NCBI GenBank assembly: GCA_001029735.1
Contig: CP011213.1
Location: 76,087 to 140,086 of the forward strand
From: Berkelbacteria bacterium GW2011_GWE1_39_12
GTDB taxonomy: Bacteria; Patescibacteriota; UBA1384; UBA12157
DNA length: 64,000 bases
Direction: 5' to 3'
Shown here: in pieces, positions 1 through 64,000 of the stretch
Numbering within the stretch: the stretch's first letter is position 1
Layout of the letters: the number at the start of each line of letters is the position of its first letter
Translations under genes and position numbers: made by a program
Notes under the pieces: model-generated
Told to the model about the DNA's origin: nothing
What the model saw: the letters and a program-made list of their open reading frames with translations, nothing else
The model's database searches: none

Positions 1-743
1 TTGATCGCCTCTGCAATCTCTTCCGGAGAAGCAGTATATTCTTCGATTTCTATTTCATTTTTTTGTCTTACAAAATCTAATATTTCTTGGACTTTAGAAT
101 CAAACGGGTTTGAAACGGCAACCTTAATTTTGGAATTTTCATGATTTTCAAAAACAACCATACTATATTTTTTAGAAATCTCAATTGGAAATTTAGTAAT
201 CGTTTCGTAGGAAATTTTTATGTTTTTTAAATCTATAGTTTTTAAGTGTTGTTTTGGCGTTTTTGGCTGATTATCGACATGGTTTACAACCGGCGGCGTA
301 ACCTGAGTATCATAAAGCGGCAGCACCGACTGAATATCTTCTGGCGTGGTAATATAGATATCAACAGTGATCCCCTTCTGATGTTTAAGGTCTGAGATAA
401 TTTGCGGCGGATTACTTTTCAGGTGTGCTGGTAATCCAAAAGCCATTTTTACTCGGCTGTCATCTTTTTCAAAAACAACGACTTTATATTTTTGAGCCAA
501 ATCCTTTGGAATTAATTTTAACGCGTCCGGCTTAATTAAATAATTTTCCAAACGCATGATTGGCAAATCGTATAAAACTGCATAGGCCTTAGCGATATCT
601 TCCGAACTAACCATTTTTTGCTTTCGTAGCTTTTCTTCAATTTTTTCGTTCGTAAAATCAGCCGGAATCTGAGAGGCCTCTGTATCAGTTATTCGGTTCG
701 AGCTTAATAAGATATCTAAAATTGTTTTGTTTTTTTGTTCCAT
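1..743 (-). CDS. Type IV pilus/T2SS assembly ATPase PilB-like, N-terminal part only. It starts at 743 and runs off the window. Two GspE_N-like domains.
   Basis: Reverse translation gives MEQKNKTILDILLSSNRITDTEASQ...VSSEDIAKAYAVLYDLPIMRLENYLIKPDALKLIPKDLAQKYKVVVFE..., which is typical of GspE/PilB N-terminal domains. The ORF is open to position 1. Confidence 0.7.
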   Translation of the reverse strand, partial: MEQKNKTILDILLSSNRITDTEASQIPADFTNEKIEEKLRKQKMVSSEDIAKAYAVLYDLPIMRLENYLIKPDALKLIPKDLAQKYKVVVFEKDDSRVKMAFGLPAHLKSNPPQIISDLKHQKGITVDIYITTPEDIQSVLPLYDTQVTPPVVNHVDNQPKTPKQHLKTIDLKNIKISYETITKFPIEISKKYSMVVFENHENSKIKVAVSNPFDSKVQEILDFVRQKNEIEIEEYTASPEEIAEAI

Positions 744-988
744 ATTTTTCAAAAAAGGTCTTGAAAAATTACGCGACAGGACGAAGCCCTGACTAATTTA
801 AGCGAATATTAAGCCAAAATCGCTCTCCCCTCCTTTGAGGAGAACATTTGTTACTACAATATTAATATATCATTATTTTAAATAAAATGCATGGTCTAAA
901 AAAACACGAATTTTATCGTGCTCTTCTAGTTGGCAGAATGCAACAACTAAATCAGAAACTTTATCTAGAAATCTTGAAAAAAATCTAT

Positions 989-1459
989 CTATTTCTTCAG
1001 ACTCTTTTTACTTTTTATGAATAACACTAAGGAGATTAGAAATAACCACAAAATAAAGGCACCGATTGTAATCCTCTCAGCAATTCCAAAATATGCCGGA
1101 AATTTTGTAGGCCCAATTGCAGTTAGTGGACCTGAAATAAAGATTATTAGCCCCAGGATGACTGAGATAACTTTTAAATTTTTGTAGCCATCCATTTTAC
1201 CAAAACCAAAAGCGGAGAGAAAAACTGCCAACAAAGTGGTTATTGCGGCCATTCCAGCCAAAAAGAAATGTATTAGGCCTTTAAATGTAAGAGTAATATT
1301 TATGGGATCTTGCGGGAAGAAGTACATTAATATTCCCGATAATGCACACAGGAGCAAGAAAGCTGCCGACGATTTAATAAGCTTATTTTTGCCCCAAACA
1401 AAAAAACCGAGACTGAATGCAGCAAGAAATATGTTATACATCCAAAAGAGCGGCTGCAT
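989..1459 (-). CDS. Hypothetical polytopic membrane protein (156 aa).
   Basis: Long ORF, 4-5 hydrophobic helices, no recognisable motif. Confidence 0.5.
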   Translation of the reverse strand: MQPLFWMYNIFLAAFSLGFFVWGKNKLIKSSAAFLLLCALSGILMYFFPQDPINITLTFKGLIHFFLAGMAAITTLLAVFLSAFGFGKMDGYKNLKVISVILGLIIFISGPLTAIGPTKFPAYFGIAERITIGAFILWLFLISLVLFIKSKKSLKK

Positions 1460-1465
1460 TATGAT

Positions 1466-1606
1466 TTAATTTGGTGCAAGTGTCATAGTAAGTTCACTGA
1501 TAGCTTGGGAGATATGACTATAACCTGTCCACAAAAAACCGCCTAATATCACAGCGAAAATATAAATTAATGATGCGATGATTCCAAAATAATAAAACCT
1601 TTTCAT
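1466..1606 (-). CDS. Small hypothetical membrane protein (46 aa).
   Basis: ATG with an AGGAAG RBS 7 nt upstream. One hydrophobic helix. Not in the ORF track because it is under 60 aa. Confidence 0.3.
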   Translation of the reverse strand: MKRFYYFGIIASLIYIFAVILGGFLWTGYSHISQAISELTMTLAPN

Positions 1607-1655
1607 AACATATCTTCCTATAAAATTTTTATATTTTTGCCCTCACGGTTCTCTT

Positions 1656-2444
1656 TCATTTGCCCGATTTGAGATTCCTAAGATCAAGTATGCCTAAGAG
1701 CAAAAATAATAACGATAAAATACTAAACAAAATTAGGAAAAATGGATCAACAGTCAGATTATACTTTGGTTTGATTAGCTCTCCCACACCCAATGGAGCA
1801 AGTTCAACAAAAGCCATTATGTTTAGGGCAGGCAAGATGAAATAACTAAACGGATTTTTTCTCTTCGCCAATATTGCCGTGATTATGAATGCCGGCATGA
1901 CAAAACATAAATCAATAACAAATACGGATATAAAATCGACACGTTTACCATTATTAATTTGCGTCAGCAACATCATTATCCAAAGTGGATAAAACACAAG
2001 TGGCTGAAGAAAAGAAAAAACAACCGATACTTTTCTAAGTCTATCGGACAAAGATAGTTTATTTAGCTTTTCTTTCTCAATATTAATAAGTCCAAAAACT
2101 AAAGAATAAAAAGATATTGTGAAAATAGCCATATAGACAATATATAAAGGAGTGAACACCTGACCAATAACATAGAGACCATATCCGTAGAAAAGATAGG
2201 CAGTAAGCCCTATAGCAATAATTTGTTTTTTGTATTCATCTTGTTCGGTTTTGAATGCCAAGAACAGAAGAATAAGTCCCGCGGGAATAGTCATAAAATC
2301 TTGTGCAAGCGTTCCGGGAATCAAATTGGCTGGCTCGACACTGTTATACATGTATGGCCGGAGCAGACCGACAACAGAAACAGTTACTGATAAAATAGAT
2401 GCCATGCCCCATAGAATTTTGTTTAGTTTTAGATTTTTCATCAT
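1656..2444 (-). CDS. Hypothetical polytopic membrane protein (262 aa), translationally coupled to the upstream hydrolase gene.
   Basis: About 8 predicted TM helices. ATGA-type 4-nt overlap with the 2441..3445 ORF. Confidence 0.55.
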   Translation of the reverse strand: MMKNLKLNKILWGMASILSVTVSVVGLLRPYMYNSVEPANLIPGTLAQDFMTIPAGLILLFLAFKTEQDEYKKQIIAIGLTAYLFYGYGLYVIGQVFTPLYIVYMAIFTISFYSLVFGLINIEKEKLNKLSLSDRLRKVSVVFSFLQPLVFYPLWIMMLLTQINNGKRVDFISVFVIDLCFVMPAFIITAILAKRKNPFSYFILPALNIMAFVELAPLGVGELIKPKYNLTVDPFFLILFSILSLLFLLLGILDLRNLKSGK

Positions 2445-3445
2445 ATTACTAAACCCTTTGTTCGGAAAGCTCCTCTCGAATTGCCGTCTATTTTAATAAT
2501 AAATTTAGAAATTGCATTTTTGACCTCTTCCTCGTGTCCGAGAAGTAGATGACCGCCATCCGGTATGGAAAATAATCCCACGTCAGGAATTATACCGGAA
2601 ATTTTCTTTGCACCTTCATATGGCGGAGCGGGATCGTCAACAGCGTGAACGATCAAAGTCGGCAATTTTATGCGTTCAAATTCAAAGGACTTGGCTTCAA
2701 TCGAGGGAGTTGAGATCTTATTGTCAAAAATAACCCCTTCACTCCTCCTTGATATTGGAAACGAGGCCGCAAAAATATTGTTTTTTACCGTTTCAATTTC
2801 CGACTTGTTCATCTTGGTGATTATGGCCGACGGAACAAACATCTTCATCAGACTTTTTCCAGCGATCTTCGTCGTCAACCAGTAAATAAAATCGGATTTG
2901 AAAACAATATCCGGCGGAGAGGAAACTTTTGTCGTGGTGGCAGAAATCGGCACAACTGATGAGATTAGTATTAATCCCTCGCATTTCTCCGGATAATCTA
3001 CGGCAAAATTCATCGCCGAAGGACCGCCAGCTGAATTTCCGACGATAAATACTTTTTTAATTCCAAGATAGTCCAAAAGTTCACTATAAGCTTCCGCTTG
3101 CATTTTTACTGAAGCGTCTCTGGGCATGGATGACTTTAAATATCCGAATCTTGAAATATAAAGAAAACGATAATTTTGTTCGATATATGCACTCGACAGC
3201 CCTATCCCCTGATCAATGCCCCCAGTAACTCCGTGTGAAATCAAAATAGTCGGCCCCTCGCCTTTTAGTAGATACTCAATGTCGCCGAATTTTGAGGCAA
3301 ATACTTTTGACGGAATAGCTTTTTGCTTGGCAGTAGCATTATTCATTTCCGAACGAAAAACAAAATAGATAATCGAAAAGATCCCTATTAAAATAACTAT
3401 TCCTATCCACATATAAACCTTTCTTTTTTTTAACAAATGCTTCAC
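2441..3445 (-). CDS. Alpha/beta-hydrolase fold protein (membrane-anchored).
   Basis: GNSAG nucleophile-elbow motif (GxSxG). HGVTGG oxyanion region. Asp...GGH acid/base region near the C-terminus. GTG start with an AAAGGAG RBS. N-terminal TM helix. Confidence 0.75.
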   Translation of the reverse strand: MKHLLKKRKVYMWIGIVILIGIFSIIYFVFRSEMNNATAKQKAIPSKVFASKFGDIEYLLKGEGPTILISHGVTGGIDQGIGLSSAYIEQNYRFLYISRFGYLKSSMPRDASVKMQAEAYSELLDYLGIKKVFIVGNSAGGPSAMNFAVDYPEKCEGLILISSVVPISATTTKVSSPPDIVFKSDFIYWLTTKIAGKSLMKMFVPSAIITKMNKSEIETVKNNIFAASFPISRRSEGVIFDNKISTPSIEAKSFEFERIKLPTLIVHAVDDPAPPYEGAKKISGIIPDVGLFSIPDGGHLLLGHEEEVKNAISKFIIKIDGNSRGAFRTKGLVI

Positions 3446-3542
3446 TTTATCTCCTTTTCATTTCATGAAATTATCAATACCAACTTCTGAACATTTAATC
3501 TTGGATGAACCTATATGCAAAATAGATAAGTGTTTCATAAAT

Positions 3543-4229
3543 TTATCGGTCTCCCCTGTTAAAAAGTTTAAACAATAGAAACCCATTAACTATTAAGGTT
3601 AACCAGGTAAAGGTATAAGCTGCAATCTCAAAGTAATATTCTCTATCCAGCCCCATTGTTGCTAAGATAACAACTAATGAAAGTACGGTTAGAACAAAAC
3701 TTCCAATGAATATTCCCTTAACCCATTTTTCTAATTTCGTCCGGGCTGTCATAGCCAATCCACCAAAAAGAAAAGAGATAGTCATGAGCAAAAAGCCTAA
3801 TTCTTCCAATGCGATAAATAGTCCGTGGGGGTTAAACTGTGTCAACAAAGAAACACCATCTGCCTCACCCTTTAAAACACTTGGCTGGATAACCGCTAGT
3901 TGAGTAAAATAAGTTACGAAAAAAATCGCCGCTGACATGGATGCAAAGATAACAGTAATTTGCCCGTATAATTTCTTTTTTTCTTCGGTCCGATTTCCCA
4001 AAATGATCATCAAAATCAAATAAGCAAAAATGACAACCATTGCAGGGATCAGCCAATAATAATCTCTTGGAAATCTTGAAGCAATGTCAAGATAAGGATA
4101 TTGAAAACAACTTGCAGCCCTACAAAAAGGCCCGGATAACGGAGGTGTGTAATAAGCGATAATAAAAGTCAATATTGTCGCTATTGAGGTAAATAATGCA
4201 AATCCTGATCTAAAATTAAGTTTTTTCAT
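3543..4229 (-). CDS. Hypothetical membrane protein (228 aa).
   Basis: 6 hydrophobic helices. No motif recognised. Confidence 0.5.
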   Translation of the reverse strand: MKKLNFRSGFALFTSIATILTFIIAYYTPPLSGPFCRAASCFQYPYLDIASRFPRDYYWLIPAMVVIFAYLILMIILGNRTEEKKKLYGQITVIFASMSAAIFFVTYFTQLAVIQPSVLKGEADGVSLLTQFNPHGLFIALEELGFLLMTISFLFGGLAMTARTKLEKWVKGIFIGSFVLTVLSLVVILATMGLDREYYFEIAAYTFTWLTLIVNGFLLFKLFNRGDR

Positions 4230-4395
4230 TTTTATTTCTCTCCATTACTTTTTAGCCTTAAAGCAAAATATATTAACATAATCGAAAATAGTCCCACTGA
4301 AAGCTCAAGAAGGGTGTAGATAATTGCCGCTACCTCAGGCTGCACTAAATGTAACTGGTCAGCAATAATTTGAGCAGGTATTTTTCCTCATGTTA

Positions 4396-4833
4396 TTAGA
4401 CTTTTGCTTTGATTGCTCTTGCCCATTCTATCGCTTTTTCTAGCTCGTCGTCCAGTAAATGTGGTGACTGCTGTGGCCCTGCAACATAGAAGGGCATTGG
4501 CTCGACAAAAATTTCTGCCCCGGCGCTTCGTAGCGAATTGGCCATTTTCCCCATCGCATCGCCATGAATGAAAAGCTTGACTCTAGTGTCAAAAGACGTC
4601 GCTTTTATTCCGTCCAAATCTTTTTCGTTTAAAGAGTCTAAAAAAGCAGCTGTGTTGTCACTTGGTCGCCAACCACGAATTGGGCTGCCAACAATAAGCA
4701 GTTCTATCCCTTCCAAATCTGACTTTTTGAAGACTCTCGCCTGGACTATCTTCGCATCTATTATTACGGCGATTTTTTCAGCAATAAGCTTGGTATTGCC
4801 GAAGGCAGAATCATAAACGATTAAAGATTTCAT
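4396..4833 (-). CDS. Flavodoxin-like protein.
   Basis: MKSLIVYDSAFGNTKLIAEKIA matches the flavodoxin FMN-binding signature (S/T-x-x-GNT). Size 145 aa. Confidence 0.65.
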   Translation of the reverse strand: MKSLIVYDSAFGNTKLIAEKIAVIIDAKIVQARVFKKSDLEGIELLIVGSPIRGWRPSDNTAAFLDSLNEKDLDGIKATSFDTRVKLFIHGDAMGKMANSLRSAGAEIFVEPMPFYVAGPQQSPHLLDDELEKAIEWARAIKAKV

Positions 4834-5083
4834 TTTGCTCCTAATCGATTAAAGGGATTACATGCAAGAAGAAATTAAACTTCTAAAGCTTTTCCTTTAG
4901 TTTATTACTCTTACAACAACTATTTTACTATCTTTGTAGGTTTTGTAAATAATACGGTCGCGCATTTATAATTTAGTGTTTATTAGACAATTTGCTGCCT
5001 ATTTTGCCCTTGCTAAAATTCTTGGCAATCAGCCACTAATATAATAAAATTAAAGTATAGTTAGTAATAAATTAAGGAGGAAT

Positions 5084-5257
5084 ATGCTATCTCCGAACAT
5101 GCAAAATTACTACAAACCATTTAAGTTTAAGCCCCAGAAAGACCTACTAGTGGTTTTTATTTCATGGATCTCTCCAAGCGCAAATCGACTCCTGCGGTCT
5201 CCTCTCAATCAAACTAGTATTCCTTACAATCGAATGAAAATATTAGTTCGATCCTAG
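5084..5257 (+). CDS. Small hypothetical protein (57 aa).
   Basis: ATG preceded by AAGGAGG at -7. Followed by a clean hairpin + T-run terminator at 5278-5305. Confidence 0.35.
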   Translation: MLSPNMQNYYKPFKFKPQKDLLVVFISWISPSANRLLRSPLNQTSIPYNRMKILVRS

Positions 5258-5277
5258 TTTTGCCCTATACAAAAAAT

Positions 5278-5305
5278 AATCGCTCTATAAGCGACTATTT
5301 TTTTC
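5278..5305. terminator. Rho-independent terminator (TCGCT-ctata-AGCGA + T8).
   Basis: Stem-loop followed by tttttttc on the plus strand. It is also the downstream limit of the minus-strand tRNA-derived array. Confidence 0.6.
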
Positions 5306-5421
5306 TGGCAGGAGCTGCCTTTAGGCACGCAGGAAGCATGCCTAAAGGCGAACCTACGACGCTGGTTTTGCCAAGAAATTTTTCTTGGCACGCAGACCAG
5401 CATTATACCATTTAATTACGC
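5306..5421 (-). pseudogene. tRNA-Trp-derived pseudo-tRNA, copy 1. The anticodon and T-loop are replaced by hairpins, and the 5' acceptor strand is lost.
   Basis: The reverse complement aligns base-for-base with the real tRNA-Trp (D-arm, anticodon stem, T-stem 5' strand, 3' acceptor CAGCTCCTGCCA). The exceptions are a 24-nt insert (TGCGTGCCAAGAAAAATTTCTTGG) in place of the anticodon TC, and a 31-nt hairpin (CCTTTAGGCA...TGCCTAAAGG) in place of the T-loop. Confidence 0.6.
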
Positions 5422-5436
5422 AAAAATAGAGCTTGT

Positions 5437-5517
5437 TGGCAGGAGAGGAAGGAAAGTTGCAAAATTGCGTTGCAATTTCCGAACCCTTAATTCACTTTGT
5501 ACTAAAAATTGAGCTTC
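5437..5517 (-). pseudogene. tRNA-Trp-derived pseudo-tRNA, copy 2 (more degenerate, with a hairpin in the T-loop).
   Basis: Ends ...GGGTTCG[GAAATTGCAACGCAATTTTGCAACTTTCC]TTCCTCTCCTGCCA. The 5' half is recognisably related to the tRNA-Trp D-arm region. Confidence 0.5.
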
Positions 5518-5518
5518 G

Positions 5519-5592
5519 TGGCAGGAGCTGTAGGAATCGAACCTACGACGCTGGTTTTGGAGACCAGCATTATACCATTTAACTAAGCTCCC
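5519..5592 (-). tRNA. tRNA-Trp (anticodon CCA).
   Basis: Cloverleaf GGGAGCT/AGCTCCT acceptor. Anticodon loop CTCCAAA. T-arm GTAGG-TTCGATT-CCTAC. Encoded CCA. Confidence 0.9.
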
Positions 5593-5701
5593 AGCACAAA
5601 ACTCAATTTAAAAGAAACCCAAAAATCCACGAGCCGGCGAATTTATATTTTTGCTTATCTAAAACAAACTTTGCTTAATCTCTTCAAAGATCAAGCTCTA
5701 A

Positions 5702-5881
5702 TTATTTTTTCGCTTTAGAAATTTTCACTTCTTTATGCGGAGTGTGCTTGCGACATTTATTACAAAACTTTGAAAGTTCCAACTTTTCTTTATTTTCAAT
5801 TGGATTTTTCGAAGTTACATAATTTCTTGCTTTGCATTCACTGCATTCAAATTGAAATGCTAATGTTTTTGATTTGGCCAT
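5702..5881 (-). CDS. rpmG: 50S ribosomal protein L33.
   Basis: MAKSKTLAFQFECSECKARNYVTSKNPIENKEKLELSKFCNKCRKHTPHKEVKISKAKK, with the L33 CxxC...CxxC zinc ribbon. It was not in the ORF track because it is 59 aa. Confidence 0.85.
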   Translation of the reverse strand: MAKSKTLAFQFECSECKARNYVTSKNPIENKEKLELSKFCNKCRKHTPHKEVKISKAKK

Positions 5882-5905
5882 TTTATTTCCTTTAATTTAA
5901 TTAAC

Positions 5906-5980
5906 TGGAGCCCGGAATCGGATTTGAACCGACGACCTACTCCTTACCATGGAGTTGCTCTACCACTGAGCTATCCGGGC
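5906..5980 (-). tRNA. tRNA-Thr (anticodon GGT).
   Basis: GCCCGGA acceptor, anticodon loop ATGGTAA, TTCAAAT T-loop, encoded CCA. Confidence 0.9.
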
Positions 5981-6046
5981 ATCAAAATTTTGTTTTTACT
6001 AATGCCAACCAGTAACTATCCGGACTAATCTACACTGATTTGTATT

Positions 6047-6133
6047 TGGTGCCAGGAGTAGGATTCGAACCTACGAAGCCGCAAGGGCAAGAGATTTACA
6101 GTCTCCCCCAGTTGACCACTTTGGTATCCTGGC
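6047..6133 (-). tRNA. tRNA-Tyr (anticodon GTA), class II with a long variable arm.
   Basis: 87 nt. Anticodon loop CTGTAAA. Variable arm GCCCTTGCGGCTTC. T-arm GTAGG-TTCGAAT-CCTAC. Encoded CCA. Confidence 0.9.
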
Positions 6134-6506
6134 TTATTTTATACTCGTCGTATTTCTTATTTTCGATCGATATTTCACTTCTCGCTTTCACGCATTCCCA
6201 TGGTATCTGATATTTTGCTCCCCTTTCCGTATATATAAACAACTCGTCAAAATCATCTTTTTCATACTTTTTCGCATAATGATAAGACTGATTACCGCCC
6301 GTAATTCTCAGCCCGACCAAGCATTGGTCCTTATTTGGATAATAACCAGCGAACTTTACTTGAACTCTTTTTAGACTTCCGCCTTTTTCAACAACCAGAT
6401 CATACGATCTTTTATCACCGATTGGCAAACATACTTCATAATTTTGGGAAATGTAATGGCTAATGGCTTGACCAATTGCTCTGTCACCTTTTTCCTTGGT
6501 ATTCAT
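6096..6506 (-). CDS. PD-(D/E)XK-family nuclease-like protein (YraN/Hjc-like core), probably leaderless. Its 3' end overlaps tRNA-Tyr.
   Basis: GDRAIGQAISHYISQNYEVCLPIGDKRSYDLVVEKGGSLKRVQVKF fits the G..AE..A...L...GY.V..P....D..(E/D)L(I/V)...G...(V/I)EVK pattern of YraN/Hjc nucleases. The ATG at 6506 lies 7 nt after a TATAAT, with TTGCTG 17 bp upstream. The stop TAA lies in the tRNA-Tyr anticodon loop. Confidence 0.5.
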   Translation of the reverse strand: MNTKEKGDRAIGQAISHYISQNYEVCLPIGDKRSYDLVVEKGGSLKRVQVKFAGYYPNKDQCLVGLRITGGNQSYHYAKKYEKDDFDELFIYTERGAKYQIPWECVKARSEISIENKKYDEYKISQDTKVVNWGRL

Positions 6507-6541
6507 GTTTCTATTATACCTGTGTATAGTACAGACAGCAA
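6507..6541 (-). promoter_or_regulatory. Putative sigma70-like promoter driving a leaderless mRNA for the nuclease-like gene.
   Basis: In sense orientation: TTGCTG-N17-TATAAT-agaaac-ATG. Confidence 0.35.
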
Positions 6542-6628
6542 ATCCATCTGACCTACTCCGCCAATCCGGCAATAATTCGATTTTACACTAAAACTCTTCT
6601 AATTTCAACCTCATGTAACAAAACTATT

Positions 6629-8038
6629 TCATTCAACAAAACCGATTAGGTCTCCTTCGTTTTCTACCTTCGGAAATTTAGCAATTGTCTCTGCAATTGG
6701 CCGATAACCTACCAGCGCCCTCGTATCAAATTCTGATTGATTTACCCACTCAGGCACCGGCTTTCCTTGATGTAAATGAAAAAATTCCGCCAGCATTGTT
6801 GTCGCATAGGCTCCTTTTTTTAAATCAAAATGAAAAACACAGCCAGTAGGTATTTCATAGACGTGCCAGATTTTTGGAACAATCTTTGCCGGAACACTTA
6901 ATGGTTTGTTCAATTTCAGAAATTCGAAGCCTGGTTGATTAAATTTAATTTTGCTTAATTGGTCTTCGGGGATAAGTCCTTTATAAGGCTCAATACTTTC
7001 CCGAAAATCCCGAAGTAATGGTAATTCTTGTGGCACATTGCCTTCGGCAATTTTTTTGGATAATAATTTATTAAACCAATAGCTAAAATAACCGTAAACA
7101 CACATCTTCGTTTCATACGGCACCGCTTTTAAAGCCATTGAAAAATCGGAATTGGCTTTTAGACTGCCTAGAAACAACAGCTCATAATATAGAAAATACG
7201 GAAATTGAGAAAAAATTTCATACATTTTTGCCCAATTACCCCAATAGGTAGCTGCTTCATTCCTTAAATTTTGTAGCACAGGCATTTCGTGGCTATTTGT
7301 GCCAACTAAAAGCATTTTGACAGCGTCTTCGTGCTCACCTCTAAGAATTCTTCCGCCAGTTTTATGTGAATTTAGCCTCGCTCCACCAAAACGCTGAAGA
7401 GAATAAAAATTATAAAACCCTTCTTTGTTTAAAATATTTACTTTTTGTTCAAGTTTTGCCAAATCCTGGGGTTGAGTTCTAACCAAAATTGTAAATCTGT
7501 TACCGTATAAATTTCCAACTTTCTCTATCCCCCTTCGCTCGTGTATATTTTTTAAAAAAAGATTTGGGACTGAAATATTTTGCAATTTATCCGGCGTGAG
7601 ACCATCGATAGTAATCTTTTGCGCCGTGATTGCTTCCGAATCCTTCATTCCGGCATAACTAATTTGAAGTTCGCTAATTTTTAAGTTTTCCGCCAAACGC
7701 TCCACTGCTTCTATTGTAGGCATGCCTTGTTTGACTAAATCGGCTTCGCTTTTTGGACTTTGTAGATTCTGTCTACTTGGATGATTTTCTGGTACGTCTT
7801 CAATACTGATAATTTCAAAATCAGTAGAAATTTCTTCAACAATAAAATCAGCCCATTTGTTCTTTATATAGCCAGATCCCATGACATCAGGATGATAATC
7901 GATTCCAATAATGGCTAAATGTTCGGGTATAAATTGAGGAGATTGGCCTGAAAAAACAAGGGTCGGATCGGTTTTGGCCAATTCTTTTAGTTTTTTTTCA
8001 TCTGCCAAACGCAGATAATAATCACGTTTAATTTCCAT
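6629..8038 (-). CDS. truD: tRNA pseudouridine synthase TruD (Pus7 family).
   Basis: FIVEEI plus the YAGMKDSEAITAQ motif (GxKDxxA catalytic Asp region of TruD/Pus7). 469 aa. Confidence 0.8.
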   Translation of the reverse strand: MEIKRDYYLRLADEKKLKELAKTDPTLVFSGQSPQFIPEHLAIIGIDYHPDVMGSGYIKNKWADFIVEEISTDFEIISIEDVPENHPSRQNLQSPKSEADLVKQGMPTIEAVERLAENLKISELQISYAGMKDSEAITAQKITIDGLTPDKLQNISVPNLFLKNIHERRGIEKVGNLYGNRFTILVRTQPQDLAKLEQKVNILNKEGFYNFYSLQRFGGARLNSHKTGGRILRGEHEDAVKMLLVGTNSHEMPVLQNLRNEAATYWGNWAKMYEIFSQFPYFLYYELLFLGSLKANSDFSMALKAVPYETKMCVYGYFSYWFNKLLSKKIAEGNVPQELPLLRDFRESIEPYKGLIPEDQLSKIKFNQPGFEFLKLNKPLSVPAKIVPKIWHVYEIPTGCVFHFDLKKGAYATTMLAEFFHLHQGKPVPEWVNQSEFDTRALVGYRPIAETIAKFPKVENEGDLIGFVE

Positions 8039-8073
8039 TACAAATATATAGTACCGAAAAAAAGCTTAAATTG

Positions 8074-8111
8074 ATACAAAACAGCCCCACACTTTAGTAC
8101 GTGCGGGGCTG
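8074..8111 (-). terminator. Rho-independent terminator for the GC-rich 209-aa gene.
   Basis: CAGCCCC...GGGGCTG stem followed (on the minus strand) by TTTTGTAT. Confidence 0.55.
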
Positions 8112-8137
8112 GTCGAATTATTCCCTTGCGGGAGATA

Positions 8138-8767
8138 TTATTGAGCGACTTGTGCCGCTTCTTCTCTTGCCCGACGAGGCGCTTCCTCATCGATAACCCA
8201 GATGCCGTCCTGCTGGACGAACACTAGATCGATCCACCTGGATGGTGGGGCAGGATTGCCGTGATCGGGTTGGAGAATCATGTTGCCTTCAATCGATCCG
8301 TCAGGCTCAGGATTGAGCCAAGTACATCGAACGAAGAACGACTCTGCCCGTTTGATCGCGCGAAGCACCATCTTGAACTCTCCGGGCGTTAGAAGGCCAG
8401 GTTTGTCTTCAGACGAAGTACCCTCGACGAACTCGAGTTTATATCTGTCTTTACCTGACTTGACGAACAGACAGAACCACTCACCGTCCTCGAGCATCTT
8501 AACCAGAGTCTCGCTGGTGATGTACGTGCTGCGCATGATCTGACGCCCACTGTCAACGCCGTTTTCACGGGTGACTGTCGGAAGATTCATTGCAGCGGCT
8601 TCCCGCAGATGCAATTCCTTCATTGCTTCTGCCGGCCTATCCTCGATTCCTTTGAAATCTGACGGCTCGAGGGCAAGGCCTGCCGGGTTGAAAGGGTCGA
8701 AGAACGAAATCTTCTTCAGCGGAGGGTATGGAATTCTAGTGTTACCGATTTCCTGACTCATTTTCAA
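8138..8767 (-). CDS. Hypothetical protein (209 aa) in a GC-rich patch. No recognisable domain.
   Basis: Clean 630-nt ORF at roughly 52% GC, against about 36% in the flanks. Own terminator. Adjacent to tRNA-Thr(TGT). Confidence 0.6.
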   Translation of the reverse strand: MKMSQEIGNTRIPYPPLKKISFFDPFNPAGLALEPSDFKGIEDRPAEAMKELHLREAAAMNLPTVTRENGVDSGRQIMRSTYITSETLVKMLEDGEWFCLFVKSGKDRYKLEFVEGTSSEDKPGLLTPGEFKMVLRAIKRAESFFVRCTWLNPEPDGSIEGNMILQPDHGNPAPPSRWIDLVFVQQDGIWVIDEEAPRRAREEAAQVAQ

Positions 8768-8970
8768 AACCTCCTAAAAGGTACAAATGTCCTCAAGATT
8801 GAGAACTAGGTTACTATACCACAAAATAGCCCATTTGTCAAGGGTATAACAGGTTAGGGATAATAATTAACAGATAAAGATAAAACTAGATTCCGGATCA
8901 GGTTTGCAGCCTGTCCGGAATGACAAAAATGTGTGATATTTGATAAAATAATCGGAAATGCATTTTTGGC

Positions 8971-9045
8971 TGGAGCCGGCGAGAGGGTTCGAACCCCCGA
9001 CCTGCTGTTTACAAAACAGCTGCTCTACCACTGAGCTACGCCGGC
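8971..9045 (-). tRNA. tRNA-Thr (anticodon TGT).
   Basis: GCCGGCG acceptor, anticodon loop TTTGTAA, TTCGAAC T-loop, encoded CCA. Confidence 0.9.
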
Positions 9046-9061
9046 TTAAGTCAAAAACGCA

Positions 9062-9559
9062 CTATTTCTTCTTGCTTTCTTTTTCTTGTAAATCTTTCGC
9101 TTTTTGTAAAAATTCTTGATATTTCTTATTGCCAGGATCTAAGACTAAAGCCTGATCAAAGGCTTGGGAAGCTTTAAAATAATCTTTCAATCCCAAATAA
9201 GCTAAGCCTAAGTTTACACTGTGTGAAGCTTTTTTTTCTTCAAGCTTGACTGTTTGACGGAAAGCTTCTTTTGCATCATAAAAATTATTTTGTTCTAAAT
9301 AAATTATACCTAAACGGTTGAAAATATGAACATCTTGAGGTGAATTGGCTGCCGCTTTAACATATAATTCCTCCGCTTCAATAAAAGACTTGCGATCGAA
9401 TGCATCGTCGGCCTGAGCTAACAAGCCATAAACAGTCATTTCTTTTTCAGAAAGCTCCGGATTTTCTTTCTTTTGCATTTCAAAAGCTAACGGAAGTTTC
9501 CTAATTAAAATAACTAAAGCTAAAATAATTGCGCCGATGACAACAGCATTCCAGATCAT
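9062..9559 (-). CDS. TPR-repeat protein with an N-terminal membrane anchor.
   Basis: N-terminal TM helix, then about 3 TPR-like repeats (W/LG/Y...A...F...A...P pattern). Confidence 0.6.
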   Translation of the reverse strand: MIWNAVVIGAIILALVILIRKLPLAFEMQKKENPELSEKEMTVYGLLAQADDAFDRKSFIEAEELYVKAAANSPQDVHIFNRLGIIYLEQNNFYDAKEAFRQTVKLEEKKASHSVNLGLAYLGLKDYFKASQAFDQALVLDPGNKKYQEFLQKAKDLQEKESKKK

Positions 9560-9578
9560 TTTACTCCTCTGAAAATTT

Positions 9579-10337
9579 TCATACTGTCACCTCAATTCTT
9601 TTACCATCTTTGGTTTCGAGCGTTAATCTTCCTTCTAAAACATTCTGGCTCAAAACTTTACCTTCGCCATCCTTTGATTTAAAGAAGCTTCCAACTTTTG
9701 GTAATTTCGCTTTTTCGTCTTTATAAAGATTTGCTTCATAAGAAAGACAACACATTAATTTACCACAGCAGCCGGCTAATTTAGGTGATTTTACCGAACC
9801 GGCGTCCTGAACCTCAGCCATATCTAGCGTAACATTATCTAAGTTATTTAAGAAACTAGCGCAGCAAAGCTGCCTGCCGCATTTACCAAATCCGCCAAAT
9901 AATTTCGTCTCTTCCCTTGGCCCAACTTGCTGCAAGCGAATTAACTTATTAAAGTCACCAACCATGTCGGCAACTAAGGCACGGAAATCTATGCGGCCAT
10001 CCGCTGAAAAATATAATGTTAACTTCTTTTGATCGAACGATAAATCTGCATCCAAAATCTTCATGTCTAAACCATGACGAAAAACTTTACTCCTCGCTTT
10101 CTCTAAAAATGACACTGCTTGAGTTTTTAACTGTTTTTTAGTGGCTTTATCTTGATCGGTAAATTCTCTTATTACATTGATCGTTTTTTGTTCTTGCACT
10201 AATTTGGAACAATCTATCTCGCACAAAACAATCGCCGGCTCCATAATGCCGTCGGCTTCGATTACTAACTCTTGACCAATTTTATAGTCCCCTGCCACAT
10301 TTCCAAGTTGGCCAGTTGTTGGAATTTTAATTCTCAT
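9579..10337 (-). CDS. PSP1 C-terminal domain protein (YaaT/RicT-like).
   Basis: GGFGKCGRQLCC and AGCCGKLMCC cysteine motifs typical of PSP1/YaaT. Classic neighbour of holB. Confidence 0.75.
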   Translation of the reverse strand: MRIKIPTTGQLGNVAGDYKIGQELVIEADGIMEPAIVLCEIDCSKLVQEQKTINVIREFTDQDKATKKQLKTQAVSFLEKARSKVFRHGLDMKILDADLSFDQKKLTLYFSADGRIDFRALVADMVGDFNKLIRLQQVGPREETKLFGGFGKCGRQLCCASFLNNLDNVTLDMAEVQDAGSVKSPKLAGCCGKLMCCLSYEANLYKDEKAKLPKVGSFFKSKDGEGKVLSQNVLEGRLTLETKDGKRIEVTV

Positions 10338-10389
10338 ATTTTCCCTAAAAATTCAGCACAAGCTTGCTTGACTACATGAATATTTTTTG

Positions 10390-11019
10390 CTAAAAACTTA
10401 ATGTAAGACTTTCTAATACTAATTTTACAGAAATATTCGTCTGAAGTAAATCCTTTGCATGGTTCAGACGGCCTAAAATGACTAAAACATCCTCGCCGCT
10501 GTGCATCCTCTCGCGGTAAAATTCTTGCCAAAGTAAGATAATCTTCTCTGTTTCATCGGTTTCCGCTACCTTGGCAGCCCATTGAAATTTCTTAGCCACG
10601 GTCATTTTTTTTAATGCATCAGGGTCTAAATAATTTTCCGTCTTTTCAAAATTACTTTTAAAACCTAACCTTATTTTGCTGCATCTCGAGCTGATTGTCG
10701 GAATTATTTTTTGCTCATTAAGTGTCGTTAAAATAATTGTTGCATATGACGGCGGTTCTTCCAACGTTTTCAAAAGCGCGTTTGCCGATTGAGTGTTTAA
10801 ATTCTCTATTCTTGAGACAACGGCCAATTTTCTTTCACTGTTAAACGGTTTTAAATTAATAAAATGCAACAGTTCTTTTATATGCGCGATTGAGTAATCG
10901 TCAGAAATTTCAAAAAAATCTTGGTCGGAAACTTTAAAATTTGCTTTTAAAACTTCCGACTCTACCTCTCCGATAATTATAATAGACTGAGACGTAAGGT
11001 TTATGTTCATATTTTGCAT
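10390..11019 (-). CDS. holB: DNA polymerase III delta-prime subunit (short form).
   Basis: QSANALLKTLEEPP motif. 209 aa. Confidence 0.75.
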   Translation of the reverse strand: MQNMNINLTSQSIIIIGEVESEVLKANFKVSDQDFFEISDDYSIAHIKELLHFINLKPFNSERKLAVVSRIENLNTQSANALLKTLEEPPSYATIILTTLNEQKIIPTISSRCSKIRLGFKSNFEKTENYLDPDALKKMTVAKKFQWAAKVAETDETEKIILLWQEFYRERMHSGEDVLVILGRLNHAKDLLQTNISVKLVLESLTLSF

Positions 11020-11134
11020 ACTTTCAAGCTAACATTTTATGGATACTTTGACAAAGTTTTTCAATACGCCTAGAATGGAGTCGAGCAGGTCGATGCTTAT
11101 TAGTTTAAAACGGAATTTAAGGAATTATTTAAAA

Positions 11135-11431
11135 ATGGATTTTCAAGACAAAACACTCACCTGTAAAGATTGCGGAAAAGATTTCGCATGGTCTGCCGGT
11201 GAGCAAAAATTTTATGCTGACAAAGGTCTTCAGAACTCTCCAAGCCGTTGCCCTGATTGCCGCAAACAAATGAAAGACAAGAAAGTTAATCGCGAAATGT
11301 TTGCGATTACCTGCAAAGAATGTGGCAAACAAGGTGAAGTGCCTTTCGAACCAAGAGACCCTAACGATGTTTTGTGCGCAGATTGCTTTTCCAAGCGAAA
11401 AGACGAACAGAGCACAGAACCAACCGCTTAA
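11135..11431 (+). CDS. Zinc-ribbon protein with two CxxC...CxxC repeats (zf-trcl-like).
   Basis: CKDCGKDFAWSAGEQKFYADKGLQNSPSRCPDCRK and CKECGKQGEVPFEPRDPNDVLCADCF. The most likely start is the ATG at 11135 (AAGGA RBS). The ORF track extends it to 11039. Confidence 0.55.
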   Translation: MDFQDKTLTCKDCGKDFAWSAGEQKFYADKGLQNSPSRCPDCRKQMKDKKVNREMFAITCKECGKQGEVPFEPRDPNDVLCADCFSKRKDEQSTEPTA

Positions 11432-11448
11432 ACTTTTGTTCTAAAAAG

Positions 11449-11484
11449 CAACAAAACAGAGCCTAAATGGCTCCTGTTTTGTTT
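11449..11484. terminator. Bidirectional rho-independent terminator between the zinc-ribbon gene (+) and rpmB (-).
   Basis: 12-bp stem AACAAAACAGAGCC-taaat-GGCTCCTGTTTTGTT flanked by A/T runs. Confidence 0.7.
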
Positions 11485-11496
11485 ATATTTCAGAAC

Positions 11497-11688
11497 TTAA
11501 GCGACTGAATACTTATTTATAGTACGAAGGCATTTTGTACAGATAATCATGCCTCTAGTTTTTTGAATATTAGGACGAATAAAACGTCTGGTTTTATGCT
11601 GCGAATGAGGCACATTGTTACCAGTCGTTACAGTTTTGCCACAAAGGTAGCAAACGCTATTTAATTTTTCATCTAAAATGGTTTTCAT
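11497..11688 (-). CDS. rpmB: 50S ribosomal protein L28.
   Basis: CYLCGKTVTTGNNVPHSQHKTRRFIRPNIQ matches the L28 signature. Confidence 0.85.
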   Translation of the reverse strand: MKTILDEKLNSVCYLCGKTVTTGNNVPHSQHKTRRFIRPNIQKTRGMIICTKCLRTINKYSVA

Positions 11689-11846
11689 AATTTCCTTCCG
11701 TGAAATTTCAGCGATAAACTTTGTTTACCTATAGTTTTTCTTCAGAAATAAAAATATTGCTATATACAATCTCGTAAGATATACTGATCGTAGTTCAGCT
11801 TTTCTTAACTTAATAAAGTATATCAAATAACTGAGAATAAATCAAT

Positions 11847-12470
11847 ATGTTGCTTTTTTCCCTATTTAATTCGCCAATAACATTCTTTTTTGTCGCCATC
11901 ACTATTTTGATTGGTTTTACGGTTCATGAATTTACACATGCTTTTGTTGCGGACAGTTTAGGCGACGATACCCCAAGAAGAATGGGACGGCTTACTTTAA
12001 ATCCGATTGCCCATTTGGACCTATTTGGCACTATTTTCCTTCTTTTAGCGGGGTTTGGCTGGGGAAAACCTGTCATGGTGAATCCACAAAACTTTGCTAA
12101 TCCTAAAATTGACAATTTGACCGTATCACTCGCCGGACCAGTCAGCAACTTGGCGCTAGCGACAATTTTTGGCTTAATTTATAGATTTGCCAATTTGCCC
12201 GATTTAGCGAATTCTTTTTTGATTATCTTTGTCTTCTATAACTTAGTTTTAATGATTTTTAACTTTCTTCCTATTCCCCCGCTTGACGGATCAAAGATAC
12301 TCAGTATTTTTTTACCTGAAGATATTTATAATTTTTTTGAGCAATATGGAACTTATATATTACTCGCCGTTATCTTGCTTTCGCCTATGATCCCGATTAT
12401 TCCTTTTATAATGAATAAAGTGGTTGGTTTTTTCTTTACTCTCATTACCGGACAGTCAGCCATTGTTTAA
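11847..12470 (+). CDS. Peptidase M50 (site-2 protease family) membrane metalloprotease.
   Basis: HEFTH (HExxH) in a TM helix. LDGS motif downstream. Polytopic. Confidence 0.7.
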   Translation: MLLFSLFNSPITFFFVAITILIGFTVHEFTHAFVADSLGDDTPRRMGRLTLNPIAHLDLFGTIFLLLAGFGWGKPVMVNPQNFANPKIDNLTVSLAGPVSNLALATIFGLIYRFANLPDLANSFLIIFVFYNLVLMIFNFLPIPPLDGSKILSIFLPEDIYNFFEQYGTYILLAVILLSPMIPIIPFIMNKVVGFFFTLITGQSAIV

Positions 12471-12659
12471 ATTACTTTTATTTTAAATTCTCCTCCTTTT
12501 TTGATATAATGAATGTGGCGCTACTTGTCGCCGATAATTGGCTTAACATTATATACAACGGGAATCTGCGTCTTCGGCTGCCTTGGTAGTCGAAGCAAGA
12601 CACCCAAATTGGTTTCTTAAAGACCAATTAAGGTTGGCAAGTAGAGCCATTTATAAATG

Positions 12660-12707
12660 TGCGGGGTGCGTGAGGCCAGCAGTTCGAATCTGATATCCCC
12701 GACCAAT
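12660..12707 (+). other. tRNA 3'-half-like minihelix (T-arm + acceptor + discriminator A + CCA) with no 5' half. Candidate att-site remnant or ncRNA 3' end.
   Basis: ...AGCAG-TTCGAAT-CTGAT-ATCCCCG-A-CCA with a complementary CGGGG 5' strand at 12662-12666. No D-arm or anticodon arm could be built. Confidence 0.35.
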
Positions 12708-12792
12708 TACAACTTAATATTCTACTACAAAACTCAAAGGCTTATCGATCTCAAAAAAAAGTGCCTTCTATGTCCTCTCTTATAATAACGTA

Positions 12793-12821
12793 TTGACAGG
12801 TTATTCTATTTCTGGTAGAAT
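12793..12821 (+). promoter_or_regulatory. Near-consensus sigma70 promoter for the NfeD-flotillin operon, flanked by ACGTATTGA / ACGTATCAA direct repeats (possible operator).
   Basis: TTGACA-N17-TAGAAT. The two 9-mer repeats bracket the -35 element and the +1 region. Confidence 0.55.
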
Positions 12822-12881
12822 CTCAACGTATCAATTTGGCCTAACAAGGCCCTACTTTAACAACTAAAGGAGGTGAACAAA

Positions 12882-13583
12882 ATGCATGCGGCAGAACTGT
12901 TAATCTGGTACAATCTACTGTTTGTTATTTCGATTGTCACTGCGTTTCTTATCTTGTTGATCACGGCCGTAACTGGCATTGGCCACGAGATGGGCGGCGC
13001 GGAGGCAGATTTAGATGCAGACGTAGGTATGGACGCAGATACAGATGCTGGCATCGATGCTGACGCCGATGCAGGAGCTGATCACAGCTTTTTGCACGAA
13101 ACCGGCGCTCATGATCATGACGGCAGTCTACTGAAGGCCTTGACCTTGTTTGGCGTCGGAAAGGTTCCAATCTCTGTGATTGTAACCTTAGTCCTCTTCC
13201 TTTTTGGAATGCTGGGACTTTCGTCTAACTTGGTTTTTGAAAAGATGGGATTGCCACCGGTTGCTTACTTCTGGTTTTCTTTGTCAGCGGCGGCAATACT
13301 GTCGTTGATTCTTACCGGTCGTCTGGCTAACTTAGTGGCAAGATTCATGCCTTCACTAGAGACCACTAAGATAACGCCTTACGACTTGGTTGGCAGGGCA
13401 GGGACGGCAGAATACACGATCAGCACCAATGGAGGACGAGTAATTGTCAGAGACAGTCATCTTAACCTTCATGTGGTAGACGCCAGAACAATCGAAGGCC
13501 AGATTCAATCAGGCGAAGAGATTGTGGTTGTCGAGTACGAAAAAGAAGAGTCTCGTTACGTTGTGTCAAAGCTTGACCTATAA
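12882..13583 (+). CDS. NfeD-like (YqiJ/YuaF family) membrane protein with an Asp/Ala-rich acidic repeat and a C-terminal OB-fold.
   Basis: AAGGAGG RBS 8 nt before the ATG at 12882. EADLDADVGMDADTDAGIDADADAGADHS low-complexity segment. TM helices, then a C-terminal ~70-aa beta-rich NfeD-type domain. It sits directly upstream of a flotillin gene, the canonical arrangement. Confidence 0.65.
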   Translation: MHAAELLIWYNLLFVISIVTAFLILLITAVTGIGHEMGGAEADLDADVGMDADTDAGIDADADAGADHSFLHETGAHDHDGSLLKALTLFGVGKVPISVIVTLVLFLFGMLGLSSNLVFEKMGLPPVAYFWFSLSAAAILSLILTGRLANLVARFMPSLETTKITPYDLVGRAGTAEYTISTNGGRVIVRDSHLNLHVVDARTIEGQIQSGEEIVVVEYEKEESRYVVSKLDL

Positions 13584-13633
13584 CCTAGGCAAGGCAGTAC
13601 CGAAAGAAAAAACAAAAAACAGGAGGAACGTAC

Positions 13634-15535
13634 GTGGGAATCGGAGTAGTGATGCTATTAATTGGCATGGTCATGATTTTCGGACCATGGTTTGCGCCCG
13701 TAGAAGTACCGACAGGCGCTCGTCTGGTGTTTTCAGTCCTCGGCGGAATCTTATTCGCCGTCGGCAGCTTGGTGGTCATTATTACCAAGCTGTATGTCAA
13801 AGCGTCGGCAGAAAAAGCCTATGTGAGAACCGGTATGGGCAAAGCTAAAGTCATCATGGACGGCGGCTCGCTCGTTATTCCGGTTGTACATACACTGATC
13901 TGGGTGCCGCTTCGTACCTTCAAACTTGAAGTCATGCGCCAAGCGAATGATGCGCTGATTACTGGCGATAAGCTGCGAGCTGACATCAAGGCTGAATTCT
14001 ATATAAAGGTTCAGGCTAATGATGAAGATATCACGCAAGCAGCCCGATCATTAGGCGAAAGATCTGTCGACGAGCATAATCTTACCGGTATGATGATGGA
14101 AAAGCTGGTTTCTGCCATCCGGTCAGTTGCGGCAAAGTCAACTCTTGAGGAACTCAATAGTGACAAAGCGACTTTCGCTCAGAGCGTCGCTACTGCAGTT
14201 TCTTCAGACCTCAAACACAACGGTTTCACACTGGAGACAGTAACAATTTCCAGTCTGGACCAAACGCCGATCAACTTCCTCAAAGAAGATAACGTCTTCG
14301 ATGCGGAAGGACGCAAGCGAATCGCCGACATCACTAGTCAGGCTAAAGTCGCTGAAAACCAGTTCAGACGTACTGCCGAACAGCAAATTGCTGAGCAGGA
14401 CACTTTAACTCGTACAAAAGTGGCTGAGCAAGAGTATCTGCAGAATAAGGCCGACGCCGAACGCGACGCCAATATCAAGAAGACACAGGCCGAGCAACTT
14501 CGGGAGGCCGAGGTATACTCTGCCCAGCAGACGCAGCAGACGAAAGAAGCACAGATTCTTGCTGAGCAGAACGTCGGTCTGAAGGAAGCTGAAAAGGTTC
14601 GCGAGGTTCAGTTGGCGCAAATCGGCGCCGACCAAGCAGCCAAAACTGCCAGCGTCGAGCTGGAGAAAACGGTCGAAGTGGCCAATCGCAGGAAGCAGAT
14701 TGCTATTGCCGCGGCCGAAAAAGAGCGAGCGGACGCTGAAGCGCTGAAGTTGACAGCAGAGCAAGCGCGAGAGAAAGAGAACCAAGGCGTCATTACTGTT
14801 CAAGAAGTAGCAACTGCTGAACGCGATAAGCAAGTCAAGGTTATCGCGGCAATGCAGGACGCCGAGGTTCAGAAAACAGACCGGAATATGCAGGCAGACA
14901 TTGCCGCATACCAGGTCGAAAAGCAAGCCGACGCAGAGCGGAACGCTGCGACTAAGAATGCAGAAGCCATCAGAGTCGAAGCTGAAGCTCGCAAAGATGC
15001 GAAAGTCATGGAAGCCACTGGAGAACAAGCAGTCATGATGGTTCCCGTCAACGTCTCTGCAGAGCAAGTAGCAGTTGACGCGAAGCGTCAGAACGAGGTC
15101 GAAAAGGCCCGCGTTGACGTTTTGCAGCAGGAATTGTCCGCTAAGAGTGAGCACGAGAAGGTCTCCATCGAACTGGAAACAACTCTGGCCACGCTCCGCG
15201 TCCTTGAAGCTATTGGCGTCGAAGGAGCCAAAGCATATGGAGCGAGCATGTCTTCGGCTCACATCCAGGTTTTCGGCGATACCGAAACCTTGGGTAAGAT
15301 CAACAAGAGTTTCTATGGCGGTCTTGGTGCCATGAAACTTCTCGAGGGTGTAATCGCCGGTGACGGCGAGTCTCCGGTCGGCCAGATCGGCGACATGCTT
15401 GGTGGACTGATTAGGAGAGTCAAAGCAGGTGACACTGCTGGACTTATCGAGAAAGTTCAGGAGCTTGCTGCTGAAAACCCCGAATTGGTCCAGGCGCTCA
15501 TCTCTAAAGAGAGTGCCGAGCCCAAGATTGAGTAA
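13634..15535 (+). CDS. Flotillin-like SPFH/Band-7 protein (YqiK/FloT-like) with a long EA/KQ-rich coiled coil.
   Basis: N-terminal TM, SPFH core (VIMDGGSLVIPVVHTLIWVPLRTFKLEVMRQANDALITGDKL...), then about 350 aa of Glu/Ala/Gln/Lys-rich coiled coil. About 50% GC. Confidence 0.75.
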   Translation: MGIGVVMLLIGMVMIFGPWFAPVEVPTGARLVFSVLGGILFAVGSLVVIITKLYVKASAEKAYVRTGMGKAKVIMDGGSLVIPVVHTLIWVPLRTFKLEVMRQANDALITGDKLRADIKAEFYIKVQANDEDITQAARSLGERSVDEHNLTGMMMEKLVSAIRSVAAKSTLEELNSDKATFAQSVATAVSSDLKHNGFTLETVTISSLDQTPINFLKEDNVFDAEGRKRIADITSQAKVAENQFRRTAEQQIAEQDTLTRTKVAEQEYLQNKADAERDANIKKTQAEQLREAEVYSAQQTQQTKEAQILAEQNVGLKEAEKVREVQLAQIGADQAAKTASVELEKTVEVANRRKQIAIAAAEKERADAEALKLTAEQAREKENQGVITVQEVATAERDKQVKVIAAMQDAEVQKTDRNMQADIAAYQVEKQADAERNAATKNAEAIRVEAEARKDAKVMEATGEQAVMMVPVNVSAEQVAVDAKRQNEVEKARVDVLQQELSAKSEHEKVSIELETTLATLRVLEAIGVEGAKAYGASMSSAHIQVFGDTETLGKINKSFYGGLGAMKLLEGVIAGDGESPVGQIGDMLGGLIRRVKAGDTAGLIEKVQELAAENPELVQALISKESAEPKIE

Positions 15536-15569
15536 CTAACTGCTCGACGTAAGTTGAGCAACGACAAAA

Positions 15570-15603
15570 CGGCGTACTATATAATATGTGTACGCCTTTT
15601 TAA
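15570..15603 (+). terminator. Rho-independent terminator after the flotillin gene.
   Basis: GGCGTAC-N12-GTACGCC + TTTTT. Confidence 0.65.
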
Positions 15604-15850
15604 TACCTAAAAAACCAGGCTCCTTTCCGAGCTGGATAATAACAATATAAATTATAATTGATCAAAAATTAAAAATATCACTCACTTTTCAGACAACTTT
15701 TTTCAGATGATCGAAAATAAAGTTCCTCCGCTCTGGAAGTTTAGAGCAATTTTTGATACATTAAATTAAGAAGAATTTATTGAACATTTTATTCAAAAAA
15801 AAGTTCACACTTCGTTCAGTAAGTTCGAAAAGGATTTAGGATGTTTAATA

Positions 15851-18046
15851 ATGGATTATGAAATTCAATACGCCAGACTTGTAACGACGGAAAAGCTGCC
15901 CGACCGGTTTTTGAATACTCAACTCAAAGCCAATGCCAACCTTGCAAAAACTCAGATGGGCGAAATTTTTTCGATGACGGAAATTTTAACTCAATGGTTT
16001 ACTACGGCACAAATTGGCCAAACTATAATAAATACATTTGCAAACTCATATTATCAAGGTGGAAGTACTTCCGATCTAATCAATTTTGAAGATTCGCTTA
16101 AAAAAGTAAATGAAACTCTAGCGCAAATTACGCAAAATGGTGAAACTGACTGGATCGGCAATATTAATGCCATCTTAGGCGTTATTGTTGAAAATAAAAT
16201 GCATATTGCCCAAACCGGACGTGCCAACGCTTACGTGTTTCGCGATGGCAAGATGGAAAATCTAACAGAAGATTTAGCCCAAGGTGGCGAACCACATCCC
16301 TTAAAAACCTTTACTAATATCACTTCGGGCGAGCTAAAAAGTAAAGACAAAATCTTGATCGCTAATCCTGAGCTTTACAACCAAATTGATGCTGAAAACC
16401 TGCGCCAGATTATTACTATGAACAATCCAAACGAAGCCGTCATGTATTTAGCGAAGATTTTGAAGAAAAAAAGAGTAAATACTGTAAACGCATTATTGAT
16501 TCAATTATTAACCACTGAGGAACTAGCAAAGCAACCGGTCAGCATTGATAATAGTACTATATATTTAGACAAACCATTGGAATCGGTCTGGGCAGGAGCG
16601 CAAAGGGCCTGGCAAGGAATGATTTTTCCAATTATCAAGGCTTTTTCTAAAGAAACCAAAAAAGCATCAGACAAGTCACTGGAATTTACTAAAAATTATT
16701 TAAAAACTCTTCATGAAAAAAAACAGACTAATCAAATAGTTCAAAAAAAAGATTTGTTTGAAAAAGAATTTATTGAAAACAAACCTGAGGATAATCTTCT
16801 AAAAGATGAAGAGATTAAGTACTCACCGGAACTAGAGGTTCATTATTATCAAGAACAACAAAAAGAAAAAGATAATCGTCTAAATAGCTACTCCGCCAAT
16901 GCATCAAAATATTTGAGCGCTTTTGTTTCTTTTGTCATTAAAACAGGCCAAGACAAAAAGCTTAGACCGTATTTTTTAATTGTTGTCGCTCTTGTGATTT
17001 TAACTACAATCGGTTTCACTATTAAAAATAGATATAGCGGTTCTAAGGTTGATCTAAATGAAGCTCAACAAACTTTAAGATCAGCAGAAGATTCTTCGTC
17101 CCAGGCAAAAACCGCATCGGCGAATAAAGATAATGAAAAAGCAAAGCAACTTTGCGCCACTGCAATTACGCAAGCCAGTCCGATTACAAACGTAGCGGTC
17201 GTCGGCGGTAATGCACAAAAAGTTGTGAGCGATTGTTATGGTTTAATTGATACTCTTAGCGCAACGACAAGACTTTCTGATATTAGTCCGATACTATCTA
17301 TAGACCAATCTATTTCCGGATCATTTGTTGTCGGAAGCAAGGCTTACTTAATTTCCGATGGCGATATTTATAGCGCTTTAATTTCGGGCGGAAAACCGGT
17401 TAAAGTTTCTTCAATCCCGAAGAATAACGGCGACTTTCAATTTGGCGCTGTTTACGGAACCGATATTTTAATTTATACGTCTAGTCAAAAAGTTTATAAT
17501 TTTGACACAACAAATTCCAAGACTACGCTTTCTGCCCCTTCTAGTGGTAATTGGGAATCGACCAATGCCGGTACTGTATACAACGGCAACTTCTACCTGC
17601 TTGATAGTGTAATCGGTCAGATTTATAAGCACGCTTTTGTTTCAAGCGTGGCACAATCCGGCACCGCCTACTTAACCACAAAGAGTGTCGATATAAAAGG
17701 CAGTAAATCAATTGCCATAGATGGTTCGGTTTACGTTTTACAAGATAACGGCGACGTACTGATGTTGCAAAGAGGAAAAGCAGTAGACTTTTCACTAAAA
17801 GATACGCCAAGTCCTTATTCAAGAATTGAAAAACCAGTTAAGATTTACACTGACAGTGATGCATCTTCTTTGTATATTTTGGATAACGGGCAAAAAAGAA
17901 TTTTAGAATATGATAAAAACGGAAACTATATTCACCAATATGCATTGCCAAATACACTCGGCGATTTAACTGATTTCTCAGTCTCAGTTAAAGCCAAAAA
18001 AATTTGGGTATCAGCCGGTAAAAGTCTGTACGAGATCGGTATATAA
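15851..18046 (+). CDS. Membrane protein with an N-terminal PP2C-like (probably catalytically degenerate) domain, one TM helix and a large C-terminal extracytoplasmic domain.
   Basis: GNINAILGVIVENKMHIAQTGRANAYVFRDGKMENLTEDLAQGGEPHPLKTFTNITSG aligns with the PP2C block GTT..AAL..G..L.VAHVGDSRAYL.RDG.L.QLT.DHS...HP.RN.ITRALG. The metal-binding residues are substituted: GDS to GRA and DHS to DLA. TM helix at around residue 370 (FLIVVALVILTTIGFTI). Confidence 0.55.
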   Translation: MDYEIQYARLVTTEKLPDRFLNTQLKANANLAKTQMGEIFSMTEILTQWFTTAQIGQTIINTFANSYYQGGSTSDLINFEDSLKKVNETLAQITQNGETDWIGNINAILGVIVENKMHIAQTGRANAYVFRDGKMENLTEDLAQGGEPHPLKTFTNITSGELKSKDKILIANPELYNQIDAENLRQIITMNNPNEAVMYLAKILKKKRVNTVNALLIQLLTTEELAKQPVSIDNSTIYLDKPLESVWAGAQRAWQGMIFPIIKAFSKETKKASDKSLEFTKNYLKTLHEKKQTNQIVQKKDLFEKEFIENKPEDNLLKDEEIKYSPELEVHYYQEQQKEKDNRLNSYSANASKYLSAFVSFVIKTGQDKKLRPYFLIVVALVILTTIGFTIKNRYSGSKVDLNEAQQTLRSAEDSSSQAKTASANKDNEKAKQLCATAITQASPITNVAVVGGNAQKVVSDCYGLIDTLSATTRLSDISPILSIDQSISGSFVVGSKAYLISDGDIYSALISGGKPVKVSSIPKNNGDFQFGAVYGTDILIYTSSQKVYNFDTTNSKTTLSAPSSGNWESTNAGTVYNGNFYLLDSVIGQIYKHAFVSSVAQSGTAYLTTKSVDIKGSKSIAIDGSVYVLQDNGDVLMLQRGKAVDFSLKDTPSPYSRIEKPVKIYTDSDASSLYILDNGQKRILEYDKNGNYIHQYALPNTLGDLTDFSVSVKAKKIWVSAGKSLYEIGI

Positions 18047-18079
18047 AATTCCAAGTATCAAATTCCAACATCCAATAAG

Positions 18080-18397
18080 ATGAAAGATGAAAATATTAAA
18101 GTTTTCGATCTGGGAAAAAGAACAACTAATTTTGGAGTTGAAATTATTTTGTTTTGCAAACAAATTCAACAGAATTCTGTTTCTCGACCAATAATTAGTC
18201 AACTGGTCAGATCTGGGACAAGCATCGGTGCAAATTACTCCGAGGCAAATGAATTTGTAACTAAAAAAGATTTTCAATACAAAATAAGTATTGCTAAAAA
18301 AGAAGCAAAAGAAACACTTTATTGGCTTAAAATGGTTGATTGTTTTGAAGAGAACAAAATTAAAATATCGAATTTAGCGAAAGAAGTTCAGGAATAG
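18080..18397 (+). CDS. Four-helix-bundle protein (23S rRNA intervening-sequence protein family, TIGR02436-like).
   Basis: QLVRSGTSIGANYSEA...KEAKETLYWL motifs. 105 aa. Flanked by short inverted repeats (AAATTCCAA / TTGGAATTT). Confidence 0.7.
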   Translation: MKDENIKVFDLGKRTTNFGVEIILFCKQIQQNSVSRPIISQLVRSGTSIGANYSEANEFVTKKDFQYKISIAKKEAKETLYWLKMVDCFEENKIKISNLAKEVQE

Positions 18398-18466
18398 TTC
18401 TGATTTTTTCAGCAATTCTAAAAAAATAAATTTGGAATCTGGAGCTTGTGATTTGGAATTTTTCAG

Positions 18467-20038
18467 CTACATCTTTTCTGGCGCGGAAATTCCAATAAGA
18501 TCTAAGGTATTTTTGAGAACTATTTTAGTAGCGAGTAATAATTGTACTCTTGCTGCTGAAACCTTTGGGTCTTCAGCCTTAATGACCGGACAGTTTTCAT
18601 AAAAGTGATGAAAACTTTCTGCGAGTTTTATGGCATAAAAAGTCAATTTCTGGATTTGCATATCAGCGACAATTTCATTAACTAATTCAGGCAGTTTTAT
18701 TAATTCTTTAATTAATTCTAATTCTTCCTTTTCCTTTAATTCAGCCAGATCTTGAGCTAAATCACCGTCGATTTTATTTAAGATTGAGGAAATTCTAGCA
18801 TAAGCGTATTGGATGTAAAAACAAGGATTTTTTTGAGATTTTTCTTTGGCCAAGTCTAAATCGAAGTCCATATGCGTATCAAGTGAGCGGTCTAAAAAGA
18901 AAAATCTGGTCACATCAGGACCGACTTCTTCAAGCAATTCATCGAGCGTGACATATGTTCCAGCTCTCTTACTCATTTTAACTTCTTTGCCGTCGCTCAT
19001 TAACCGAACAAGTTGAGCGATAACAATTTGCAATTCGCCATTCCAATCTTCTTCCTTACGAAGAATTTCCACAGCCGCCTGCATACGCCCAACGTAGCCA
19101 TGATGGTCGGCGCCCCAAAAGTTGATCAACAAATCGTATCCTCGGCGTATTTTATCGAAATGGTAAGCGATATCCGCCGCAAAGTAAGTGTGTTCGCCTT
19201 CCTTGGTAACAAGAACACGATCTTTGTCGTCGCCATAATCAGAGGTCTTAAGCCACAAGGCGCCGTCTTTTTCATATGTTAGTCTTAGCTCACCTAATCG
19301 TTCCAACATGGCGAATACCGTACCGTTATCAAATAAAGATTTTTCGCTGAAAAAATGATCAAAGTCAATACCCATTTTCTTAACCGTTTTTTTAATATAT
19401 TCTTCGGTTAAAATTGCCGCAGCTTGAAAGCCAGCTTCGGTCGGCGTTTTGGCGGTAATTCTTGGCGCAATTTCATCGATATACGAACCTTTATAGACCG
19501 CTTCGTCATCTTTTAGAACAGAGTGACCCAAGGCAATGATCTGTGCCCCTCTATCATTAATATAATATTCACGCGTTACCTTTGAGCCATAAGCTTCAAA
19601 AACTCTAGCTAAAGTATCACCAAAAAAACCGCCTCGGCCGTTACCAAGTGTCAGCGGACCAGTAGGATTGGCGGAAATAAATTCAACATTAACTTTTAAA
19701 TCTTTTCCGAGATCACTCTTGCCAAAGTTATCCCCCGCTTTGATTATTTCCAAAATTTTTGAGTTCAAAAACGAAACTTGTATTCTAAAATTAATAAACC
19801 CCGGACCGGCGACTTCCATTGTTTCAATTAATCCGTCTTGACCAATATTATCAATTAATTTTTTTGCGACTTCTAAAGGATTATCCCCTATTTGTTTGGC
19901 AAGAATCATTGCAGCATTAGTCGAATAATCACCGAATTTAGAATCAGCATCATCAATACTAAAGCCTGGCATTTCGGCCTTTGAAAAAGATATCTTAATT
20001 GCGTCTTGAATTTGTTTTTTCAACATTTGTTTAAGCAT
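18467..20038 (-). CDS. argS: Arginine--tRNA ligase.
   Basis: SANPTGPLTLGNGRGG (HIGH-region variant of ArgRS), KMSKR at the C-terminal end. 523 aa. Confidence 0.85.
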   Translation of the reverse strand: MLKQMLKKQIQDAIKISFSKAEMPGFSIDDADSKFGDYSTNAAMILAKQIGDNPLEVAKKLIDNIGQDGLIETMEVAGPGFINFRIQVSFLNSKILEIIKAGDNFGKSDLGKDLKVNVEFISANPTGPLTLGNGRGGFFGDTLARVFEAYGSKVTREYYINDRGAQIIALGHSVLKDDEAVYKGSYIDEIAPRITAKTPTEAGFQAAAILTEEYIKKTVKKMGIDFDHFFSEKSLFDNGTVFAMLERLGELRLTYEKDGALWLKTSDYGDDKDRVLVTKEGEHTYFAADIAYHFDKIRRGYDLLINFWGADHHGYVGRMQAAVEILRKEEDWNGELQIVIAQLVRLMSDGKEVKMSKRAGTYVTLDELLEEVGPDVTRFFFLDRSLDTHMDFDLDLAKEKSQKNPCFYIQYAYARISSILNKIDGDLAQDLAELKEKEELELIKELIKLPELVNEIVADMQIQKLTFYAIKLAESFHHFYENCPVIKAEDPKVSAARVQLLLATKIVLKNTLDLIGISAPEKM

Positions 20039-20133
20039 CGGTATTTCTCCTATTCTACTTCTATATTACCCTAAAAAATGCCTAAAAGTAAAGACAGGTA
20101 GAAATTTGCTTTTTGACATGATAAAATGTAAAT

Positions 20134-22941
20134 ATGTTAAATTTTAAAAAAATGTTATCGAAATTAAACCCAATCAAAAAAAGATCTTTTATTAATTTTC
20201 CAAAGAGAAAAAAATTTTCTTGGAAAAAATTTAGATTCTATGGCGTTAGAGTCTTAATCGCTTTTGTTGCTTTGATTGTCTTACTATTCGCCTGGTACGC
20301 GAAGGATCTGCCAACGCCAGGTAAAATTAAGAATTACCAAGCTGCTGCCTCAACCCAGCTTTTTGATCGCAATAACAAACCGATCTACGCGCTCCATGGC
20401 GATATCCAGAGAGATTTAATTGAATCGAATGATATACCCGAAACAATCAAGCAGGCAACTGTTGCGACTGAAGACAAAAGCTTCTACAAGAACCATGGAA
20501 TTGAATTCAAAGCAATTTTAAGAGCTGCTTATGGTGTAATTACCGGCGTTAATAAAGGGGGCGGCTCGACTATTACCCAACAATTTGTAAAAAACGCCCT
20601 GCTGGACCCTCAAAGATCTTATACTCGTAAAATCAAGGAGCTTATACTATCAATCGAAATCGAAATGATGTATAACAAAGATCAAATTTTGACTATGTAT
20701 CTTAACGAAATTCCATATGGAAACAATGCTTACGGCGTACAAGCAGCTTCCAAGGTCTATTTCAACAAGGATGCGAAGGACCTAACTTTGGCTGAATCGG
20801 CAACCTTGGCTGCTTTACCACAACGACCGACCTATTTTTCACCATATGGCACCCATCCTGACGCCAGAATAAACAGAGTTAATTTTGTCTTAGATTCTAT
20901 GGTTTCAATGAAATACATCGACAAGGACCAGGCAGGCAAAGCAAAAGAAGAAGCCAAAAACATGAAATTCGCCCAACCAAAAGAATACATCGTTGCTCCG
21001 CATTTTGTTCAATATGTGAAAGACCAATTGGTAACAAAATACGGGGAACAAATGGTCAACGAGGGCGGTCTTCAAGTAACAACTACTTTAGATTTGGATA
21101 AGCAGGTTTTGGCAGAAAAAGCCGTACAGGATGCGGCCGGCAAAAGATTTAATAATATTAATGCATCTAATGCCGCATTAGTTTCAATTGACCCAAAAAC
21201 CGGTCAAATCATAGCCATGGTAGGGTCTGCCGATTACTTTAATGATGACATCGATGGTCAAGTTAACGTTGCCGATTCACTCAGACAGCCAGGCTCGTCG
21301 TTCAAACCAATTGTCTATGCAACAGCTTTCAAAGATAAATATAACCCAGCCTTTACACTTTGGGATGTAACAACCGATTTTGGCGGCGGATACACTCCTA
21401 AAAACTACGACGGAAACACACATGGCCCTGTCAGTATGAGGACAGCGCTTTCTAACTCTTTAAACATTCCGGCCGTTAAGACCTTGTACTTGGCCGGTAT
21501 TGATAAATCATTGGAAACCGCCCATGAAATGGGCATAACTTCACTAAAGGGTAATGCCGATCAGTACGGATTGTCTCTCGTTCTAGGTTCTGGTGAAGTA
21601 AAACTTAGTGAGCTAACTTCGGCCTACGGCACTTTTGGGAATAATGGGACACACGCTCCAATGACTCCAATTTTGAAGGTTGTCGATGCAAAAGGAAAAA
21701 CTGTCGATGAGTTTAAAGACGGCAAAGGAAAAGAAGTACTCGACCCTCAGATCGCCTATGAAATTTCCTCAATATTATCTGACAACGATGCCAGATCAAT
21801 GGTTTTTGGCTCCCGTTCAACCTTGTATATTCCAGACAGACCTGATGTTGCCGTTAAAACCGGGACGACTTCTTTATATAAAGATGCTTGGACTATCGGC
21901 TACACTCCATCAGTTGTTACTGGCGTTTGGGTTGGAAATAACGACAATAAACCTATGACAGCCGGTGCTGCCGGTGCTATGGCTGCTGCTCCAATATGGC
22001 GTCAATACATGCAATCCGTCTTAGGCGACAATGAATCATTTACAAAACCTGACGGCATTCAAAATATAACAGTGGATAAACTTTCAAACAAATTACCAAC
22101 CAGTAATTCGCCAGAGACTATCAGTGATATATTCTCCACATGGCAAGCGCCAAAGAAGGAAGATGATATCCATGTTACTATTAAAATTGATAAATTTACC
22201 GGTAAACGGGCCACTGATGATTGCCCGAATCAATTTACGGAAGAGAGAACTTATACTGATTTGCACAGCGAAGTACCAAATAATTCCAACTGGGAAGGGC
22301 CTGTACGAGCCGCGGCTGAAAGATTTGGTATAAATATTAGTTATGCGCCAGAGGAAAAAAGCTGTATGGGCCTTTCTGGCAAGCCAACCATATCATTTGT
22401 TAGTCCAATTAATAATGCCACCACCGATGGAAAGTTCACAATTAGTGTTTCAGCAAATTCGGCCGCAGGTATAAAAAAAGTTGACTTTGCAATAGATGGC
22501 GTTTTTATTGGCACTGTTGCACAAGCGCCTTACAGTATTAGCTCGCCAGGTTTGAGCTCCGGTAAACACAATATTACTGCCACCGCCACAACTACAACAG
22601 ACTTAAGCGAATCCGCTAAAATAAATATTACGGTGAAAAAAAGCATTTCTGTCCCAGATAGTCCGACCTTCAATTCTGTCTCCGGCGGTGTTGAGAGCGC
22701 CACAATTTCTTGGACCAATGCAAGTAGCTCTGCTCTAACTAGTGTAAGAATATATGCCTCAGAAACACAGGGTCAGCTCGGAATTGTTGTTGCAACAGTA
22801 GACGCTAATCCTTCTCAAAGCCAATCAACCACAGTAAATGATTTGGATTCAGGCCAAATATACTGGTTTACGCTTAAATCAGTTGATAGTTCTGGACATG
22901 AGAGTACAAACAATACTCAGCACTCTGCGCTAATTCTTTAG
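20134..22941 (+). CDS. Class A penicillin-binding protein (PBP1A-type; GT51 glycosyltransferase + transpeptidase) with a roughly 250-aa C-terminal Ig/FN3-like extension.
   Basis: ATEDKSFYKNHGIEF (GT51), SSFKP (SxxK), KTGTT. C-terminal beta-rich repeats (VDFAIDGVFIGTV...; SVTSVRIYASETQGQ...). Confidence 0.85.
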   Translation: MLNFKKMLSKLNPIKKRSFINFPKRKKFSWKKFRFYGVRVLIAFVALIVLLFAWYAKDLPTPGKIKNYQAAASTQLFDRNNKPIYALHGDIQRDLIESNDIPETIKQATVATEDKSFYKNHGIEFKAILRAAYGVITGVNKGGGSTITQQFVKNALLDPQRSYTRKIKELILSIEIEMMYNKDQILTMYLNEIPYGNNAYGVQAASKVYFNKDAKDLTLAESATLAALPQRPTYFSPYGTHPDARINRVNFVLDSMVSMKYIDKDQAGKAKEEAKNMKFAQPKEYIVAPHFVQYVKDQLVTKYGEQMVNEGGLQVTTTLDLDKQVLAEKAVQDAAGKRFNNINASNAALVSIDPKTGQIIAMVGSADYFNDDIDGQVNVADSLRQPGSSFKPIVYATAFKDKYNPAFTLWDVTTDFGGGYTPKNYDGNTHGPVSMRTALSNSLNIPAVKTLYLAGIDKSLETAHEMGITSLKGNADQYGLSLVLGSGEVKLSELTSAYGTFGNNGTHAPMTPILKVVDAKGKTVDEFKDGKGKEVLDPQIAYEISSILSDNDARSMVFGSRSTLYIPDRPDVAVKTGTTSLYKDAWTIGYTPSVVTGVWVGNNDNKPMTAGAAGAMAAAPIWRQYMQSVLGDNESFTKPDGIQNITVDKLSNKLPTSNSPETISDIFSTWQAPKKEDDIHVTIKIDKFTGKRATDDCPNQFTEERTYTDLHSEVPNNSNWEGPVRAAAERFGINISYAPEEKSCMGLSGKPTISFVSPINNATTDGKFTISVSANSAAGIKKVDFAIDGVFIGTVAQAPYSISSPGLSSGKHNITATATTTTDLSESAKINITVKKSISVPDSPTFNSVSGGVESATISWTNASSSALTSVRIYASETQGQLGIVVATVDANPSQSQSTTVNDLDSGQIYWFTLKSVDSSGHESTNNTQHSALIL

Positions 22942-22948
22942 AGATTTT

Positions 22949-23917
22949 TTATTTATGAATTGTCCTGTAACCTTTTGTCGGTTTTTTTGGTTGAACAAAA
23001 ATCATTTTTCCAGCTACTGTTTGGAAAATTCTCACCACTTCTGTATCAACTTCTTTGCCGATAAACTTATCACCACCTTCAACCACAATCATTGTGCCAT
23101 CAGCAAGATATCCGACCCCCTGATTTGACTCTTTTCCCTCTTGGATGACTTTAACAACAATGTTTTCTCCTGGTATTAACATGGGTTTTATCGCCTCGGA
23201 AAGTTCATTTATATTTAAAACTTTAACATTTTGTATTTTAGCAACACGGTTTAAATTGTAATCTACAGTCAAGATTTTTGCATCATGCGCTTTAGCAATT
23301 TTTATAAGCCTTGAATCAACTGCATCCCTACCATGCGTCATTTCGTCGATAATACTGATATCTACTTCTTGATCGTGCTGTAAGTGATCTAGGACTTCCA
23401 ATCCTTTTCGACCCTTTGCTCTCTTCAGTGGGTCCTCTGAGTCAGCCACTGCTTGAAGTTCATTTAAAATAAATTGAGGAACAACCATCGCAGCTAAGAT
23501 AAATCCAGCTCGTGCGATCTCTTCTATCCTTCCGTCAATTAAGATAGAAGTGTCTAACATTATTTCTTCTTTTTGTAAGTTTTTATCTTCTTTTTCCCAG
23601 CCTATTTTGCTCAATAATTTATGGATAAAAAGAGTTACAGATTTTGCCTGAGCGAGAAATAAGTCCAAAACAGCAACAGTTATAAAAACATTCACAATGA
23701 TTGGGAGCCACCTTCCATAATCTCCTGGTAATTTAGATAACGTCTGGGCAGCAAGCGAGCCGATAGCTAACCCTACAATTAAACCCAAAATTCCGAGGAA
23801 GAAATATGGAAAAGAAACTCGTAGTAATTTGCGGGTAATAAATAAAACACCAATTGAGAAAATTAATATAATGATGAAAAATAATAAATCTTGCTGACTT
23901 TGAGGAATATTAAACAT
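22949..23917 (-). CDS. YacL-like membrane protein with PIN and TRAM domains.
   Basis: Two N-terminal TM helices, PIN domain (LDTSILIDGRIEE...), C-terminal TRAM-like barrel. Conserved partner of radA. Confidence 0.7.
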   Translation of the reverse strand: MFNIPQSQQDLLFFIIILIFSIGVLFITRKLLRVSFPYFFLGILGLIVGLAIGSLAAQTLSKLPGDYGRWLPIIVNVFITVAVLDLFLAQAKSVTLFIHKLLSKIGWEKEDKNLQKEEIMLDTSILIDGRIEEIARAGFILAAMVVPQFILNELQAVADSEDPLKRAKGRKGLEVLDHLQHDQEVDISIIDEMTHGRDAVDSRLIKIAKAHDAKILTVDYNLNRVAKIQNVKVLNINELSEAIKPMLIPGENIVVKVIQEGKESNQGVGYLADGTMIVVEGGDKFIGKEVDTEVVRIFQTVAGKMIFVQPKKPTKGYRTIHK

Positions 23918-25205
23918 TAAAAGCTTCCTTTAATACTTTGGAAATTAATTTGTTTTGAATTGTTTGCTTATAACCTAATCTTTTTGCTTCGCTCAGTCTT
24001 TTGCTTTCAAAATTCACAGGTCTTACTTCCCCTCCTAGCCCAAGCTCGCCAAAGAAAACAGTATTCTTTTCAACATTTTTATTTTTGTACGCCGAAGCAA
24101 TTGCGATTGCGACAGCCAAATCGGCTGCAGGTTCTTTTAAGCGGAAACCGCCAGCGACATTTAAATACACATCAGTGGAATTCAAATTCAAACCACCGCG
24201 ATTCACTAAAATTGCAACGATTAATTGTAAGCGGTTTAGATCAAATCCAGAAGCGGTTCTTTTTGGATAACCAAAGCTACTCTCCGAAACCAGAGCTTGA
24301 ATTTCTACTAACAAAGGACGCGTTCCTTCAACGGTAACCGTTATCACAGAGCCTGGCAAGTTCGCGCTCTCCTCTGCAAGAAAAACTTTTGAAGGATTTG
24401 ATACTTCTTTTAGGCCAAGACCGGTAATTTCAAAAATACCAATCTCATCTGTAGCGCCAAATCGATTCTTAGTTGTTCTAAGAATTCTTAAATCATGGAA
24501 CCGTTCGCCTTCGAGGTATAAAACAACATCAACCATATGCTCTAGTGTTTTTGGCCCTGCCACAGTCCCATCTTTCGTGACATGACCGACCAAAACAACT
24601 GGCACATGGTTTTCTTTAGCATATTTTTGTAAACGCAATGCTGTTTCGCGAACTTGGACTATGCTCCCTGCCGTCGAGGGAAAATTTTCAGAATACATTG
24701 TTTGCACTGAATCTATAATAACCAATGATGGTTTCTGCTTTAACAAAGTTGAAATAATTGAGTCAACATCTGTTTCTGCGATAAAATTTATTTCCTTAGA
24801 CCCGAGCTTTAATCGATCAGCGCGCATTTTAATTTGTTCGGCAGATTCTTCACCCGAAACATAAAAAGTGCCAGACATTTTTTCTGCGAGCTGAAGAAGC
24901 AGTGTTGATTTTCCTATACCAGGTTCACCACCCAATAAAATCAAAGAGCCTGGCACTAAACCTCCGCCTAATACGCGATCGACCTCAATAAAAGAGGTAG
25001 ATATCCGCTGAAAATTTTCTGATTTAACTTCCGAAAGTTTTACAACTTCTAAATCTTCTAGTGGTTTTGTTTTTTGTCGTTGGGTTTTGAATTCTTTAAG
25101 TGTATTCCATGCACCGCAGTTCGGGCACTTGCCTTGCCATTTGGCAAATTCGTCACCGCAATCATCACAGACGAAAATAATTTGGGAAGTTTGTTTGTTT
25201 GACAT
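23910..25205 (-). CDS. radA: DNA repair protein RadA (Sms).
   Basis: C4 zinc finger (CDDCGDEFAKWQGKCPNCGAW), Walker A GGEPGIGKSTLLLQ, KNRFG motif, Lon-like C-terminus. Confidence 0.9.
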   Translation of the reverse strand: MSNKQTSQIIFVCDDCGDEFAKWQGKCPNCGAWNTLKEFKTQRQKTKPLEDLEVVKLSEVKSENFQRISTSFIEVDRVLGGGLVPGSLILLGGEPGIGKSTLLLQLAEKMSGTFYVSGEESAEQIKMRADRLKLGSKEINFIAETDVDSIISTLLKQKPSLVIIDSVQTMYSENFPSTAGSIVQVRETALRLQKYAKENHVPVVLVGHVTKDGTVAGPKTLEHMVDVVLYLEGERFHDLRILRTTKNRFGATDEIGIFEITGLGLKEVSNPSKVFLAEESANLPGSVITVTVEGTRPLLVEIQALVSESSFGYPKRTASGFDLNRLQLIVAILVNRGGLNLNSTDVYLNVAGGFRLKEPAADLAVAIAIASAYKNKNVEKNTVFFGELGLGGEVRPVNFESKRLSEAKRLGYKQTIQNKLISKVLKEAFNV

Positions 25206-25257
25206 AGCTAAAGTATATCACAAAATGACCCAATATTTTTTGAGAATTAAATCTAAA

Positions 25258-26916
25258 TTAGTATTTAATATCAACTATTTTTAATTGCAAATTAGTTCGA
25301 CCGTTCCAGACATTCTCATCGATTGAGAAAGCAAGATCAATCTTTTTATCGGTAAGACTTTTTAATAGATAACCCAAACCAAAACCAATGCAATCAATAT
25401 TATCGACTTTAAACTTCAAATGTTTGTTTTCCTGACCGATTGTTTTTAAATTAGTAACTTTTATATTTTCCATCGTAAATACAGGCCTAGGATTACCAAG
25501 GCCAAATGGCTCTAATTGCTGAATTTTCTTAAAAATATCTAATGATATTTCCTCAGGCTTTATTAGTGCATCGATTTTTATTCTTGGGATTAAATCACTT
25601 TCCTTTAATCTATTTTCGGCCATTGCAATCATTCGATCATAAAAGGCATCAATTTGACTATTGGCAATAGTAAGACCAGCCGCCTTTGTGTGGCCACCAT
25701 AATTTTCTAAAATATCTTTTGTTTCCTCTAGTGCCGAAACCAGATCAAAACCATCAATCGAACGTCCTGATCCTTTGCTAAATTCCTCGCCTTCCTCAAA
25801 AATAAAACATGGTCGGGAAAATTCTTCAGTGATTCGGCCTGCAACTAGTCCCACTAAACCGCTTGGCCAATTCTTATTGGAAATACAAATTACTTTATTT
25901 TTACTGAGATTACCTTTTTCAATAGCTGATTGTGCCTCTTTTATCACACGGTCGAGTTCTTCTTGACGCGCAATGTTTATATCGTTTAACTCTTTAGCTA
26001 ATTCTTCCGCTTTTTTCTCATTTTTTTCTCGAAGCAAGTTATAGCTTTCATTGGCCTTGTCCATTCGACCAGGTGCGTTAAGCCTTGGCCCAATTTGAAA
26101 ACCAACTGTATAGGTATCGATAGTTGCTTTGTCGATCGCCGCAATATTATAAAGCTTCTGCAGCCCTAAATTTTTTGTTTTTCTTAAAACAACTAAACCA
26201 AACTTTGCGAAAATTCTGTTTTCATCGACTAGGGGAACCACGTCACATATCGTTGTAATGCAAATCAAATCAAACATCCATTTAAGATCCGACTCCGTCA
26301 ACTTTCCCGTTTTCTGCCCTAATGCTTGGAGGAGCTTAAAGGCTACTCCCCCGCCGGATAATTCTCTAAATGGATACTTTGATGTTTTAATTTTAGGGTC
26401 GATAACAGCTAAAGCTTCTGGTAATTCTGGCCCTTGTTCGTGATGATCCGTAATTATTAAATCGATACCAAGTTTTTTAACGACTTTAGCATTTTTTAAT
26501 TCACGGATGCCTAAATCAGTGGTTATAATTAAACTGACTTTATTTTCTTTAAAATAATCTATCCCCCTTTTATTTAGGCCATATCCTTCCTTACGAACAG
26601 GGATATAAACAAGACATGAACAATTAAATTTTTCTTCCAAAACTGAACACAAAAGCGCTGAAGACGGGACACCATCCGCATCGTAATCGCCAAAAATTCC
26701 TATTGTTTCTTTTTGATCAGTAGCTTTTATAATGCGTTCAACGGCTTTGTCCATATCTGGCAATAAAAAGGGGTCGTGTAAACCAGCCGCGAAATCAGGA
26801 TTAATAAATTTATCAAAATCTTCTCTTTTGATCTTTCTATTTAAAAGAAGTTGTTCAATCAAATCGTCGGAGTATTTTTTTTCTACAATCCAATTTTTTA
26901 AGCAATTATTCTTCAT
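25258..26916 (-). CDS. recJ: Single-stranded-DNA-specific exonuclease RecJ.
   Basis: DHH family motifs ([14 protein letters not shown]), DHHA1 GGGH region. Confidence 0.85.
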
Positions 26917-26974
26917 TGGTAATAAACTCTGCTATTTACCGCAGAGTATCCCTGCGGGGCGAGTTTGTTATCGC

Positions 26975-27781
26975 CTACTGATAATAGACCTTGCCCTCAA
27001 CTCGCACATCCATATATTGAGTAATTTCATTCTTTTTTTCTTCATAAACCTTTTGTGCGGCATCAATTTGATCGGTAATTGATTTGGTCGTATCAAAAAA
27101 TATTTTAATATTTTTGTCCGTTGCAGCGTCAACCTGAAAAGTAGTTTCATTAACTTCAAATTTGGTAATCGCGAGATTTAATTTACCAATCTTCATTTTT
27201 GCGTTTTTAAGAAAATCAATAAAATTACTATTTACGATTCGAGACGGCAGGCTGACTGGTACGTTTTTATTATCAGTTACTAATATTAAATCAGGCGAAG
27301 CATTATCCGTTTCTTTAAAGGCTATTGCACTTTCATCTACTAAGTAATTTTTCCCGTTTGATTGCCAAACTAGCACAGGTTGTCTCTCATTAAATTTTAT
27401 TCTTAGAGTGCTTGGTATGCCCAAGGTTACTTCAACAGATGAAAATTGCGAATTTTTTTCCAGCAAATATTCCTCGATATCTTTTGCGCTTACACTGAAA
27501 ATATTTTTGCTTTTGTATTGTTCGATATACGCTATAGATTCATCAGAAGGATTACCCATTAAATCAAAATTTTTTATCTTAAATAAGGGTGAGAACAAAA
27601 TAATATAAAGAAGAACAAGAACGATTATAAAAACAAAAATCCCCAGCTTTAAAAATTTCGGCATAGGTTTTTTCTCTAAATCCCTGGGCGCCGTATATAT
27701 TTTTGGCTGTCGTAAAATACCTTTTTGCTTTTTTTTAGAAAACATCCCTTCCTTTACTAAATTATGAGTCGGATTTACCAC
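26975..27781 (-). CDS. ftsQ: Cell division protein FtsQ/DivIB-like (POTRA domain).
   Basis: Single N-terminal TM, then a POTRA-like fold. Positioned after murB in the dcw cluster. Confidence 0.6.
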   Translation of the reverse strand: MVNPTHNLVKEGMFSKKKQKGILRQPKIYTAPRDLEKKPMPKFLKLGIFVFIIVLVLLYIILFSPLFKIKNFDLMGNPSDESIAYIEQYKSKNIFSVSAKDIEEYLLEKNSQFSSVEVTLGIPSTLRIKFNERQPVLVWQSNGKNYLVDESAIAFKETDNASPDLILVTDNKNVPVSLPSRIVNSNFIDFLKNAKMKIGKLNLAITKFEVNETTFQVDAATDKNIKIFFDTTKSITDQIDAAQKVYEEKKNEITQYMDVRVEGKVYYQ

Positions 27782-28761
27782 TGACCAACATATTCAACTT
27801 CTTCGTTTAAATTAACGTTATATTTTTTCTGAACTACATCTCTCATTTGTTCCGCAAGCTGTCTTACTTCTTGAGCTTTTGCATTACCAGAATTAACTAT
27901 AAAATTAGCATGCTTACTAGAAACTCTTACATTCCCATTTTTCAATTTTTTAGCGCCAGCATGATCAAGCATATAACCAGCAGTACGTTCCTTTGGAAAT
28001 TCCGGCATATTTTTACTTCCGCGACCAGAAACATTCACAAGAGTTTCGGGAAGTGGATTTTTAAATATACAACCCGCACTCATGCCAACAGGCTGAGTAT
28101 CCCATCTTGTTTTTTTGACACTATTAAGGCGCCGCATAATTTCTTCTTGTCTATTTTGCGCTAATTGAATTTTTAAAGTTAAAACAACCGGTTTCTTTAA
28201 ACCTGGAATTTTTTTGAGCTTGCTGGATCTATAAGAAAATTCAAACCATTTATTGTCAACCTGAATGATTTGAGGCTCTTCGTTTTCTTCGCCAGGAATT
28301 AAGATGGTAGCGTTTTTAACAAAATCGCCGATACTTTGACCATGTGCCCCAGCATTACCGTAAACCGCACCACCGACCGTGCCAGGAATTCCGTATAAAA
28401 ATTCTAGACCAGACAAATTGTTCGAAGTAGCTTCTAAAATAAGTTTCGACATTGGTACGCCGCCATCTACAATCACCTGGCTTTTTTCATTCATAAAAGA
28501 TATATTTTTAGCATTATTCTTGACGACTAAGCCGGGAAAACCATAATCAGAGAAAATGACGTTCGATCCCCCGCCTAAAATAAAGTAAGGTAAGCATATT
28601 TTTTTAGCAGCTTTAACAGCATTTACAATATCATCAATACTATTAGCTTCGTAATAAAAATCCGCAACACCACCAACTTGTATCGTAGTATGATCTCGCA
28701 TTAATTCGTGTTCGCGAAAACCTGGTTTTAAAATCTCTGCCAATAACTTTGCTTTATTCAA
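27775..28761 (-). CDS. murB: UDP-N-acetylenolpyruvoylglucosamine reductase.
   Basis: FAD-binding GGGSNVIFSD. C-terminal MurB domain. 328 aa. Confidence 0.85.
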   Translation of the reverse strand: MNKAKLLAEILKPGFREHELMRDHTTIQVGGVADFYYEANSIDDIVNAVKAAKKICLPYFILGGGSNVIFSDYGFPGLVVKNNAKNISFMNEKSQVIVDGGVPMSKLILEATSNNLSGLEFLYGIPGTVGGAVYGNAGAHGQSIGDFVKNATILIPGEENEEPQIIQVDNKWFEFSYRSSKLKKIPGLKKPVVLTLKIQLAQNRQEEIMRRLNSVKKTRWDTQPVGMSAGCIFKNPLPETLVNVSGRGSKNMPEFPKERTAGYMLDHAGAKKLKNGNVRVSSKHANFIVNSGNAKAQEVRQLAEQMRDVVQKKYNVNLNEEVEYVGQW

Positions 28762-30169
28762 TTTCTTCCCTTTCTTTAAGAGATGATAAAAGTTTTTTCC
28801 CTAATTCATAAATATTGCCTGCCCCAATTGTAAGTATAACAGAAGGCCCCTTCACATTCTTCACTAGAAAATCATTTACTTCATCAGCGCTTTTAATATA
28901 GCGCACTTTTGACTGAGTTTTTTTAATTTTTTCAACTAAATCTTCTGAAGTTATCTTACCCTGCTCTTCTCTCTTTGAGGCAAATATATCCATTATAATT
29001 ACTTGGTCGGCAACTTTAAAGCTAGCGCTAAATTCTTCTAGCAATTTTTCAGTCCGAGAAAATGTATGAGGTTGAAAAACACACCAAACTTTTTTGTCGG
29101 CATATTTCCGCTTTGCTGCTTCCAATGTTCTAATTATGGCGGTTGGGTGGTGAGCGTAGTCGTCGACAATCACAATATTACCGGCTTCGCCAATTATCTC
29201 AAAACGCCGCTTGACCGATTGAAATTTATCTAACGCATCTTTTATTGTTTGTTCTGACACGCCAATTTTTAAGGCAACTATTAATGCTGCTACCGCATTC
29301 AAAATATTATGATTTCCTGGAAGTTTCATTTTAAACGGGCCATAAACAGTTCCCATGGATTCGACGGAAAAAACATTTTTATCGTCTTCTTGTTTGGTAT
29401 TAACGATGCGCCATTTGCTACTTGGGTCAAAGCCATAAGTTTCAAAATTTCTATCGACGATTGATCTTATCAATTTTTTAGCTTTGGGATAATCTAGACA
29501 TAACACAATAGATCCCCTGCGAGGCACACGGCAGGCTAAACTATAAAACGCAGCATAAATATCCTCAATGCTTGGGAAGATATCAGGATGATCAAGCTCA
29601 ATACTGGAAATAATTGCAATTTCTGGGCTTAGATCTAAGAATTTAGGCGTGTTATCTTTAGGACTTTTTCGGTATTCGTCAGCTTCTAAAACAAAATAAT
29701 CACCTTCGCCTTTCCTGGCATTACTATGAAAATTCGGTACCTCGCCCGAGCCAATGATAAAACTCGGATCCAGTTTTCCTTCTTCAAGCATGAGCGCCAA
29801 CATCGCGGTAGTCGTAGTTTTGCCATGCACTCCGGCTACTGCAATGGTTTTTTTGCCTGAAGTGATTTCCCCTAATACTTCCGAATAGTACTTCGTGTTC
29901 ATTTTCCGGCGGAAGGCTTCACTTACTTCTACGTTAGAATCATCGTAGGCAGCGGAAATAATAATTAAATCGTATTTTAAAGTATGCAAATTCTTTTCAT
30001 CGAATTGGCTATGGAACAATATATTGTTTTCCTTTAATAAATTGTCGGTCACAAAAACTTCGGCTGTGTCTGAACCAGTCACTTCACAACCCATCTGCTT
30101 TAGATAAATAGCCAAAGCAGTCATTCCCACCCCTTTAATTCCAATCATGTAAATATTTTTTGCTTGCAT
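28754..30169 (-). CDS. murC: UDP-N-acetylmuramate--L-alanine ligase.
   Basis: GIKGVGMTALA, GVHGKTTTTAM, DYAHHPTAI. Confidence 0.9.
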   Translation of the reverse strand: MQAKNIYMIGIKGVGMTALAIYLKQMGCEVTGSDTAEVFVTDNLLKENNILFHSQFDEKNLHTLKYDLIIISAAYDDSNVEVSEAFRRKMNTKYYSEVLGEITSGKKTIAVAGVHGKTTTTAMLALMLEEGKLDPSFIIGSGEVPNFHSNARKGEGDYFVLEADEYRKSPKDNTPKFLDLSPEIAIISSIELDHPDIFPSIEDIYAAFYSLACRVPRRGSIVLCLDYPKAKKLIRSIVDRNFETYGFDPSSKWRIVNTKQEDDKNVFSVESMGTVYGPFKMKLPGNHNILNAVAALIVALKIGVSEQTIKDALDKFQSVKRRFEIIGEAGNIVIVDDYAHHPTAIIRTLEAAKRKYADKKVWCVFQPHTFSRTEKLLEEFSASFKVADQVIIMDIFASKREEQGKITSEDLVEKIKKTQSKVRYIKSADEVNDFLVKNVKGPSVILTIGAGNIYELGKKLLSSLKEREEIE

Positions 30170-31240
30170 TTAGACCTCTAGGTTTTCAAATAATAAATCA
30201 ATAATTTCAGATGTCGAGTCCTCAACCGCAAATTCCTTTGCGTGATGACCAATTAATTCGCGAAAACCATTATCCTCCATGAGATGATTAATAATACTCA
30301 ATAATGACGAAGCAGTCAAGCCTTTTTCGGTAAGCATCACGGCAGCATTTTTGTCGGCGTAAATTTGAGCATTCTTTGTTTGATGATCCATGTGAGCCGT
30401 CGGAAGCGGTATAAGTATAGAGGCTTTACCTAAAAATGAAATCTCCGCGATAGTTGATCCAGCTCGTGAAATTATCAAATCTGATTTATTCATCAATTCT
30501 GGCATGTTTTCTGAAAAATCAATCACCTTGTAATTTTCATTTTGAAATTTCTCTTTTATTTCTTCGAAATCGTTTTTACCGACAAGATGATAAATTTCAT
30601 ATTTTTTTACAAGTTCAGGTACGATTTCTAAAATTAGAGAATTAAGTTTCGCCGCGCCCTGGCTTCCGCCAGTAATTAAAATTGTTGGTTTTTCATTTTT
30701 AGCAGTTGCTAAATTATGAAATTCTTTTCTTAAAGGAATGCCAGTATAAACTAATTTATTAAATGGTATTTTTTGAATTGTTTGCTCTTTATAGTATTCA
30801 ATTGGAAAGCCAACGCAAATTTTTCTCGCAAACCTTGAAGCATAGATGTTTATACTCCCCATAATAGAATCTGACTCATGAACAATTAAAGGAATATTAA
30901 ATCTTTTTGCCCAGAAAATTATTGGAAACGCGACGTAGCCGCCTTTCGAGAAAATTAGATCTGGTTTAAATGACTTTAATAAAAAATATGCTTGAATTAA
31001 TCCAAAAAATATTTTGAACATATCGATTAAATTACTGAAAGAAAAATAATTTCTGCGTTTACCCGTAAAGATACCCTTAAATTTAATCTCCCTTTTTATC
31101 GATATATCTTTTTCAGGGCCATTTCTTGAACCAACATAAAGACTAGCAACACGCGCATTACTCCTTAAAGCTTCAATTAAAGCAATGATTGGATAAATAT
31201 GGCCAGCTGTTCCACCACCTGTAAATATAACTTTTTTCAA
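30170..31240 (-). CDS. murG: UDP-GlcNAc:undecaprenyl-PP-MurNAc-pentapeptide GlcNAc transferase.
   Basis: GGGTAGHIYPIIAL, GGSQGA. Confidence 0.9.
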   Translation of the reverse strand: MKKVIFTGGGTAGHIYPIIALIEALRSNARVASLYVGSRNGPEKDISIKREIKFKGIFTGKRRNYFSFSNLIDMFKIFFGLIQAYFLLKSFKPDLIFSKGGYVAFPIIFWAKRFNIPLIVHESDSIMGSINIYASRFARKICVGFPIEYYKEQTIQKIPFNKLVYTGIPLRKEFHNLATAKNEKPTILITGGSQGAAKLNSLILEIVPELVKKYEIYHLVGKNDFEEIKEKFQNENYKVIDFSENMPELMNKSDLIISRAGSTIAEISFLGKASILIPLPTAHMDHQTKNAQIYADKNAAVMLTEKGLTASSLLSIINHLMEDNGFRELIGHHAKEFAVEDSTSEIIDLLFENLEV

Positions 31241-32355
31241 ATTAATTCCTTTTGCGATTGTTTAGAAATATTCATCATAATACCAACCGCGGCCAACAAG
31301 AACATTAGTGATGAACCACCGTAACTTATAAACGGTAATGGAACACCAGTCATTGGCATCAAGTTAAGCATCGAGGCTATATTAACAAATGCCTGAATTA
31401 ATATCCAGGTAGTAATACCGACGGCCACTAGTTTACCGAAATTGTCCGGAGCGTTTTTAGCGATTCTAAAACCACGGACTCCAAGAAAAATAAAAACAAT
31501 TAAAATTAAACCAGAACGGATAAAGCCCAGCTCTTCAGCTATAATTGCAAAAATAGAGTCTGTATGTGCCATTGGTAGATACAAGTATTTTTGCTTTGAC
31601 TGACCGAAACCAAGCCCCCATATACCACCAGATCCAATAGCAATCAAAGCTTGATTAATATGATATGCAGCGCCTTGGCTGTCAGCGGTTGGATTCATAA
31701 AGACCAGTAAACGCTGCATGCGATATGGTGCTGCTTTGATTAATATACCAAGCAGAACAACTAAACTACCAGCGCCTAAACCAATGTGTGAAAGGCTTGC
31801 ACCGCTTACAAAATACATCACTGCTGAACTGATTACGATTACAGAAAGAGTACCAAGATCCGGCTGCTTAATAATTAAAAAACCTACAAGAGCGATTAGA
31901 ACTGCAAAAGGCAAAAAACCTGTAAATAAGTTTTTAATGCTTTCGCCTTTTTTGTCTAACCATGCTGCCAAATAAATAATAAAGCTTACTTTAATAATTT
32001 CAGTCGGTTGAAACATATGAGTACCAAAACCGATCCATCTTCTTGCGCCGTTAATTTTGATTCCAATACCAGGCACATAAACCAGAATAAGCAAAATTAA
32101 TGCAACTATAAATAGCCAAGCTGCATTTTTTTTCCAAATTCGATAATCAATTTTCGCCCCAATGTACATTAAAAACAAACCAATCGCTAAGGAGCCGATT
32201 TGCCTAATTACATAGGCATAGCTTGAATGGTATTTTTCCAAAGACACTACCATAGAGCTGGAAGCGATCATCACTAACCCGAAAAACGTTAACAAGAAGA
32301 CAACAATTAAAAAGACGTAATCCGGTTTTTGTACTCTTCCCGGTAAAACTCTCAT
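31237..32355 (-). CDS. ftsW: SEDS-family peptidoglycan polymerase FtsW/RodA.
   Basis: 10-TM SEDS architecture in the dcw position between murD and murG. Confidence 0.85.
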   Translation of the reverse strand: MRVLPGRVQKPDYVFLIVVFLLTFFGLVMIASSSMVVSLEKYHSSYAYVIRQIGSLAIGLFLMYIGAKIDYRIWKKNAAWLFIVALILLILVYVPGIGIKINGARRWIGFGTHMFQPTEIIKVSFIIYLAAWLDKKGESIKNLFTGFLPFAVLIALVGFLIIKQPDLGTLSVIVISSAVMYFVSGASLSHIGLGAGSLVVLLGILIKAAPYRMQRLLVFMNPTADSQGAAYHINQALIAIGSGGIWGLGFGQSKQKYLYLPMAHTDSIFAIIAEELGFIRSGLILIVFIFLGVRGFRIAKNAPDNFGKLVAVGITTWILIQAFVNIASMLNLMPMTGVPLPFISYGGSSLMFLLAAVGIMMNISKQSQKELI

Positions 32356-32458
32356 AGCGTTTCCTTTAAAACCAGCTTCTTATACTGGTGGCCGCGTCTT
32401 ATAATTACGGTAGTAATTTCCGCGGATCGATGGATAAAGAAAAATAAAATTTTTCTGT

Positions 32459-33844
32459 TCATGACGTTTCCTTCAACACAAGTTTCTTAAATTGTAATCC
32501 ACGATCCTTATAATTTACAAACCAATCAAAACTGGCTGAGGCGGGCGAAAGCAAAACAATATCGCCTTTTTTTGCTTCTTTTTTAACAGCTTGCATAACT
32601 TCACGCAGATTGGATAAATCATCGATTATTTTTAAACTCGTATTTTTAATTTCTTTTTTTATTCTTGGTCCTGTTTGGCCAATTAAAATAACAGTTTTTA
32701 CATTTTTTGAAATTTCTTCACCGAGCTCAGAATAATCGGCATTCTTTTCTGACCCCCCTGCAATCAAGATCACTGGCTCTGAAAAAGCATTAATGGCGGC
32801 AATGGCAGTATCAGGCGTGGTTGAAAAAGAATCATTATAATATTTTACACCGCCAATTTGCGCGACAAATTCAAGACGATGTTCCAAACCTTTGAATTTT
32901 TTCACTACGGATCTGATAGTATCTATACCCACACCGGATAAATAAGCGGCGATAGAAGCAGCGGCAATATTTTCTAGATTATGATCACCCCGTAATGTAA
33001 TTTCTTTTTTATTAGCGATAAGATGGTTTTTACCCTCGATCCGTAATAGCAAATTCTCATTTTCAACAAAAATTCCCTGATCAACTGACCTTTTTCTAGA
33101 AAACCAAAAAACTTCAGCAGGTGTTTTTAAAGCAAAATCTGTGCTTACAGAATAGTCAGCATTAACAACGGCGAAATCGTTTTTAGTTTGATATTTAACA
33201 ATTGCCGTTTTTGCTAAAACATATTCATCGTGATCTTTATGAACATCTAGATGGTCACTTTTAATATCTAGCACCACTCCTATATGAGGCGATTTATGTA
33301 AATCTTGCAATTGAAAACTCGAGAGCTCTAACACAACAACATCATCCTTTGTTAATTCTTGCACAAATTCTATTGGTGCCCTACCGATATTGCCTGCTAC
33401 ATAAACGCGGTTTATAAAAGTTGAAGAGCCCTGCGCGTTCACCGATTTATTTAATATCTCGCCGATTAAAGATGTTGTCGTACCCTTGCCTTTGGTACCG
33501 GTCACACCGATAATAGGTGACGGGCAGAGGTCGAAAAATAACTTCGTCTGCGAAGAAATTTCCACTCCACTTTCCTTTGCTTCTTGAATTTTCTCATTTA
33601 AATAGGGGAGACCGGGAGTACGAAAAACTATGTCAAAATCTTTTAAATTATCTAAATAAGCTGGACCTAGTCTAAGCTGGTAGTTAACACCGGAAAGCTG
33701 TTTAGTGTAAGAAGAGATAGCCTCTTCCCCTTCTGCCCTATCGCAAATAGTAATCTCCCCACCATATGAAGCAAGGAATTTCACCATTGCGACGTTTTCG
33801 CCGCCTAAACCCAATATTCCTATTTTTTTGCCTTTGAAATTCAT
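32459..33844 (-). CDS. murD: UDP-N-acetylmuramoylalanine--D-glutamate ligase.
   Basis: GVTGTKGKGTTTSLIGEIL P-loop. Mur ligase middle and C domains. Confidence 0.85.
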   Translation of the reverse strand: MNFKGKKIGILGLGGENVAMVKFLASYGGEITICDRAEGEEAISSYTKQLSGVNYQLRLGPAYLDNLKDFDIVFRTPGLPYLNEKIQEAKESGVEISSQTKLFFDLCPSPIIGVTGTKGKGTTTSLIGEILNKSVNAQGSSTFINRVYVAGNIGRAPIEFVQELTKDDVVVLELSSFQLQDLHKSPHIGVVLDIKSDHLDVHKDHDEYVLAKTAIVKYQTKNDFAVVNADYSVSTDFALKTPAEVFWFSRKRSVDQGIFVENENLLLRIEGKNHLIANKKEITLRGDHNLENIAAASIAAYLSGVGIDTIRSVVKKFKGLEHRLEFVAQIGGVKYYNDSFSTTPDTAIAAINAFSEPVILIAGGSEKNADYSELGEEISKNVKTVILIGQTGPRIKKEIKNTSLKIIDDLSNLREVMQAVKKEAKKGDIVLLSPASASFDWFVNYKDRGLQFKKLVLKETS

Positions 33845-33857
33845 TAATTATCTTTTT

Positions 33858-34604
33858 CTACTTTAATCCAATTACAGCTATCATCTTAGGCCCTTTTTCA
33901 CCTTCTTTGCGGAAACTGCCATAAATGCCGTTATCGCAAACCGTGCAAAAATCAGCGATCTCAATATTATCTTTAGAAACTCCGGCTTTTTTTAAATCAT
34001 CGAAAAGAGCTTTTTTTAGATCTACATAACCGTCTTTGTTACGGACAAAGGTTACTGAAGGGTAGCGATCTAAAAATATTTTTAAAACTTCATTTTTAAC
34101 CACAAAATGCTTTTGGCAAATACCAGGACCAACTCCCACAATCAGATTTTCGGGATCAGAGCCAAATTCTTTGAACTTTTCGATAGCCCTGGGAACTATT
34201 TGATCAATAATTCCCCGCCACCCTGCATGGATCGCCGCCACAACTCTGTTGGCGGGATCATATATTAAAATTGGCAAACAATCAGCAGTTGTGATGCCAA
34301 GATATATTCCTTTTTCCGCCGTGATTAACCCGTCTGCTTCAATTAACGATCCCGAAGTTTCAAGAGCCCCCTTACCACCCTCGGCTTTGCCTACCGCCGT
34401 TATTCTATTTCCATGCACTTGATGAGGAAAAATCACTTGGTTAAGCTCTATCCCAAGATCCTTGGCAAATTGCTTCCTGTTTTTAATCACCTCAGCGTCT
34501 TGAGCCGATCCAAATTTCATTTCTCCATAGGAACGATTAGATATTCCCTGAACGATTTCTGGAAAACAAGAAAAGCTCGAAAATTTGTAAAAACGTTCTT
34601 CCAT
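33858..34604 (-). CDS. pgeF: YfiH/PgeF family (DUF152, LACC1-like) peptidoglycan editing factor / purine nucleoside phosphorylase.
   Basis: HQVHGNRI, CLPI and HAGWRG motifs. 248 aa. Confidence 0.75.
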   Translation of the reverse strand: MEERFYKFSSFSCFPEIVQGISNRSYGEMKFGSAQDAEVIKNRKQFAKDLGIELNQVIFPHQVHGNRITAVGKAEGGKGALETSGSLIEADGLITAEKGIYLGITTADCLPILIYDPANRVVAAIHAGWRGIIDQIVPRAIEKFKEFGSDPENLIVGVGPGICQKHFVVKNEVLKIFLDRYPSVTFVRNKDGYVDLKKALFDDLKKAGVSKDNIEIADFCTVCDNGIYGSFRKEGEKGPKMIAVIGLK

Positions 34605-34626
34605 AATTTTGTAAAATTTCCGCGGT

Positions 34627-34710
34627 AAGCAAAAGCTTACCTATATTTTTATTTTTGTTCCTGTAAACTCTTACAGATTAGCAAGCTAACCTATTATTTT
34701 TATTTTTGCA
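34627..34710. repeat. Imperfect 25-bp direct repeat (AAGCT(t/a)ACCTAT(-/t)ATTTTTATTTTTG) x2 in the pgeF-mraY intergenic region.
   Basis: Copies at about 34631-34655 and 34683-34710. Confidence 0.5.
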
Positions 34711-34816
34711 AACTATTAATTCTTAGTAAGGGAGTCTTCTTTATATATTTATTGTATCAAAAAAATGGCTTTTCGGCCATCTAATGTTCCTAATCTCCTA
34801 CCTATAAGAGGAAATC

Positions 34817-35011
34817 ACCTCTTCCTGATTGCTTTAATGGCGAGGCTCATGAGAGGCCTTCGGTCTCTGCAATCAAGATGCCTGCTGCCCTAGATCCCCC
34901 GACCGATCAAGGCCAGCAACTTATCAGATTGCTTTACAGGCCTCGGCCTAGTGTCATCAGCTGTTCCTGATTGCTTTAATTGGCTACAGACCTCGGCCAA
35001 TTAAAGCAATC
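34817..35011. repeat. Cluster of TGATTGCTTTAAT(T)GG repeats, plus a perfect 15-bp inverted repeat spanning the mraY stop codon.
   Basis: CCTGATTGCTTTAATGG (34824), CAGATTGCTTTACAGG (34925), CCTGATTGCTTTAATTGG (34965), and the complement CCAATTAAAGCAATC at 34997-35011. The last two form a stem of GATTGCTTTAATTGG-N13-CCAATTAAAGCAATC. Confidence 0.6.
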
Positions 35012-36009
35012 ATCATTCCAATAACTGCCATGGCGGCGGAGATGATCCAAAAACGCATAGTAACTTTACTTTCGGGCCAACCGAGGGCTTCGAAATGATG
35101 ATGTATTGGCGATGACAAAAAGACTTTCCGCTTAAAAAATTTCTTCGAAAAAAGTTGAATGCCAACGCTCGCCGCTTCTAAAACAAAAACAAAGCCGATA
35201 ATCGGCAGAACGGCGACTTGATTAGTCAAAAATGCGATTATACCTAAAGTAGCACCGAGAGCCATAGATCCGGTATCACCCATGAAAAAGCGTGCTGGAT
35301 GAACATTAAACCACAAAAAAGCCAACAGAGCACCCATAATTGTGCCGCAGAACGCCGCCAGAGCGATCTTACCCTCCGCCAGGGCGATAAAACCATATGC
35401 TCCATAAGAAATAGCCAGTGTTCCTCCCGCTAAGCCATCTAGGCCATCTGTTTCGTTAACTGAAAAAGCCATAAACAATATAACAAAAATAAATAACGGA
35501 ATATACCATAAGCCCAAGAAAACGTCGCCTAAGCCTGGCACATGAAAAATATCCCAACCAAGCTTAAAGTAAAACCACCAAGCGCCAGCTACAGCAATGA
35601 TCAAATATAAAAAGAACTTGTATTTAAAAGCTAATCCGCCACGATTAGGCCCAATGCCTTTTATATTGGCTAGATCATCGATGGCACCAATAATACCGGA
35701 AGCGACAAGGGCAAATAGCGGTAGCCAAGTACCAGCTCTGGTTAAGTTAAAAAGTAAAGTAATAACTGCTGTAGTAACCCAAACAAGCAAACCACCCATT
35801 GTCGGCGTGTTTTCTTTGCCTTTGTGAAGTTTATAAAAAATCGGCGCTTTCTTTTCATCTAACGCCGTATCTCTAATTCTTTTTCCTAGTTTGTTTTTGT
35901 ATAAGAAATCCGTAAATAGAGGTGTCCAAATAAGGGCGATTACAAAAGAAATGGCTGTGAGCCAAAACACTTTTGCAATGTCCGGAATGTAGAGTTGAAT
36001 TTGTTCCAT
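34984..36009 (-). CDS. mraY: Phospho-N-acetylmuramoyl-pentapeptide transferase.
   Basis: 10-TM MraY architecture. DDLANI, GLDGLAGG and HHHFE motifs. Confidence 0.9.
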   Translation of the reverse strand: MEQIQLYIPDIAKVFWLTAISFVIALIWTPLFTDFLYKNKLGKRIRDTALDEKKAPIFYKLHKGKENTPTMGGLLVWVTTAVITLLFNLTRAGTWLPLFALVASGIIGAIDDLANIKGIGPNRGGLAFKYKFFLYLIIAVAGAWWFYFKLGWDIFHVPGLGDVFLGLWYIPLFIFVILFMAFSVNETDGLDGLAGGTLAISYGAYGFIALAEGKIALAAFCGTIMGALLAFLWFNVHPARFFMGDTGSMALGATLGIIAFLTNQVAVLPIIGFVFVLEAASVGIQLFSKKFFKRKVFLSSPIHHHFEALGWPESKVTMRFWIISAAMAVIGMMIALIGRGL

Positions 36010-36120
36010 AATTTGTAAAAATTTCCGTGAGCGAAGCTCAATAATTTTGTAAAAAATTTCCGCGACAAGTAGTCTTGTCCATTTCTTTTCTAGTATAGCA
36101 AAAAATATGAACGATTTGTA

Positions 36121-39100
36121 CTAGTTGACCAGAATTCCATCCAATATTCTTGGGCCTACTCCGCGTGCTCCGCTTCCGCCTCCGACTTCAATATAATGGT
36201 CACCGCTGGCTGAGCGAACGATGTCCACCGTAGCTTTTTCCACCATGCTAATGTTTGGTTTTTGCTCCATATCTGAAAGTTTTTCTGCCAGCACGTCCGC
36301 TGCCATACCAGCGCTCCCGATTGCAGAATCTGTGACAAAAATCGAAATTTTCGCCTCAGGAAATTTTTCTTTAATTTGTCTAACTTTTTTCATCAAACAA
36401 TTTATATGGCCAAACAATACGTCTGAGGATTTCAATCCGTACAAACCATCCATCATGAAAGTCATTTGTTTCGTGCCGTCGTCTAAGGTAATTGGAGCCA
36501 GCAAAACAATTTCATCGGCAATACTTCCTTCTTGTCTTTCACTCTGACTCATCAAGTAAAATTTACCAGAATCACCAAAAGTGAGATTAGTATCGTTATT
36601 GCACTCTTTAGACATACAGCCCAGACACTGACGCATATTTTCAACAATTAAATTCATATTGTTAGTTGCCCGACTGATAATTTCAATCGAATTTTGTTTA
36701 CTACTGATCAGATGATCAATTTCATCTAATCGCTGTGATAATATTTCGTTGTGGCTCGAGCCAATACTTTGACGAATCTGACCTAACTGGTTTTGGATTT
36801 GCGAAAGCGATTGATCCATAGTAGCCATTTGATCGCGTATTGAATTGAGATAATTTTGTAAAACCATATGATCTGATTGATCAAGCTTATCATCGCTTTT
36901 AACAATAATATTTTCTAAATAGCTCAAATCTTGAGATAAGGCCAATGCACCGGAATGGACAGTAAATTCTTCTCCGAGCTTCCTAAATATCGAAACAACT
37001 TCTTCAGATGGCTGCAATCTTCTTTGGAGCTCGGCGATTGATTCGTTAATACCCATTCGTTCGATATTCTTAATACTACGAACTATCAGATTTATAGATC
37101 TGGTTTGATCCTGAATTTGCTTCACTTGCTCTGGAGTCCAATCGGTTATGCTGAAAATATTCTTTAATTCCTGTTGCACTTGTCTTTCTTCAGAACTGAA
37201 TTCCGGATTCTTACCGGTTAATTCTTGAAAAGTCTTTGCTAAAGTAGACCCAACCATTTTATCGTAAGTTTGATAGAGCCTTAAAGTTTGTTTATCCTTT
37301 TCTTCTGGATAGGCATCTTCATCCTTCAGGTCCTCAATAGCTCGAGTAATATTTCCCAATTTAACGTCAATCGTTTCGACATTTCCAATCATTTGACTAA
37401 TCGTTTCATCTTGTAAAATTTCTTGAAACTCAGACAATCTCTCTTCGCCAATGCCTAAGTTTTCAGCGGTAATAGGATTGCTCGATTTGCGATCTGATAA
37501 ATAATTTTGAATTTCTGTTAAGTTATCACCCTCAAAATACTCCGACGGATCAATTTCTCCATTTTCTCTAAAAGTCTTCCATTGGTCGTTAATCATGAGT
37601 CCCAAAAAGAAACTGAGTAATCTCTCTTTGCCTGTGTCTCGATCATTAAGATTACCCATATAACGAATAATATCTTGCATGGAACGAATTTTCTCACGAT
37701 CCATCTGGTCGGGAATTTTCAACAAGCCGAATCTTTGTTTGAAATTCGATTTCATATTTTCAATAATTTCATTCTTTTGTGCTTGAAAGACTTCGGTACT
37801 AGGTAACCCTTGAGATCTTGAGGCTAAAATATTTTCCAACGTATGACGGATTTGAACCAATTCTCTGGCATTGTATTCTATTTGACCAAATGAGTTTTCT
37901 TTTTGAATTACGACTAACTGAGCTTGATAAAAAGGAAGAAGCTCTGAATTAAATTCCTTCATTTCTTTCGGTGAAAGTTGAGCAATAACTTCCCCGAAAT
38001 TACTATAAAGTGCAGGTGAAGCTTGAACAATATCGGCTGAAATGTTGTAAAAAGCTGCCTTTTCATCCTCAAGCCACTTTTCTTTAACAAACCGCTCTTC
38101 CTGATTTTGCAAAAGTTGTAATATCTCCGACCGACTTCGGTCAGCCGTAGATTCCTTCCTCCAAGTATTTTTTAATTGATAGATCAGGTTGCTCATCGCC
38201 TCTACATATTTAAGCGGCCCAGCACCACCATTTGATTTGATTAATTCAGAGAGAAGATTTGCCGAAAACGGTACCCGGCCTTCGGAAAGTTCCGACAAAG
38301 TTGTTGCGTATAATTTTTGAAATTTTTCCAAAATAAACGCTTTATTTTCTTCATGACTGAACATTTCAGTGACTCTTTCAAGGGTTGCTGGATCAAATTT
38401 TTCTGTCTCCTCAATTTGTAAATATGCACCCAGATATTCTCGCCAGGATTGTTCGTTCAGCGGTTGATCATATAACTGTATTTTTGATTGCCAATGTTTG
38501 CCAGCCAAAAAAACTTCCATCAAAACAGACAACTTGGCTCCATCGTCTTCCAATCGAAATCCTTGGTCAAGAAATTTATAGACTAAATATCGTTGAACAC
38601 CGTCCAGTAAATCGTTGGCATCAATACTCCCGACAATTTGACAAACTTGTTGTCCGCTGTAAATAACGCTTTCATCGGCAATCGAGGCTAAACTTCGATT
38701 GTGCGACCATGTTCCATTTGATGACTTTTTTGAATAAATATTGGTAATTCTTTCAGCCTTATCTTCCAGGTTAATATCCAAATAGCCGGCAATTTGGAGG
38801 GCATAATGCCCGATTTCTGGATCATCTGAAGAAAGCATCAATGGCAGAATCTCATTTTGTAGTTGTGATAAACCTTCCGGACTAAGATCGCCCTTAGCAA
38901 ATTCTGAAGCGTAATTTTCAAAAATTTCAGCGGCCTGGCGAGACACATTGCCACCCTTTTGTAACCATTGAATAACTTCATCAACTGATTTTTTGTAAAG
39001 ATCATTTTTTCCAGAAGAATATTCTCTAATAATTTGAGGCGTTTTTAGTTGATCATTCATGAATTTACTGATTCTTTTGCGCTCAGTCTCACTATTGGTC

Positions 39101-41589
39101 GGATCATTTGCCAATTCAGTAAGTAAGTCGCGGCAATTTATATCATCAAATTCCACAAATCTTTTAAAAAGTAACCGAACAATGACAGGATTTGAAGATT
39201 TAACTTCGGAAAGTCTCGTTCGAAATTCCTTAGATTGTAAATATTCGCGACACACTCGACTATCGCTGCCCAAAGCATTAAAGCCCATTAACAAATGATT
39301 CAACTGTTTTGGATTCAATTCATCGTTATAGTTTATGGCTTCTTCCAGCATTTTCTGTAAAGAATCATCAAATTTTAACCGTTCTTCACCGGAAAGATCT
39401 TCTATTACTGCGGTTCGAAGGTCTGTTGACGCATGTGCGATTTTATCTAAGATGAGTTCGTGATTTTCGCGATCGTCTATAAGATAGCCTGTAAGCATGT
39501 CCATTGCCTTCGTTTCACATTTTCCTATTCTTGCTGTAAGCATATCAGCGATCTCTGGGTCAAAATCCATTGTTCTGATAACTTCATAAGCTTCATCTGG
39601 CACATTTTCCATTCGTCCAATCACCGACATGTAAAATGGTAGCTCTTGTGCATTTACACTTTTAAGCATGTGGACCAATATTTGATCAAGTTTTTCCTGA
39701 ACTAAAGCGGCTCCATCGCCAGTTTCATTTTCAGAGTTAGCGCTTGTCCAGTTTCTAAAATCATTTGGTCGAGTTTTAATTATCTTAAATAACTCCATTA
39801 AACCTGGGATATTTTCTTCCGATAGCTTTTCTAAATCACTATCAGAAAATGATAAAACATAACGAACGAGATCATTATTTTCCCCGCTGTCACCCTTACT
39901 ACTTCGGCCTAAAAAGGGATGAATCCCTTGGTAGTTAAAATTGTAAGCATTTAAAATGGTGTAAGGCACGATTTTGGGCTCGTGAAAAGCAAAAAGATTT
40001 CTACCTGGTTTTAGTCGACTATCTTCATTTTGATCTTGTAGGTCAAGGAACCGTTTCAAAGATCTCTCCGCTAAAAATTTTTCTACACTATCTAGCTGAT
40101 CCTGTCCAAAGTGCTCAATAATCATTGGCTCATTTGCAAATATCGCCCATTTTTCAGTGTCGATTTCACCTTCCAAGTTATTAATAAACTTCCCAGTCTC
40201 TTCAGAGCCAATAAAACTTCTCAGTTTTTTAATCCGATCTTGCATCTCCTTGTAGTGATCGTATCCCAAGACTTCAAAAGCCACTTCTTCGGCTTGCTCT
40301 AAGTCTATTTCATATGTCTCAAAAACCTCTGAAAATTCCAAGAGACGATCGAAATTCGCAACCAACATAGAAAATTTTTTGAATTCTTCATCTGCCGCCT
40401 TTTCTGGTCTCCCTACAGTATGTATTTTATCCGCGATATCATAACACTGGTCTACGTGATGTGCCCTAAGTCTGCGTTCTAATTCGCTAACTTTATTTTT
40501 CATCTCTTCGGCTCGGCTGGCCATTGCAGTACTTTCTTCTCTTGGCATATCTTTGGAATAATAATAAGAAGGCCTAAAGTCTGTTGCATAAGCTTGAGAT
40601 AAGATAGCAACAACCTCATTTTTCAGCTCTTCATCCACTTCGTCGGAGTCTGCAACAAGCCTTTCGGCGAAAGCAACGTCTAATTGATCCATCTCCTCTT
40701 TGGATAGTTGGACATCTACGGGCGCATCTGTTTCGATTTCAATCAATTTTTCTTCAATTTCTGAAACCAATTTTTCATAAACAGATCTGGATAATCGACT
40801 AAAATTGTCTCCAATAAGGCGCCGCTCCGAATCCATATTTGGCACATATGCGAATGGCTGACGAGCGGTATTTAGGTCGGAAATTTGCTGTGAATCATTC
40901 ATTAGAGACTGGATTTTATCTCTTAAAACAGGAATTTCTCGTTTTTTTCCAATGACTGGCTTAAGTAAATCGCCAATCAAAAAAAATAAATTTCCGGTCT
41001 TAACATTGAGCTCGTGTCGCGTATCAAAAATTTCATTGCTTTTTCTACTTTCAGCCACATGAAGATCTTCTATACTTTCATAGCCACTTTCGGCAAGTTG
41101 AACTTTCCGGAATTTTGTTGTTAGATCGCCTACTGCTTGACGAATTGATTCGAGTTTTACATAAGAGTCATTGTATCTTTCTTGTAGCAATTTTATGGAA
41201 AGCAAAATTTTATTTAACTGTTCTAAATTAAGATCGGAACTATTTAGATATTCATTAACCTGGCTGCCTACTTCTTCGGACATTTGGGCCATTACAGCTT
41301 TCTTTTTCCCTGAATCCTCTTCTAACCTCTTAAGTTCTTGTTCGATTAAGTCAGTTGAGGTAAAACCATCCAATGGTATTTCTTCCATATCAGTACTACT
41401 TAGCCAACTCAAAAGGCGATTTTGTCCATATCTAACTTCAGTCAAAAATTTGATTGCGTCTCGAAGCTTCTGCTTTTCAATCTGTTCTTCATTTGAATCT
41501 AAATTTTCCCGAACTTCAACTTCGTTTACAATTTCAGGATTATTAGGCAACAAAGCTTCTTGGTCTTCTTTTACTTCTTCGATCCCCAT
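36121..41589 (-). CDS. Giant (1822 aa) acidic, predicted cytoplasmic, largely alpha-helical hypothetical protein embedded in the dcw cluster.
   Basis: Uninterrupted 5.47-kb ORF at low GC. No TM segment, no P-loop, no catalytic motif recognised. A Cys cluster (CLGCMSKEC) and a Gly-rich tail near the C-terminus. Confidence 0.7.
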   Translation of the reverse strand: MGIEEVKEDQEALLPNNPEIVNEVEVRENLDSNEEQIEKQKLRDAIKFLTEVRYGQNRLLSWLSSTDMEEIPLDGFTSTDLIEQELKRLEEDSGKKKAVMAQMSEEVGSQVNEYLNSSDLNLEQLNKILLSIKLLQERYNDSYVKLESIRQAVGDLTTKFRKVQLAESGYESIEDLHVAESRKSNEIFDTRHELNVKTGNLFFLIGDLLKPVIGKKREIPVLRDKIQSLMNDSQQISDLNTARQPFAYVPNMDSERRLIGDNFSRLSRSVYEKLVSEIEEKLIEIETDAPVDVQLSKEEMDQLDVAFAERLVADSDEVDEELKNEVVAILSQAYATDFRPSYYYSKDMPREESTAMASRAEEMKNKVSELERRLRAHHVDQCYDIADKIHTVGRPEKAADEEFKKFSMLVANFDRLLEFSEVFETYEIDLEQAEEVAFEVLGYDHYKEMQDRIKKLRSFIGSEETGKFINNLEGEIDTEKWAIFANEPMIIEHFGQDQLDSVEKFLAERSLKRFLDLQDQNEDSRLKPGRNLFAFHEPKIVPYTILNAYNFNYQGIHPFLGRSSKGDSGENNDLVRYVLSFSDSDLEKLSEENIPGLMELFKIIKTRPNDFRNWTSANSENETGDGAALVQEKLDQILVHMLKSVNAQELPFYMSVIGRMENVPDEAYEVIRTMDFDPEIADMLTARIGKCETKAMDMLTGYLIDDRENHELILDKIAHASTDLRTAVIEDLSGEERLKFDDSLQKMLEEAINYNDELNPKQLNHLLMGFNALGSDSRVCREYLQSKEFRTRLSEVKSSNPVIVRLLFKRFVEFDDINCRDLLTELANDPTNSETERKRISKFMNDQLKTPQIIREYSSGKNDLYKKSVDEVIQWLQKGGNVSRQAAEIFENYASEFAKGDLSPEGLSQLQNEILPLMLSSDDPEIGHYALQIAGYLDINLEDKAERITNIYSKKSSNGTWSHNRSLASIADESVIYSGQQVCQIVGSIDANDLLDGVQRYLVYKFLDQGFRLEDDGAKLSVLMEVFLAGKHWQSKIQLYDQPLNEQSWREYLGAYLQIEETEKFDPATLERVTEMFSHEENKAFILEKFQKLYATTLSELSEGRVPFSANLLSELIKSNGGAGPLKYVEAMSNLIYQLKNTWRKESTADRSRSEILQLLQNQEERFVKEKWLEDEKAAFYNISADIVQASPALYSNFGEVIAQLSPKEMKEFNSELLPFYQAQLVVIQKENSFGQIEYNARELVQIRHTLENILASRSQGLPSTEVFQAQKNEIIENMKSNFKQRFGLLKIPDQMDREKIRSMQDIIRYMGNLNDRDTGKERLLSFFLGLMINDQWKTFRENGEIDPSEYFEGDNLTEIQNYLSDRKSSNPITAENLGIGEERLSEFQEILQDETISQMIGNVETIDVKLGNITRAIEDLKDEDAYPEEKDKQTLRLYQTYDKMVGSTLAKTFQELTGKNPEFSSEERQVQQELKNIFSITDWTPEQVKQIQDQTRSINLIVRSIKNIERMGINESIAELQRRLQPSEEVVSIFRKLGEEFTVHSGALALSQDLSYLENIIVKSDDKLDQSDHMVLQNYLNSIRDQMATMDQSLSQIQNQLGQIRQSIGSSHNEILSQRLDEIDHLISSKQNSIEIISRATNNMNLIVENMRQCLGCMSKECNNDTNLTFGDSGKFYLMSQSERQEGSIADEIVLLAPITLDDGTKQMTFMMDGLYGLKSSDVLFGHINCLMKKVRQIKEKFPEAKISIFVTDSAIGSAGMAADVLAEKLSDMEQKPNISMVEKATVDIVRSASGDHYIEVGGGSGARGVGPRILDGILVN

Positions 41590-41606
41590 TAATTCCTTTT
41601 TTGAGT

Positions 41607-42827
41607 TTAAGCTTTTAGTTTTTCAACAATCTCGTCCAATTTTATTCCTCTTGAGGCTTTGATTAAAATCAAATCACTTGGATTGATATTTTTCAACAAA
41701 AATTCTACTGCGTCTTCCTTTGAAATAAAATATTCTTGAGCATTATACCTCTTTGCTGCTTCCCCTACCGCAATCACCAAATCAGCTGTTTCTTTGGCTA
41801 ATATGCCAATTTCAGCATGTTCTTCATCGCTAATGTGCCCGATTTCTTTCATTTCGCCTAAAACAACAATTTTGCGGCCAGATGACGGTAGGCTTTTTAA
41901 GGTTGATAATGCCGCTTTCATGCTCTGTGGATTAGCATTATACGAATCATCAATGATAGTTGTATTAATTTTTCCCTTCAGGACCTGCATACGGTGTTTT
42001 TCATTTCTATTCATCGATAGTCCATGAACAATATCATCGATGTTCATTTCATAAATTAAGCCAACCGCTGCTGCCGCCAACGCAGCCGAAACATTAGCAA
42101 TATTTCCCAGAGTTTTCTGGGTCACAGGTACTTTTAGACCATTATATTTGATTTCAAATGATGTCTGACCGTCAAAATCTTCTATTTTAGTTTCTATTTT
42201 TTCAGCCATAAGATCCGCTGGAACTTTTACCGAATAGCTTTTCTTTTTATGTGCTTCTTTTTGATAAATCAATTGGCATGTTTCAGTGTCAGCGTTTATC
42301 ACTGCAATACCATTTTCATCTAGAGCTTTAAAAATCGAAGTTTTTTCTTCAATAATTTTTTCCATTGTGCCAAATTTTACCAAATGTGATGGACCGATCG
42401 CCGTTAAGACGGCAACTTTCGGCTTAACAAATGAGGTTAAATATTTGATATCGCCGGGTTTGTCGGCAGCCAATTCTAAAACCAAAATCTTAACCGTCTT
42501 CTGAGTAAAGCGTCTGAAAGGAACCAATATCAAAACGCCTAACCAGCCAAGTGCATTATTCGGCGATTTATCAAAACCTAGGACAGCCAATGGAACACCA
42601 GTCTCGGTATTTAAATTACCGGTAGATTTTCGAACATCGTCGCCGAATCTTACTTTCAAAACTTCAAAAATAGCTTCTTTGGCAGAAGTTTTTCCCACAG
42701 AACCTGTAATTGCGACTATCTCCGGCTTGGTGCGTTTAAGGTAGCCTGTAGCCCAAAATTTAAGATAAGAAAAAATAAGTTTTTGCATTGCTGATATTAG
42801 TATAATCGCTTGCTTCGCCATGGTCAA
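41607..42827 (-). CDS. murF: UDP-MurNAc-tripeptide--D-Ala-D-Ala ligase (short form).
   Basis: AITGSVGKTSAKE P-loop and the DDSYNANPQSMKAAL MurF signature. Confidence 0.8.
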   Translation of the reverse strand: MTMAKQAIILISAMQKLIFSYLKFWATGYLKRTKPEIVAITGSVGKTSAKEAIFEVLKVRFGDDVRKSTGNLNTETGVPLAVLGFDKSPNNALGWLGVLILVPFRRFTQKTVKILVLELAADKPGDIKYLTSFVKPKVAVLTAIGPSHLVKFGTMEKIIEEKTSIFKALDENGIAVINADTETCQLIYQKEAHKKKSYSVKVPADLMAEKIETKIEDFDGQTSFEIKYNGLKVPVTQKTLGNIANVSAALAAAAVGLIYEMNIDDIVHGLSMNRNEKHRMQVLKGKINTTIIDDSYNANPQSMKAALSTLKSLPSSGRKIVVLGEMKEIGHISDEEHAEIGILAKETADLVIAVGEAAKRYNAQEYFISKEDAVEFLLKNINPSDLILIKASRGIKLDEIVEKLKA

Positions 42828-42858
42828 CGAAAATTTTTTTGTATTTAAAAAGGCAGCT

Positions 42859-43173
42859 TTACACTGCCTGTTTCATAGCAAGTTGTTTCGAAAAATACGG
42901 ATTTTTCTTTCGATAATTATCTATGTTAATTGCTCCGATGGAAGCACTGGTTTGCTCGTCGGCACAAACAATCATAAGATAATCGTCGATCATTTTGGTT
43001 AGAGTATCTTTGCTAGTTCTGTAACGATCATGAAGATCCTCAGGCATCTGTCTGACAAGATCGGCTGCACTGAAGACTTCTCCAATAGGCATATCAGCCA
43101 GCTTATTATCAACCATTAACTCCAGCGTTCTTAACCTTTTACCTTTAACCATCAAGACGCCTCCAAAAAACAA
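42859..43173 (-). CDS. Small hypothetical protein (about 95-104 aa) occupying the slot where murE normally lies.
   Basis: ORF between ftsI and murF with no recognised motif. Confidence 0.4.
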   Translation of the reverse strand: MFFGGVLMVKGKRLRTLELMVDNKLADMPIGEVFSAADLVRQMPEDLHDRYRTSKDTLTKMIDDYLMIVCADEQTSASIGAINIDNYRKKNPYFSKQLAMKQAV

Positions 43174-43216
43174 TATCAGTGATATTATAGGCTAAAGAGA
43201 ACGAAAAGTCAATCTA

Positions 43217-44914
43217 TTATTGAGTCTTTGGAATATTATAGTAGTCTAATAACCATCTGGCAATTTCACCGAAGGTTGGTGCAGCCGAACTTTCTGCCCA
43301 ATCAACATTTTTTGGATTATCTAATCGAACGACCATGGCAAATTTTGGATCATGGGCCGGAGCAAAACCGACAAAAGATCCGATGTGTCGATCATCATAG
43401 TAGCCGCCCCCTGGTTTTGGCACTTGGGCTGTCCCCGTCTTACCGGCAACTTCATAACCCTGAACTGCTGCTCTTTTCCCGTGACCATTAACTACGACAG
43501 AGATCATCATATCGACAGTTTTGTTTGCTGTTTCTTCACTTAAAACTTCGGCAATTTCTTTTGGCTTGCGGATATCTTCTTTATTGGAATAGTCGATCGA
43601 TTTTGAAACAATGTATGGCTGCATCAATTTGCCTTTATTCGCCAAAGAGGCTGTTGCACTTAAAATCTGCAAAGGCGTGGATGTTAAACCTTGACCAAAT
43701 GTCACAGTAGCCCTTTGGACATCAGACCATTTTTTGGAATCACTCAAATCCCCAGGGCTTTCAGTATCCAATTCAATACCTGTCTTTCGGCCAAATCCAA
43801 AACTTTTAAAATATTTATAGATAGAATCTTTTCCCAAGAGTTCGGAAATCCACACCATTGCAACATTGTCGGAATTTTCCAGAACTTGAGTCATGGTTTC
43901 TTTACCATAAGCTTTGTTTGTTGAGGTATGGATCTTGTAACCGTTCACTGCTACTTCACTGCCAAAAACTTCTGTCGTATCTGGCTGAATCTTGTTTTCA
44001 TTTATTGCTGCGGCCATTGCAAAGGGTTTGAAAACCGAACCAGGCTCCCAAGCATTGTTAATCGCCGCATTATTGAACAAAGATTGATCAGTAACTTTAC
44101 TAGCGTTATTAGAGTCATAGGTAGGATAATTTGCCATAGCAAGAATTGCGCCAGTTTTCGGATCAGAAATAGCGATAGAACCAGAATCAGCTTTATATTT
44201 TTCCACAGATTCCTTCAATACCTGCTCGACTTCATATTGAATATCATGATTGATGGTTAAGACATAGTTCGTGCCATTTCGAGCGTCAAGTGTTGAATTG
44301 ATGCCAATAACATTACCTTTCGTATCTTGTTCGCCATATGTCTCTCCACCGACGCCTTTAAGCTCATTGTTAAAATATCCTTCAACGCCATAATGGCCGT
44401 CCCCTTGAGCATCAACGAAACCCAAAACCTGACTTGCTAACTCGCCTTCTGGATACAATCGAATACTTTGAGGCATAACCGTAACACCGCTTATTTTTAA
44501 ATCGGCAACTTTCTGCCCTTCTTCTTCGGAAATTTTCTTTTTGATTGGCGGCACATAGTACTTATCATTATTTATAGTTTTAAATAGTTCTTTCTCATCC
44601 ATTCCCAAGAGAGGAGCAATTTTTTTTGCAGCTGTATCTTTATCTTTTATTTGACGGGGTACTGCAAGTACTTGATACATTCGTGAGTTAGTGGCAGCTG
44701 GAAACATATCGGAGAAATAGATATTACCACGAAGAGCTGGCGTATCATGCTTAACCATATATTGATTTTCAGCTTGGGCTGCATATGCACTATGTTGTAC
44801 TATCTGTTTTTGAAAAAGTCTATAACCCAGGGAAAAAGCAATCAACACGAAAATCGCCCCAACAATTTGAATTCTTTTATGAAATTCTTTTGTCCCGTAG
44901 GAATTTGTAGGCAT
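43217..44914 (-). CDS. ftsI: Class B penicillin-binding protein (FtsI/PBP2-type transpeptidase).
   Basis: N-terminal TM, PBP dimerisation domain, SVFKPF (SxxK), SDN, KTGTA. Confidence 0.85.
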   Translation of the reverse strand: MPTNSYGTKEFHKRIQIVGAIFVLIAFSLGYRLFQKQIVQHSAYAAQAENQYMVKHDTPALRGNIYFSDMFPAATNSRMYQVLAVPRQIKDKDTAAKKIAPLLGMDEKELFKTINNDKYYVPPIKKKISEEEGQKVADLKISGVTVMPQSIRLYPEGELASQVLGFVDAQGDGHYGVEGYFNNELKGVGGETYGEQDTKGNVIGINSTLDARNGTNYVLTINHDIQYEVEQVLKESVEKYKADSGSIAISDPKTGAILAMANYPTYDSNNASKVTDQSLFNNAAINNAWEPGSVFKPFAMAAAINENKIQPDTTEVFGSEVAVNGYKIHTSTNKAYGKETMTQVLENSDNVAMVWISELLGKDSIYKYFKSFGFGRKTGIELDTESPGDLSDSKKWSDVQRATVTFGQGLTSTPLQILSATASLANKGKLMQPYIVSKSIDYSNKEDIRKPKEIAEVLSEETANKTVDMMISVVVNGHGKRAAVQGYEVAGKTGTAQVPKPGGGYYDDRHIGSFVGFAPAHDPKFAMVVRLDNPKNVDWAESSAAPTFGEIARWLLDYYNIPKTQ

Positions 44915-44921
44915 AGTGTAT

Positions 44922-45233
44922 TTAATTACTTGAATCAGCGACTAGTCCTAAGCTGCCAGAACTATTTTTAATTTCATTCAAAGACTTTAATCTAACTGCT
45001 TCTACTTCCAAATCTTTGCCTTGAGCTTCCAATTGAGATGCTTGAGATGAAAGTTGCATGATTTGGTATTTTTGTGCTGCGCCCTGAGTGCTTTGCGCTA
45101 AATAGAAAAGAGCGCCAACAGCAATTAAAGCAATTGAAATAAATTTCAAAGATAAAGGACCGATTTTAATTTCTTTTTTAATAGTACGTTTGCGATATCC
45201 TGGTTCCCAGCTATTGGTTTGAGTCATTAACAT
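44922..45233 (-). CDS. ftsL: Cell division protein FtsL-like (bitopic coiled-coil).
   Basis: 103 aa, single TM (ISIALIAVGALFYLA), then a short coiled coil. Position between rsmH and ftsI. Confidence 0.6.
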   Translation of the reverse strand: MLMTQTNSWEPGYRKRTIKKEIKIGPLSLKFISIALIAVGALFYLAQSTQGAAQKYQIMQLSSQASQLEAQGKDLEVEAVRLKSLNEIKNSSGSLGLVADSSN

Positions 45234-45270
45234 TTACCCTCCTAAAGATAAATAGATTATATTTTCGCCA

Positions 45271-45390
45271 GAAAATTCCGCGGCAAGCTTCAAGCTTGAC
45301 TATATTTTACAGAAATTCCTTGTCGAGCTTCAACTTGACTATATTTCGTCGGAAAATTCCGTGTCGAGCTTTGGCTTGACTATATTTTTA
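45271..45390. repeat. Three tandem copies of a ~40-bp unit (GAAAATTCCGCGGCAAGCTTCAAGCTTGACTATATTTT) between rsmH and ftsL, carrying promoter-like hexamers.
   Basis: Units at 45271-45309, 45310-45349 and 45350-45390, about 80% identical. Unit 3 overlaps the rsmH stop codon. Confidence 0.7.
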
Positions 45391-46306
45391 TGGCCGCTCG
45401 AACTTTTGCTGAGCGAGCCGACGGATTGATCTGAATTTCTTCTTCAGTAGCGATAATTGGCTTAGGGGTTAAAACCTCTAAATCCGGTCGTTCGCGTAAG
45501 AAATTTTTTACAATCCTATCTTCCAATGAATGAAAGGTAATAACTACCAATCTTCCACCAGGAGATAATATTGAAACCGCTTGCGGCAAAACGCTTTTTA
45601 AATTTTCCAATTCTTTATTGACGGCCATCCGCAACGCACGGAAAGTGCCAGTAGCAAAATGAGTTTTTTGCTTAAATCGATAAGATGGCGGCGTTGATTG
45701 GCGAATAATTTCGACTAACTGATCTGTTGTTTCAATTGATTCTTTGTTTCGAACGTCTACAATTTTTCTGGCAATTTGCTTTGCGAATCTTTCTTCGCCA
45801 TCGAATAATATTTGAACTATTTCTCTTTCAGGAAATTTGTTTAAAATATCAGAGGCTGTAGTTTGAATTTTAGCATCGAGTCTCATATCTAAAGGTGCAC
45901 TACCTCTGAAACTTAAACCCAGTTCTTCAGATTTCAACTGATCGGTGTTCGGCCCAAGATCAATCAGTATACCCGAGACTTCATTCTTTTCCGGCCATTT
46001 TCTAATAATTAAGCCAATTTCGTTAAAGTTATCTTGGACTATTTCAAATCGATTGCCAAAAGAAGCCAAATTTTCATTTGCTTCGGCAATTGCCCGAAAG
46101 TCCTGTTCCACAGCTAGTAATTTGCCGTTAGGCGCTGTTTTTTTAAGGATCTCGCTCGCGTGTCCACCGTGACCTAATGTTAAATCGATAAAGTGTTCAT
46201 TTGATTGAGGGGCAAGGGTTTTAATAACTTCTTCTTTTAAGACTGGAATGTGTTTCATATTTGTCAGAAATTCCGCGAAAAGTACTCTTTTGTTGCGTAC
46301 TTTCAT
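45380..46306 (-). CDS. rsmH: 16S rRNA (cytosine1402-N4)-methyltransferase.
   Basis: MKHIPVLKEEV start (the likely true start is at 46258; the ORF track extends it to 46306). GHGGHA SAM motif. Confidence 0.85.
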   Translation of the reverse strand: MKVRNKRVLFAEFLTNMKHIPVLKEEVIKTLAPQSNEHFIDLTLGHGGHASEILKKTAPNGKLLAVEQDFRAIAEANENLASFGNRFEIVQDNFNEIGLIIRKWPEKNEVSGILIDLGPNTDQLKSEELGLSFRGSAPLDMRLDAKIQTTASDILNKFPEREIVQILFDGEERFAKQIARKIVDVRNKESIETTDQLVEIIRQSTPPSYRFKQKTHFATGTFRALRMAVNKELENLKSVLPQAVSILSPGGRLVVITFHSLEDRIVKNFLRERPDLEVLTPKPIIATEEEIQINPSARSAKVRAAIKI

Positions 46307-46451
46307 TAGTTATTTGGGACTAGCAGCCAGTGCCCCTCCTTAGATAAATCCCAATTTTGTTTTGCCCCGCCCGGCACATATTGTGACGAGTAGGACGAAT
46401 ATATGATGCAGCCGTAATTTTTGTTTTTACTGGCTGCTAGTCAAACAAGTT

Positions 46452-46898
46452 TCAAATGCCTAGCTCAGACATATGTTTGGCAATCTGATCGGTCGACTTT
46501 TCTGTTTTGGCTTTGTATTCTCTCCAGGTCGATTGATCCCAAATTTCCAAACGGTTAAAAAGTCCTGCAACTACGGCATATTTTTTCAAACCGGCATAAG
46601 CCTTTAAATAACCAGGAAGTAAGATTCTGCCTTGACTATCAAATTCTACTTCCATGGCCCCGGCCAGCATCAGACGAGAAAACGCTCGCGAGTTGGCATC
46701 GGATAAAGGTAAATTAGAAAGTTTCTCGGCGAGTGTCGTCCATTCTTTTTTTGGAAAGAGCCAGAGACAATTATCAATACCGCGAGTTACGACAGCGCCA
46801 CTACCAATATCACGCCGCATTTTAGATGGGACGGCCATTCTCCCCTTTTCATCAATTGCGTGTTCGTACTCTCCAATAAACATTGTTAATTTCCCCAC
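46452..46898 (-). CDS. mraZ: Transcriptional regulator MraZ.
   Basis: Duplicated SpoVT/AbrB-like halves, DEKGRMAVP and D.QGRILLP. Confidence 0.85.
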   Translation of the reverse strand: MGKLTMFIGEYEHAIDEKGRMAVPSKMRRDIGSGAVVTRGIDNCLWLFPKKEWTTLAEKLSNLPLSDANSRAFSRLMLAGAMEVEFDSQGRILLPGYLKAYAGLKKYAVVAGLFNRLEIWDQSTWREYKAKTEKSTDQIAKHMSELGI

Positions 46899-47003
46899 AT
46901 TTATCCACCTATCAACACTTCTCTTTCATCTTATGCCACCTGTATTTTCCTGTCAAGTACCATTTCCCCACCAAAATAACAGGTTAGAATGTAAACAACT
47001 TCA

Positions 47004-47020
47004 AAAGGGTGTGGATAAGT
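47004..47020. repeat. Copy C (partial) of the GGGTGTGGATAAGT element in the mraZ promoter region. It contains a perfect DnaA-box sequence.
   Basis: AAAAGGGTGTGGATAAGTC. TGTGGATAA is the reverse complement of TTATCCACA. Confidence 0.6.
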
Positions 47021-47174
47021 CAATAATAATCTGATATTATCTAGCTATTGGACTACATACTCCTGCCCTACCCTTGGGATGCAACAAAAGGAGTCCAATT
47101 AATTAAAAATCAAGGGCCCCAAACTATCCATGTAGTCGAACTGGATAGCAACATCAACTAATTTTGGAGTCAAA

Positions 47175-47381
47175 ATGGACAAAGAAGAAAAACAAAAATT
47201 CTCTCAAGCTATTGAAGAGAATTTATTGGAAAGCGCAAGAAACGACAAGTATCCATTGTGGCGAAGATCGCATTGGGATGAATGGGGCTCACCAGTCGGA
47301 CTAACTATTGCCTGGGCGCTATTCATTATTCCGATCGGAATCACTCTTTGGCTACTTCATCTGGCCAACATCATCCACTAA
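47175..47381 (+). CDS. Small membrane protein (68 aa).
   Basis: ORF with an AT-rich leader. C-terminal TM helix. Own terminator at 47397-47420. Confidence 0.45.
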   Translation: MDKEEKQKFSQAIEENLLESARNDKYPLWRRSHWDEWGSPVGLTIAWALFIIPIGITLWLLHLANIIH

Positions 47382-47396
47382 GATGATTTAAAAAAA

Positions 47397-47420
47397 ACGG
47401 CTCACTCGAGTCGTTTTTTT
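47397..47420 (+). terminator. Rho-independent terminator.
   Basis: ACGGCTC-actc-GAGTCGT + T7. Confidence 0.55.
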
Positions 47421-47427
47421 AAATAAA

Positions 47428-47457
47428 AACACCCCCGGAGGGGTGTGGATAAGTTAT
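47428..47457. repeat. Copy A of the 30-bp element TAAAAACACCCCCGGAGGGGTGTGGATAAGTT. The GC hairpin acts as a terminator for the minus-strand gene, and is followed by a DnaA-box sequence.
   Basis: CACCCC-cgga-GGGGTG stem. In minus orientation the hairpin is followed by TTTTTATTT. Confidence 0.65.
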
Positions 47458-47481
47458 GTTTGAACAAACACTTCGACTGGA

Positions 47482-48135
47482 TTATTCGCCCAGCGAGAGG
47501 TTAACTGACGGCAGATTGGACAAGCCACCAGATTTCGAAACGGCGGCGGCAATGGTAGCGAAAGAACTCAGCGGACTCGTTGCCGGCTGAATCTTGGCTA
47601 GAATAATGGCGAATGCCTGCTCAGGACTGAACTCGGCTTTGATCAGAGCATCGTACTCTGCCTTTTGCATTTCAGCCCGATACTCCATGATTTCGATTGA
47701 AACCGGCTTGAGTTCATTTGCGACCTTCAGACCGATGTCTGCCGGGAGCTTCATCATGGCGGTGATGTCAGGAAGATACGCTTCGATGATCGGTATGAAC
47801 GCCGGCAGCACCTTTTTCACAATTCCAACATAGTCCGTCAGAGCATCGATGTCCCCAGCCATACTCATGACAAGCATTACGATGCCCATTTGCTTTTCCA
47901 AGGTCTCTTTCCTGGCATTCAGTTCTTCGAGGTTTGTCTCCGCGGCTTCTCTCTCATCGTCCGTGAGCTGGACTACTTCAGCGCCTTCTTCTGCCGGCTC
48001 CGGATTCAGTCTGTCGGCGATCTCATCGATCTCCTTGTAGATGCCGTCGTACTCAGTTTGCATTGCTTCGATTACAGTCGCCAAAGCTTCCAATATCGGA
48101 TTCTTCGCGCCTTCGCCTTTGCTTACCTCTGTCAC
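47482..48135 (-). CDS. Hypothetical protein (217 aa), GC-rich, acidic. No recognised domain.
   Basis: 654-nt ORF at roughly 50% GC, bracketed by the two 30-bp hairpin elements. Confidence 0.55.
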   Translation of the reverse strand: MTEVSKGEGAKNPILEALATVIEAMQTEYDGIYKEIDEIADRLNPEPAEEGAEVVQLTDDEREAAETNLEELNARKETLEKQMGIVMLVMSMAGDIDALTDYVGIVKKVLPAFIPIIEAYLPDITAMMKLPADIGLKVANELKPVSIEIMEYRAEMQKAEYDALIKAEFSPEQAFAIILAKIQPATSPLSSFATIAAAVSKSGGLSNLPSVNLSLGE

Positions 48136-48261
48136 TGTATAGATCCCCTTTCGAATTGAAGTAACTACTCTGGCATAATAACAAATTATGACTCGGCTGT
48201 CAAATGATAACCACCGGCGAATGCCGGTGGTATCTATCCTGCCCGCTGATCGCGGGCGAGG

Positions 48262-48744
48262 TTACAACAGGACTGGTTGAGCTGATTGCTGTTTGTCTTG
48301 GTTTTGAATGTATTTTCTGATTGCTATTTCACTGATGCCGATAGTGGAAACAAAGTATCCACGACTCCAAAAGGTTCCTAAGGGAATCTTTTTGTTTTTC
48401 TTTTTGATCCAAGCGGATGATTTACCTTTCAGAATGCTCATGGCGTAGCTAACAGAGTATTTAGGAGGAATAGAAATATAGATATGAATATGGTCATCGG
48501 CAATATGGATTTCGTAAATCACAAGTCCTTTCCATTTGGCGATCATCTTGAAGATACGTTCAAATTCTTGTTTAATATAGGTAGAACACATGACTCTACC
48601 GCGATACTTTGGTGACCAGACCAAGTGGTATCGACAACAGTATAACGCATGATTTAGTTGGTACAATCGAGAATTAGACAATAAAATCACCTCCTTCCTT
48701 CGTCGGGGTGATTTTATTGTAACGCGATGCTTTAAAACGCACAC
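48262..48744 (-). CDS. tnpA: IS200/IS605-family transposase TnpA (HUH, Y1).
   Basis: YHLVWSPKYR, HUH motif DDHIHIYISIPPKYSVS, catalytic Tyr region WSRGYFVSTIG. Confidence 0.8.
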   Translation of the reverse strand: MCVLKHRVTIKSPRRRKEVILLSNSRLYQLNHALYCCRYHLVWSPKYRGRVMCSTYIKQEFERIFKMIAKWKGLVIYEIHIADDHIHIYISIPPKYSVSYAMSILKGKSSAWIKKKNKKIPLGTFWSRGYFVSTIGISEIAIRKYIQNQDKQQSAQPVLL

Positions 48745-48778
48745 GCCAGCTAAAGCTGGCGGATTTTCCTTTAACTAA

Positions 48779-48808
48779 AAACACCCCCGAGGGGGTGTGG
48801 ATAAATTG
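48779..48808. repeat. Copy B of the 30-bp hairpin + DnaA-box element (TAAAAACACCCCCGAGGGGGTGTGGATAAATT).
   Basis: Near-identical to copy A. It acts as the terminator of the formyltransferase gene and lies just upstream of tnpA. Confidence 0.65.
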
Positions 48809-48819
48809 AGCATTTGTTG

Positions 48820-49461
48820 TTAACCGTCCAAGCACCAAGGAGGCACAGAAAGACTTCTTTTGTCCTTACCATCCCAGCTAATGCCACCAGTAACCACCAT
48901 CTGTGTGATGATCGGTTGATAGGTGTGTTCAGCGACATTTACCCTTTGTGCCAACGACTCAGGCGTGTCATTATCTAGAATTTTGATCCTTTTTACAAAG
49001 ATAATTGGACCGTCGTCATACTTTTCCGTGACAAAATGCATAGTTACGGCTGTGTGAGTGATCTCTCCCCGACTGTACGCAGCCATAACTGCTTCATGAA
49101 CATGGTGACCGTAAAATCCTTGGCCACCAAACTGAGGCAATGGTCCAGGATGAATATTAATTGTGATTTTCGGGTCAAGACCAACAACTGGCCTTAACCA
49201 GCCAGAAAGACAAATAAGATGTGGCTGAAATTCATCTACGAATATCTGATACTCCTCGGCTTCCCACGGACCGGTGAAGAGTCTGAAAGGAACTGTAAGC
49301 CGATCTGCTTTTTGCTGCACTCCGCCATTGTAATGAGTCGAAACAACACCGACAATTTTTGCATCTAGCGTTCCCTTAAGCGTTGCTTCAACCAAATTTA
49401 CAAATCCAGACCCGCCACCCGTCTTTGTGCCATTCACAAATACCAATATCCGCTTTTCCAC
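48820..49461 (-). CDS. Formyltransferase-domain protein (PurN/Fmt N-terminal-domain-like).
   Basis: LICLSGWLRPVV...ITINIHPGPLPQFGG resembles the formyltransferase SLLP/HPS motif region. Confidence 0.55.
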   Translation of the reverse strand: MEKRILVFVNGTKTGGGSGFVNLVEATLKGTLDAKIVGVVSTHYNGGVQQKADRLTVPFRLFTGPWEAEEYQIFVDEFQPHLICLSGWLRPVVGLDPKITINIHPGPLPQFGGQGFYGHHVHEAVMAAYSRGEITHTAVTMHFVTEKYDDGPIIFVKRIKILDNDTPESLAQRVNVAEHTYQPIITQMVVTGGISWDGKDKRSLSVPPWCLDG

Positions 49462-49557
49462 TGAACACCCCCCCTAAACTATACTTCTGAATTCTTAAAA
49501 TTTGTCTCAACACAAAAATACAGCCACCAGAAAAAAATAGCAAATTATATTAGTTAT

Positions 49558-50043
49558 TTATAGATCTTTTTTGAGTCCGATTTCAAAGACTTCAAAGTCT
49601 TGCTTCTTATAAAAATCGATCCCTTTAAGGTTCGGCGATGAGGCTAAAACCATTATACGATCAGCATTATTTTCTTTAGCCCATTTTTTAAAATCATCGA
49701 CAAGTTGAGTACCAATTCCCCTGCTACGGTATTCTTCTAAAACAATCGTGTTATTTATCTCTGCGATTTTTAACACTTCATTTTTTGTATTTTTATACTC
49801 ATCATCGCTTCTAATTGATGCGGCGAGGTAGCCGATTATATTACCACCCGTTTCAGCAATGAACACTTTTCGGTTTTTGTCAGTCAGTTGTTTTTTAAAG
49901 AAATCGATACCAGTTTCGTTAAATGGCCAATCAGTATCATATAAACTATCGTATTCCCTTTGCTCTTTTACAAACAAAAGATGACTCAGTTTTTGAATCT
50001 CTCCCAAATCCTCGATTTTACCCGACCGTATTTGAATATTCAT
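49558..50043 (-). CDS. GNAT family N-acetyltransferase.
   Basis: RSRGIGTQLV acetyl-CoA binding motif (R/Q-x-x-G-x-G/A). Confidence 0.7.
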   Translation of the reverse strand: MNIQIRSGKIEDLGEIQKLSHLLFVKEQREYDSLYDTDWPFNETGIDFFKKQLTDKNRKVFIAETGGNIIGYLAASIRSDDEYKNTKNEVLKIAEINNTIVLEEYRSRGIGTQLVDDFKKWAKENNADRIMVLASSPNLKGIDFYKKQDFEVFEIGLKKDL

Positions 50044-51368
50044 TAGATAATATTTAATTTTTCAAATAAGTAGTTCTTTAGTTCTTTTATTTCGACTCGC
50101 TCTTGTTTCATGGTATCGCGGTCGCGGACGGTGACTTTTTGATCTTCCAATGAATCAAAATCAAAGGTGACACAGAATGGCGTGCCGATTTCATCTTGGC
50201 GGCGGTAGCGTCGGCCAATTGATCCAGACTCATCAAACTCAGCCGGCCAACACTTTTTCAAGTCTTCGTAAACTTCTCTTGCCTCTTTGGATATCTTTTT
50301 GACAAGAGGAAAAACGGCGACTTTAACTGGTGCAAGCTTTGGATCCAAATGTAAAACAATTTCTTTTTCAGTAACGGCTTCGGTTGTTTCCGTGCGAGAT
50401 TCTAATTCTTCAAAAGCATCGCAAATTACCGCGAGCAATAATCGCTCGACACCCAATGTCGGCTCGATTACATATGGCCAATATTTTTCTTTGGCTTCTT
50501 CATCAAAATATTTTAGATCTTTACCAGATGCTTCTTCATGCGATTTCAAATCAAAATCTGTCCGGTTAGCAACACCAGCCAGCTCTTTAAACCCAAAAGG
50601 AAAGTTGTACTGTAAATCGGTGGTTCCTTTGGAATAATGAGCTAACCCTTCTTTTGGATGTTCGTAATTCTGAAGGTTTTCTTTTTTAATCCCACAAGAT
50701 AAGACGAACTCTTCCCAGCGCTTTAACCATTCATCAAAAGATTTCTCGTCATCGCCTGGTTTTACAAAATATTCGATTTCCGCAATTTCAAATTCACGAA
50801 CACGGAAGAGATAATCCTTAGTATTAATTTCATTTCTAAAACACTTGCCTATTTGGGCAATACCAACTGGCAATTTTTTACGTGAGGTTTCTAAAACTTG
50901 CTTGAAATCAGTAAACATACCTTGAGCCGTTTCGGGGCGAAGATATGTTTTAGCGTCTTCGTCTTTAACGACGCCGATATACGTTTCAAACATAGCATTA
51001 AATGCTTTCGGCTCAGTTAGTTCATGCGCACCGCCCGATGGGCATTTTCCTTCCGCGACATCATCAGCCTTAAAACGCTGATGACATTTTTTACATTCAA
51101 CCAATTCATCTGTGAAGCCTGCTTCATGGCCAGATGCTTGCCAAACTTTTCGATTCATCAAAATGGCGGACTCTAACCCTACGACATCATCACGATCTTC
51201 AACAAAAGTTTTCCACCAAAGTTTTTTTATGTTATTTTTGAGGGCGACGCCATACGGACCGAGGTCATAAATTCCACCAATGCCACCGTATATTTCTGAT
51301 CCTGGCATAATGTATCCACGTCGTTTTGCCCAGCTAACAATTTTTTCTAAATCTTTGTTTTCTGCCAT
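50043..51368 (-). CDS. glyS: Glycine--tRNA ligase, alpha2 (archaeal/eukaryal-type) form.
   Basis: N-terminal YIMPGSEIYGG...YDLGPYG motif block characteristic of class II GlyRS alpha2. 441 aa. Confidence 0.8.
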   Translation of the reverse strand: MAENKDLEKIVSWAKRRGYIMPGSEIYGGIGGIYDLGPYGVALKNNIKKLWWKTFVEDRDDVVGLESAILMNRKVWQASGHEAGFTDELVECKKCHQRFKADDVAEGKCPSGGAHELTEPKAFNAMFETYIGVVKDEDAKTYLRPETAQGMFTDFKQVLETSRKKLPVGIAQIGKCFRNEINTKDYLFRVREFEIAEIEYFVKPGDDEKSFDEWLKRWEEFVLSCGIKKENLQNYEHPKEGLAHYSKGTTDLQYNFPFGFKELAGVANRTDFDLKSHEEASGKDLKYFDEEAKEKYWPYVIEPTLGVERLLLAVICDAFEELESRTETTEAVTEKEIVLHLDPKLAPVKVAVFPLVKKISKEAREVYEDLKKCWPAEFDESGSIGRRYRRQDEIGTPFCVTFDFDSLEDQKVTVRDRDTMKQERVEIKELKNYLFEKLNII

Positions 51369-51388
51369 ATTGTCTCCCAGCTAAATTT

Positions 51389-52066
51389 TTAATCTATATT
51401 AATTTCATCATATACTTTTTTTACCTGTTGGGCAACGGCTGAATTGCTATCAACAAGTTCAATCTGATCTCCAACGATCTTTTGAATTTGATTTTTTATT
51501 AAAGTGTAATGAGTACAACCGAGAACTATTACGTCGATATTTTTGTTTTTATAATTTTCCCAAATTTTTGTTACACCTAACCCAGCCACGCCTATTTTAT
51601 TATTCTCAATTTCACCAGCAAGGTTTTCGAAAGGAATTTTGTAAACGATAATATCTTTGCAATATTCATTAATCAATCGGTCGGTCGCTTCACTTTTAGA
51701 CGTGATCGGCGTCGCAAAAACCGCGATATTTTTGGTTTTTGTATTTTTTGCCGCCATTTTAATTGCCGGTTCCACGCCAACGATTGGGATATTAAATCTT
51801 TCTCTTAAATAATTAATCGACGTTACTGTCGCCGAATTACAGGCTAAAACAATAATTTCCGTGCCTTTTGAAATTAATTCCGAAATATTTTTTTCTAAAA
51901 TTCTATTTAGTTCTTCAACTTCTTTAGTGCCGTATGGAAAATTTTTAGAATCAGCGAAATATATTATTTCCGCTTGTGGAATCAATTTTTTAATTTCTTT
52001 TTTGATGCCCCTGCCGCCGATTCCGCTATCGATTATGCCAATTTTTTTCATCTTCTCCTCTCTCAT
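51389..52066 (-). CDS. murI: Glutamate racemase (short form).
   Basis: DSGIGG, ACNSAT and GCTHY motifs. Confidence 0.8.
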   Translation of the reverse strand: MREEKMKKIGIIDSGIGGRGIKKEIKKLIPQAEIIYFADSKNFPYGTKEVEELNRILEKNISELISKGTEIIVLACNSATVTSINYLRERFNIPIVGVEPAIKMAAKNTKTKNIAVFATPITSKSEATDRLINEYCKDIIVYKIPFENLAGEIENNKIGVAGLGVTKIWENYKNKNIDVIVLGCTHYTLIKNQIQKIVGDQIELVDSNSAVAQQVKKVYDEINID

Positions 52067-52075
52067 GATTTGCGC

Positions 52076-52804
52076 TTAAATAAGAAAGCTTTCTGATTTT
52101 AAATTTTCCGGATGAAGATTTTTAAAATAGTACTTAATTAATTTAGTTATTTCTTTCTCAGTTATTTTATTTAATTTTATTTTTAAAATATTTTTGATTT
52201 TATGTTTCAAAATTAGGCGTAATAATTTAATGGTCTCGTCGGAAATTTTAAGATCGGCCTTGCAAGCAGGGCAAGCCAAGCCACCGTTTTCTACACTAAA
52301 GAAATTACCTTCGGGCGTAATTTTTTCGCCGCACGCAAGACATTCGTAAAGCTCCGGCTCAAAACCAGTATCTGACAAAAAATTTATTTCAAAAAAAGGC
52401 AAAATTAACGGATGAATTGTCTGATCATTATCATCTAACTCACTTAAGCATTCGGAAAATAAATTGAAAATTTGTTCATGCGGCTCATCATCCGGTAATC
52501 TTTTTTCGATAATTTCCGCCATATAGTACGCAGACTGAGTTGCTTTCAGATTTTTTCGGAGTCCAGGAAAGCATTCTGTCATTTCAGCTGAAGTCAAAAT
52601 GTCTAAGTTCCGGCCTTCGGCCAACATAAAATTACCTGCCGTAAATAGCTCGCAATTTCCGGCGAGCTTAGATAAAGTTTTTCTGATGCCTTTGGCCACA
52701 ACTCGAATCTTGCCGCGATCTTGAGTCAAAATCGTTAAAATGCGATCTGCTTCGCCTAAGTTAGTTCGCTTTAAAATTATGCCTTTAGTTTTGAATATCG
52801 CCAT
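52076..52804 (-). CDS. recO: DNA repair protein RecO.
   Basis: N-terminal OB fold (GIILKRTNLGEADRILTILT). C4 zinc motif CLACGEK...CPACK. Confidence 0.75.
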   Translation of the reverse strand: MAIFKTKGIILKRTNLGEADRILTILTQDRGKIRVVAKGIRKTLSKLAGNCELFTAGNFMLAEGRNLDILTSAEMTECFPGLRKNLKATQSAYYMAEIIEKRLPDDEPHEQIFNLFSECLSELDDNDQTIHPLILPFFEINFLSDTGFEPELYECLACGEKITPEGNFFSVENGGLACPACKADLKISDETIKLLRLILKHKIKNILKIKLNKITEKEITKLIKYYFKNLHPENLKSESFLI

Positions 52805-53555
52805 CGGCGCTTCTTTGCTTTAAGATTCCTTCAGCCGCCTTTTGCTGTGCTGGCGTATTGATTCCAAAAGCTTCGCTTTCTTCAGAGACTGGCATTGCAT
52901 ACAAGCGTTTCCCCTGACTAACGGCCATACTAATTAAATCGGTTAAATAATATTCATTCTGTGCATTTTCAGTGGACAAGCGATCGATATTTTCCCAAAG
53001 CCATTTTGAATTAAAGATGTAGAAAGCAGGATTCCATTCTTTGATTAGCGCTTGGTCCGGAGTGCAATCTTTTTGTTCGACAATGCCGGTCACATGACCA
53101 GATTCATCTTCACGTAAAATTCGCCCATAACCCGTTGGATCATCTGAAATAACTGAAAGCATGGCGATCGTTGGCTGACGTTCTTCATAAATATCGATTA
53201 ATTTTTTAATAGTTTCAGGCTTAAATAATGGACAATCACCGCCAAAAACAATCACCGCATCAACTTTATCTTCGAGTAATTCTTTTGCCATTTTAACAGC
53301 GTGGCCTGTGCCCAATTGTTCTTGTTGAATTGCATATTCAACTTTTGAACCCATGTAGTCTTGGACCGTTTCTTTCTTATAACCCACAACTAAAACAATT
53401 TTTTCTATCCCTGCGTCTTGAACCGATTTGACAGCATAAGAAATAATTGGTTTACCCGACAATTCATACATTACCTTTGGAATTGGGCTGGCAGTGCCTT
53501 CATTCATTCTTGTACCTTTGCCGGCCGCTAAAATAACTGCTGCGTATTTTTGCAT
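52785..53555 (-). CDS. Sugar-phosphate nucleotidyltransferase (GlmU N-terminal-domain-like, no LbH acetyltransferase domain).
   Basis: AVILAAGKGTRM (GxGxR motif), LVVGY, FGGDCPL. Confidence 0.7.
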   Translation of the reverse strand: MQKYAAVILAAGKGTRMNEGTASPIPKVMYELSGKPIISYAVKSVQDAGIEKIVLVVGYKKETVQDYMGSKVEYAIQQEQLGTGHAVKMAKELLEDKVDAVIVFGGDCPLFKPETIKKLIDIYEERQPTIAMLSVISDDPTGYGRILREDESGHVTGIVEQKDCTPDQALIKEWNPAFYIFNSKWLWENIDRLSTENAQNEYYLTDLISMAVSQGKRLYAMPVSEESEAFGINTPAQQKAAEGILKQRSADGDIQN

Positions 53556-53681
53556 ATTAAAATCTCCTCTTTAACTTAATTACATCTTAACCGATATTAA
53601 TATGCAGGTAAAGCGTTGACAAAAAACGCCATTTTCAGGTACAATAAGCACAGCGAAATACGGTTAAGAAGGAGAAGGAGA

Positions 53682-54083
53682 ATGATCGTTGCAAACGCGT
53701 GGATAGGTCTAGTGTTTTTCTGCGGCCTAATGCTCGCAATAGTCTGCTACATCGCCTGGTGCAAAAAACAATGGTTTTATGCCGTAACCTGCACGATTTC
53801 CTCAATAATATGTATAATGTCAGTCGTTATTATGCCATTAACGGGAAGCGCCGCCAAAGAACTGCCGCCAGACGCCAAGTACGACGTTTATCTACCGCAA
53901 GATGGTTATTTCGTCATTCTCGATCGAGGAAATACCGACAAAAGAGTTACGCCGACACTCGTGAAACTCAACCCCAAACTCGTGGAGTTCAAAAAGACCG
54001 ACAAATCGCCGAATATGGTCGTCGAGCCTCGTGCCGACGAAAGTTGGACAGGCAAGAAAGTTACCGTCTATCTCAACCATTAG
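53682..54083 (+). CDS. Small membrane protein (133 aa), relatively GC-rich.
   Basis: AAGGAGAAGGAGA RBS before the ATG at 53682 (the ORF track starts earlier, at 53616). Two TM helices. Terminator follows. Confidence 0.5.
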   Translation: MIVANAWIGLVFFCGLMLAIVCYIAWCKKQWFYAVTCTISSIICIMSVVIMPLTGSAAKELPPDAKYDVYLPQDGYFVILDRGNTDKRVTPTLVKLNPKLVEFKKTDKSPNMVVEPRADESWTGKKVTVYLNH

Positions 54084-54089
54084 ATTCCA

Positions 54090-54126
54090 AAACCGCCCCA
54101 AATTTTACTCAGGGCGGTTTTTTAGC
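54090..54126 (+). terminator. Rho-independent terminator.
   Basis: AAACCGCCC-N13-GGGCGGTTT + TTT. Confidence 0.65.
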
Positions 54127-54176
54127 TTCAAAGATTGCTTCCTCTTCGACAAGTTCAGGGTCGCAATGACAAACTG

Positions 54177-54800
54177 CTAATTTAATTTAAAGGTTTCAAT
54201 TATTCCTTTTACATCGAAATTCTTATCACAAAGATCGGTCGGACAAGCTTGCCAGCCACTATAAGCAAAAACATATTTATCATCTCTTGTAATTTCAGTT
54301 GGTGTTGCTCCCCCTTGGGATTCTTCAATCATCTTGTCCCAATTCGCTAAAGTATAGACAGAAATTATGAACGGAGTTGCAAAATCATCAAGTTCGGCCG
54401 GACCCGATTCTGACCAAGACGAATCTGTGGTTGGCATGGAAAAATAAATACTATCATAAGCAAGTGGATCGGAGGTATCCTTCTTCGATACTGCTTTAAA
54501 GCCTTCCCAAGTGTCGTTAAACATCATCGTGAAATCATAAGCACTGTTATTGTATGTCTTCCAATCAACAACAGTAGTAGTTGTCGGGCTAGAAGCTACT
54601 ACAGTCGGTGTCGTTGTTGTTTCTACTGGAGTTGCGGTTGTTTTAGTAGTTTTTTTAGCTGAAGAAAGAGGAGTGTTGTCGTAAATCGTGCTAATTTGAT
54701 CGTTAAAATACCAACAGCCGAATGCAACAATGCCTACTAATAAAGCGATCACCGACCAAGCAATCCAATGAGAAACGTGTTTTTTTTCTTGTGGTTCCAT
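54177..54800 (-). CDS. N-terminally anchored secreted/surface protein with a Thr-rich linker.
   Basis: TM anchor, then TTKTTATPVETTTTPTVVASSPTTTTVVD linker, then a globular domain with two Cys. Confidence 0.55.
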   Translation of the reverse strand: MEPQEKKHVSHWIAWSVIALLVGIVAFGCWYFNDQISTIYDNTPLSSAKKTTKTTATPVETTTTPTVVASSPTTTTVVDWKTYNNSAYDFTMMFNDTWEGFKAVSKKDTSDPLAYDSIYFSMPTTDSSWSESGPAELDDFATPFIISVYTLANWDKMIEESQGGATPTEITRDDKYVFAYSGWQACPTDLCDKNFDVKGIIETFKLN

Positions 54801-54916
54801 ATCCCCTCCTAAAGAGATCTTTAAAGTTTATTTCACATATATTGTACACTATTTAAGAAGTTTTTGACATCAAAAAGCGCCTCTTAAAAAGCGCTTTTTG
54901 GTTTTTTGAAAACTTA

Positions 54917-55513
54917 TTAAAACGACATTTCGGAAAGCATCTGGGTGAAGTCGGCTGATGCAGTTTCATCGCCCAAATCATAAGAATCCATGATGAAGGT
55001 AAAATCGTTCTTAGTGAAAACAACAACGCTTCCCTTTTTACCATCATTATCTTTGGCAATACCGCCATTTTTACCGAAAGTTCCTGTGATTTGCTGACCC
55101 GATGTTCCAGCGACAGTAACAGACCTCGCAACTCCATCGGTCATGTAGCCCTTGGTGGCGTCAGTATACAATTTGACTGTTGCATCCAAGTCAGCAGATG
55201 TTCCGCCAGTGTTCCTGTAAATATCCGCCATCACCTTGCCATCTTTTGTAAATTTAACACTGCCATCGCCAGTTAGTTCCCATACGTAGGTGTCTGGACG
55301 GTTAATTTTATACCCATGCTTAACCGATTCATATGTGCTCCATCCGGCCATTGGTTCGACGTCCGCTACAGAAGTCGTTGCTGTTGTTGACGAAGATTCT
55401 GCTTTCTTCCCTGGACCCATTAAGAAATACCATGCCAAAAATATGCCAATGGCGACTACCACAGCAATAATAATCAGCATCCATTTAGACTTCAACTTCG
55501 ATTCTTGTTCCAT
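54917..55513 (-). CDS. N-terminally anchored secreted/surface protein with a Ser/Thr-rich linker.
   Basis: Same architecture as the neighbouring gene, with a near-identical 5' UTR (CCCTCCTAAAGAGA). Confidence 0.55.
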   Translation of the reverse strand: MEQESKLKSKWMLIIIAVVVAIGIFLAWYFLMGPGKKAESSSTTATTSVADVEPMAGWSTYESVKHGYKINRPDTYVWELTGDGSVKFTKDGKVMADIYRNTGGTSADLDATVKLYTDATKGYMTDGVARSVTVAGTSGQQITGTFGKNGGIAKDNDGKKGSVVVFTKNDFTFIMDSYDLGDETASADFTQMLSEMSF

Positions 55514-55557
55514 TTTTCCCTCCTAAAGAGAATTAAATAAGTTTGTTTAAGTATATA

Positions 55558-56412
55558 TTAATTTTGACATTGAGAACAGTAGTGGGTACCGCGACCGCCG
55601 ACAGTAATTCTGATTACTTTTCCGCCGCAATCATTCGCACATGGTTTTCCGGTTTGATGATAAACTTTCAAGTGGTCTTGCATCCCACCCTTTGTACCAT
55701 CCGCTCTGACATAATCTGAATCTGTCGTCCCGCCGTACTTTAATCCCATATTTAACACTTTACACATACTATCAATTAGTTTTTGCCACTCTGGCACGGA
55801 AATATCTTTGATTTTTCTTAGAGGGGAAATCCCTGCTTCAAACAATGCTTCATCCGTATAAATATTACCCATACCTGCGGCAATAGTTTGATCCATCAAA
55901 AATTGTTTGATATTTCGATTCGGAATTCTTTTGGCTTTTGATAAAAGATATTCAACCGTAAATTCTTTATCCAGCGGTTCAAAGCCATAATCTTTTTCGT
56001 AGATCGCCTCAATAGCCTGAGGCGATAGAACTTTACACCAGCCAAATTTTCGCATGTCGTTAAAATAAAGTTTGACGTTGTCGGATAATTCAAAAACAAT
56101 CCGTGTGTTTGAGTTTGGTAATTCAGCATGCCAATCATGTGATGGATGACCGCCGGCGAATCTTTCACTGTGATCGATGACAATTAATTGGCCAGTGAGT
56201 TTTAAATGAAATAATAAATTATTGTTATTTGACAATTTGATCTGTATGAGTTTGGCCCGGCGCTCAACGCCACTAATTGTCGATCCGACGACATCTTCAG
56301 TTTTCCCTTGAAAAGATTTGGCAGTATCAAAATCGACACTTATAATCTTTTTGCCAATAATACGATCAGTTAAACCCAGTCGTATTGTCTCTACTTCAGG
56401 AAGTTCGGGCAT
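55558..56412 (-). CDS. mutM: Formamidopyrimidine-DNA glycosylase (Fpg/Nei family).
   Basis: MPELPEVETIR N-terminus (catalytic Pro2, Glu3). C-terminal zinc finger CANDCGGKVIRITVGGRGTHYCSQC. Confidence 0.85.
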   Translation of the reverse strand: MPELPEVETIRLGLTDRIIGKKIISVDFDTAKSFQGKTEDVVGSTISGVERRAKLIQIKLSNNNNLLFHLKLTGQLIVIDHSERFAGGHPSHDWHAELPNSNTRIVFELSDNVKLYFNDMRKFGWCKVLSPQAIEAIYEKDYGFEPLDKEFTVEYLLSKAKRIPNRNIKQFLMDQTIAAGMGNIYTDEALFEAGISPLRKIKDISVPEWQKLIDSMCKVLNMGLKYGGTTDSDYVRADGTKGGMQDHLKVYHQTGKPCANDCGGKVIRITVGGRGTHYCSQCQN

Positions 56413-56465
56413 CTATACTCCTTATTGTTTCTCCGCCAGCTGGCGGATTCCGGTAGTTCTGGCAT

Positions 56466-56975
56466 TTATTCCTTCTTTCCTTGTTCAAACTCAATTAACT
56501 GGCTGTGACCAATATTTATTAATCCTATCTTTTCACCAGACACATGCGAGGCGACAATTTCTCCTAAAAATATTGTGTGGTCAGAAGTATCCATTTGATC
56601 AACTAATTTACATTCAAAGCAGGCTAAGGATTCGTCAATTATTGGAATCGATATGTTATCTGCACTTAACAATTTAAAGGCCGTTTTAGATAATTTATCT
56701 TCCTTCCATGCTGAATGAAAACCGCAGTACAAAGTATCTTTCTTTTGTTTACTGGATGGCAGACAAACTACAAATTCTTTCGTGTCTATTATTGATTGGT
56801 GAGTAAAATGTTTCTTGGCAACACCAATGGCCCAAGTTTCTGGATTCGACGAGCCAAGCATTGCCCAGCCAATTGGTGCCACATCAACTTTTCCATCTTT
56901 TGATTTTGTCACCACATTGACGACGATTTCCGGATGACGAAATTTCATCGCCTCATTTATATCTACTTTTTTCAT
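56466..56975 (-). CDS. Flavin reductase-like (FMN-binding split-barrel) domain protein.
   Basis: VVTKSKDGKVDVAPIGWAM...TIFLGEIV pattern typical of the flavin reductase domain. Confidence 0.55.
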   Translation of the reverse strand: MKKVDINEAMKFRHPEIVVNVVTKSKDGKVDVAPIGWAMLGSSNPETWAIGVAKKHFTHQSIIDTKEFVVCLPSSKQKKDTLYCGFHSAWKEDKLSKTAFKLLSADNISIPIIDESLACFECKLVDQMDTSDHTIFLGEIVASHVSGEKIGLINIGHSQLIEFEQGKKE

Positions 56976-57031
56976 TTTATGCTAAATAATTTCCATAATT
57001 TACTTTAGTAAATTTCCGCGAGATTATCTTT

Positions 57032-57970
57032 TTAGATAATCTCCATTATGGCTTTTGATAATTTATGCTTATCGTGATACAACGGATTTTTTTCGTTAAT
57101 AATATCTTTTTTAATAATTTTGAAACGACCAATTTTATTTTGATCGGTTGTAATGTTCGAAACCTTTCCTAACTCGCCCGTATCATGAGTCGAATGCACA
57201 ATATGATCGTTCACTAAGACTACATTAAACAACTTGGGATGACTATGTTTTATTAAACGATCGATGTGATCTGCCACTGTATAGCGTTCAGTTTCGCCCC
57301 GTTCGGTAGCAATGTTGCAAATGTATATTTTTTTAGCTCGAGATTTTACAACCGCATCGGTAATTTCTTTTAATAAAAAATTTGGAATAATTGAAGTCCA
57401 AAGACTCCCGGGCCCAATAATAATTGCGTCAGCATTTTTAATCGCCCACAAAACTTCCGGGTTGGCTTTAACATTACTTGGCTTTAAAGCCACTTTTTTA
57501 ATCGGGCTTTTATGTCCTTCTTTCACCAATAAACATTCGCCGGTAAATTCACGGCCATCTTCCAACTTTCCTTTAAGATCAACTTTATTAAAAGTCGAAG
57601 GTAATACTTCGCCCTTGATAGCTAAAATATGACTAGCCTGGTTTACCGCCTCGCGAAAAGATCCGGTAATATTTTCAAGTGCAATCAATAATAAATTCCC
57701 TAAGGCGTGATCATTAATGCCGCGGCCCTTATCAAAACGATAATTAAACATTTGTGTCATTAAAGATTCATCGTTTGCCAAAGCGGTTAAACACTTTCGA
57801 ACATCACCTGGTGGAATCGTATCAAAATCTTTTCTTAGCTTTCCTGACGATCTACCATCGTCGGTCATCGTTACAACGGCCGAAATAGAATCCGTGTATT
57901 CCTTAAGACCCGAAAGTAAATTCGAAAGTCCTGTCCCCCCGCCAATTACGACAATATGTTTTTGTTTCAT
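57032..57970 (-). CDS. YvcK/CofD-like (UPF0052) gluconeogenesis-factor family protein.
   Basis: HIVVIGGGTGLSNLLSGLK N-terminal motif. GPGSLWTSIIPN. Confidence 0.8.
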   Translation of the reverse strand: MKQKHIVVIGGGTGLSNLLSGLKEYTDSISAVVTMTDDGRSSGKLRKDFDTIPPGDVRKCLTALANDESLMTQMFNYRFDKGRGINDHALGNLLLIALENITGSFREAVNQASHILAIKGEVLPSTFNKVDLKGKLEDGREFTGECLLVKEGHKSPIKKVALKPSNVKANPEVLWAIKNADAIIIGPGSLWTSIIPNFLLKEITDAVVKSRAKKIYICNIATERGETERYTVADHIDRLIKHSHPKLFNVVLVNDHIVHSTHDTGELGKVSNITTDQNKIGRFKIIKKDIINEKNPLYHDKHKLSKAIMEII

Positions 57971-58067
57971 TATGAATCCTAATTAATTTAAACTCTGCTT
58001 AAATTATTCTACTTTTAAGGAGAAAAGTCAAAGTTTTTTATTAAAAAAGACGCAGTTAAGCGTCTTG

Positions 58068-58427
58068 CTATGAATCGAATTCGTCCTCTCGTCTTGCGGC
58101 TAGCCGAGCATCCCAGTCCTCGCGGAAGGACATCTTACGCGATTCCTCTGATTCTTCAAACTTGCAATCGACGTGGAGAGGAGAAAACGCCACTCTGGCA
58201 TTCTTTTCAAGATATGCTTTGATCTGTTCTTCGGTTACCCCAGCTTCTTGCATCTTACTGGGCGAGAAGCAGAAATACAGAGCGGAAGCTGCTGAGAAAC
58301 TTGCATAATCAGCGGTATGGAAGCAACCAGCCATATCAGTAGGCATCGCCTCGACGAGCTTTTCGATCTTATACGCGGTATCTTGTGATGCCTTTCCTGG
58401 ACCACTAGACTTTATAAATATATTCAT
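58068..58427 (-). CDS. GC-rich small hypothetical protein (119 aa).
   Basis: GGAGG RBS 7 nt before ATGAATATATTT. About 50% GC. No motif. Confidence 0.5.
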   Translation of the reverse strand: MNIFIKSSGPGKASQDTAYKIEKLVEAMPTDMAGCFHTADYASFSAASALYFCFSPSKMQEAGVTEEQIKAYLEKNARVAFSPLHVDCKFEESEESRKMSFREDWDARLAARREDEFDS

Positions 58428-58510
58428 TCCAGAACCTCCAGAAGAGTGATAACCTCATCTTACACCTAAAATAAAAAAAGTCAATCAAAAAACTAGCGTT
58501 TTTTTCAAAT

Positions 58511-58537
58511 AAAAAAGCCCGAGTAAAATCACGGGCT
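58511..58537 (-). terminator. Rho-independent terminator overlapping the stop of the upstream small gene.
   Basis: AGCCCG-N10-CGGGCT followed on the minus strand by T6. Confidence 0.6.
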
Positions 58538-58858
58538 GAAACGTTCGCAAACTTTATATGCTTGATTACAATTTGAACAAGGTTCACCATCAAACTTAGT
58601 AAAAAGGACAGTCAATGATTTTCCATCTGGACAATCCAGCCCTCCAGTAACCCAGGCTCTCAATAACTGCGCCCATGTCCACTGTTGAGATAATGCAAAC
58701 GCATATAGCTCGGAAATAAGGCTTTGCTTGTACGGACAAGACTTTGTAAGATCGACAGCAAATTCACCGTACCTCTCAGCTTCAGGGCTCCTTAGAATGT
58801 CATCTGAAAGAATATCATTTGAGTCTAAAGGAAGATCTTCTCGATATAATATATTCAT
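58529..58858 (-). CDS. GC-rich small Cys-containing hypothetical protein (about 109 aa).
   Basis: AGGAGG then 6 nt then ATGAATATATTA. The start region is paralogous to the neighbouring gene. C-terminal Cys-rich stretch CPDG...CSNCNQAYKVC. Confidence 0.5.
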   Translation of the reverse strand: MNILYREDLPLDSNDILSDDILRSPEAERYGEFAVDLTKSCPYKQSLISELYAFALSQQWTWAQLLRAWVTGGLDCPDGKSLTVLFTKFDGEPCSNCNQAYKVCERFSP

Positions 58859-58999
58859 TCTCATCCTCCTAGCCAGACAATATACCATAATCTTTCTAAC
58901 ACGTCAATATAAAAAAAGAAGCCTTGTAGGCAACTTTATCCTAAAGGCGGTACTAACGGACTTTTGTTTTTCACTGAGGTGAAAAACATTTGGCTTTAA

Positions 59000-59123
59000 A
59001 AACTTTATGTTGGCGCCTACCTACTTTCCCGGAACCTTTCGGATCAAGTATCATCGGTACTATGGTGCTTAACTACTCTGTTCGGAATGGGAAGAGGTGT
59101 ACCCACCACGTTAAAGCACCAAC
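59000..59123 (-). rRNA. rrf: 5S ribosomal RNA.
   Basis: The reverse complement reads TGTTGGTGCTTTAACGTGGTGGGTACACCTCTTCCCATTCCGAACAGAGTAGTTAAGCACCATAGTACCGATGATACTTGATCCGAAAGGTTCCGGGAAAGTAGGTAGGCGCCAACA, with helix I pairing and the CCGAAC loop C motif. Confidence 0.85.
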
Positions 59124-59184
59124 ATAAAATTTTTAAAAGCCAACTCTACTCTGCTCTCCGGCATAGCCGGAGTAAGCAAGCTTC

Positions 59185-59236
59185 CCGGAATGGGAAGAGG
59201 TGTACCCACCACGTTAAGACACCAACACTCAAGCCA
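59185..59236 (-). pseudogene. Truncated 5S rRNA 5'-half pseudo-copy in the 23S-5S spacer.
   Basis: GTGTTGGTGTCTTAACGTGGTGGGTACACCTCTTCCCATTCCGGGAAG is about 94% identical to the first 48 nt of the 5S, then diverges. Confidence 0.6.
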
Positions 59237-59355
59237 CAATGGCTTCTTAAAATTCTTCTAACGTATGTTTTTTGATTTGATTTTTAACTGTTTAGTGACC
59301 TTGGTAGTTGTCCAACCGTCCTCTTAGACGCGTAACAAGTTACGCATAAAAGAGG

Positions 59356-62330
<2,975 letters not shown>

Positions 62331-62483
62331 TGTTGGACAACAACCAAGGCACTAAACATGAATCAAAATCAAAACATACGTTGTTAAATTACAGCTTAAC
62401 TGGAAAGAATTACTGTTTCTAAGCTCTAAGTCTCAAACAAATTATTGTTTGCGATATTAGAATCTGGAAATTGATAAAGGTAC

Positions 62484-62506
62484 AAAAAACCGCCTTTTTG
62501 CGGCGG
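62484..62506 (-). terminator. Rho-independent terminator.
   Basis: CCGCC-tttttg-CGGCGG. On the minus strand it is followed by TTTTTTGT. Confidence 0.5.
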
Positions 62507-62655
62507 ACTAAACATTAAGCTAAACAAAATTCTAGCTTTTATTAGTCGCGCGGCCCCCTTTCAAAATTGTTGGAGGTTTTATACAGATCTTCTCCTTTAA
62601 ATCCTTTTTTAATATAGCAAATGGCGTATATTTTGTCAACACTTTAAGAAAATTA

Positions 62656-63348
62656 TTATTCATCAATTTTTTCTTGCCTTTGTAAAAAACGGCGCCGAGC
62701 GCGGACCAAAGGGTCAGCAAACAGGTTAATTCTTAAATCTGAAGGAATAAAATCTAATGTAAAATCACGACCCTCGATTAGAATTCTTTTTTTATGCTTT
62801 GATAACTCTGTTATTTCTTTTTTTACAAATTCGATAACCATATGCTGAGTTTTTGTACTTACATCAGGGATATGCTTTTCTAGCTCTAAATTATACAGGC
62901 AAAATTCCTTCAAAATATCTAACTCTTTAATGCATAATCGATTATTTCCGTCGATCAAAGAATAGTTCATCTTCCTTAAAACCATCTGCGGCTTTTTATT
63001 TTCAACAATTTCCGAATATGTCAGGAATCTAAAAATATCTCCCATGGAGATATGAAATGCATTTAAATTTGTCTTAAGCGCTTCGAATGTTGAACTTTTC
63101 CCGGCGCCACATTGACCAACCATGGAAATAATCCGGTGCTCGTCTTTCAGATTGTCACATATTATCTTGATAACATTTTCTATGCTATCTACTTCACCGG
63201 TATTGATTTTAATGACTTTCTTGGGCTTGTGCATCTTAAAACCGAGATCAATAAGTTTAGGACGGTTTTTCATATCGACTATCAAATCAGAAGAGTCTCT
63301 CTCCAAAATTGCCAGCATGATTTCATCGATTTTACAGTTTTTGGCCAT
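62656..63348 (-). CDS. P-loop NTPase (small-molecule/nucleoside kinase-like).
   Basis: Walker A GQCGAGKSS near residue 90. 230 aa. The family was not resolved. Confidence 0.5.
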   Translation of the reverse strand: MAKNCKIDEIMLAILERDSSDLIVDMKNRPKLIDLGFKMHKPKKVIKINTGEVDSIENVIKIICDNLKDEHRIISMVGQCGAGKSSTFEALKTNLNAFHISMGDIFRFLTYSEIVENKKPQMVLRKMNYSLIDGNNRLCIKELDILKEFCLYNLELEKHIPDVSTKTQHMVIEFVKKEITELSKHKKRILIEGRDFTLDFIPSDLRINLFADPLVRARRRFLQRQEKIDE

Positions 63349-63501
63349 TTTTTCTAGATTACCAAACGATGATTAATTGGTCAATTATCGATACAAAAAA
63401 AACGGGATTTCTGATCTATAAAGATGAGATTTCCCGTTTTTTTGTATTCGATTCTAAAAACTATAATTTTTCCGAAGAAAAATTTCCGCGCACCTTTAGT
63501 G

Positions 63502-63999
63502 CTACTTCAACTGCTTGCGAACATGCTCAAGCCAATCTCTGGCTACACCCTGACCACCAAGACCAAAAGCTAATCCACCAGCGATCGCGATTAACGCGAC
63601 AACGCCGATAAATAAGGTTTGAATCATGGTTTCGGCAATGCCGAGTTGTGCTAAAGCGGCCAAAACTGCAAAAACTATAATTGCATATCGAACACCAATA
63701 GCAACTGTATCATCAGCACCTAATCCGGAAGCCGAAAGGCTGCCCTTAACAACTGATGAAAGAAAATTGGCTAAAATTAAACCGATAAGCAAAATTGCGC
63801 CGGCAGCGATAACTGAAGGAATATATGCCAAAATCTTGTCTAAGAATCCCGCTACTTCAGTTAACTGCAAAACATTAGCGGCAGCGATGAAAGCGACCAA
63901 AAAAACGATCCACTTAACAGCTGAGGCCAATAATGAAGTTGCATCTTGTTCGGCGTTTGCTTTTTTCAAAACGTCTTCAACTTTTGCTTTTTCGAACAA
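63502..63999 (-). CDS. Polytopic membrane protein, probably N-terminally truncated by the window edge.
   Basis: ORF open to the last base of the window (apparent TTG at the edge). 4-5 TM helices rich in Ala/Gly/Leu. Confidence 0.5.
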   Translation of the reverse strand: MFEKAKVEDVLKKANAEQDATSLLASAVKWIVFLVAFIAAANVLQLTEVAGFLDKILAYIPSVIAAGAILLIGLILANFLSSVVKGSLSASGLGADDTVAIGVRYAIIVFAVLAALAQLGIAETMIQTLFIGVVALIAIAGGLAFGLGGQGVARDWLEHVRKQLK

Positions 64000-64000
64000 T

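Follow-up and report, generated by a model that had tools for sequence, protein, structure and literature searches.

The 1822-aa protein encoded between murF and mraY in this Berkelbacteria genome belongs to a family of giant acidic proteins that has not been described before and that, as far as sampled, is restricted to the Patescibacteria/CPR. Its members have in common a C-terminal module of ~720 aa, which defines the family, and fold prediction suggests that they may be cytoplasmic CPR giant proteins whose terminal end is a divergent GNAT-like catalytic or ligand-binding domain, a reading to which we assign a probability of about 40%. An enzyme carried on a huge scaffold hence appears more likely than the cell-division scaffold put forward in the preliminary description of this gene. 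The CPR/Patescibacteria account for a substantial part of bacterial diversity, with ~1-Mb genomes and many conserved genes of unknown function, and a 5.5-kb gene takes up ~0.5% of such a genome. What was an apparently isolated oddity is now a family with defined boundaries (the last ~720 aa), a signature and candidate catalytic residues; a literature search returned no description of it.

An uninterrupted gene between murF and mraY

The window, meaning the whole 64,000-nt stretch of DNA analyzed here, carries on its minus strand an ORF that the ORF list and its translation show to run from an ATG start to a TAG stop over 1822 codons, without internal stops or any other interruption. Together with its immediate flanks, the locus comprises the following features:

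36121..41589, minus strand, complete ORF, 1822 aa plus TAG stop
41607..42827, minus strand, murF, directly upstream, 406 aa with a short N-terminal domain
34984..36009, minus strand, mraY, directly downstream, with Glycos_transf_4 and the MraY signature
41594..41598, minus strand, Shine-Dalgarno-like AAGGA read from the sequence, within the 17-nt gap and 4 nt 5' of the ATG

The identity of both flanking genes was corroborated by Pfam, and the upstream product also matched the MurF model TIGR01143 (288.9 bits versus a cutoff of 288.6), with Mur_ligase_M and Mur_ligase_C domains. The murF stop codon (41609-41607) is separated from the ATG at 41589 by 17 nt, and 111 nt separate the big gene from mraY. 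All three genes lie on one strand in an operon-like packing, and no terminator-like site was detected on the minus strand in either gap. At 0.376, the GC content of the gene is close to that of the remaining dcw cluster (0.382) and of the entire window (0.389), in agreement with the low, native composition reported for it earlier. An NCBI TPA hypothetical protein (DD449_02395, Candidatus Berkelbacteria bacterium) is 100% identical to its product. The proposition that this gene is an artefact, be it a chance ORF, a pseudogene or a recent foreign insertion, draws on its unusual location and on nothing else. It is effectively refuted by the presence of 1822 open codons in 38% GC DNA, by the native GC content, by the absence of flanking mobile-element genes, by hundreds of homologues with matching architecture and by synteny in a diverged relative.

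The protein is acidic and devoid of transmembrane segments and NTP-binding motifs, as previously described. It contains 320 Asp and Glu versus 212 Lys and Arg residues, for a net charge of -108 and a pI of 4.75, and its highest 19-residue Kyte-Doolittle mean (1.31) is not of transmembrane grade. A motif scan detected a single CxxC and no Walker A, HExxH or internal repeats. The full-length protein returned no matches in Pfam and NCBIfam, including divisome, membrane and peptidoglycan-binding domains (SPOR, POTRA and FtsA-like among them), and none in a PDB sequence search, while a metagenome scan identified no close relatives of the whole protein.

A family present across the CPR

An exhaustive profile (HMM) search outlined a family of at least 283 clusters (50% identity) at E<=1e-3, 219 of them at E<=1e-30, which have in common the C-terminal ~720 aa. 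Family members are typically 1500-1900 aa long; among the 150 best matches listed, the module is C-terminal in nearly all, in proteins of 1300-2900 aa. Confirmed loci in GTDB species genomes (85) come from Saccharibacteria, Parcubacteria-type and Microgenomates-type lineages, Dojkabacteria, Gracilibacteria, Peregrinibacteria and Absconditabacterales, so that the family is present in every major CPR lineage sampled and the gene is not lineage-specific in the narrow sense first proposed. Copies with non-CPR labels fall within groups of named CPR copies, to which they are 44-71% identical. Members occur mostly as single copies, and their inheritance is apparently vertical. That so large a gene has been retained throughout the radiation implies strong selection to keep it.

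Acidity is a feature of the entire family, with a median pI of 5.18 and no value above 6.2; hydrophobic segments are lacking in 122 of 129 members. Pfam searches with seven longer members revealed no informative fusion; one giant ORF of the family (L072) also contains a canonical Pfam GNAT domain. Conservation is unevenly distributed along the protein. Relative to P0002, its closest homologue, the window protein is 62% identical over the module versus 32% over the N-terminal region, of which only aa ~440-850 are detectable in five other family members. The regions and motifs of the window protein are as follows:

38293..41589, minus strand, strongly acidic N-terminal region (aa 1-1099), fast-evolving by sequence comparison
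36685..38292, minus strand, helical part of the C-terminal module (aa 1100-1635), 74% helix in the AF2 model
36913..36954, minus strand, conserved motif SGAxALSxDLxYLE (aa 1546-1559), in a loop modeled at low pLDDT
36124..36684, minus strand, terminal alpha/beta domain with a predicted GNAT-like fold (aa 1636-1822, AF2 domain model)
36571..36633, minus strand, signature RxCLGCx5NNDTNLTFGD (aa 1653-1673), a1 and the loop replacing GNAT helix a2
36421..36450, minus strand, b4-a3 loop DGLYGLKSSD (aa 1714-1723), occupying the site of motif A in GNATs
36187..36195, minus strand, Y1799-x-E1801, 99% conserved, in the Gly-rich b6-b7 loop

Gene neighborhood and linkage to the dcw cluster

The murF-gene-mraY order is also found in a second, well-diverged Berkelbacterium (L089), whose MurF and big protein share 65% and 43% identity, respectively, with those of the window. 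Given that this order is kept in a diverged relative, and that the gene is native, co-directional and tightly packed, the co-expression with dcw genes originally suggested is plausible in this lineage, and the big gene is probably co-transcribed with murF in Berkelbacteria. The slot between murF and mraY is its fixed site in these organisms, but this is a peculiarity of the lineage and not a trait of the family. Contact with dcw genes takes only three arrangements in ~125 family loci, each at a different position of the cluster: that of the Berkelbacteria (the window and L089), that of the L001/L093 lineage (FAM-ftsW-murG, with FAM denoting the family gene) and that of one Magasanikbacterium (L040; mraZ-rsmH-x-FAM-x-clpB-mraY). 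With genomes of ~800-1000 genes, roughly 1.5-2% of loci would be expected to show such contact by chance. Family-wide dcw contact is hence about at chance level, and more than 95% of loci have no dcw linkage. Neither unbiased clustering of neighbors nor a Pfam census covering 150 immediate ones identified a conserved partner that would hint at a pathway. In that census FtsW appeared once, no other dcw family was among the 25 most frequent, and the neighbors were a mixture of housekeeping and translation genes (aaRS, GTPases, LepA and EF-P). No conserved immunity-like or secretion gene was found beside family members.

These data bear directly on the preliminary proposal of a divisome or cell-envelope scaffold, understood as a non-enzymatic cytoplasmic platform that is co-expressed with dcw genes and organizes septal peptidoglycan synthesis in CPR cells. 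The 17-nt gap to murF, the common strand and the Shine-Dalgarno-like site are in line with it, as are the order kept at 43% protein identity in the second Berkelbacterium, the L001/L093 and L040 copies in or beside dcw genes, and the nature of the protein itself, which is big, acidic and helical and lacks enzyme motifs at the sequence level. Like a dcw accessory gene, it sits co-directionally in the cluster of two Berkelbacteria; however, it lies outside the canonical dcw set, and its orthologues elsewhere are almost never dcw-linked. Contact at chance frequency, at positions that all differ, the near absence of dcw families from the neighbor census, and the lack of transmembrane segments and of any SPOR, POTRA, FtsA-like or other divisome domain all argue against a scaffold of this kind, and synteny provides no support for it. 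The near-invariant polar residues and GNAT-like domain described below would likewise be unexpected in a pure scaffold. We therefore consider this role improbable, and dcw placement alone an unsafe guide to function.

Predicted fold of the C-terminal module

An AF2 model of the module (723 aa, spanning aa 1100-1822) was obtained with a pLDDT of 81.5 and a pTM of 0.71. Within the scope of this model, the helical character ascribed to the protein holds for aa 1100-1635. Foldseek searches with the whole model against PDB and against BFVD yielded only long-helix noise, no significant PDB or BFVD fold match was found for the helical part, and a PDB profile search with the module alignment (A2) returned chance matches only. 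The preliminary description of the protein as motif-less does not extend to its C-terminal 720 aa, which contain strongly conserved motifs. In the helical part, residues S1546, G1547, A1548, D1554, Y1557 and L1558 are invariant in alignment A2.

The terminal domain was modeled separately with a pLDDT of 84.7 and a pTM of 0.81. Its predicted topology, b1-a1-[loop]-b2-b3-b4-a3-b5-a4-b6-b7, follows the strand and helix order of the GNAT fold except at a2, where a low-confidence loop is predicted. The signature maps to this loop, the lowest-confidence part of both AF2 models. In a Foldseek search of the terminal domain alone against PDB, all 50 top matches were GNAT-fold proteins, including AAC(6')-Iy (1s60), a RimI-like protein (7n1l), Hpa2 (1qsm), NatD, Naa60, Eis, HAT1 and the GmvT toxin. 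Probabilities ranged from 0.75 to 1.00 and were at least 0.91 in 49 of these matches, with a best target-normalized TM-score of 0.57 (AAC(6')-Iy); E-values were only 1e-3 to 2e-2, and query-normalized TM-scores 0.27-0.45. A PDB profile search with the terminal-domain alignment (A3) returned Gtr1 (E 0.028), which was rejected as a generic beta-alpha-beta match.

A GNAT-type fold encoded exactly between murF and mraY brings to mind the peptidoglycan-precursor transferases. FemX-type transferases are GNAT-fold enzymes that use UDP-MurNAc-pentapeptide, the product of MurF and substrate of MraY, and a Fem-like enzyme acting on this precursor would explain the position of such a big gene. Nevertheless, FemABX peptidyltransferases present tandem GNAT-like domains and a FemAB signature, whereas the window protein has a single GNAT-like domain and no Pfam FemAB match, and at 1822 aa it is ~5 times larger, far exceeding any Fem enzyme. 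None of the 50 top fold matches is a Fem or L/F-transferase, and the family is overwhelmingly unlinked to dcw genes. A Fem-like activity is accordingly very unlikely.

The fold matches also include the GNAT-fold toxins GmvT and TacT, which could point to a secreted or injected effector directed against the host cell, such as a GNAT-type toxin delivered through a type IV secretion system. Secretion systems are essential in CPR bacteria, which live as episymbionts (PMC10633639), and a large acidic protein without a signal peptide would be compatible with this role. Against it stand a family that is mostly single-copy, CPR-wide and apparently vertical, a conserved C-terminus combined with a variable N-terminus, which is the reverse of polymorphic toxins, and the lack of a conserved immunity-like or secretion neighbor. 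In addition, PADLOC scans of four members returned nothing for three of them, including the window protein, and two sub-threshold matches for the fourth (P0008), while PHROGs searches with four members gave one sub-threshold match to the window protein (E 0.0044, function unknown) and none for the other three. An effector function is in our view very unlikely.

Conserved residues in the terminal domain

A comparison of 148 sequences identified ~14 polar residues that are 98-100% invariant in the terminal domain. C1655, L1656, N1664, N1665, D1666, T1667, D1692 and D1714 are 100% invariant, and R1653, S1689, Y1717, G1718, S1793, Y1799, E1801 and R1809 are at least 98% conserved. The diagnostic family signature can be written as RxCL[GS]Cx5NNDTNL[TA]FGD. 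The Cys cluster noted earlier (positions 1655, 1658 and 1663) is present, but only C1655 is invariant; conservation drops to 94% at C1658 and is absent at C1663. A strict CxxC metal site was rejected on the grounds that Ala, Met or Pro replaces C1658 in 6% of members. The Gly-rich C-terminus, in which 7 of the 22 final residues are Gly, corresponds to the predicted b6-b7 loop.

In canonical GNATs, the acceptor and catalytic site is formed by the a1-b2, b4 and b6-b7 elements. By topology, the conserved residues of the window protein would map to these same elements, and their near-invariance favors a catalytic or specific ligand-binding role over that of a pure scaffold. The family nonetheless departs from the GNAT superfamily (AAC(6')-Iy, RimI-like, Hpa2, NatD, Naa60 and Eis) in several respects. 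The likeness lies in the predicted strand and helix order of the terminal ~190 aa and in the invariant polar residues within loops that form the GNAT acceptor site. However, the GNAT motif A (Q/RxxGxG/A) is absent: the b4-a3 loop reads DxxYGx[KRNQ][ST]xD, with D1714 invariant, Y1717 at 99%, G1718 at 98% and only the first Gly of the motif conserved, and a CLGC...NNDTNLTFGD loop takes the place of helix a2. No Pfam Acetyltransf model matched any of 34 diverse terminal-domain sequences even at E<=10, aligning the domain to a canonical CPR GNAT profile with hhalign gave a probability of 0.03%, and the domain ends a helical protein of 1300-2900 aa. The earlier observation that no enzyme signature is recognizable is thus upheld at the sequence level and qualified by the predicted fold. 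A PD-(D/E)xK nuclease reading of the Asp and Glu residues was also dropped, as the motif spacing did not fit and the fold search gave GNATs only.

The absence of motif A and of profile similarity to GNATs suggests that the terminal domain could be a pseudo-enzyme. The protein would then be a structural component outside division, in which the GNAT-like domain serves as the ligand- or partner-binding module of an acidic cytoplasmic organizer; basic ribosomal or nucleoid proteins are examples of possible partners. The extreme acidity of the whole family and its mixed housekeeping and translation neighbors are consistent with such a role, but residues kept invariant throughout the radiation (Cys, Asp, Tyr, Glu, Arg and the NNDT motif) are more typical of chemistry than of a docking surface, even if compatible with tight ligand binding. 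We regard the pseudo-enzyme as a serious but somewhat unlikely alternative.

Proposed mechanism and implications

If the preferred reading of a giant protein with a GNAT-like terminal domain is adopted, the roles that we infer for its parts are as follows. The terminal domain would be the working part: its b4/b5 cleft would accommodate the donor, either an acyl-CoA such as acetyl-CoA or possibly an aminoacyl-tRNA, whose acyl group would then be passed to an amine of a macromolecular substrate. The putative acceptor site would comprise R1653, C1655 and NNDT 1664-1667 in the a1-b2 loop, D1714 and Y1717 at the end of b4, and Y1799 and E1801 in b6-b7. The conserved helical body may position the substrate, with the acidic, fast-evolving N-terminal ~1100 aa acting as a spacer or docking region particular to each lineage. 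In eukaryotic NatA (Naa15-Naa10), bacterial Pat and TmcA/NAT10, a GNAT unit is combined with a large non-catalytic body by which macromolecular substrates are selected or docked. The correspondence is one of analogy only, and the helical body of the window protein bears no detectable similarity in sequence or fold to their TPR scaffolds, NDP-forming acyl-CoA synthetase or helicase domains.

An active terminal domain would represent a very divergent branch of the GNATs and a CPR-specific modification pathway. A bolder version, which we deem unlikely, portrays the family as an ancestral, CPR-defining giant enzyme whose GNAT-like domain would catalyze a new acyl-transfer or other group-transfer reaction on a macromolecule central to the reduced CPR cell, with a helical body of a fold unseen in solved structures. 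Were it correct, this would be a new protein family with new chemistry, encoded by one of the largest conserved genes of ~1-Mb genomes. Candidate macromolecules for such a reaction include the ribosome, tRNA, an envelope precursor or a host-interface component.

A look-up in the S. epibionticum Tn-seq tables (PMC10633639), based on a C-terminal GNAT annotation and a conserved Saccharibacteria neighbor (DgkB-like), did not locate a family orthologue. Family members are present in genetically tractable Saccharibacteria, which makes the hypothesis testable.

The gene between murF and mraY

The division and cell wall (dcw) cluster occupies the minus strand in the order mraZ, rsmH, ftsL-like, ftsI, 104-aa ORF, murF, big gene, mraY, pgeF, murD, ftsW, murG, murC, murB and ftsQ, with recJ, radA and a PIN protein gene following in place of ftsA and ftsZ. 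The features flanking the big gene are:

42859-43173, minus strand: 104-aa ORF in the place of murE between ftsI and murF; no family match
41607-42827, minus strand: murF, upstream of the big gene; TIGR01143 at cutoff, Mur ligase M and C domains
36121-41589, minus strand: big gene; uninterrupted ORF with ATG start and TAG stop, 1822 aa
34984-36009, minus strand: mraY, downstream of the big gene

The murF stop codon is followed by AAGGA, and the big-gene ATG lies 17 nt past the stop. The 111-nt gap between the big gene and mraY contains no terminator-like site on the minus strand. No murE was found between ftsI and murF (window 41607-44914), and the N-terminal domain of MurF, a protein of only 406 aa, is short.

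The GC content of the big gene (0.376) is native when set against the other dcw genes (0.382), and its product is acidic (pI 4.75, net charge -108), with cysteines at positions 1655, 1658 and 1663 and a Gly-rich tail. It presents no TM-grade hydrophobic segment, and neither Walker A or HExxH motifs nor internal repeats were found in it. Pfam and NCBIfam searches returned zero matches. In ORF, flanks, composition and lack of database matches, the preliminary description of a low-GC, acidic protein with a Cys cluster, a Gly-rich C-terminus and no TM segment or NTP-binding motif is therefore accurate. The sequence matches a Candidatus Berkelbacteria bacterium hypothetical protein at 100% identity, and it is extremely improbable that the gene is an artefact.

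A family of giant proteins in the CPR

A word-indexed search identified only three relatives, every one matching the C-terminal part of the protein; among these, a 2317-aa protein matches aa 1112-1822 at 43% identity and a 2901-aa Gracilibacteria protein matches aa 1283-1803 at 30% identity. When a profile built from this C-terminal part was used in an exhaustive HMM search, 283 clusters at 50% identity were recovered, 219 of them with E<=1e-30. Among the matches listed, family proteins are typically 1500-1900 aa long and nearly all carry the family-defining module (aa 1100-1822 in the big protein) at the C-terminus. Scanning one genome per GTDB species with exact motif patterns, which yield locus counts and not prevalence within the CPR (Patescibacteria), confirmed 85 loci in Saccharibacteria, Dojkabacteria, Gracilibacteria, Peregrinibacteria/Peribacteria and Absconditabacterales, and in Nomura-, Falkow-, Kerfeld-, Magasanik-, Harrison-, Levy-, Ames-, Woese-, Davies- and Shapirobacteria. 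The big protein hence very probably belongs to a CPR-specific family of giant proteins, and its earlier designation as lineage-specific is superseded. No description of the family was found in a literature search, no Pfam domain was detected in the members examined, save for one giant ORF discussed below, and the family appears to be undescribed and without a Pfam model. No orthologue of the big protein was located in the S. epibionticum Tn-seq tables.

Several GTDB representative MAGs with family loci are titled 'uncultured Gammaproteobacteria' or 'Bacillota' (L014, L017, L019, L020, L032, L034, L037, L039, L041, L042, L044, L047, L048, L055, L071, L072 and L080). Among the copies from MAGs so labelled, those assignable to a named nearest neighbour nest within named CPR copies at 44-71% identity, which makes it probable that the titles are errors or placeholders.

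Across 129 full-length representatives, the family has a median length of 1668 aa and a median pI of 5.18 (range 4.64-6.2), and 122 of them lack a strongly hydrophobic segment. The longest members (P0004, P0067, P0072, P0086 and P0115; Gracilibacteria/Peregrinibacteria-type, 2200-2900 aa) each contain one such segment at about aa 610-715, and may therefore be membrane-anchored. P0004 also has a HEVQH (HExxH) motif some 1100-1200 aa from its N-terminus. Some Saccharibacteria encode two copies, either on two contigs of one MAG (L065/L066) or 3.6 kb apart on a single contig (L068). In the 22-kb locus L072 (CAYGFH010000002.1), an ORF of more than 7381 aa exceeds both locus ends; its module is internal (aa 3275-4049), and about 2270 aa downstream follows a separate canonical Pfam GNAT domain (PF00583, E 3e-7, motif RGGGLG).

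Genomic context of the family

On the contig encoding the closest homologue, P0002 from a second Berkelbacterium, murF (65% identical) is separated by 17 nt from the big gene, after which mraY starts, so the arrangement is stable within this Berkelbacteria lineage. Co-expression with dcw genes, as proposed in the preliminary description, is thus plausible in Berkelbacteria. Clustering of all neighbours at 84 loci revealed no conserved neighbour, the largest cluster being a generic ABC ATPase (9 of 84 loci), and no Pfam family occurred more than four times among 150 immediate neighbours from 74 loci, with FtsW seen once and tRNA synthetases and GTPases two to three times each. Phmmer searches with the dcw proteins of the window identified real dcw adjacency outside Berkelbacteria at two loci only, with the family gene (FAM) arranged as follows:

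L001: FAM-ftsW-murG-...-murC-murB
L040 (Magasanikbacterium): mraZ-rsmH-x-FAM-x-clpB-like-mraY

Among 43 further metagenome loci, L093 alone was dcw-linked, in the same arrangement as L001. Three dcw-linked arrangements in about 125 loci are near the chance expectation of 1.5-2%, which we estimated for random placement in a genome with ~12-15 dcw genes among a total of ~800-1000. Orthologues are hence not generally dcw-embedded, and the initial proposal of a divisome scaffold, although compatible with co-expression in Berkelbacteria, is unlikely for a family without general dcw linkage.

Protein anatomy and predicted structure

The big protein and P0002 (1809 aa) share 32% identity over the N-terminal 1099 aa versus 62% over the module, and in five members besides P0002 the detectable portion of the N-terminal region is limited to aa ~440-850. 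The AlphaFold2 model of the module (aa 1100-1822, 12 sequences; pLDDT 81.5, pTM 0.71) comprises a helical body (aa 1100-1635, 74% helix) and a terminal alpha/beta domain (aa ~1636-1822); the protein had been characterized as helical, which the model shows for aa 1100-1635. Confidence in this model is lowest in two loops that coincide with the two motifs of highest conservation, SGAxALSxDLxYLE (aa 1546-1559) and RxCLGCx5NNDTNLTFGD (aa 1653-1673), and searches of PDB and BFVD with the whole model gave no significant fold match.

A separate model of the terminal domain, built with 34 diverse sequences (pLDDT 84.7, pTM 0.81), presents the strand and helix order of GNAT proteins, and its top 50 Foldseek matches in the PDB are all GNAT-fold proteins (probability 0.75-1.00, >=0.91 for 49 of them; E 1e-3 to 2e-2; target-normalised TM <=0.57). 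A resemblance to a known fold is predicted for about 190 of the 1822 residues; for the remainder, no relative is detectable among solved structures. GNAT motif A is absent, the loop in the terminal domain reading DxxYGx[KRNQ][ST]; Acetyltransf models did not match any of 34 members at E<=10, and comparison by hhalign with an alignment of canonical CPR GNATs gave a probability of 0.03%. Since the predicted fold is that of GNATs and neither motif A nor the sequence profiles are, we designate it a putative GNAT-like domain within a new giant architecture, and not a demonstrated GNAT. The sole PDB profile-search match of the domain, Gtr1, was at chance level.

Conserved residues and proposed function

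In 148 domain sequences, chosen by a loose pattern that included NNDT and hence makes the invariance of these four residues partly a product of selection, C1655, L1656, N1664, N1665, D1666, T1667, D1692 and D1714 are 100% conserved; R1653, S1689, Y1717, G1718, S1793, Y1799, E1801 and R1809 are conserved in at least 98%, and C1658 in 94%. The family is thus not motif-less, contrary to the preliminary description. In canonical GNATs, the a1-b2 loop, the end of b4 and the b6-b7 loop form the acceptor and catalytic site, and by predicted topology the conserved residues would fall in these same elements.

In our leading interpretation, the big protein is a CPR-specific giant cytoplasmic protein with a divergent GNAT-like domain as its putative working part, a mechanism to which we give a probability of roughly 40%. 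This domain would carry out acyl transfer or recognise a particular ligand, with the conserved helical body as a platform for the substrate and the fast-evolving acidic N-terminal region as a site of lineage-specific docking. A non-catalytic organiser or pseudo-enzyme is a weaker yet sizeable contender, whereas a Fem-like enzyme modifying the MurF product seems improbable and a secreted effector very unlikely.

Other features of the window

In the spacer preceding mraY (36010-36120, minus strand), TGCTATACT at 36100-36092 forms an extended -10-like element and is followed by AGAAAAGAAATGGA. Both are kept in L089 (6494-6535), a relative in which the ATG is the mraY start. The window differs by an insertion of ~57 nt that carries CGGAAATTTTT(T)ACAAA(A)TTAT as a tandem duplicate and lies between the equivalent ATG and the real start codon of mraY at 36009; the old ATG now begins a 14-codon uORF. 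These features hint that mraY may have an internal promoter or a leaderless start.

The 23S and 5S rRNA genes (59008-62326) have no adjacent 16S gene in the window, and the rRNA operon is therefore unlinked. An IS200-like Y1 transposase gene (48262-48744), located in a region of slightly raised GC, lies ~1.4 kb upstream of mraZ. A GC-rich island (12873-15535; GC 0.49-0.52 versus 0.38 for the genome), possibly horizontally acquired, contains the genes of a YqiJ-like membrane protein and an SPFH/Band-7 protein of 633 aa.

What the first reader, a model, noticed from the sequence alone, without database searches (positions are those of the whole stretch)
46990..48812. 30-bp GC-hairpin + perfect DnaA-box element present three times, in the mraZ promoter and flanking an IS200-like unit
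TAAAAACACCCCCGGAGGGGTGTGGATAAGTT occurs at 47428 and, as a near-identical copy, at 48779. In both places the hairpin doubles as a terminator for a minus-strand gene. A hairpin-less version, AAAAGGGTGTGGATAAGTC, sits 100 bp upstream of mraZ. A one-mismatch variant, GGGTGTAGATAA, is at 4312.

Each carries TGTGGATAA, the exact complement of the DnaA-box consensus TTATCCACA.

Copy B abuts the IS200-family tnpA. IS200/IS605 and RAYT transposases are known to recognise REP-like hairpins.

So this may be a REP-like family used as an IS target, as terminators, or both. A DnaA box is embedded that could couple dcw-cluster transcription (mraZ promoter) to DnaA.
Basis: partly seen in the sequence, partly recalled or inferred. 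Interest (0 to 1): 0.55.

Follow-up and report, generated by a model that had tools for sequence, protein, structure and literature searches.

The report
Conserved DnaA-box site upstream of mraZ
A perfect DnaA-box word fused to a transcription terminator sits upstream of the cell-division (mraZ) promoter in this groundwater Berkelbacterium and in most of its relatives, which suggests that DNA replication status feeds into cell-division gene control; the two extra copies are local duplicates and not a mobile repeat family.

Summary
TGTGGATAA occurs three times, all within 1.8 kb. Two copies carry an ACACCCC/GGGGTGT hairpin that terminates minus-strand genes.

The REP-like / IS-target reading is not supported:
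- The unit occurs nowhere else in the 64 kb.
- The tnpA is a true IS200 transposase, not a RAYT.
- The IS left end starts after copy B's hairpin.
- A second insertion of the same IS follows an unrelated terminator that has no box.

The DnaA / mraZ reading is strengthened. The organism is a Candidatus Berkelbacteria bacterium (CPR). In 8 of 9 related mraZ loci (7 of 8 independent lineages), a perfect TTATCCACA lies upstream of the mraZ promoter, always on the coding strand. Exactly nine columns are invariant, while the flanks are 33-39% identical. In five of the seven lineages the upstream gene's terminator stem starts inside the box.

Downstream of the promoter is an orthodox MraZ operator of phased GTG(G/T) boxes, laid out as in E. 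coli. Its box 2 and a +22 box are often TGTGGATAA too.

Copy C is the conserved site. Copies A and B are strain-specific duplicates of the box-plus-terminator module.

DnaA is the most likely binder (about 0.5) and MraZ is the main rival (about 0.25). B. subtilis offers a precedent: DnaA represses yllB (mraZ)-ftsL. Interest is moderate.

The parts
47010..47018 (-). Copy C box. TTATCCACA on the mraZ-coding strand, 54-62 nt upstream of the -35 element. This is the orthologue of the site conserved in relatives. The wider unit C is 46984-47021 and its hairpin has decayed.
   Evidence: The 9 columns are 100% identical in 7 lineages and the flanks are 33-39% identical. Fold energy is -0.4 kcal/mol.
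47418..47455 (-). Module A. Box at 47444-47452, terminator stem-loop at 47429-47446, U-run at 47424-47428. It starts 30 nt after the ORF217 stop codon.
   Evidence: -13.8 kcal/mol.
48770..48807 (-). Module B. Box at 48796-48804, terminator stem-loop at 48781-48798, T-run at 48777-48781. It starts 16 nt after the stop codon of the formyltransferase-like gene. The IS200 left end follows immediately.
   Evidence: (-14.4 kcal/mol).
46928..46956 (-). mraZ (dcw operon) promoter candidate, TTGACA-17-TAAGAT. A GTGG box (GTGGCATAAGAT, 46928-46939) overlaps the -10 element.
   Evidence: The same layout is seen in all relatives.
46889..46918 (-). MraZ operator. Three direct boxes, GTGT-N6-GTGG-N6-GTGG: box 1 at 46909-46918, box 2 GTGGATAAAT at 46899-46908, box 3 GTGGGGAAAT at 46889-46898. 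It lies directly before the mraZ ATG.
   Evidence: Operator definition from PMC12957436. The E. coli layout is the same.
46962..46971 (-). Extra GTGGGGAAAT box just upstream of the -35 element. It is found in this strain only and is out of phase with the array.
46977..46985 (-). AACCTGTTA, a short motif between the box/terminator and the -35 element. It is shared with L054, L055 and L057, and occurs as its reverse complement AACAGGTT in L059 and L062. Function unknown.
46452..46883 (-). mraZ, 143 aa. The DNA-contacting residues K13, R15 and R86 are present. It is followed by rsmH, an ftsL-like gene and a PBP gene.
47175..47381 (+). ORF68, a small strain-specific gene divergent from mraZ. Its candidate promoter (TGGATA-17-TATTAT with TG, 47012-47040) uses the box as its -35 element.
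   Evidence: no homolog in the relatives' loci.
47390..47420 (.). Second, bidirectional terminator between ORF68 and module A (A-run, CGGCTCACTCGAGTCG, T-run).
47482..48135 (-). ORF217, a strain-specific gene of unknown function that is terminated by module A. Its promoter, TTGACA-17-TATTAT with TG, is at 48175-48203, and its -35 element abuts the IS right end.
48200..48781 (-). IS200 element. tnpA is at 48262-48690 (142 aa as called in public records). The left-end hairpin is at 48744-48761, an RBS-occluding hairpin at 48685-48713 and the right-end hairpin at 48210-48231. The left boundary is at or just after the T-run at 48777-48781. The right boundary is only approximate.
48820..49461 (-). 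Formyltransferase-like gene (PF00551), strain-specific at this position and terminated by module B.
4312..4324 (-). One-mismatch variant (TTATCTACA-CCC on the minus strand) in an intergenic region. It is possibly a decayed copy and possibly chance.

Best explanation
The core of the finding is a single 9-bp protein-binding site, TTATCCACA read on the mraZ-coding (minus) strand. It is conserved upstream of the dcw-operon (mraZ) promoter in Candidatus Berkelbacteria. I take it to be a DnaA box.

In most lineages the box is fused to the Rho-independent terminator of the upstream gene, with the stem starting in the box's CACA. Downstream of the promoter lies an ordinary MraZ operator of phased GTG(G/T) boxes. 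Its box 2 and a +22 box are TGTGGATAA in most relatives, so inverted copies of the same word bracket the promoter.

Proposed mechanism (inferred):
- DnaA occupancy, which reports replication status, acts on the mraZ promoter alongside MraZ autorepression, as reported for the B. subtilis yllB (mraZ)-ftsL operon.
- DnaA may also act as a roadblock that reinforces the adjacent terminator and insulates the dcw operon from upstream read-through, as described for the E. coli asnC terminator and datA.

In this strain the roughly 40-bp box-plus-terminator module exists three times. C sits at the ancestral position and has lost its hairpin, because its upstream neighbour is now a divergent gene. A and B are recent copies that terminate two strain-specific genes in the variable glyS-mraZ interval. 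The IS200 later inserted behind B's T-run.

Shown: the sequence architecture, its conservation, the terminator character of A and B, and the IS boundary. Inferred: that DnaA binds, the sign and mechanism of regulation, and how A and B were copied.
For: **The box is conserved as a 9-mer.**
- A perfect TTATCCACA, always in the same orientation, lies 146-256 nt upstream of the mraZ ATG in L051, L054, L055, L057, L059, L060 and L062. In the window it lies 135 nt upstream.
- The chance of this is about 0.002 per lineage.
- Exactly 9 columns are invariant in 7 independent lineages, and the flanks have 33% and 39% mean pairwise identity.
- Across 133 kb of Berkelbacteria DNA there are 21 perfect 9-mers against about 1.6 expected, and 17 of them lie within 260 nt upstream of mraZ.

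**It looks like a high-affinity DnaA box.**
- The flanks G-TTATCCACA-G match E. coli oriC R1 and R4.
- An extra site of the same class in L062 abuts a -35 element and has no GTG array.
- Copy C kept the box perfectly while its hairpin decayed, so the box is selected independently of the terminator.

**The hairpin overlaps the box in several lineages.**
- Three different stems overlap it: ACACCCC/GGGGTGT, ACAGCCC/GGGCTGT (a compensatory change) and ATCCACAGG/CCTGTGGAT.

**The array is an MraZ operator.**
- GTG(G/T) boxes sit at offsets -62, -41, -20, -10, 0 and +22 from box 3.
- This matches the published definition (PMC12957436) and the E. coli layout.

**Precedents.**
- DnaA binds and represses yllB (ftsL) in B. 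subtilis (PMC2533591; bioRxiv 10.1101/2022.02.09.479790).
- DnaA at the asnC terminator and at datA box 2 has been linked to termination, and the glyVXY terminator overlaps datA box 1 (PMC10950094).
Against: - No binding data exist.
- I could not reach a Berkelbacteria dnaA or oriC locus, so I could not confirm that this lineage's DnaA uses TTATCCACA.
- The word contains the MraZ core GTGG and recurs inside the MraZ operator, so MraZ could be the binder.
- The most distant relative, L063, lacks the upstream box, so it is dispensable.
- The box-to-promoter distance varies widely, from 42 to 152 nt to the -35 element. This argues against a fixed activator geometry and leaves the mode of action open.
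- Nothing shows that the boxes in A and B are functional rather than passengers of a duplicated terminator.
- Only about 7% of the roughly 915-kb genome was examined.
Confidence: 0.5

Rival explanations
1. The upstream TTATCCACA is a distal, inverted MraZ box. The MraZ ring bound to the phased operator also captures this site and loops the promoter. DnaA plays no part, and the match to the DnaA consensus is a by-product of GTGG followed by an A-rich spacer.
For: - The word contains the MraZ core GTGG, and box 2 of the operator is the same word (GTGGATAAAT / TGTGGATAAA) in 7 of 9 loci.
- The MraZ octamer can bind a single box and tolerates long spacers (PMC12957436).
- In E. coli, MraZ binds a site overlapping a DnaA box at mioC (PMC4446571).
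- The window's MraZ keeps K13, R15 and R86.
Against: - The base-specific contacts of MraZ cover only GTG(G/T), yet all nine positions, including TTAT, are invariant while the flanks are random.
- Operator boxes 1 and 3 show that MraZ does not need ATAA.
- The orientation is inverted, and the distance to the array (90-199 bp) shows no helical phasing.
- A site of the same class in L062 has no array.
- E. coli has the same operator without any such upstream box.
Confidence: 0.25
2. One reading: the hairpin plus box is a REP-like dispersed repeat, mobilised or recognised by a Y1 (IS200/RAYT) transposase and used as an insertion target.
For: - A and B are 34/38 identical over a discrete unit of about 40 bp with unrelated flanks, so something copied a short unit.
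- The IS200 abuts B.
- Relatives carry RAYT-like genes flanked by REP-type hairpin pairs directly upstream of mraZ.
Against: - There are only three adjacent copies in 64 kb, with no other copy at up to 9/38 mismatches and no other hairpin of this type.
- More than about 100 genomic copies would predict about 7 more in the window. A family of up to about 30 copies cannot be excluded.
- The pattern is at chance level in species-representative genomes.
- The tnpA is IS200, not a RAYT.
- The IS boundary excludes the hairpin, and the second insertion is next to an unrelated terminator without a box.
- The relatives' REP hairpins have different, species-specific sequences.
Confidence: 0.07
3. No regulatory role: A and B are ordinary terminators duplicated by local rearrangement, and the 9-mer is a chance word carried along.
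For: - Three hits in the window are only marginally above chance on their own (4 of 100 shuffles).
- A and B are recent copies, so they are not independent events.
Against: - This cannot explain a perfect 9-mer, in the same orientation and the same position, in 7 independent lineages with randomised flanks.
- It also cannot explain why the box survived in copy C after the hairpin decayed.
Confidence: 0.05

Closest known systems
DnaA-regulated yllB (mraZ)-ylxA-ftsL-pbpB operon of Bacillus subtilis (Goranov et al. 2005, as cited in PMC2533591 and bioRxiv 10.1101/2022.02.09.479790)
   Same: DnaA-box sequences lie in the control region of the operon headed by mraZ. The proposed role is to couple replication status to division genes. 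An MraZ operator sits at the same promoter.
   Different: Here the evidence is phylogenetic only. The site is a single perfect box at a variable distance upstream, usually fused to a terminator. The promoter is additionally bracketed by the same word inside the MraZ array. The organism is a CPR bacterium with a genome of about 0.9 Mb.
DnaA box / terminator combinations in E. coli: the asnC terminator (Schaefer & Messer 1988, 1989) and the glyVXY terminator overlapping datA DnaA box 1 (PMC10950094)
   Same: A DnaA box overlaps or abuts a Rho-independent terminator, and bound DnaA is proposed to hinder transcribing RNA polymerase. The asnC effect depends on orientation, and the sites here all share one orientation.
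   Different: I could not read which orientation is active in the E. coli work. Here the box is 5' of the hairpin and shares bases with the stem. The module stands in front of a division promoter and has been duplicated.
MraZ operator (MraZ-binding repeats): E. coli GTGGG x3, B. subtilis GTGG[A/T]G x3, M. genitalium AAAGTG[T/G] x4
   Same: The array at 46889-46918 has three GTG(G/T) boxes with 6-nt spacers between the -10 element and the mraZ ATG. This is the same layout as E. coli K-12. The MraZ contact residues are conserved.
   Different: It is a single inverted box with nine invariant positions. The Berkelbacteria array extends to six phased boxes covering the -35 and -10 elements, and its box 2 and +22 box equal the DnaA consensus.
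REP / REPIN elements with RAYT transposases
   Same: Short GC-rich hairpins lie in intergenic regions. Relatives (L055/56, L060/61, L057) have RAYT-like genes flanked by paired hairpins at or near this very locus.
   Different: There is no RAYT in the window, no dispersed copies in the window, and no paired inverted arrangement. The conserved part is the 9-mer and not the hairpin.
IS200/IS605 family insertion sequences
   Same: The 48200-48781 element has a 142-aa Y1 transposase, similar subterminal hairpins at both ends (CCAGCTTTAGCTGG and CCGGCATTCGCCGG) and an RBS-occluding hairpin. It inserted without an obvious target duplication.
   Different: The box-hairpin lies outside the IS. In the two known insertions the IS sits directly 3' of a terminator T-run, whichever terminator that is.

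Membership tests
DnaA box (DnaA-binding cis element) | 9-mer matching the consensus TTATCCACA | tested here: met
   There are three perfect matches in the window. There are perfect matches upstream of mraZ in 8 of 9 Berkelbacteria loci. The flanks G..G match E. coli oriC R1 and R4.
DnaA box (DnaA-binding cis element) | Selective constraint confined to the 9-mer | tested here: met
   Nine columns are 100% identical in 7 lineages. The flanks are 33% and 39% identical.
DnaA box (DnaA-binding cis element) | The same word is used in clusters at the lineage's own oriC | not tested
   There is no dnaA gene or origin in the window, and no GC-skew switch. Look-ups were exhausted before a Berkelbacteria origin could be reached.
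DnaA box (DnaA-binding cis element) | Binding by DnaA protein (EMSA, footprint or ChIP) | not testable with these tools
   This needs an experiment.
MraZ operator (MraZ-binding repeats) | [quoted passage not shown] | tested here: met
   This is met for the array at 46889-46918, GTGT-N6-GTGG-N6-GTGG. Phased boxes sit at -62, -41, -20, -10, 0 and +22 in the relatives. The E. coli layout is the same.
   Each element is a single box in inverted orientation, 90-199 bp from the array, with no constant helical phase. A and B are 0.57 and 1.9 kb away.
MraZ operator (MraZ-binding repeats) | The cognate MraZ has DNA-contact residues K13, R15 and R86 | tested here: met
   K13, R15 and R86 are present in the window's MraZ. 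Pfam MraZ E-value is 1e-41.
REP / REPIN-RAYT system | Many dispersed copies of the hairpin across the genome | tested here: not met
   There are only three adjacent copies in 64 kb. The rest of the roughly 915-kb genome was not examined, so a small family cannot be excluded.
REP / REPIN-RAYT system | A cognate RAYT (REP-associated tyrosine transposase) gene | tested here: not met
   The window's tnpA scores 120 bits on the IS200 model NF033573 (cutoff 55) and 23 bits on the RAYT model NF047646 (cutoff 80). The relatives' 220-aa proteins score 53-60 bits on the RAYT model, which is below its cutoff.
IS200/IS605 element end | The sequence lies inside the element boundaries and recurs with every copy | tested here: not met
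   A second IS copy (L064) is 99.9% identical from window position 48781 inward. It shares nothing outward and has a different terminator there.
Rho-independent (intrinsic) terminator | A GC-rich stem-loop followed by a U-run, downstream of a gene on the same strand | tested here: met
   A and B each have a 7-bp stem with 5 G-C pairs, a 4-nt loop and a T-run, and fold at -13.8 and -14.4 kcal/mol. This is not met for C (-0.4 kcal/mol).

The most novel reading that the evidence does not exclude
The box-plus-hairpin is a DnaA-gated terminator or insulator. Because the box shares bases with the 5' arm of the stem, DnaA occupancy of the DNA, or of the nascent UUAUCCACA as has been claimed for 'rDnaA boxes', would decide whether upstream transcription stops or reads into the dcw operon. 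DnaA and MraZ would also compete for the TGTGGATAA boxes inside the operator. The roughly 40-bp module would be portable and was copied behind newly acquired genes. This would be a compact replication-to-division coupling device in bacteria with very few regulators.
Probability: 0.12. Interest if true: 0.7.

Novelty: new member of a known kind. Interest (0 to 1): 0.42.

Why it matters
CPR/Patescibacteria have tiny genomes and few transcription factors, and their cell-cycle control is essentially unstudied. I found no paper in the searched library that links DnaA boxes to this group.

This finding gives a concrete, testable cis-regulatory map for their division operon:
- a perfectly conserved DnaA-type site, usually fused to a terminator, in front of the dcw promoter
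- next to it, a textbook MraZ operator that reuses the same word

It also suggests that the DnaA-to-mraZ/ftsL link described in B. subtilis may be ancient and widespread. On the practical side, apparent local 'repeat families' around mraZ can be regulatory modules rather than mobile DNA.

Tried and rejected
- **Replication origin or terminus.** Rejected: GC skew is monotonic across the window and all flanking genes are on one strand.
- **Known RNA family.** Nothing significant in 46300-49000.
- **Dispersed repeat family.**
  - Scans of species-representative genomes gave 3 unrelated hits.
  - Scans of JGI metagenomes gave 40 loci, and none was the A or B site. Only L051 was a relative, and it turned out to be the key ortholog.
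  - The metagenome scan did not recover A or B themselves, so it says nothing about copy number in the source genome.
- **Empty site for the IS.** All sibling assemblies (L001, L002, L011-L013) break in or at the IS, so no empty site was found.
- **IS copies via the exact transposase.** The 160-aa and 140-aa versions found nothing new. The 142-aa version found L064.
- **tnpA as a RAYT.** Rejected.
- **Homologs of ORF217, ORF68 and the formyltransferase in relatives' mraZ loci.** None found.
- **Primary papers.** Goranov 2005 and Schaefer & Messer 1989 are not held. I cite them through papers that are held, and the active box orientation remains unverified.
- **The 4312 site as a fourth copy.** Inconclusive.
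Full report
**Observation.** TGTGGATAA occurs three times in the 64-kb window, all on the + strand, at 47010, 47444 and 48796. Shuffles give 0.53 expected. The 26-mer with the hairpin is at 47430-47455, and a 3-mismatch copy is at 48782-48807. The repeat finder groups three 38-nt units: C at 46984-47021 (71% identical to A), A at 47418-47455, and B at 48770-48807 (89%). On the minus strand, A and B read AAyTTATCCACACCCC-loop-GGGGTGTTTTTA. They are called as intrinsic terminators and fold at -13.8 and -14.4 kcal/mol. C has no hairpin, at -0.4 kcal/mol.

**Context.** All the relevant genes are on the minus strand. In transcription order they are:
- a formyltransferase-like gene (48820-49461), then module B
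- an IS200 (tnpA 48262-48690)
- the promoter and ORF217 (47482-48135), then module A and a second, bidirectional terminator
- ORF68 on the + strand (47175-47381)
- unit C, then the promoter TTGACA-17-TAAGAT (46956..46928)
- mraZ (46452-46883), rsmH, an ftsL-like gene and a PBP gene

GC skew is monotonic, so this is not an origin or terminus. The organism is a groundwater Candidatus Berkelbacteria bacterium.

**Is it a repeat family?**
- In the window no other copy exists, even at 9/38 mismatches.
- Only two hairpins of the ACACCCC type are present.
- The pattern CACCCC-N4-GGGGTGTGGATAA gave 3 hits in unrelated taxa among 185,579 species genomes. I estimate about 4 would be expected by chance.
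- A JGI metagenome scan gave 40 loci. None was the A or B site. Most belong to unrelated organisms.
- One of those loci, L051, turned out to be a relative (MraZ 83% and RsmH 56% identical). It carries AAAAACACCCCCGTAGGGGTGTGGATAAGT directly upstream of its own mraZ promoter.

**Comparative footprint.** I fetched mraZ loci of seven more Berkelbacteria, with MraZ 73-89% identical. On the mraZ-coding strand, 8 of 9 loci (7 of 8 independent lineages) have a perfect TTATCCACA 135-256 nt upstream of the ATG, always in that orientation.
- Anchored on the box, the nine columns are 100% identical. The 15-nt flanks have 33% and 39% mean pairwise identity.
- The chance of such a site is about 0.002 per lineage.
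- Across 133 kb of Berkelbacteria DNA there are 21 perfect 9-mers against about 1.6 expected. Seventeen of them lie within 260 nt upstream of mraZ.
- The most distant locus, L063, lacks the upstream box, and its upstream region has been replaced.

**Relation to terminators.** In five of the seven lineages with the box, a stable hairpin with a U-run starts inside the box. There are three different stem sequences:
- (C)ACACCC(C)/(G)GGGTGT(G) in L051 and L057, and in the window's modules A and B
- ACAGCCC/GGGCTGT in L054 and L055, which differs by a compensatory change
- ATCCACAGG/CCTGTGGAT in L060

These fold at -11 to -14 kcal/mol. In L059 and L062 a strong terminator lies 17-22 nt 5' of the box instead. 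In the window, C lost its hairpin but kept the box. Its upstream neighbour is now a divergent gene, so there is no co-directional transcript to stop. The box is therefore selected independently of the hairpin.

Between the -10 element and the mraZ ATG the window has GTGTTGATAG GTGGATAAAT GTGGGGAAAT (46918-46889).
- In the relatives, GTG(G/T) boxes sit at offsets -62, -41, -20, -10, 0 and +22 from box 3, which is a period of about 10.4 bp. They cover the -35 element (GGTGTTGACA), the -10 element (GTGGCATAAGAT) and the leader.
- It has the same layout as E. coli K-12: TTGACA-17-TAAACT, then GTGGGAAATT GTGGGGCAAA GTGGGAATAA, then the ATG.
- The window's MraZ keeps K13, R15 and R86.
- Box 2 is TGTGGATAAA in 7 of 9 loci. 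The +22 box is TGTGGATAA(C/G) in three loci and a one- or two-mismatch variant in three more.

So inverted copies of the DnaA-consensus word bracket the promoter.

**Who binds the upstream box?**

Points favouring DnaA:
- The invariant block has exactly the length and sequence of the high-affinity DnaA box. This includes TTAT, which MraZ does not contact, since its specific contacts are to GTG(G/T).
- The flanks G-TTATCCACA-G equal those of E. coli oriC R1 and R4.
- The site is single, inverted, and at a variable and unphased distance from the array. That suits a monomeric high-affinity binder.
- A site of the same class in L062 abuts another promoter's -35 element with no GTG array.
- E. coli has the same operator without such a box.

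Points favouring MraZ:
- The word contains GTGG and recurs within the operator.
- The MraZ octamer can hold a single box.
- E. coli MraZ binds a site overlapping the DnaA box at mioC (PMC4446571).

I put DnaA at about 0.5 and MraZ at about 0.25. Nothing here shows binding.

**Precedents.**
- DnaA bound at the asnC terminator hinders RNA polymerase (Schaefer & Messer 1988/89).
- The E. coli glyVXY terminator overlaps datA DnaA box 1, and datA box 2 contributes to termination (PMC10950094).
- I could not read the primary papers, so I do not know which box orientation is the active one.

**The IS200 and the REP idea.**
- The tnpA is a true IS200 transposase. It scores 120 bits on NF033573 (cutoff 55) and only 23 bits on the RAYT model.
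- The IS has its own end hairpins, CCAGCTTTAGCTGG and CCGGCATTCGCCGG.
- A second copy, L064, is 99.9% identical to the window from 48781 inward. Outward it has a glucosaminidase gene and a different, box-less terminator.
- So the hairpin and box of B are outside the IS, and the element sits directly 3' of a terminator T-run in both cases.
- L064's right flank is the same ORF217. That could reflect an IS-mediated rearrangement, or an assembly path through the repeat.
- The genes between glyS and mraZ differ in every relative, and none of the window's genes in that interval has a homolog at that position in the relatives. The interval is a hotspot for gene turnover.
- How the roughly 40-bp module was copied behind two newly acquired genes is not resolved.

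**Verdict.**
- The REP / IS-target / RAYT reading is not supported.
- The DnaA-box-at-mraZ reading is substantially strengthened by conservation but remains an inference, with MraZ as a credible alternative binder.
- It is best filed as a new, CPR-lineage example of a DnaA-type site in the dcw control region, with an unusual fusion to a terminator.
- Interest is moderate.

Noticed in passing
L055 4131-4802 (-), L056 3272-3943 (-), L061 4120-4791 (-), L057 1103-1762 (-): Several relatives carry a gene of about 220 aa for a Y1 transposase-like protein. Its only NCBIfam hit is the REP-associated tyrosine transposase model (53-60 bits, below the 80-bit cutoff), and it has HUH (LMPTH[VI]HL) and RY.HLNP motifs. 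Each gene is flanked on both sides by a species-specific GC hairpin: ATACAACCCCAGGGGTTGTAT, AACACCCCAGAGGTGTCGGA or CCGCACCTGCCAGGTGCGGAA. In two lineages the gene sits directly upstream of mraZ and divergent from it, 10-30 nt from the conserved box. This looks like RAYT-plus-REP pairs in CPR genomes that recur at the mraZ hotspot.
   Followed up: partly
L014 (box at 3673 on the reverse strand), L052 14531, L027, L017, L024, L036, L037, L039: Unrelated metagenome contigs show the same order: gene end (a tRNA, pth or another gene), then TTATCCACA, then a CCCC...GGGG hairpin, then a -10-like element, then the next gene. Most have no T-run after the hairpin. My search pattern selected for box plus hairpin, so enrichment cannot be judged. 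Several contigs come from one sample series (Ga0209542, Ga0155791).
   Followed up: partly
window 48192-48209: The -35 hexamer (TTGACA) of the ORF217 promoter lies right at the presumed right end of the IS200 (..TATCATTTGA|CAGCC..). The promoter may therefore be a hybrid created by the insertion. In the only other copy seen (L064), the IS is linked to the same ORF217.
   Followed up: no
L063 4360-4760: In the most distant relative, a GC-rich non-coding stretch of about 400 nt, ending in a strong hairpin, replaces the region where the other relatives have the upstream box. It matches no Rfam family. Its fold energy is -160 kcal/mol, with a z-score of -1.9 against shuffles.
   Followed up: partly
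window 45313-45346, 45354-45387 and 34614-34652: Three copies of a roughly 35-nt unit (AAATTCC.TGTCGAGCTT...CTTGACTATATTT) contain a short inverted repeat. Two copies are in tandem between rsmH and the ftsL-like gene, and the third is 10.7 kb away inside the dcw region. They could be internal promoters or attenuators.
   Followed up: no
window 59008-62326, and 59083-59124 / 59186-59227: 23S (59356-62326) and 5S (59008-59123) rRNA genes lie on the minus strand. A 42-nt segment overlapping the 5S gene end is repeated 103 nt away at 95% identity.
   Followed up: no
window 46977-46985, and the same position in L054, L055 and L057 (reverse complement in L059 and L062): A short motif, AACCTGTTA(A), is conserved between the box/terminator and the -35 element of the mraZ promoter. 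In two lineages it appears as its reverse complement, AACAGGTT. Function unknown.
   Followed up: no
L062 862-877: A further perfect box of the same class (aaagTTATCCACA) lies one base from a TTGACA -35 element, in front of a 1284-aa surface-protein gene. No MraZ-type array accompanies it. It is a possible second member of the same regulon.
   Followed up: partly
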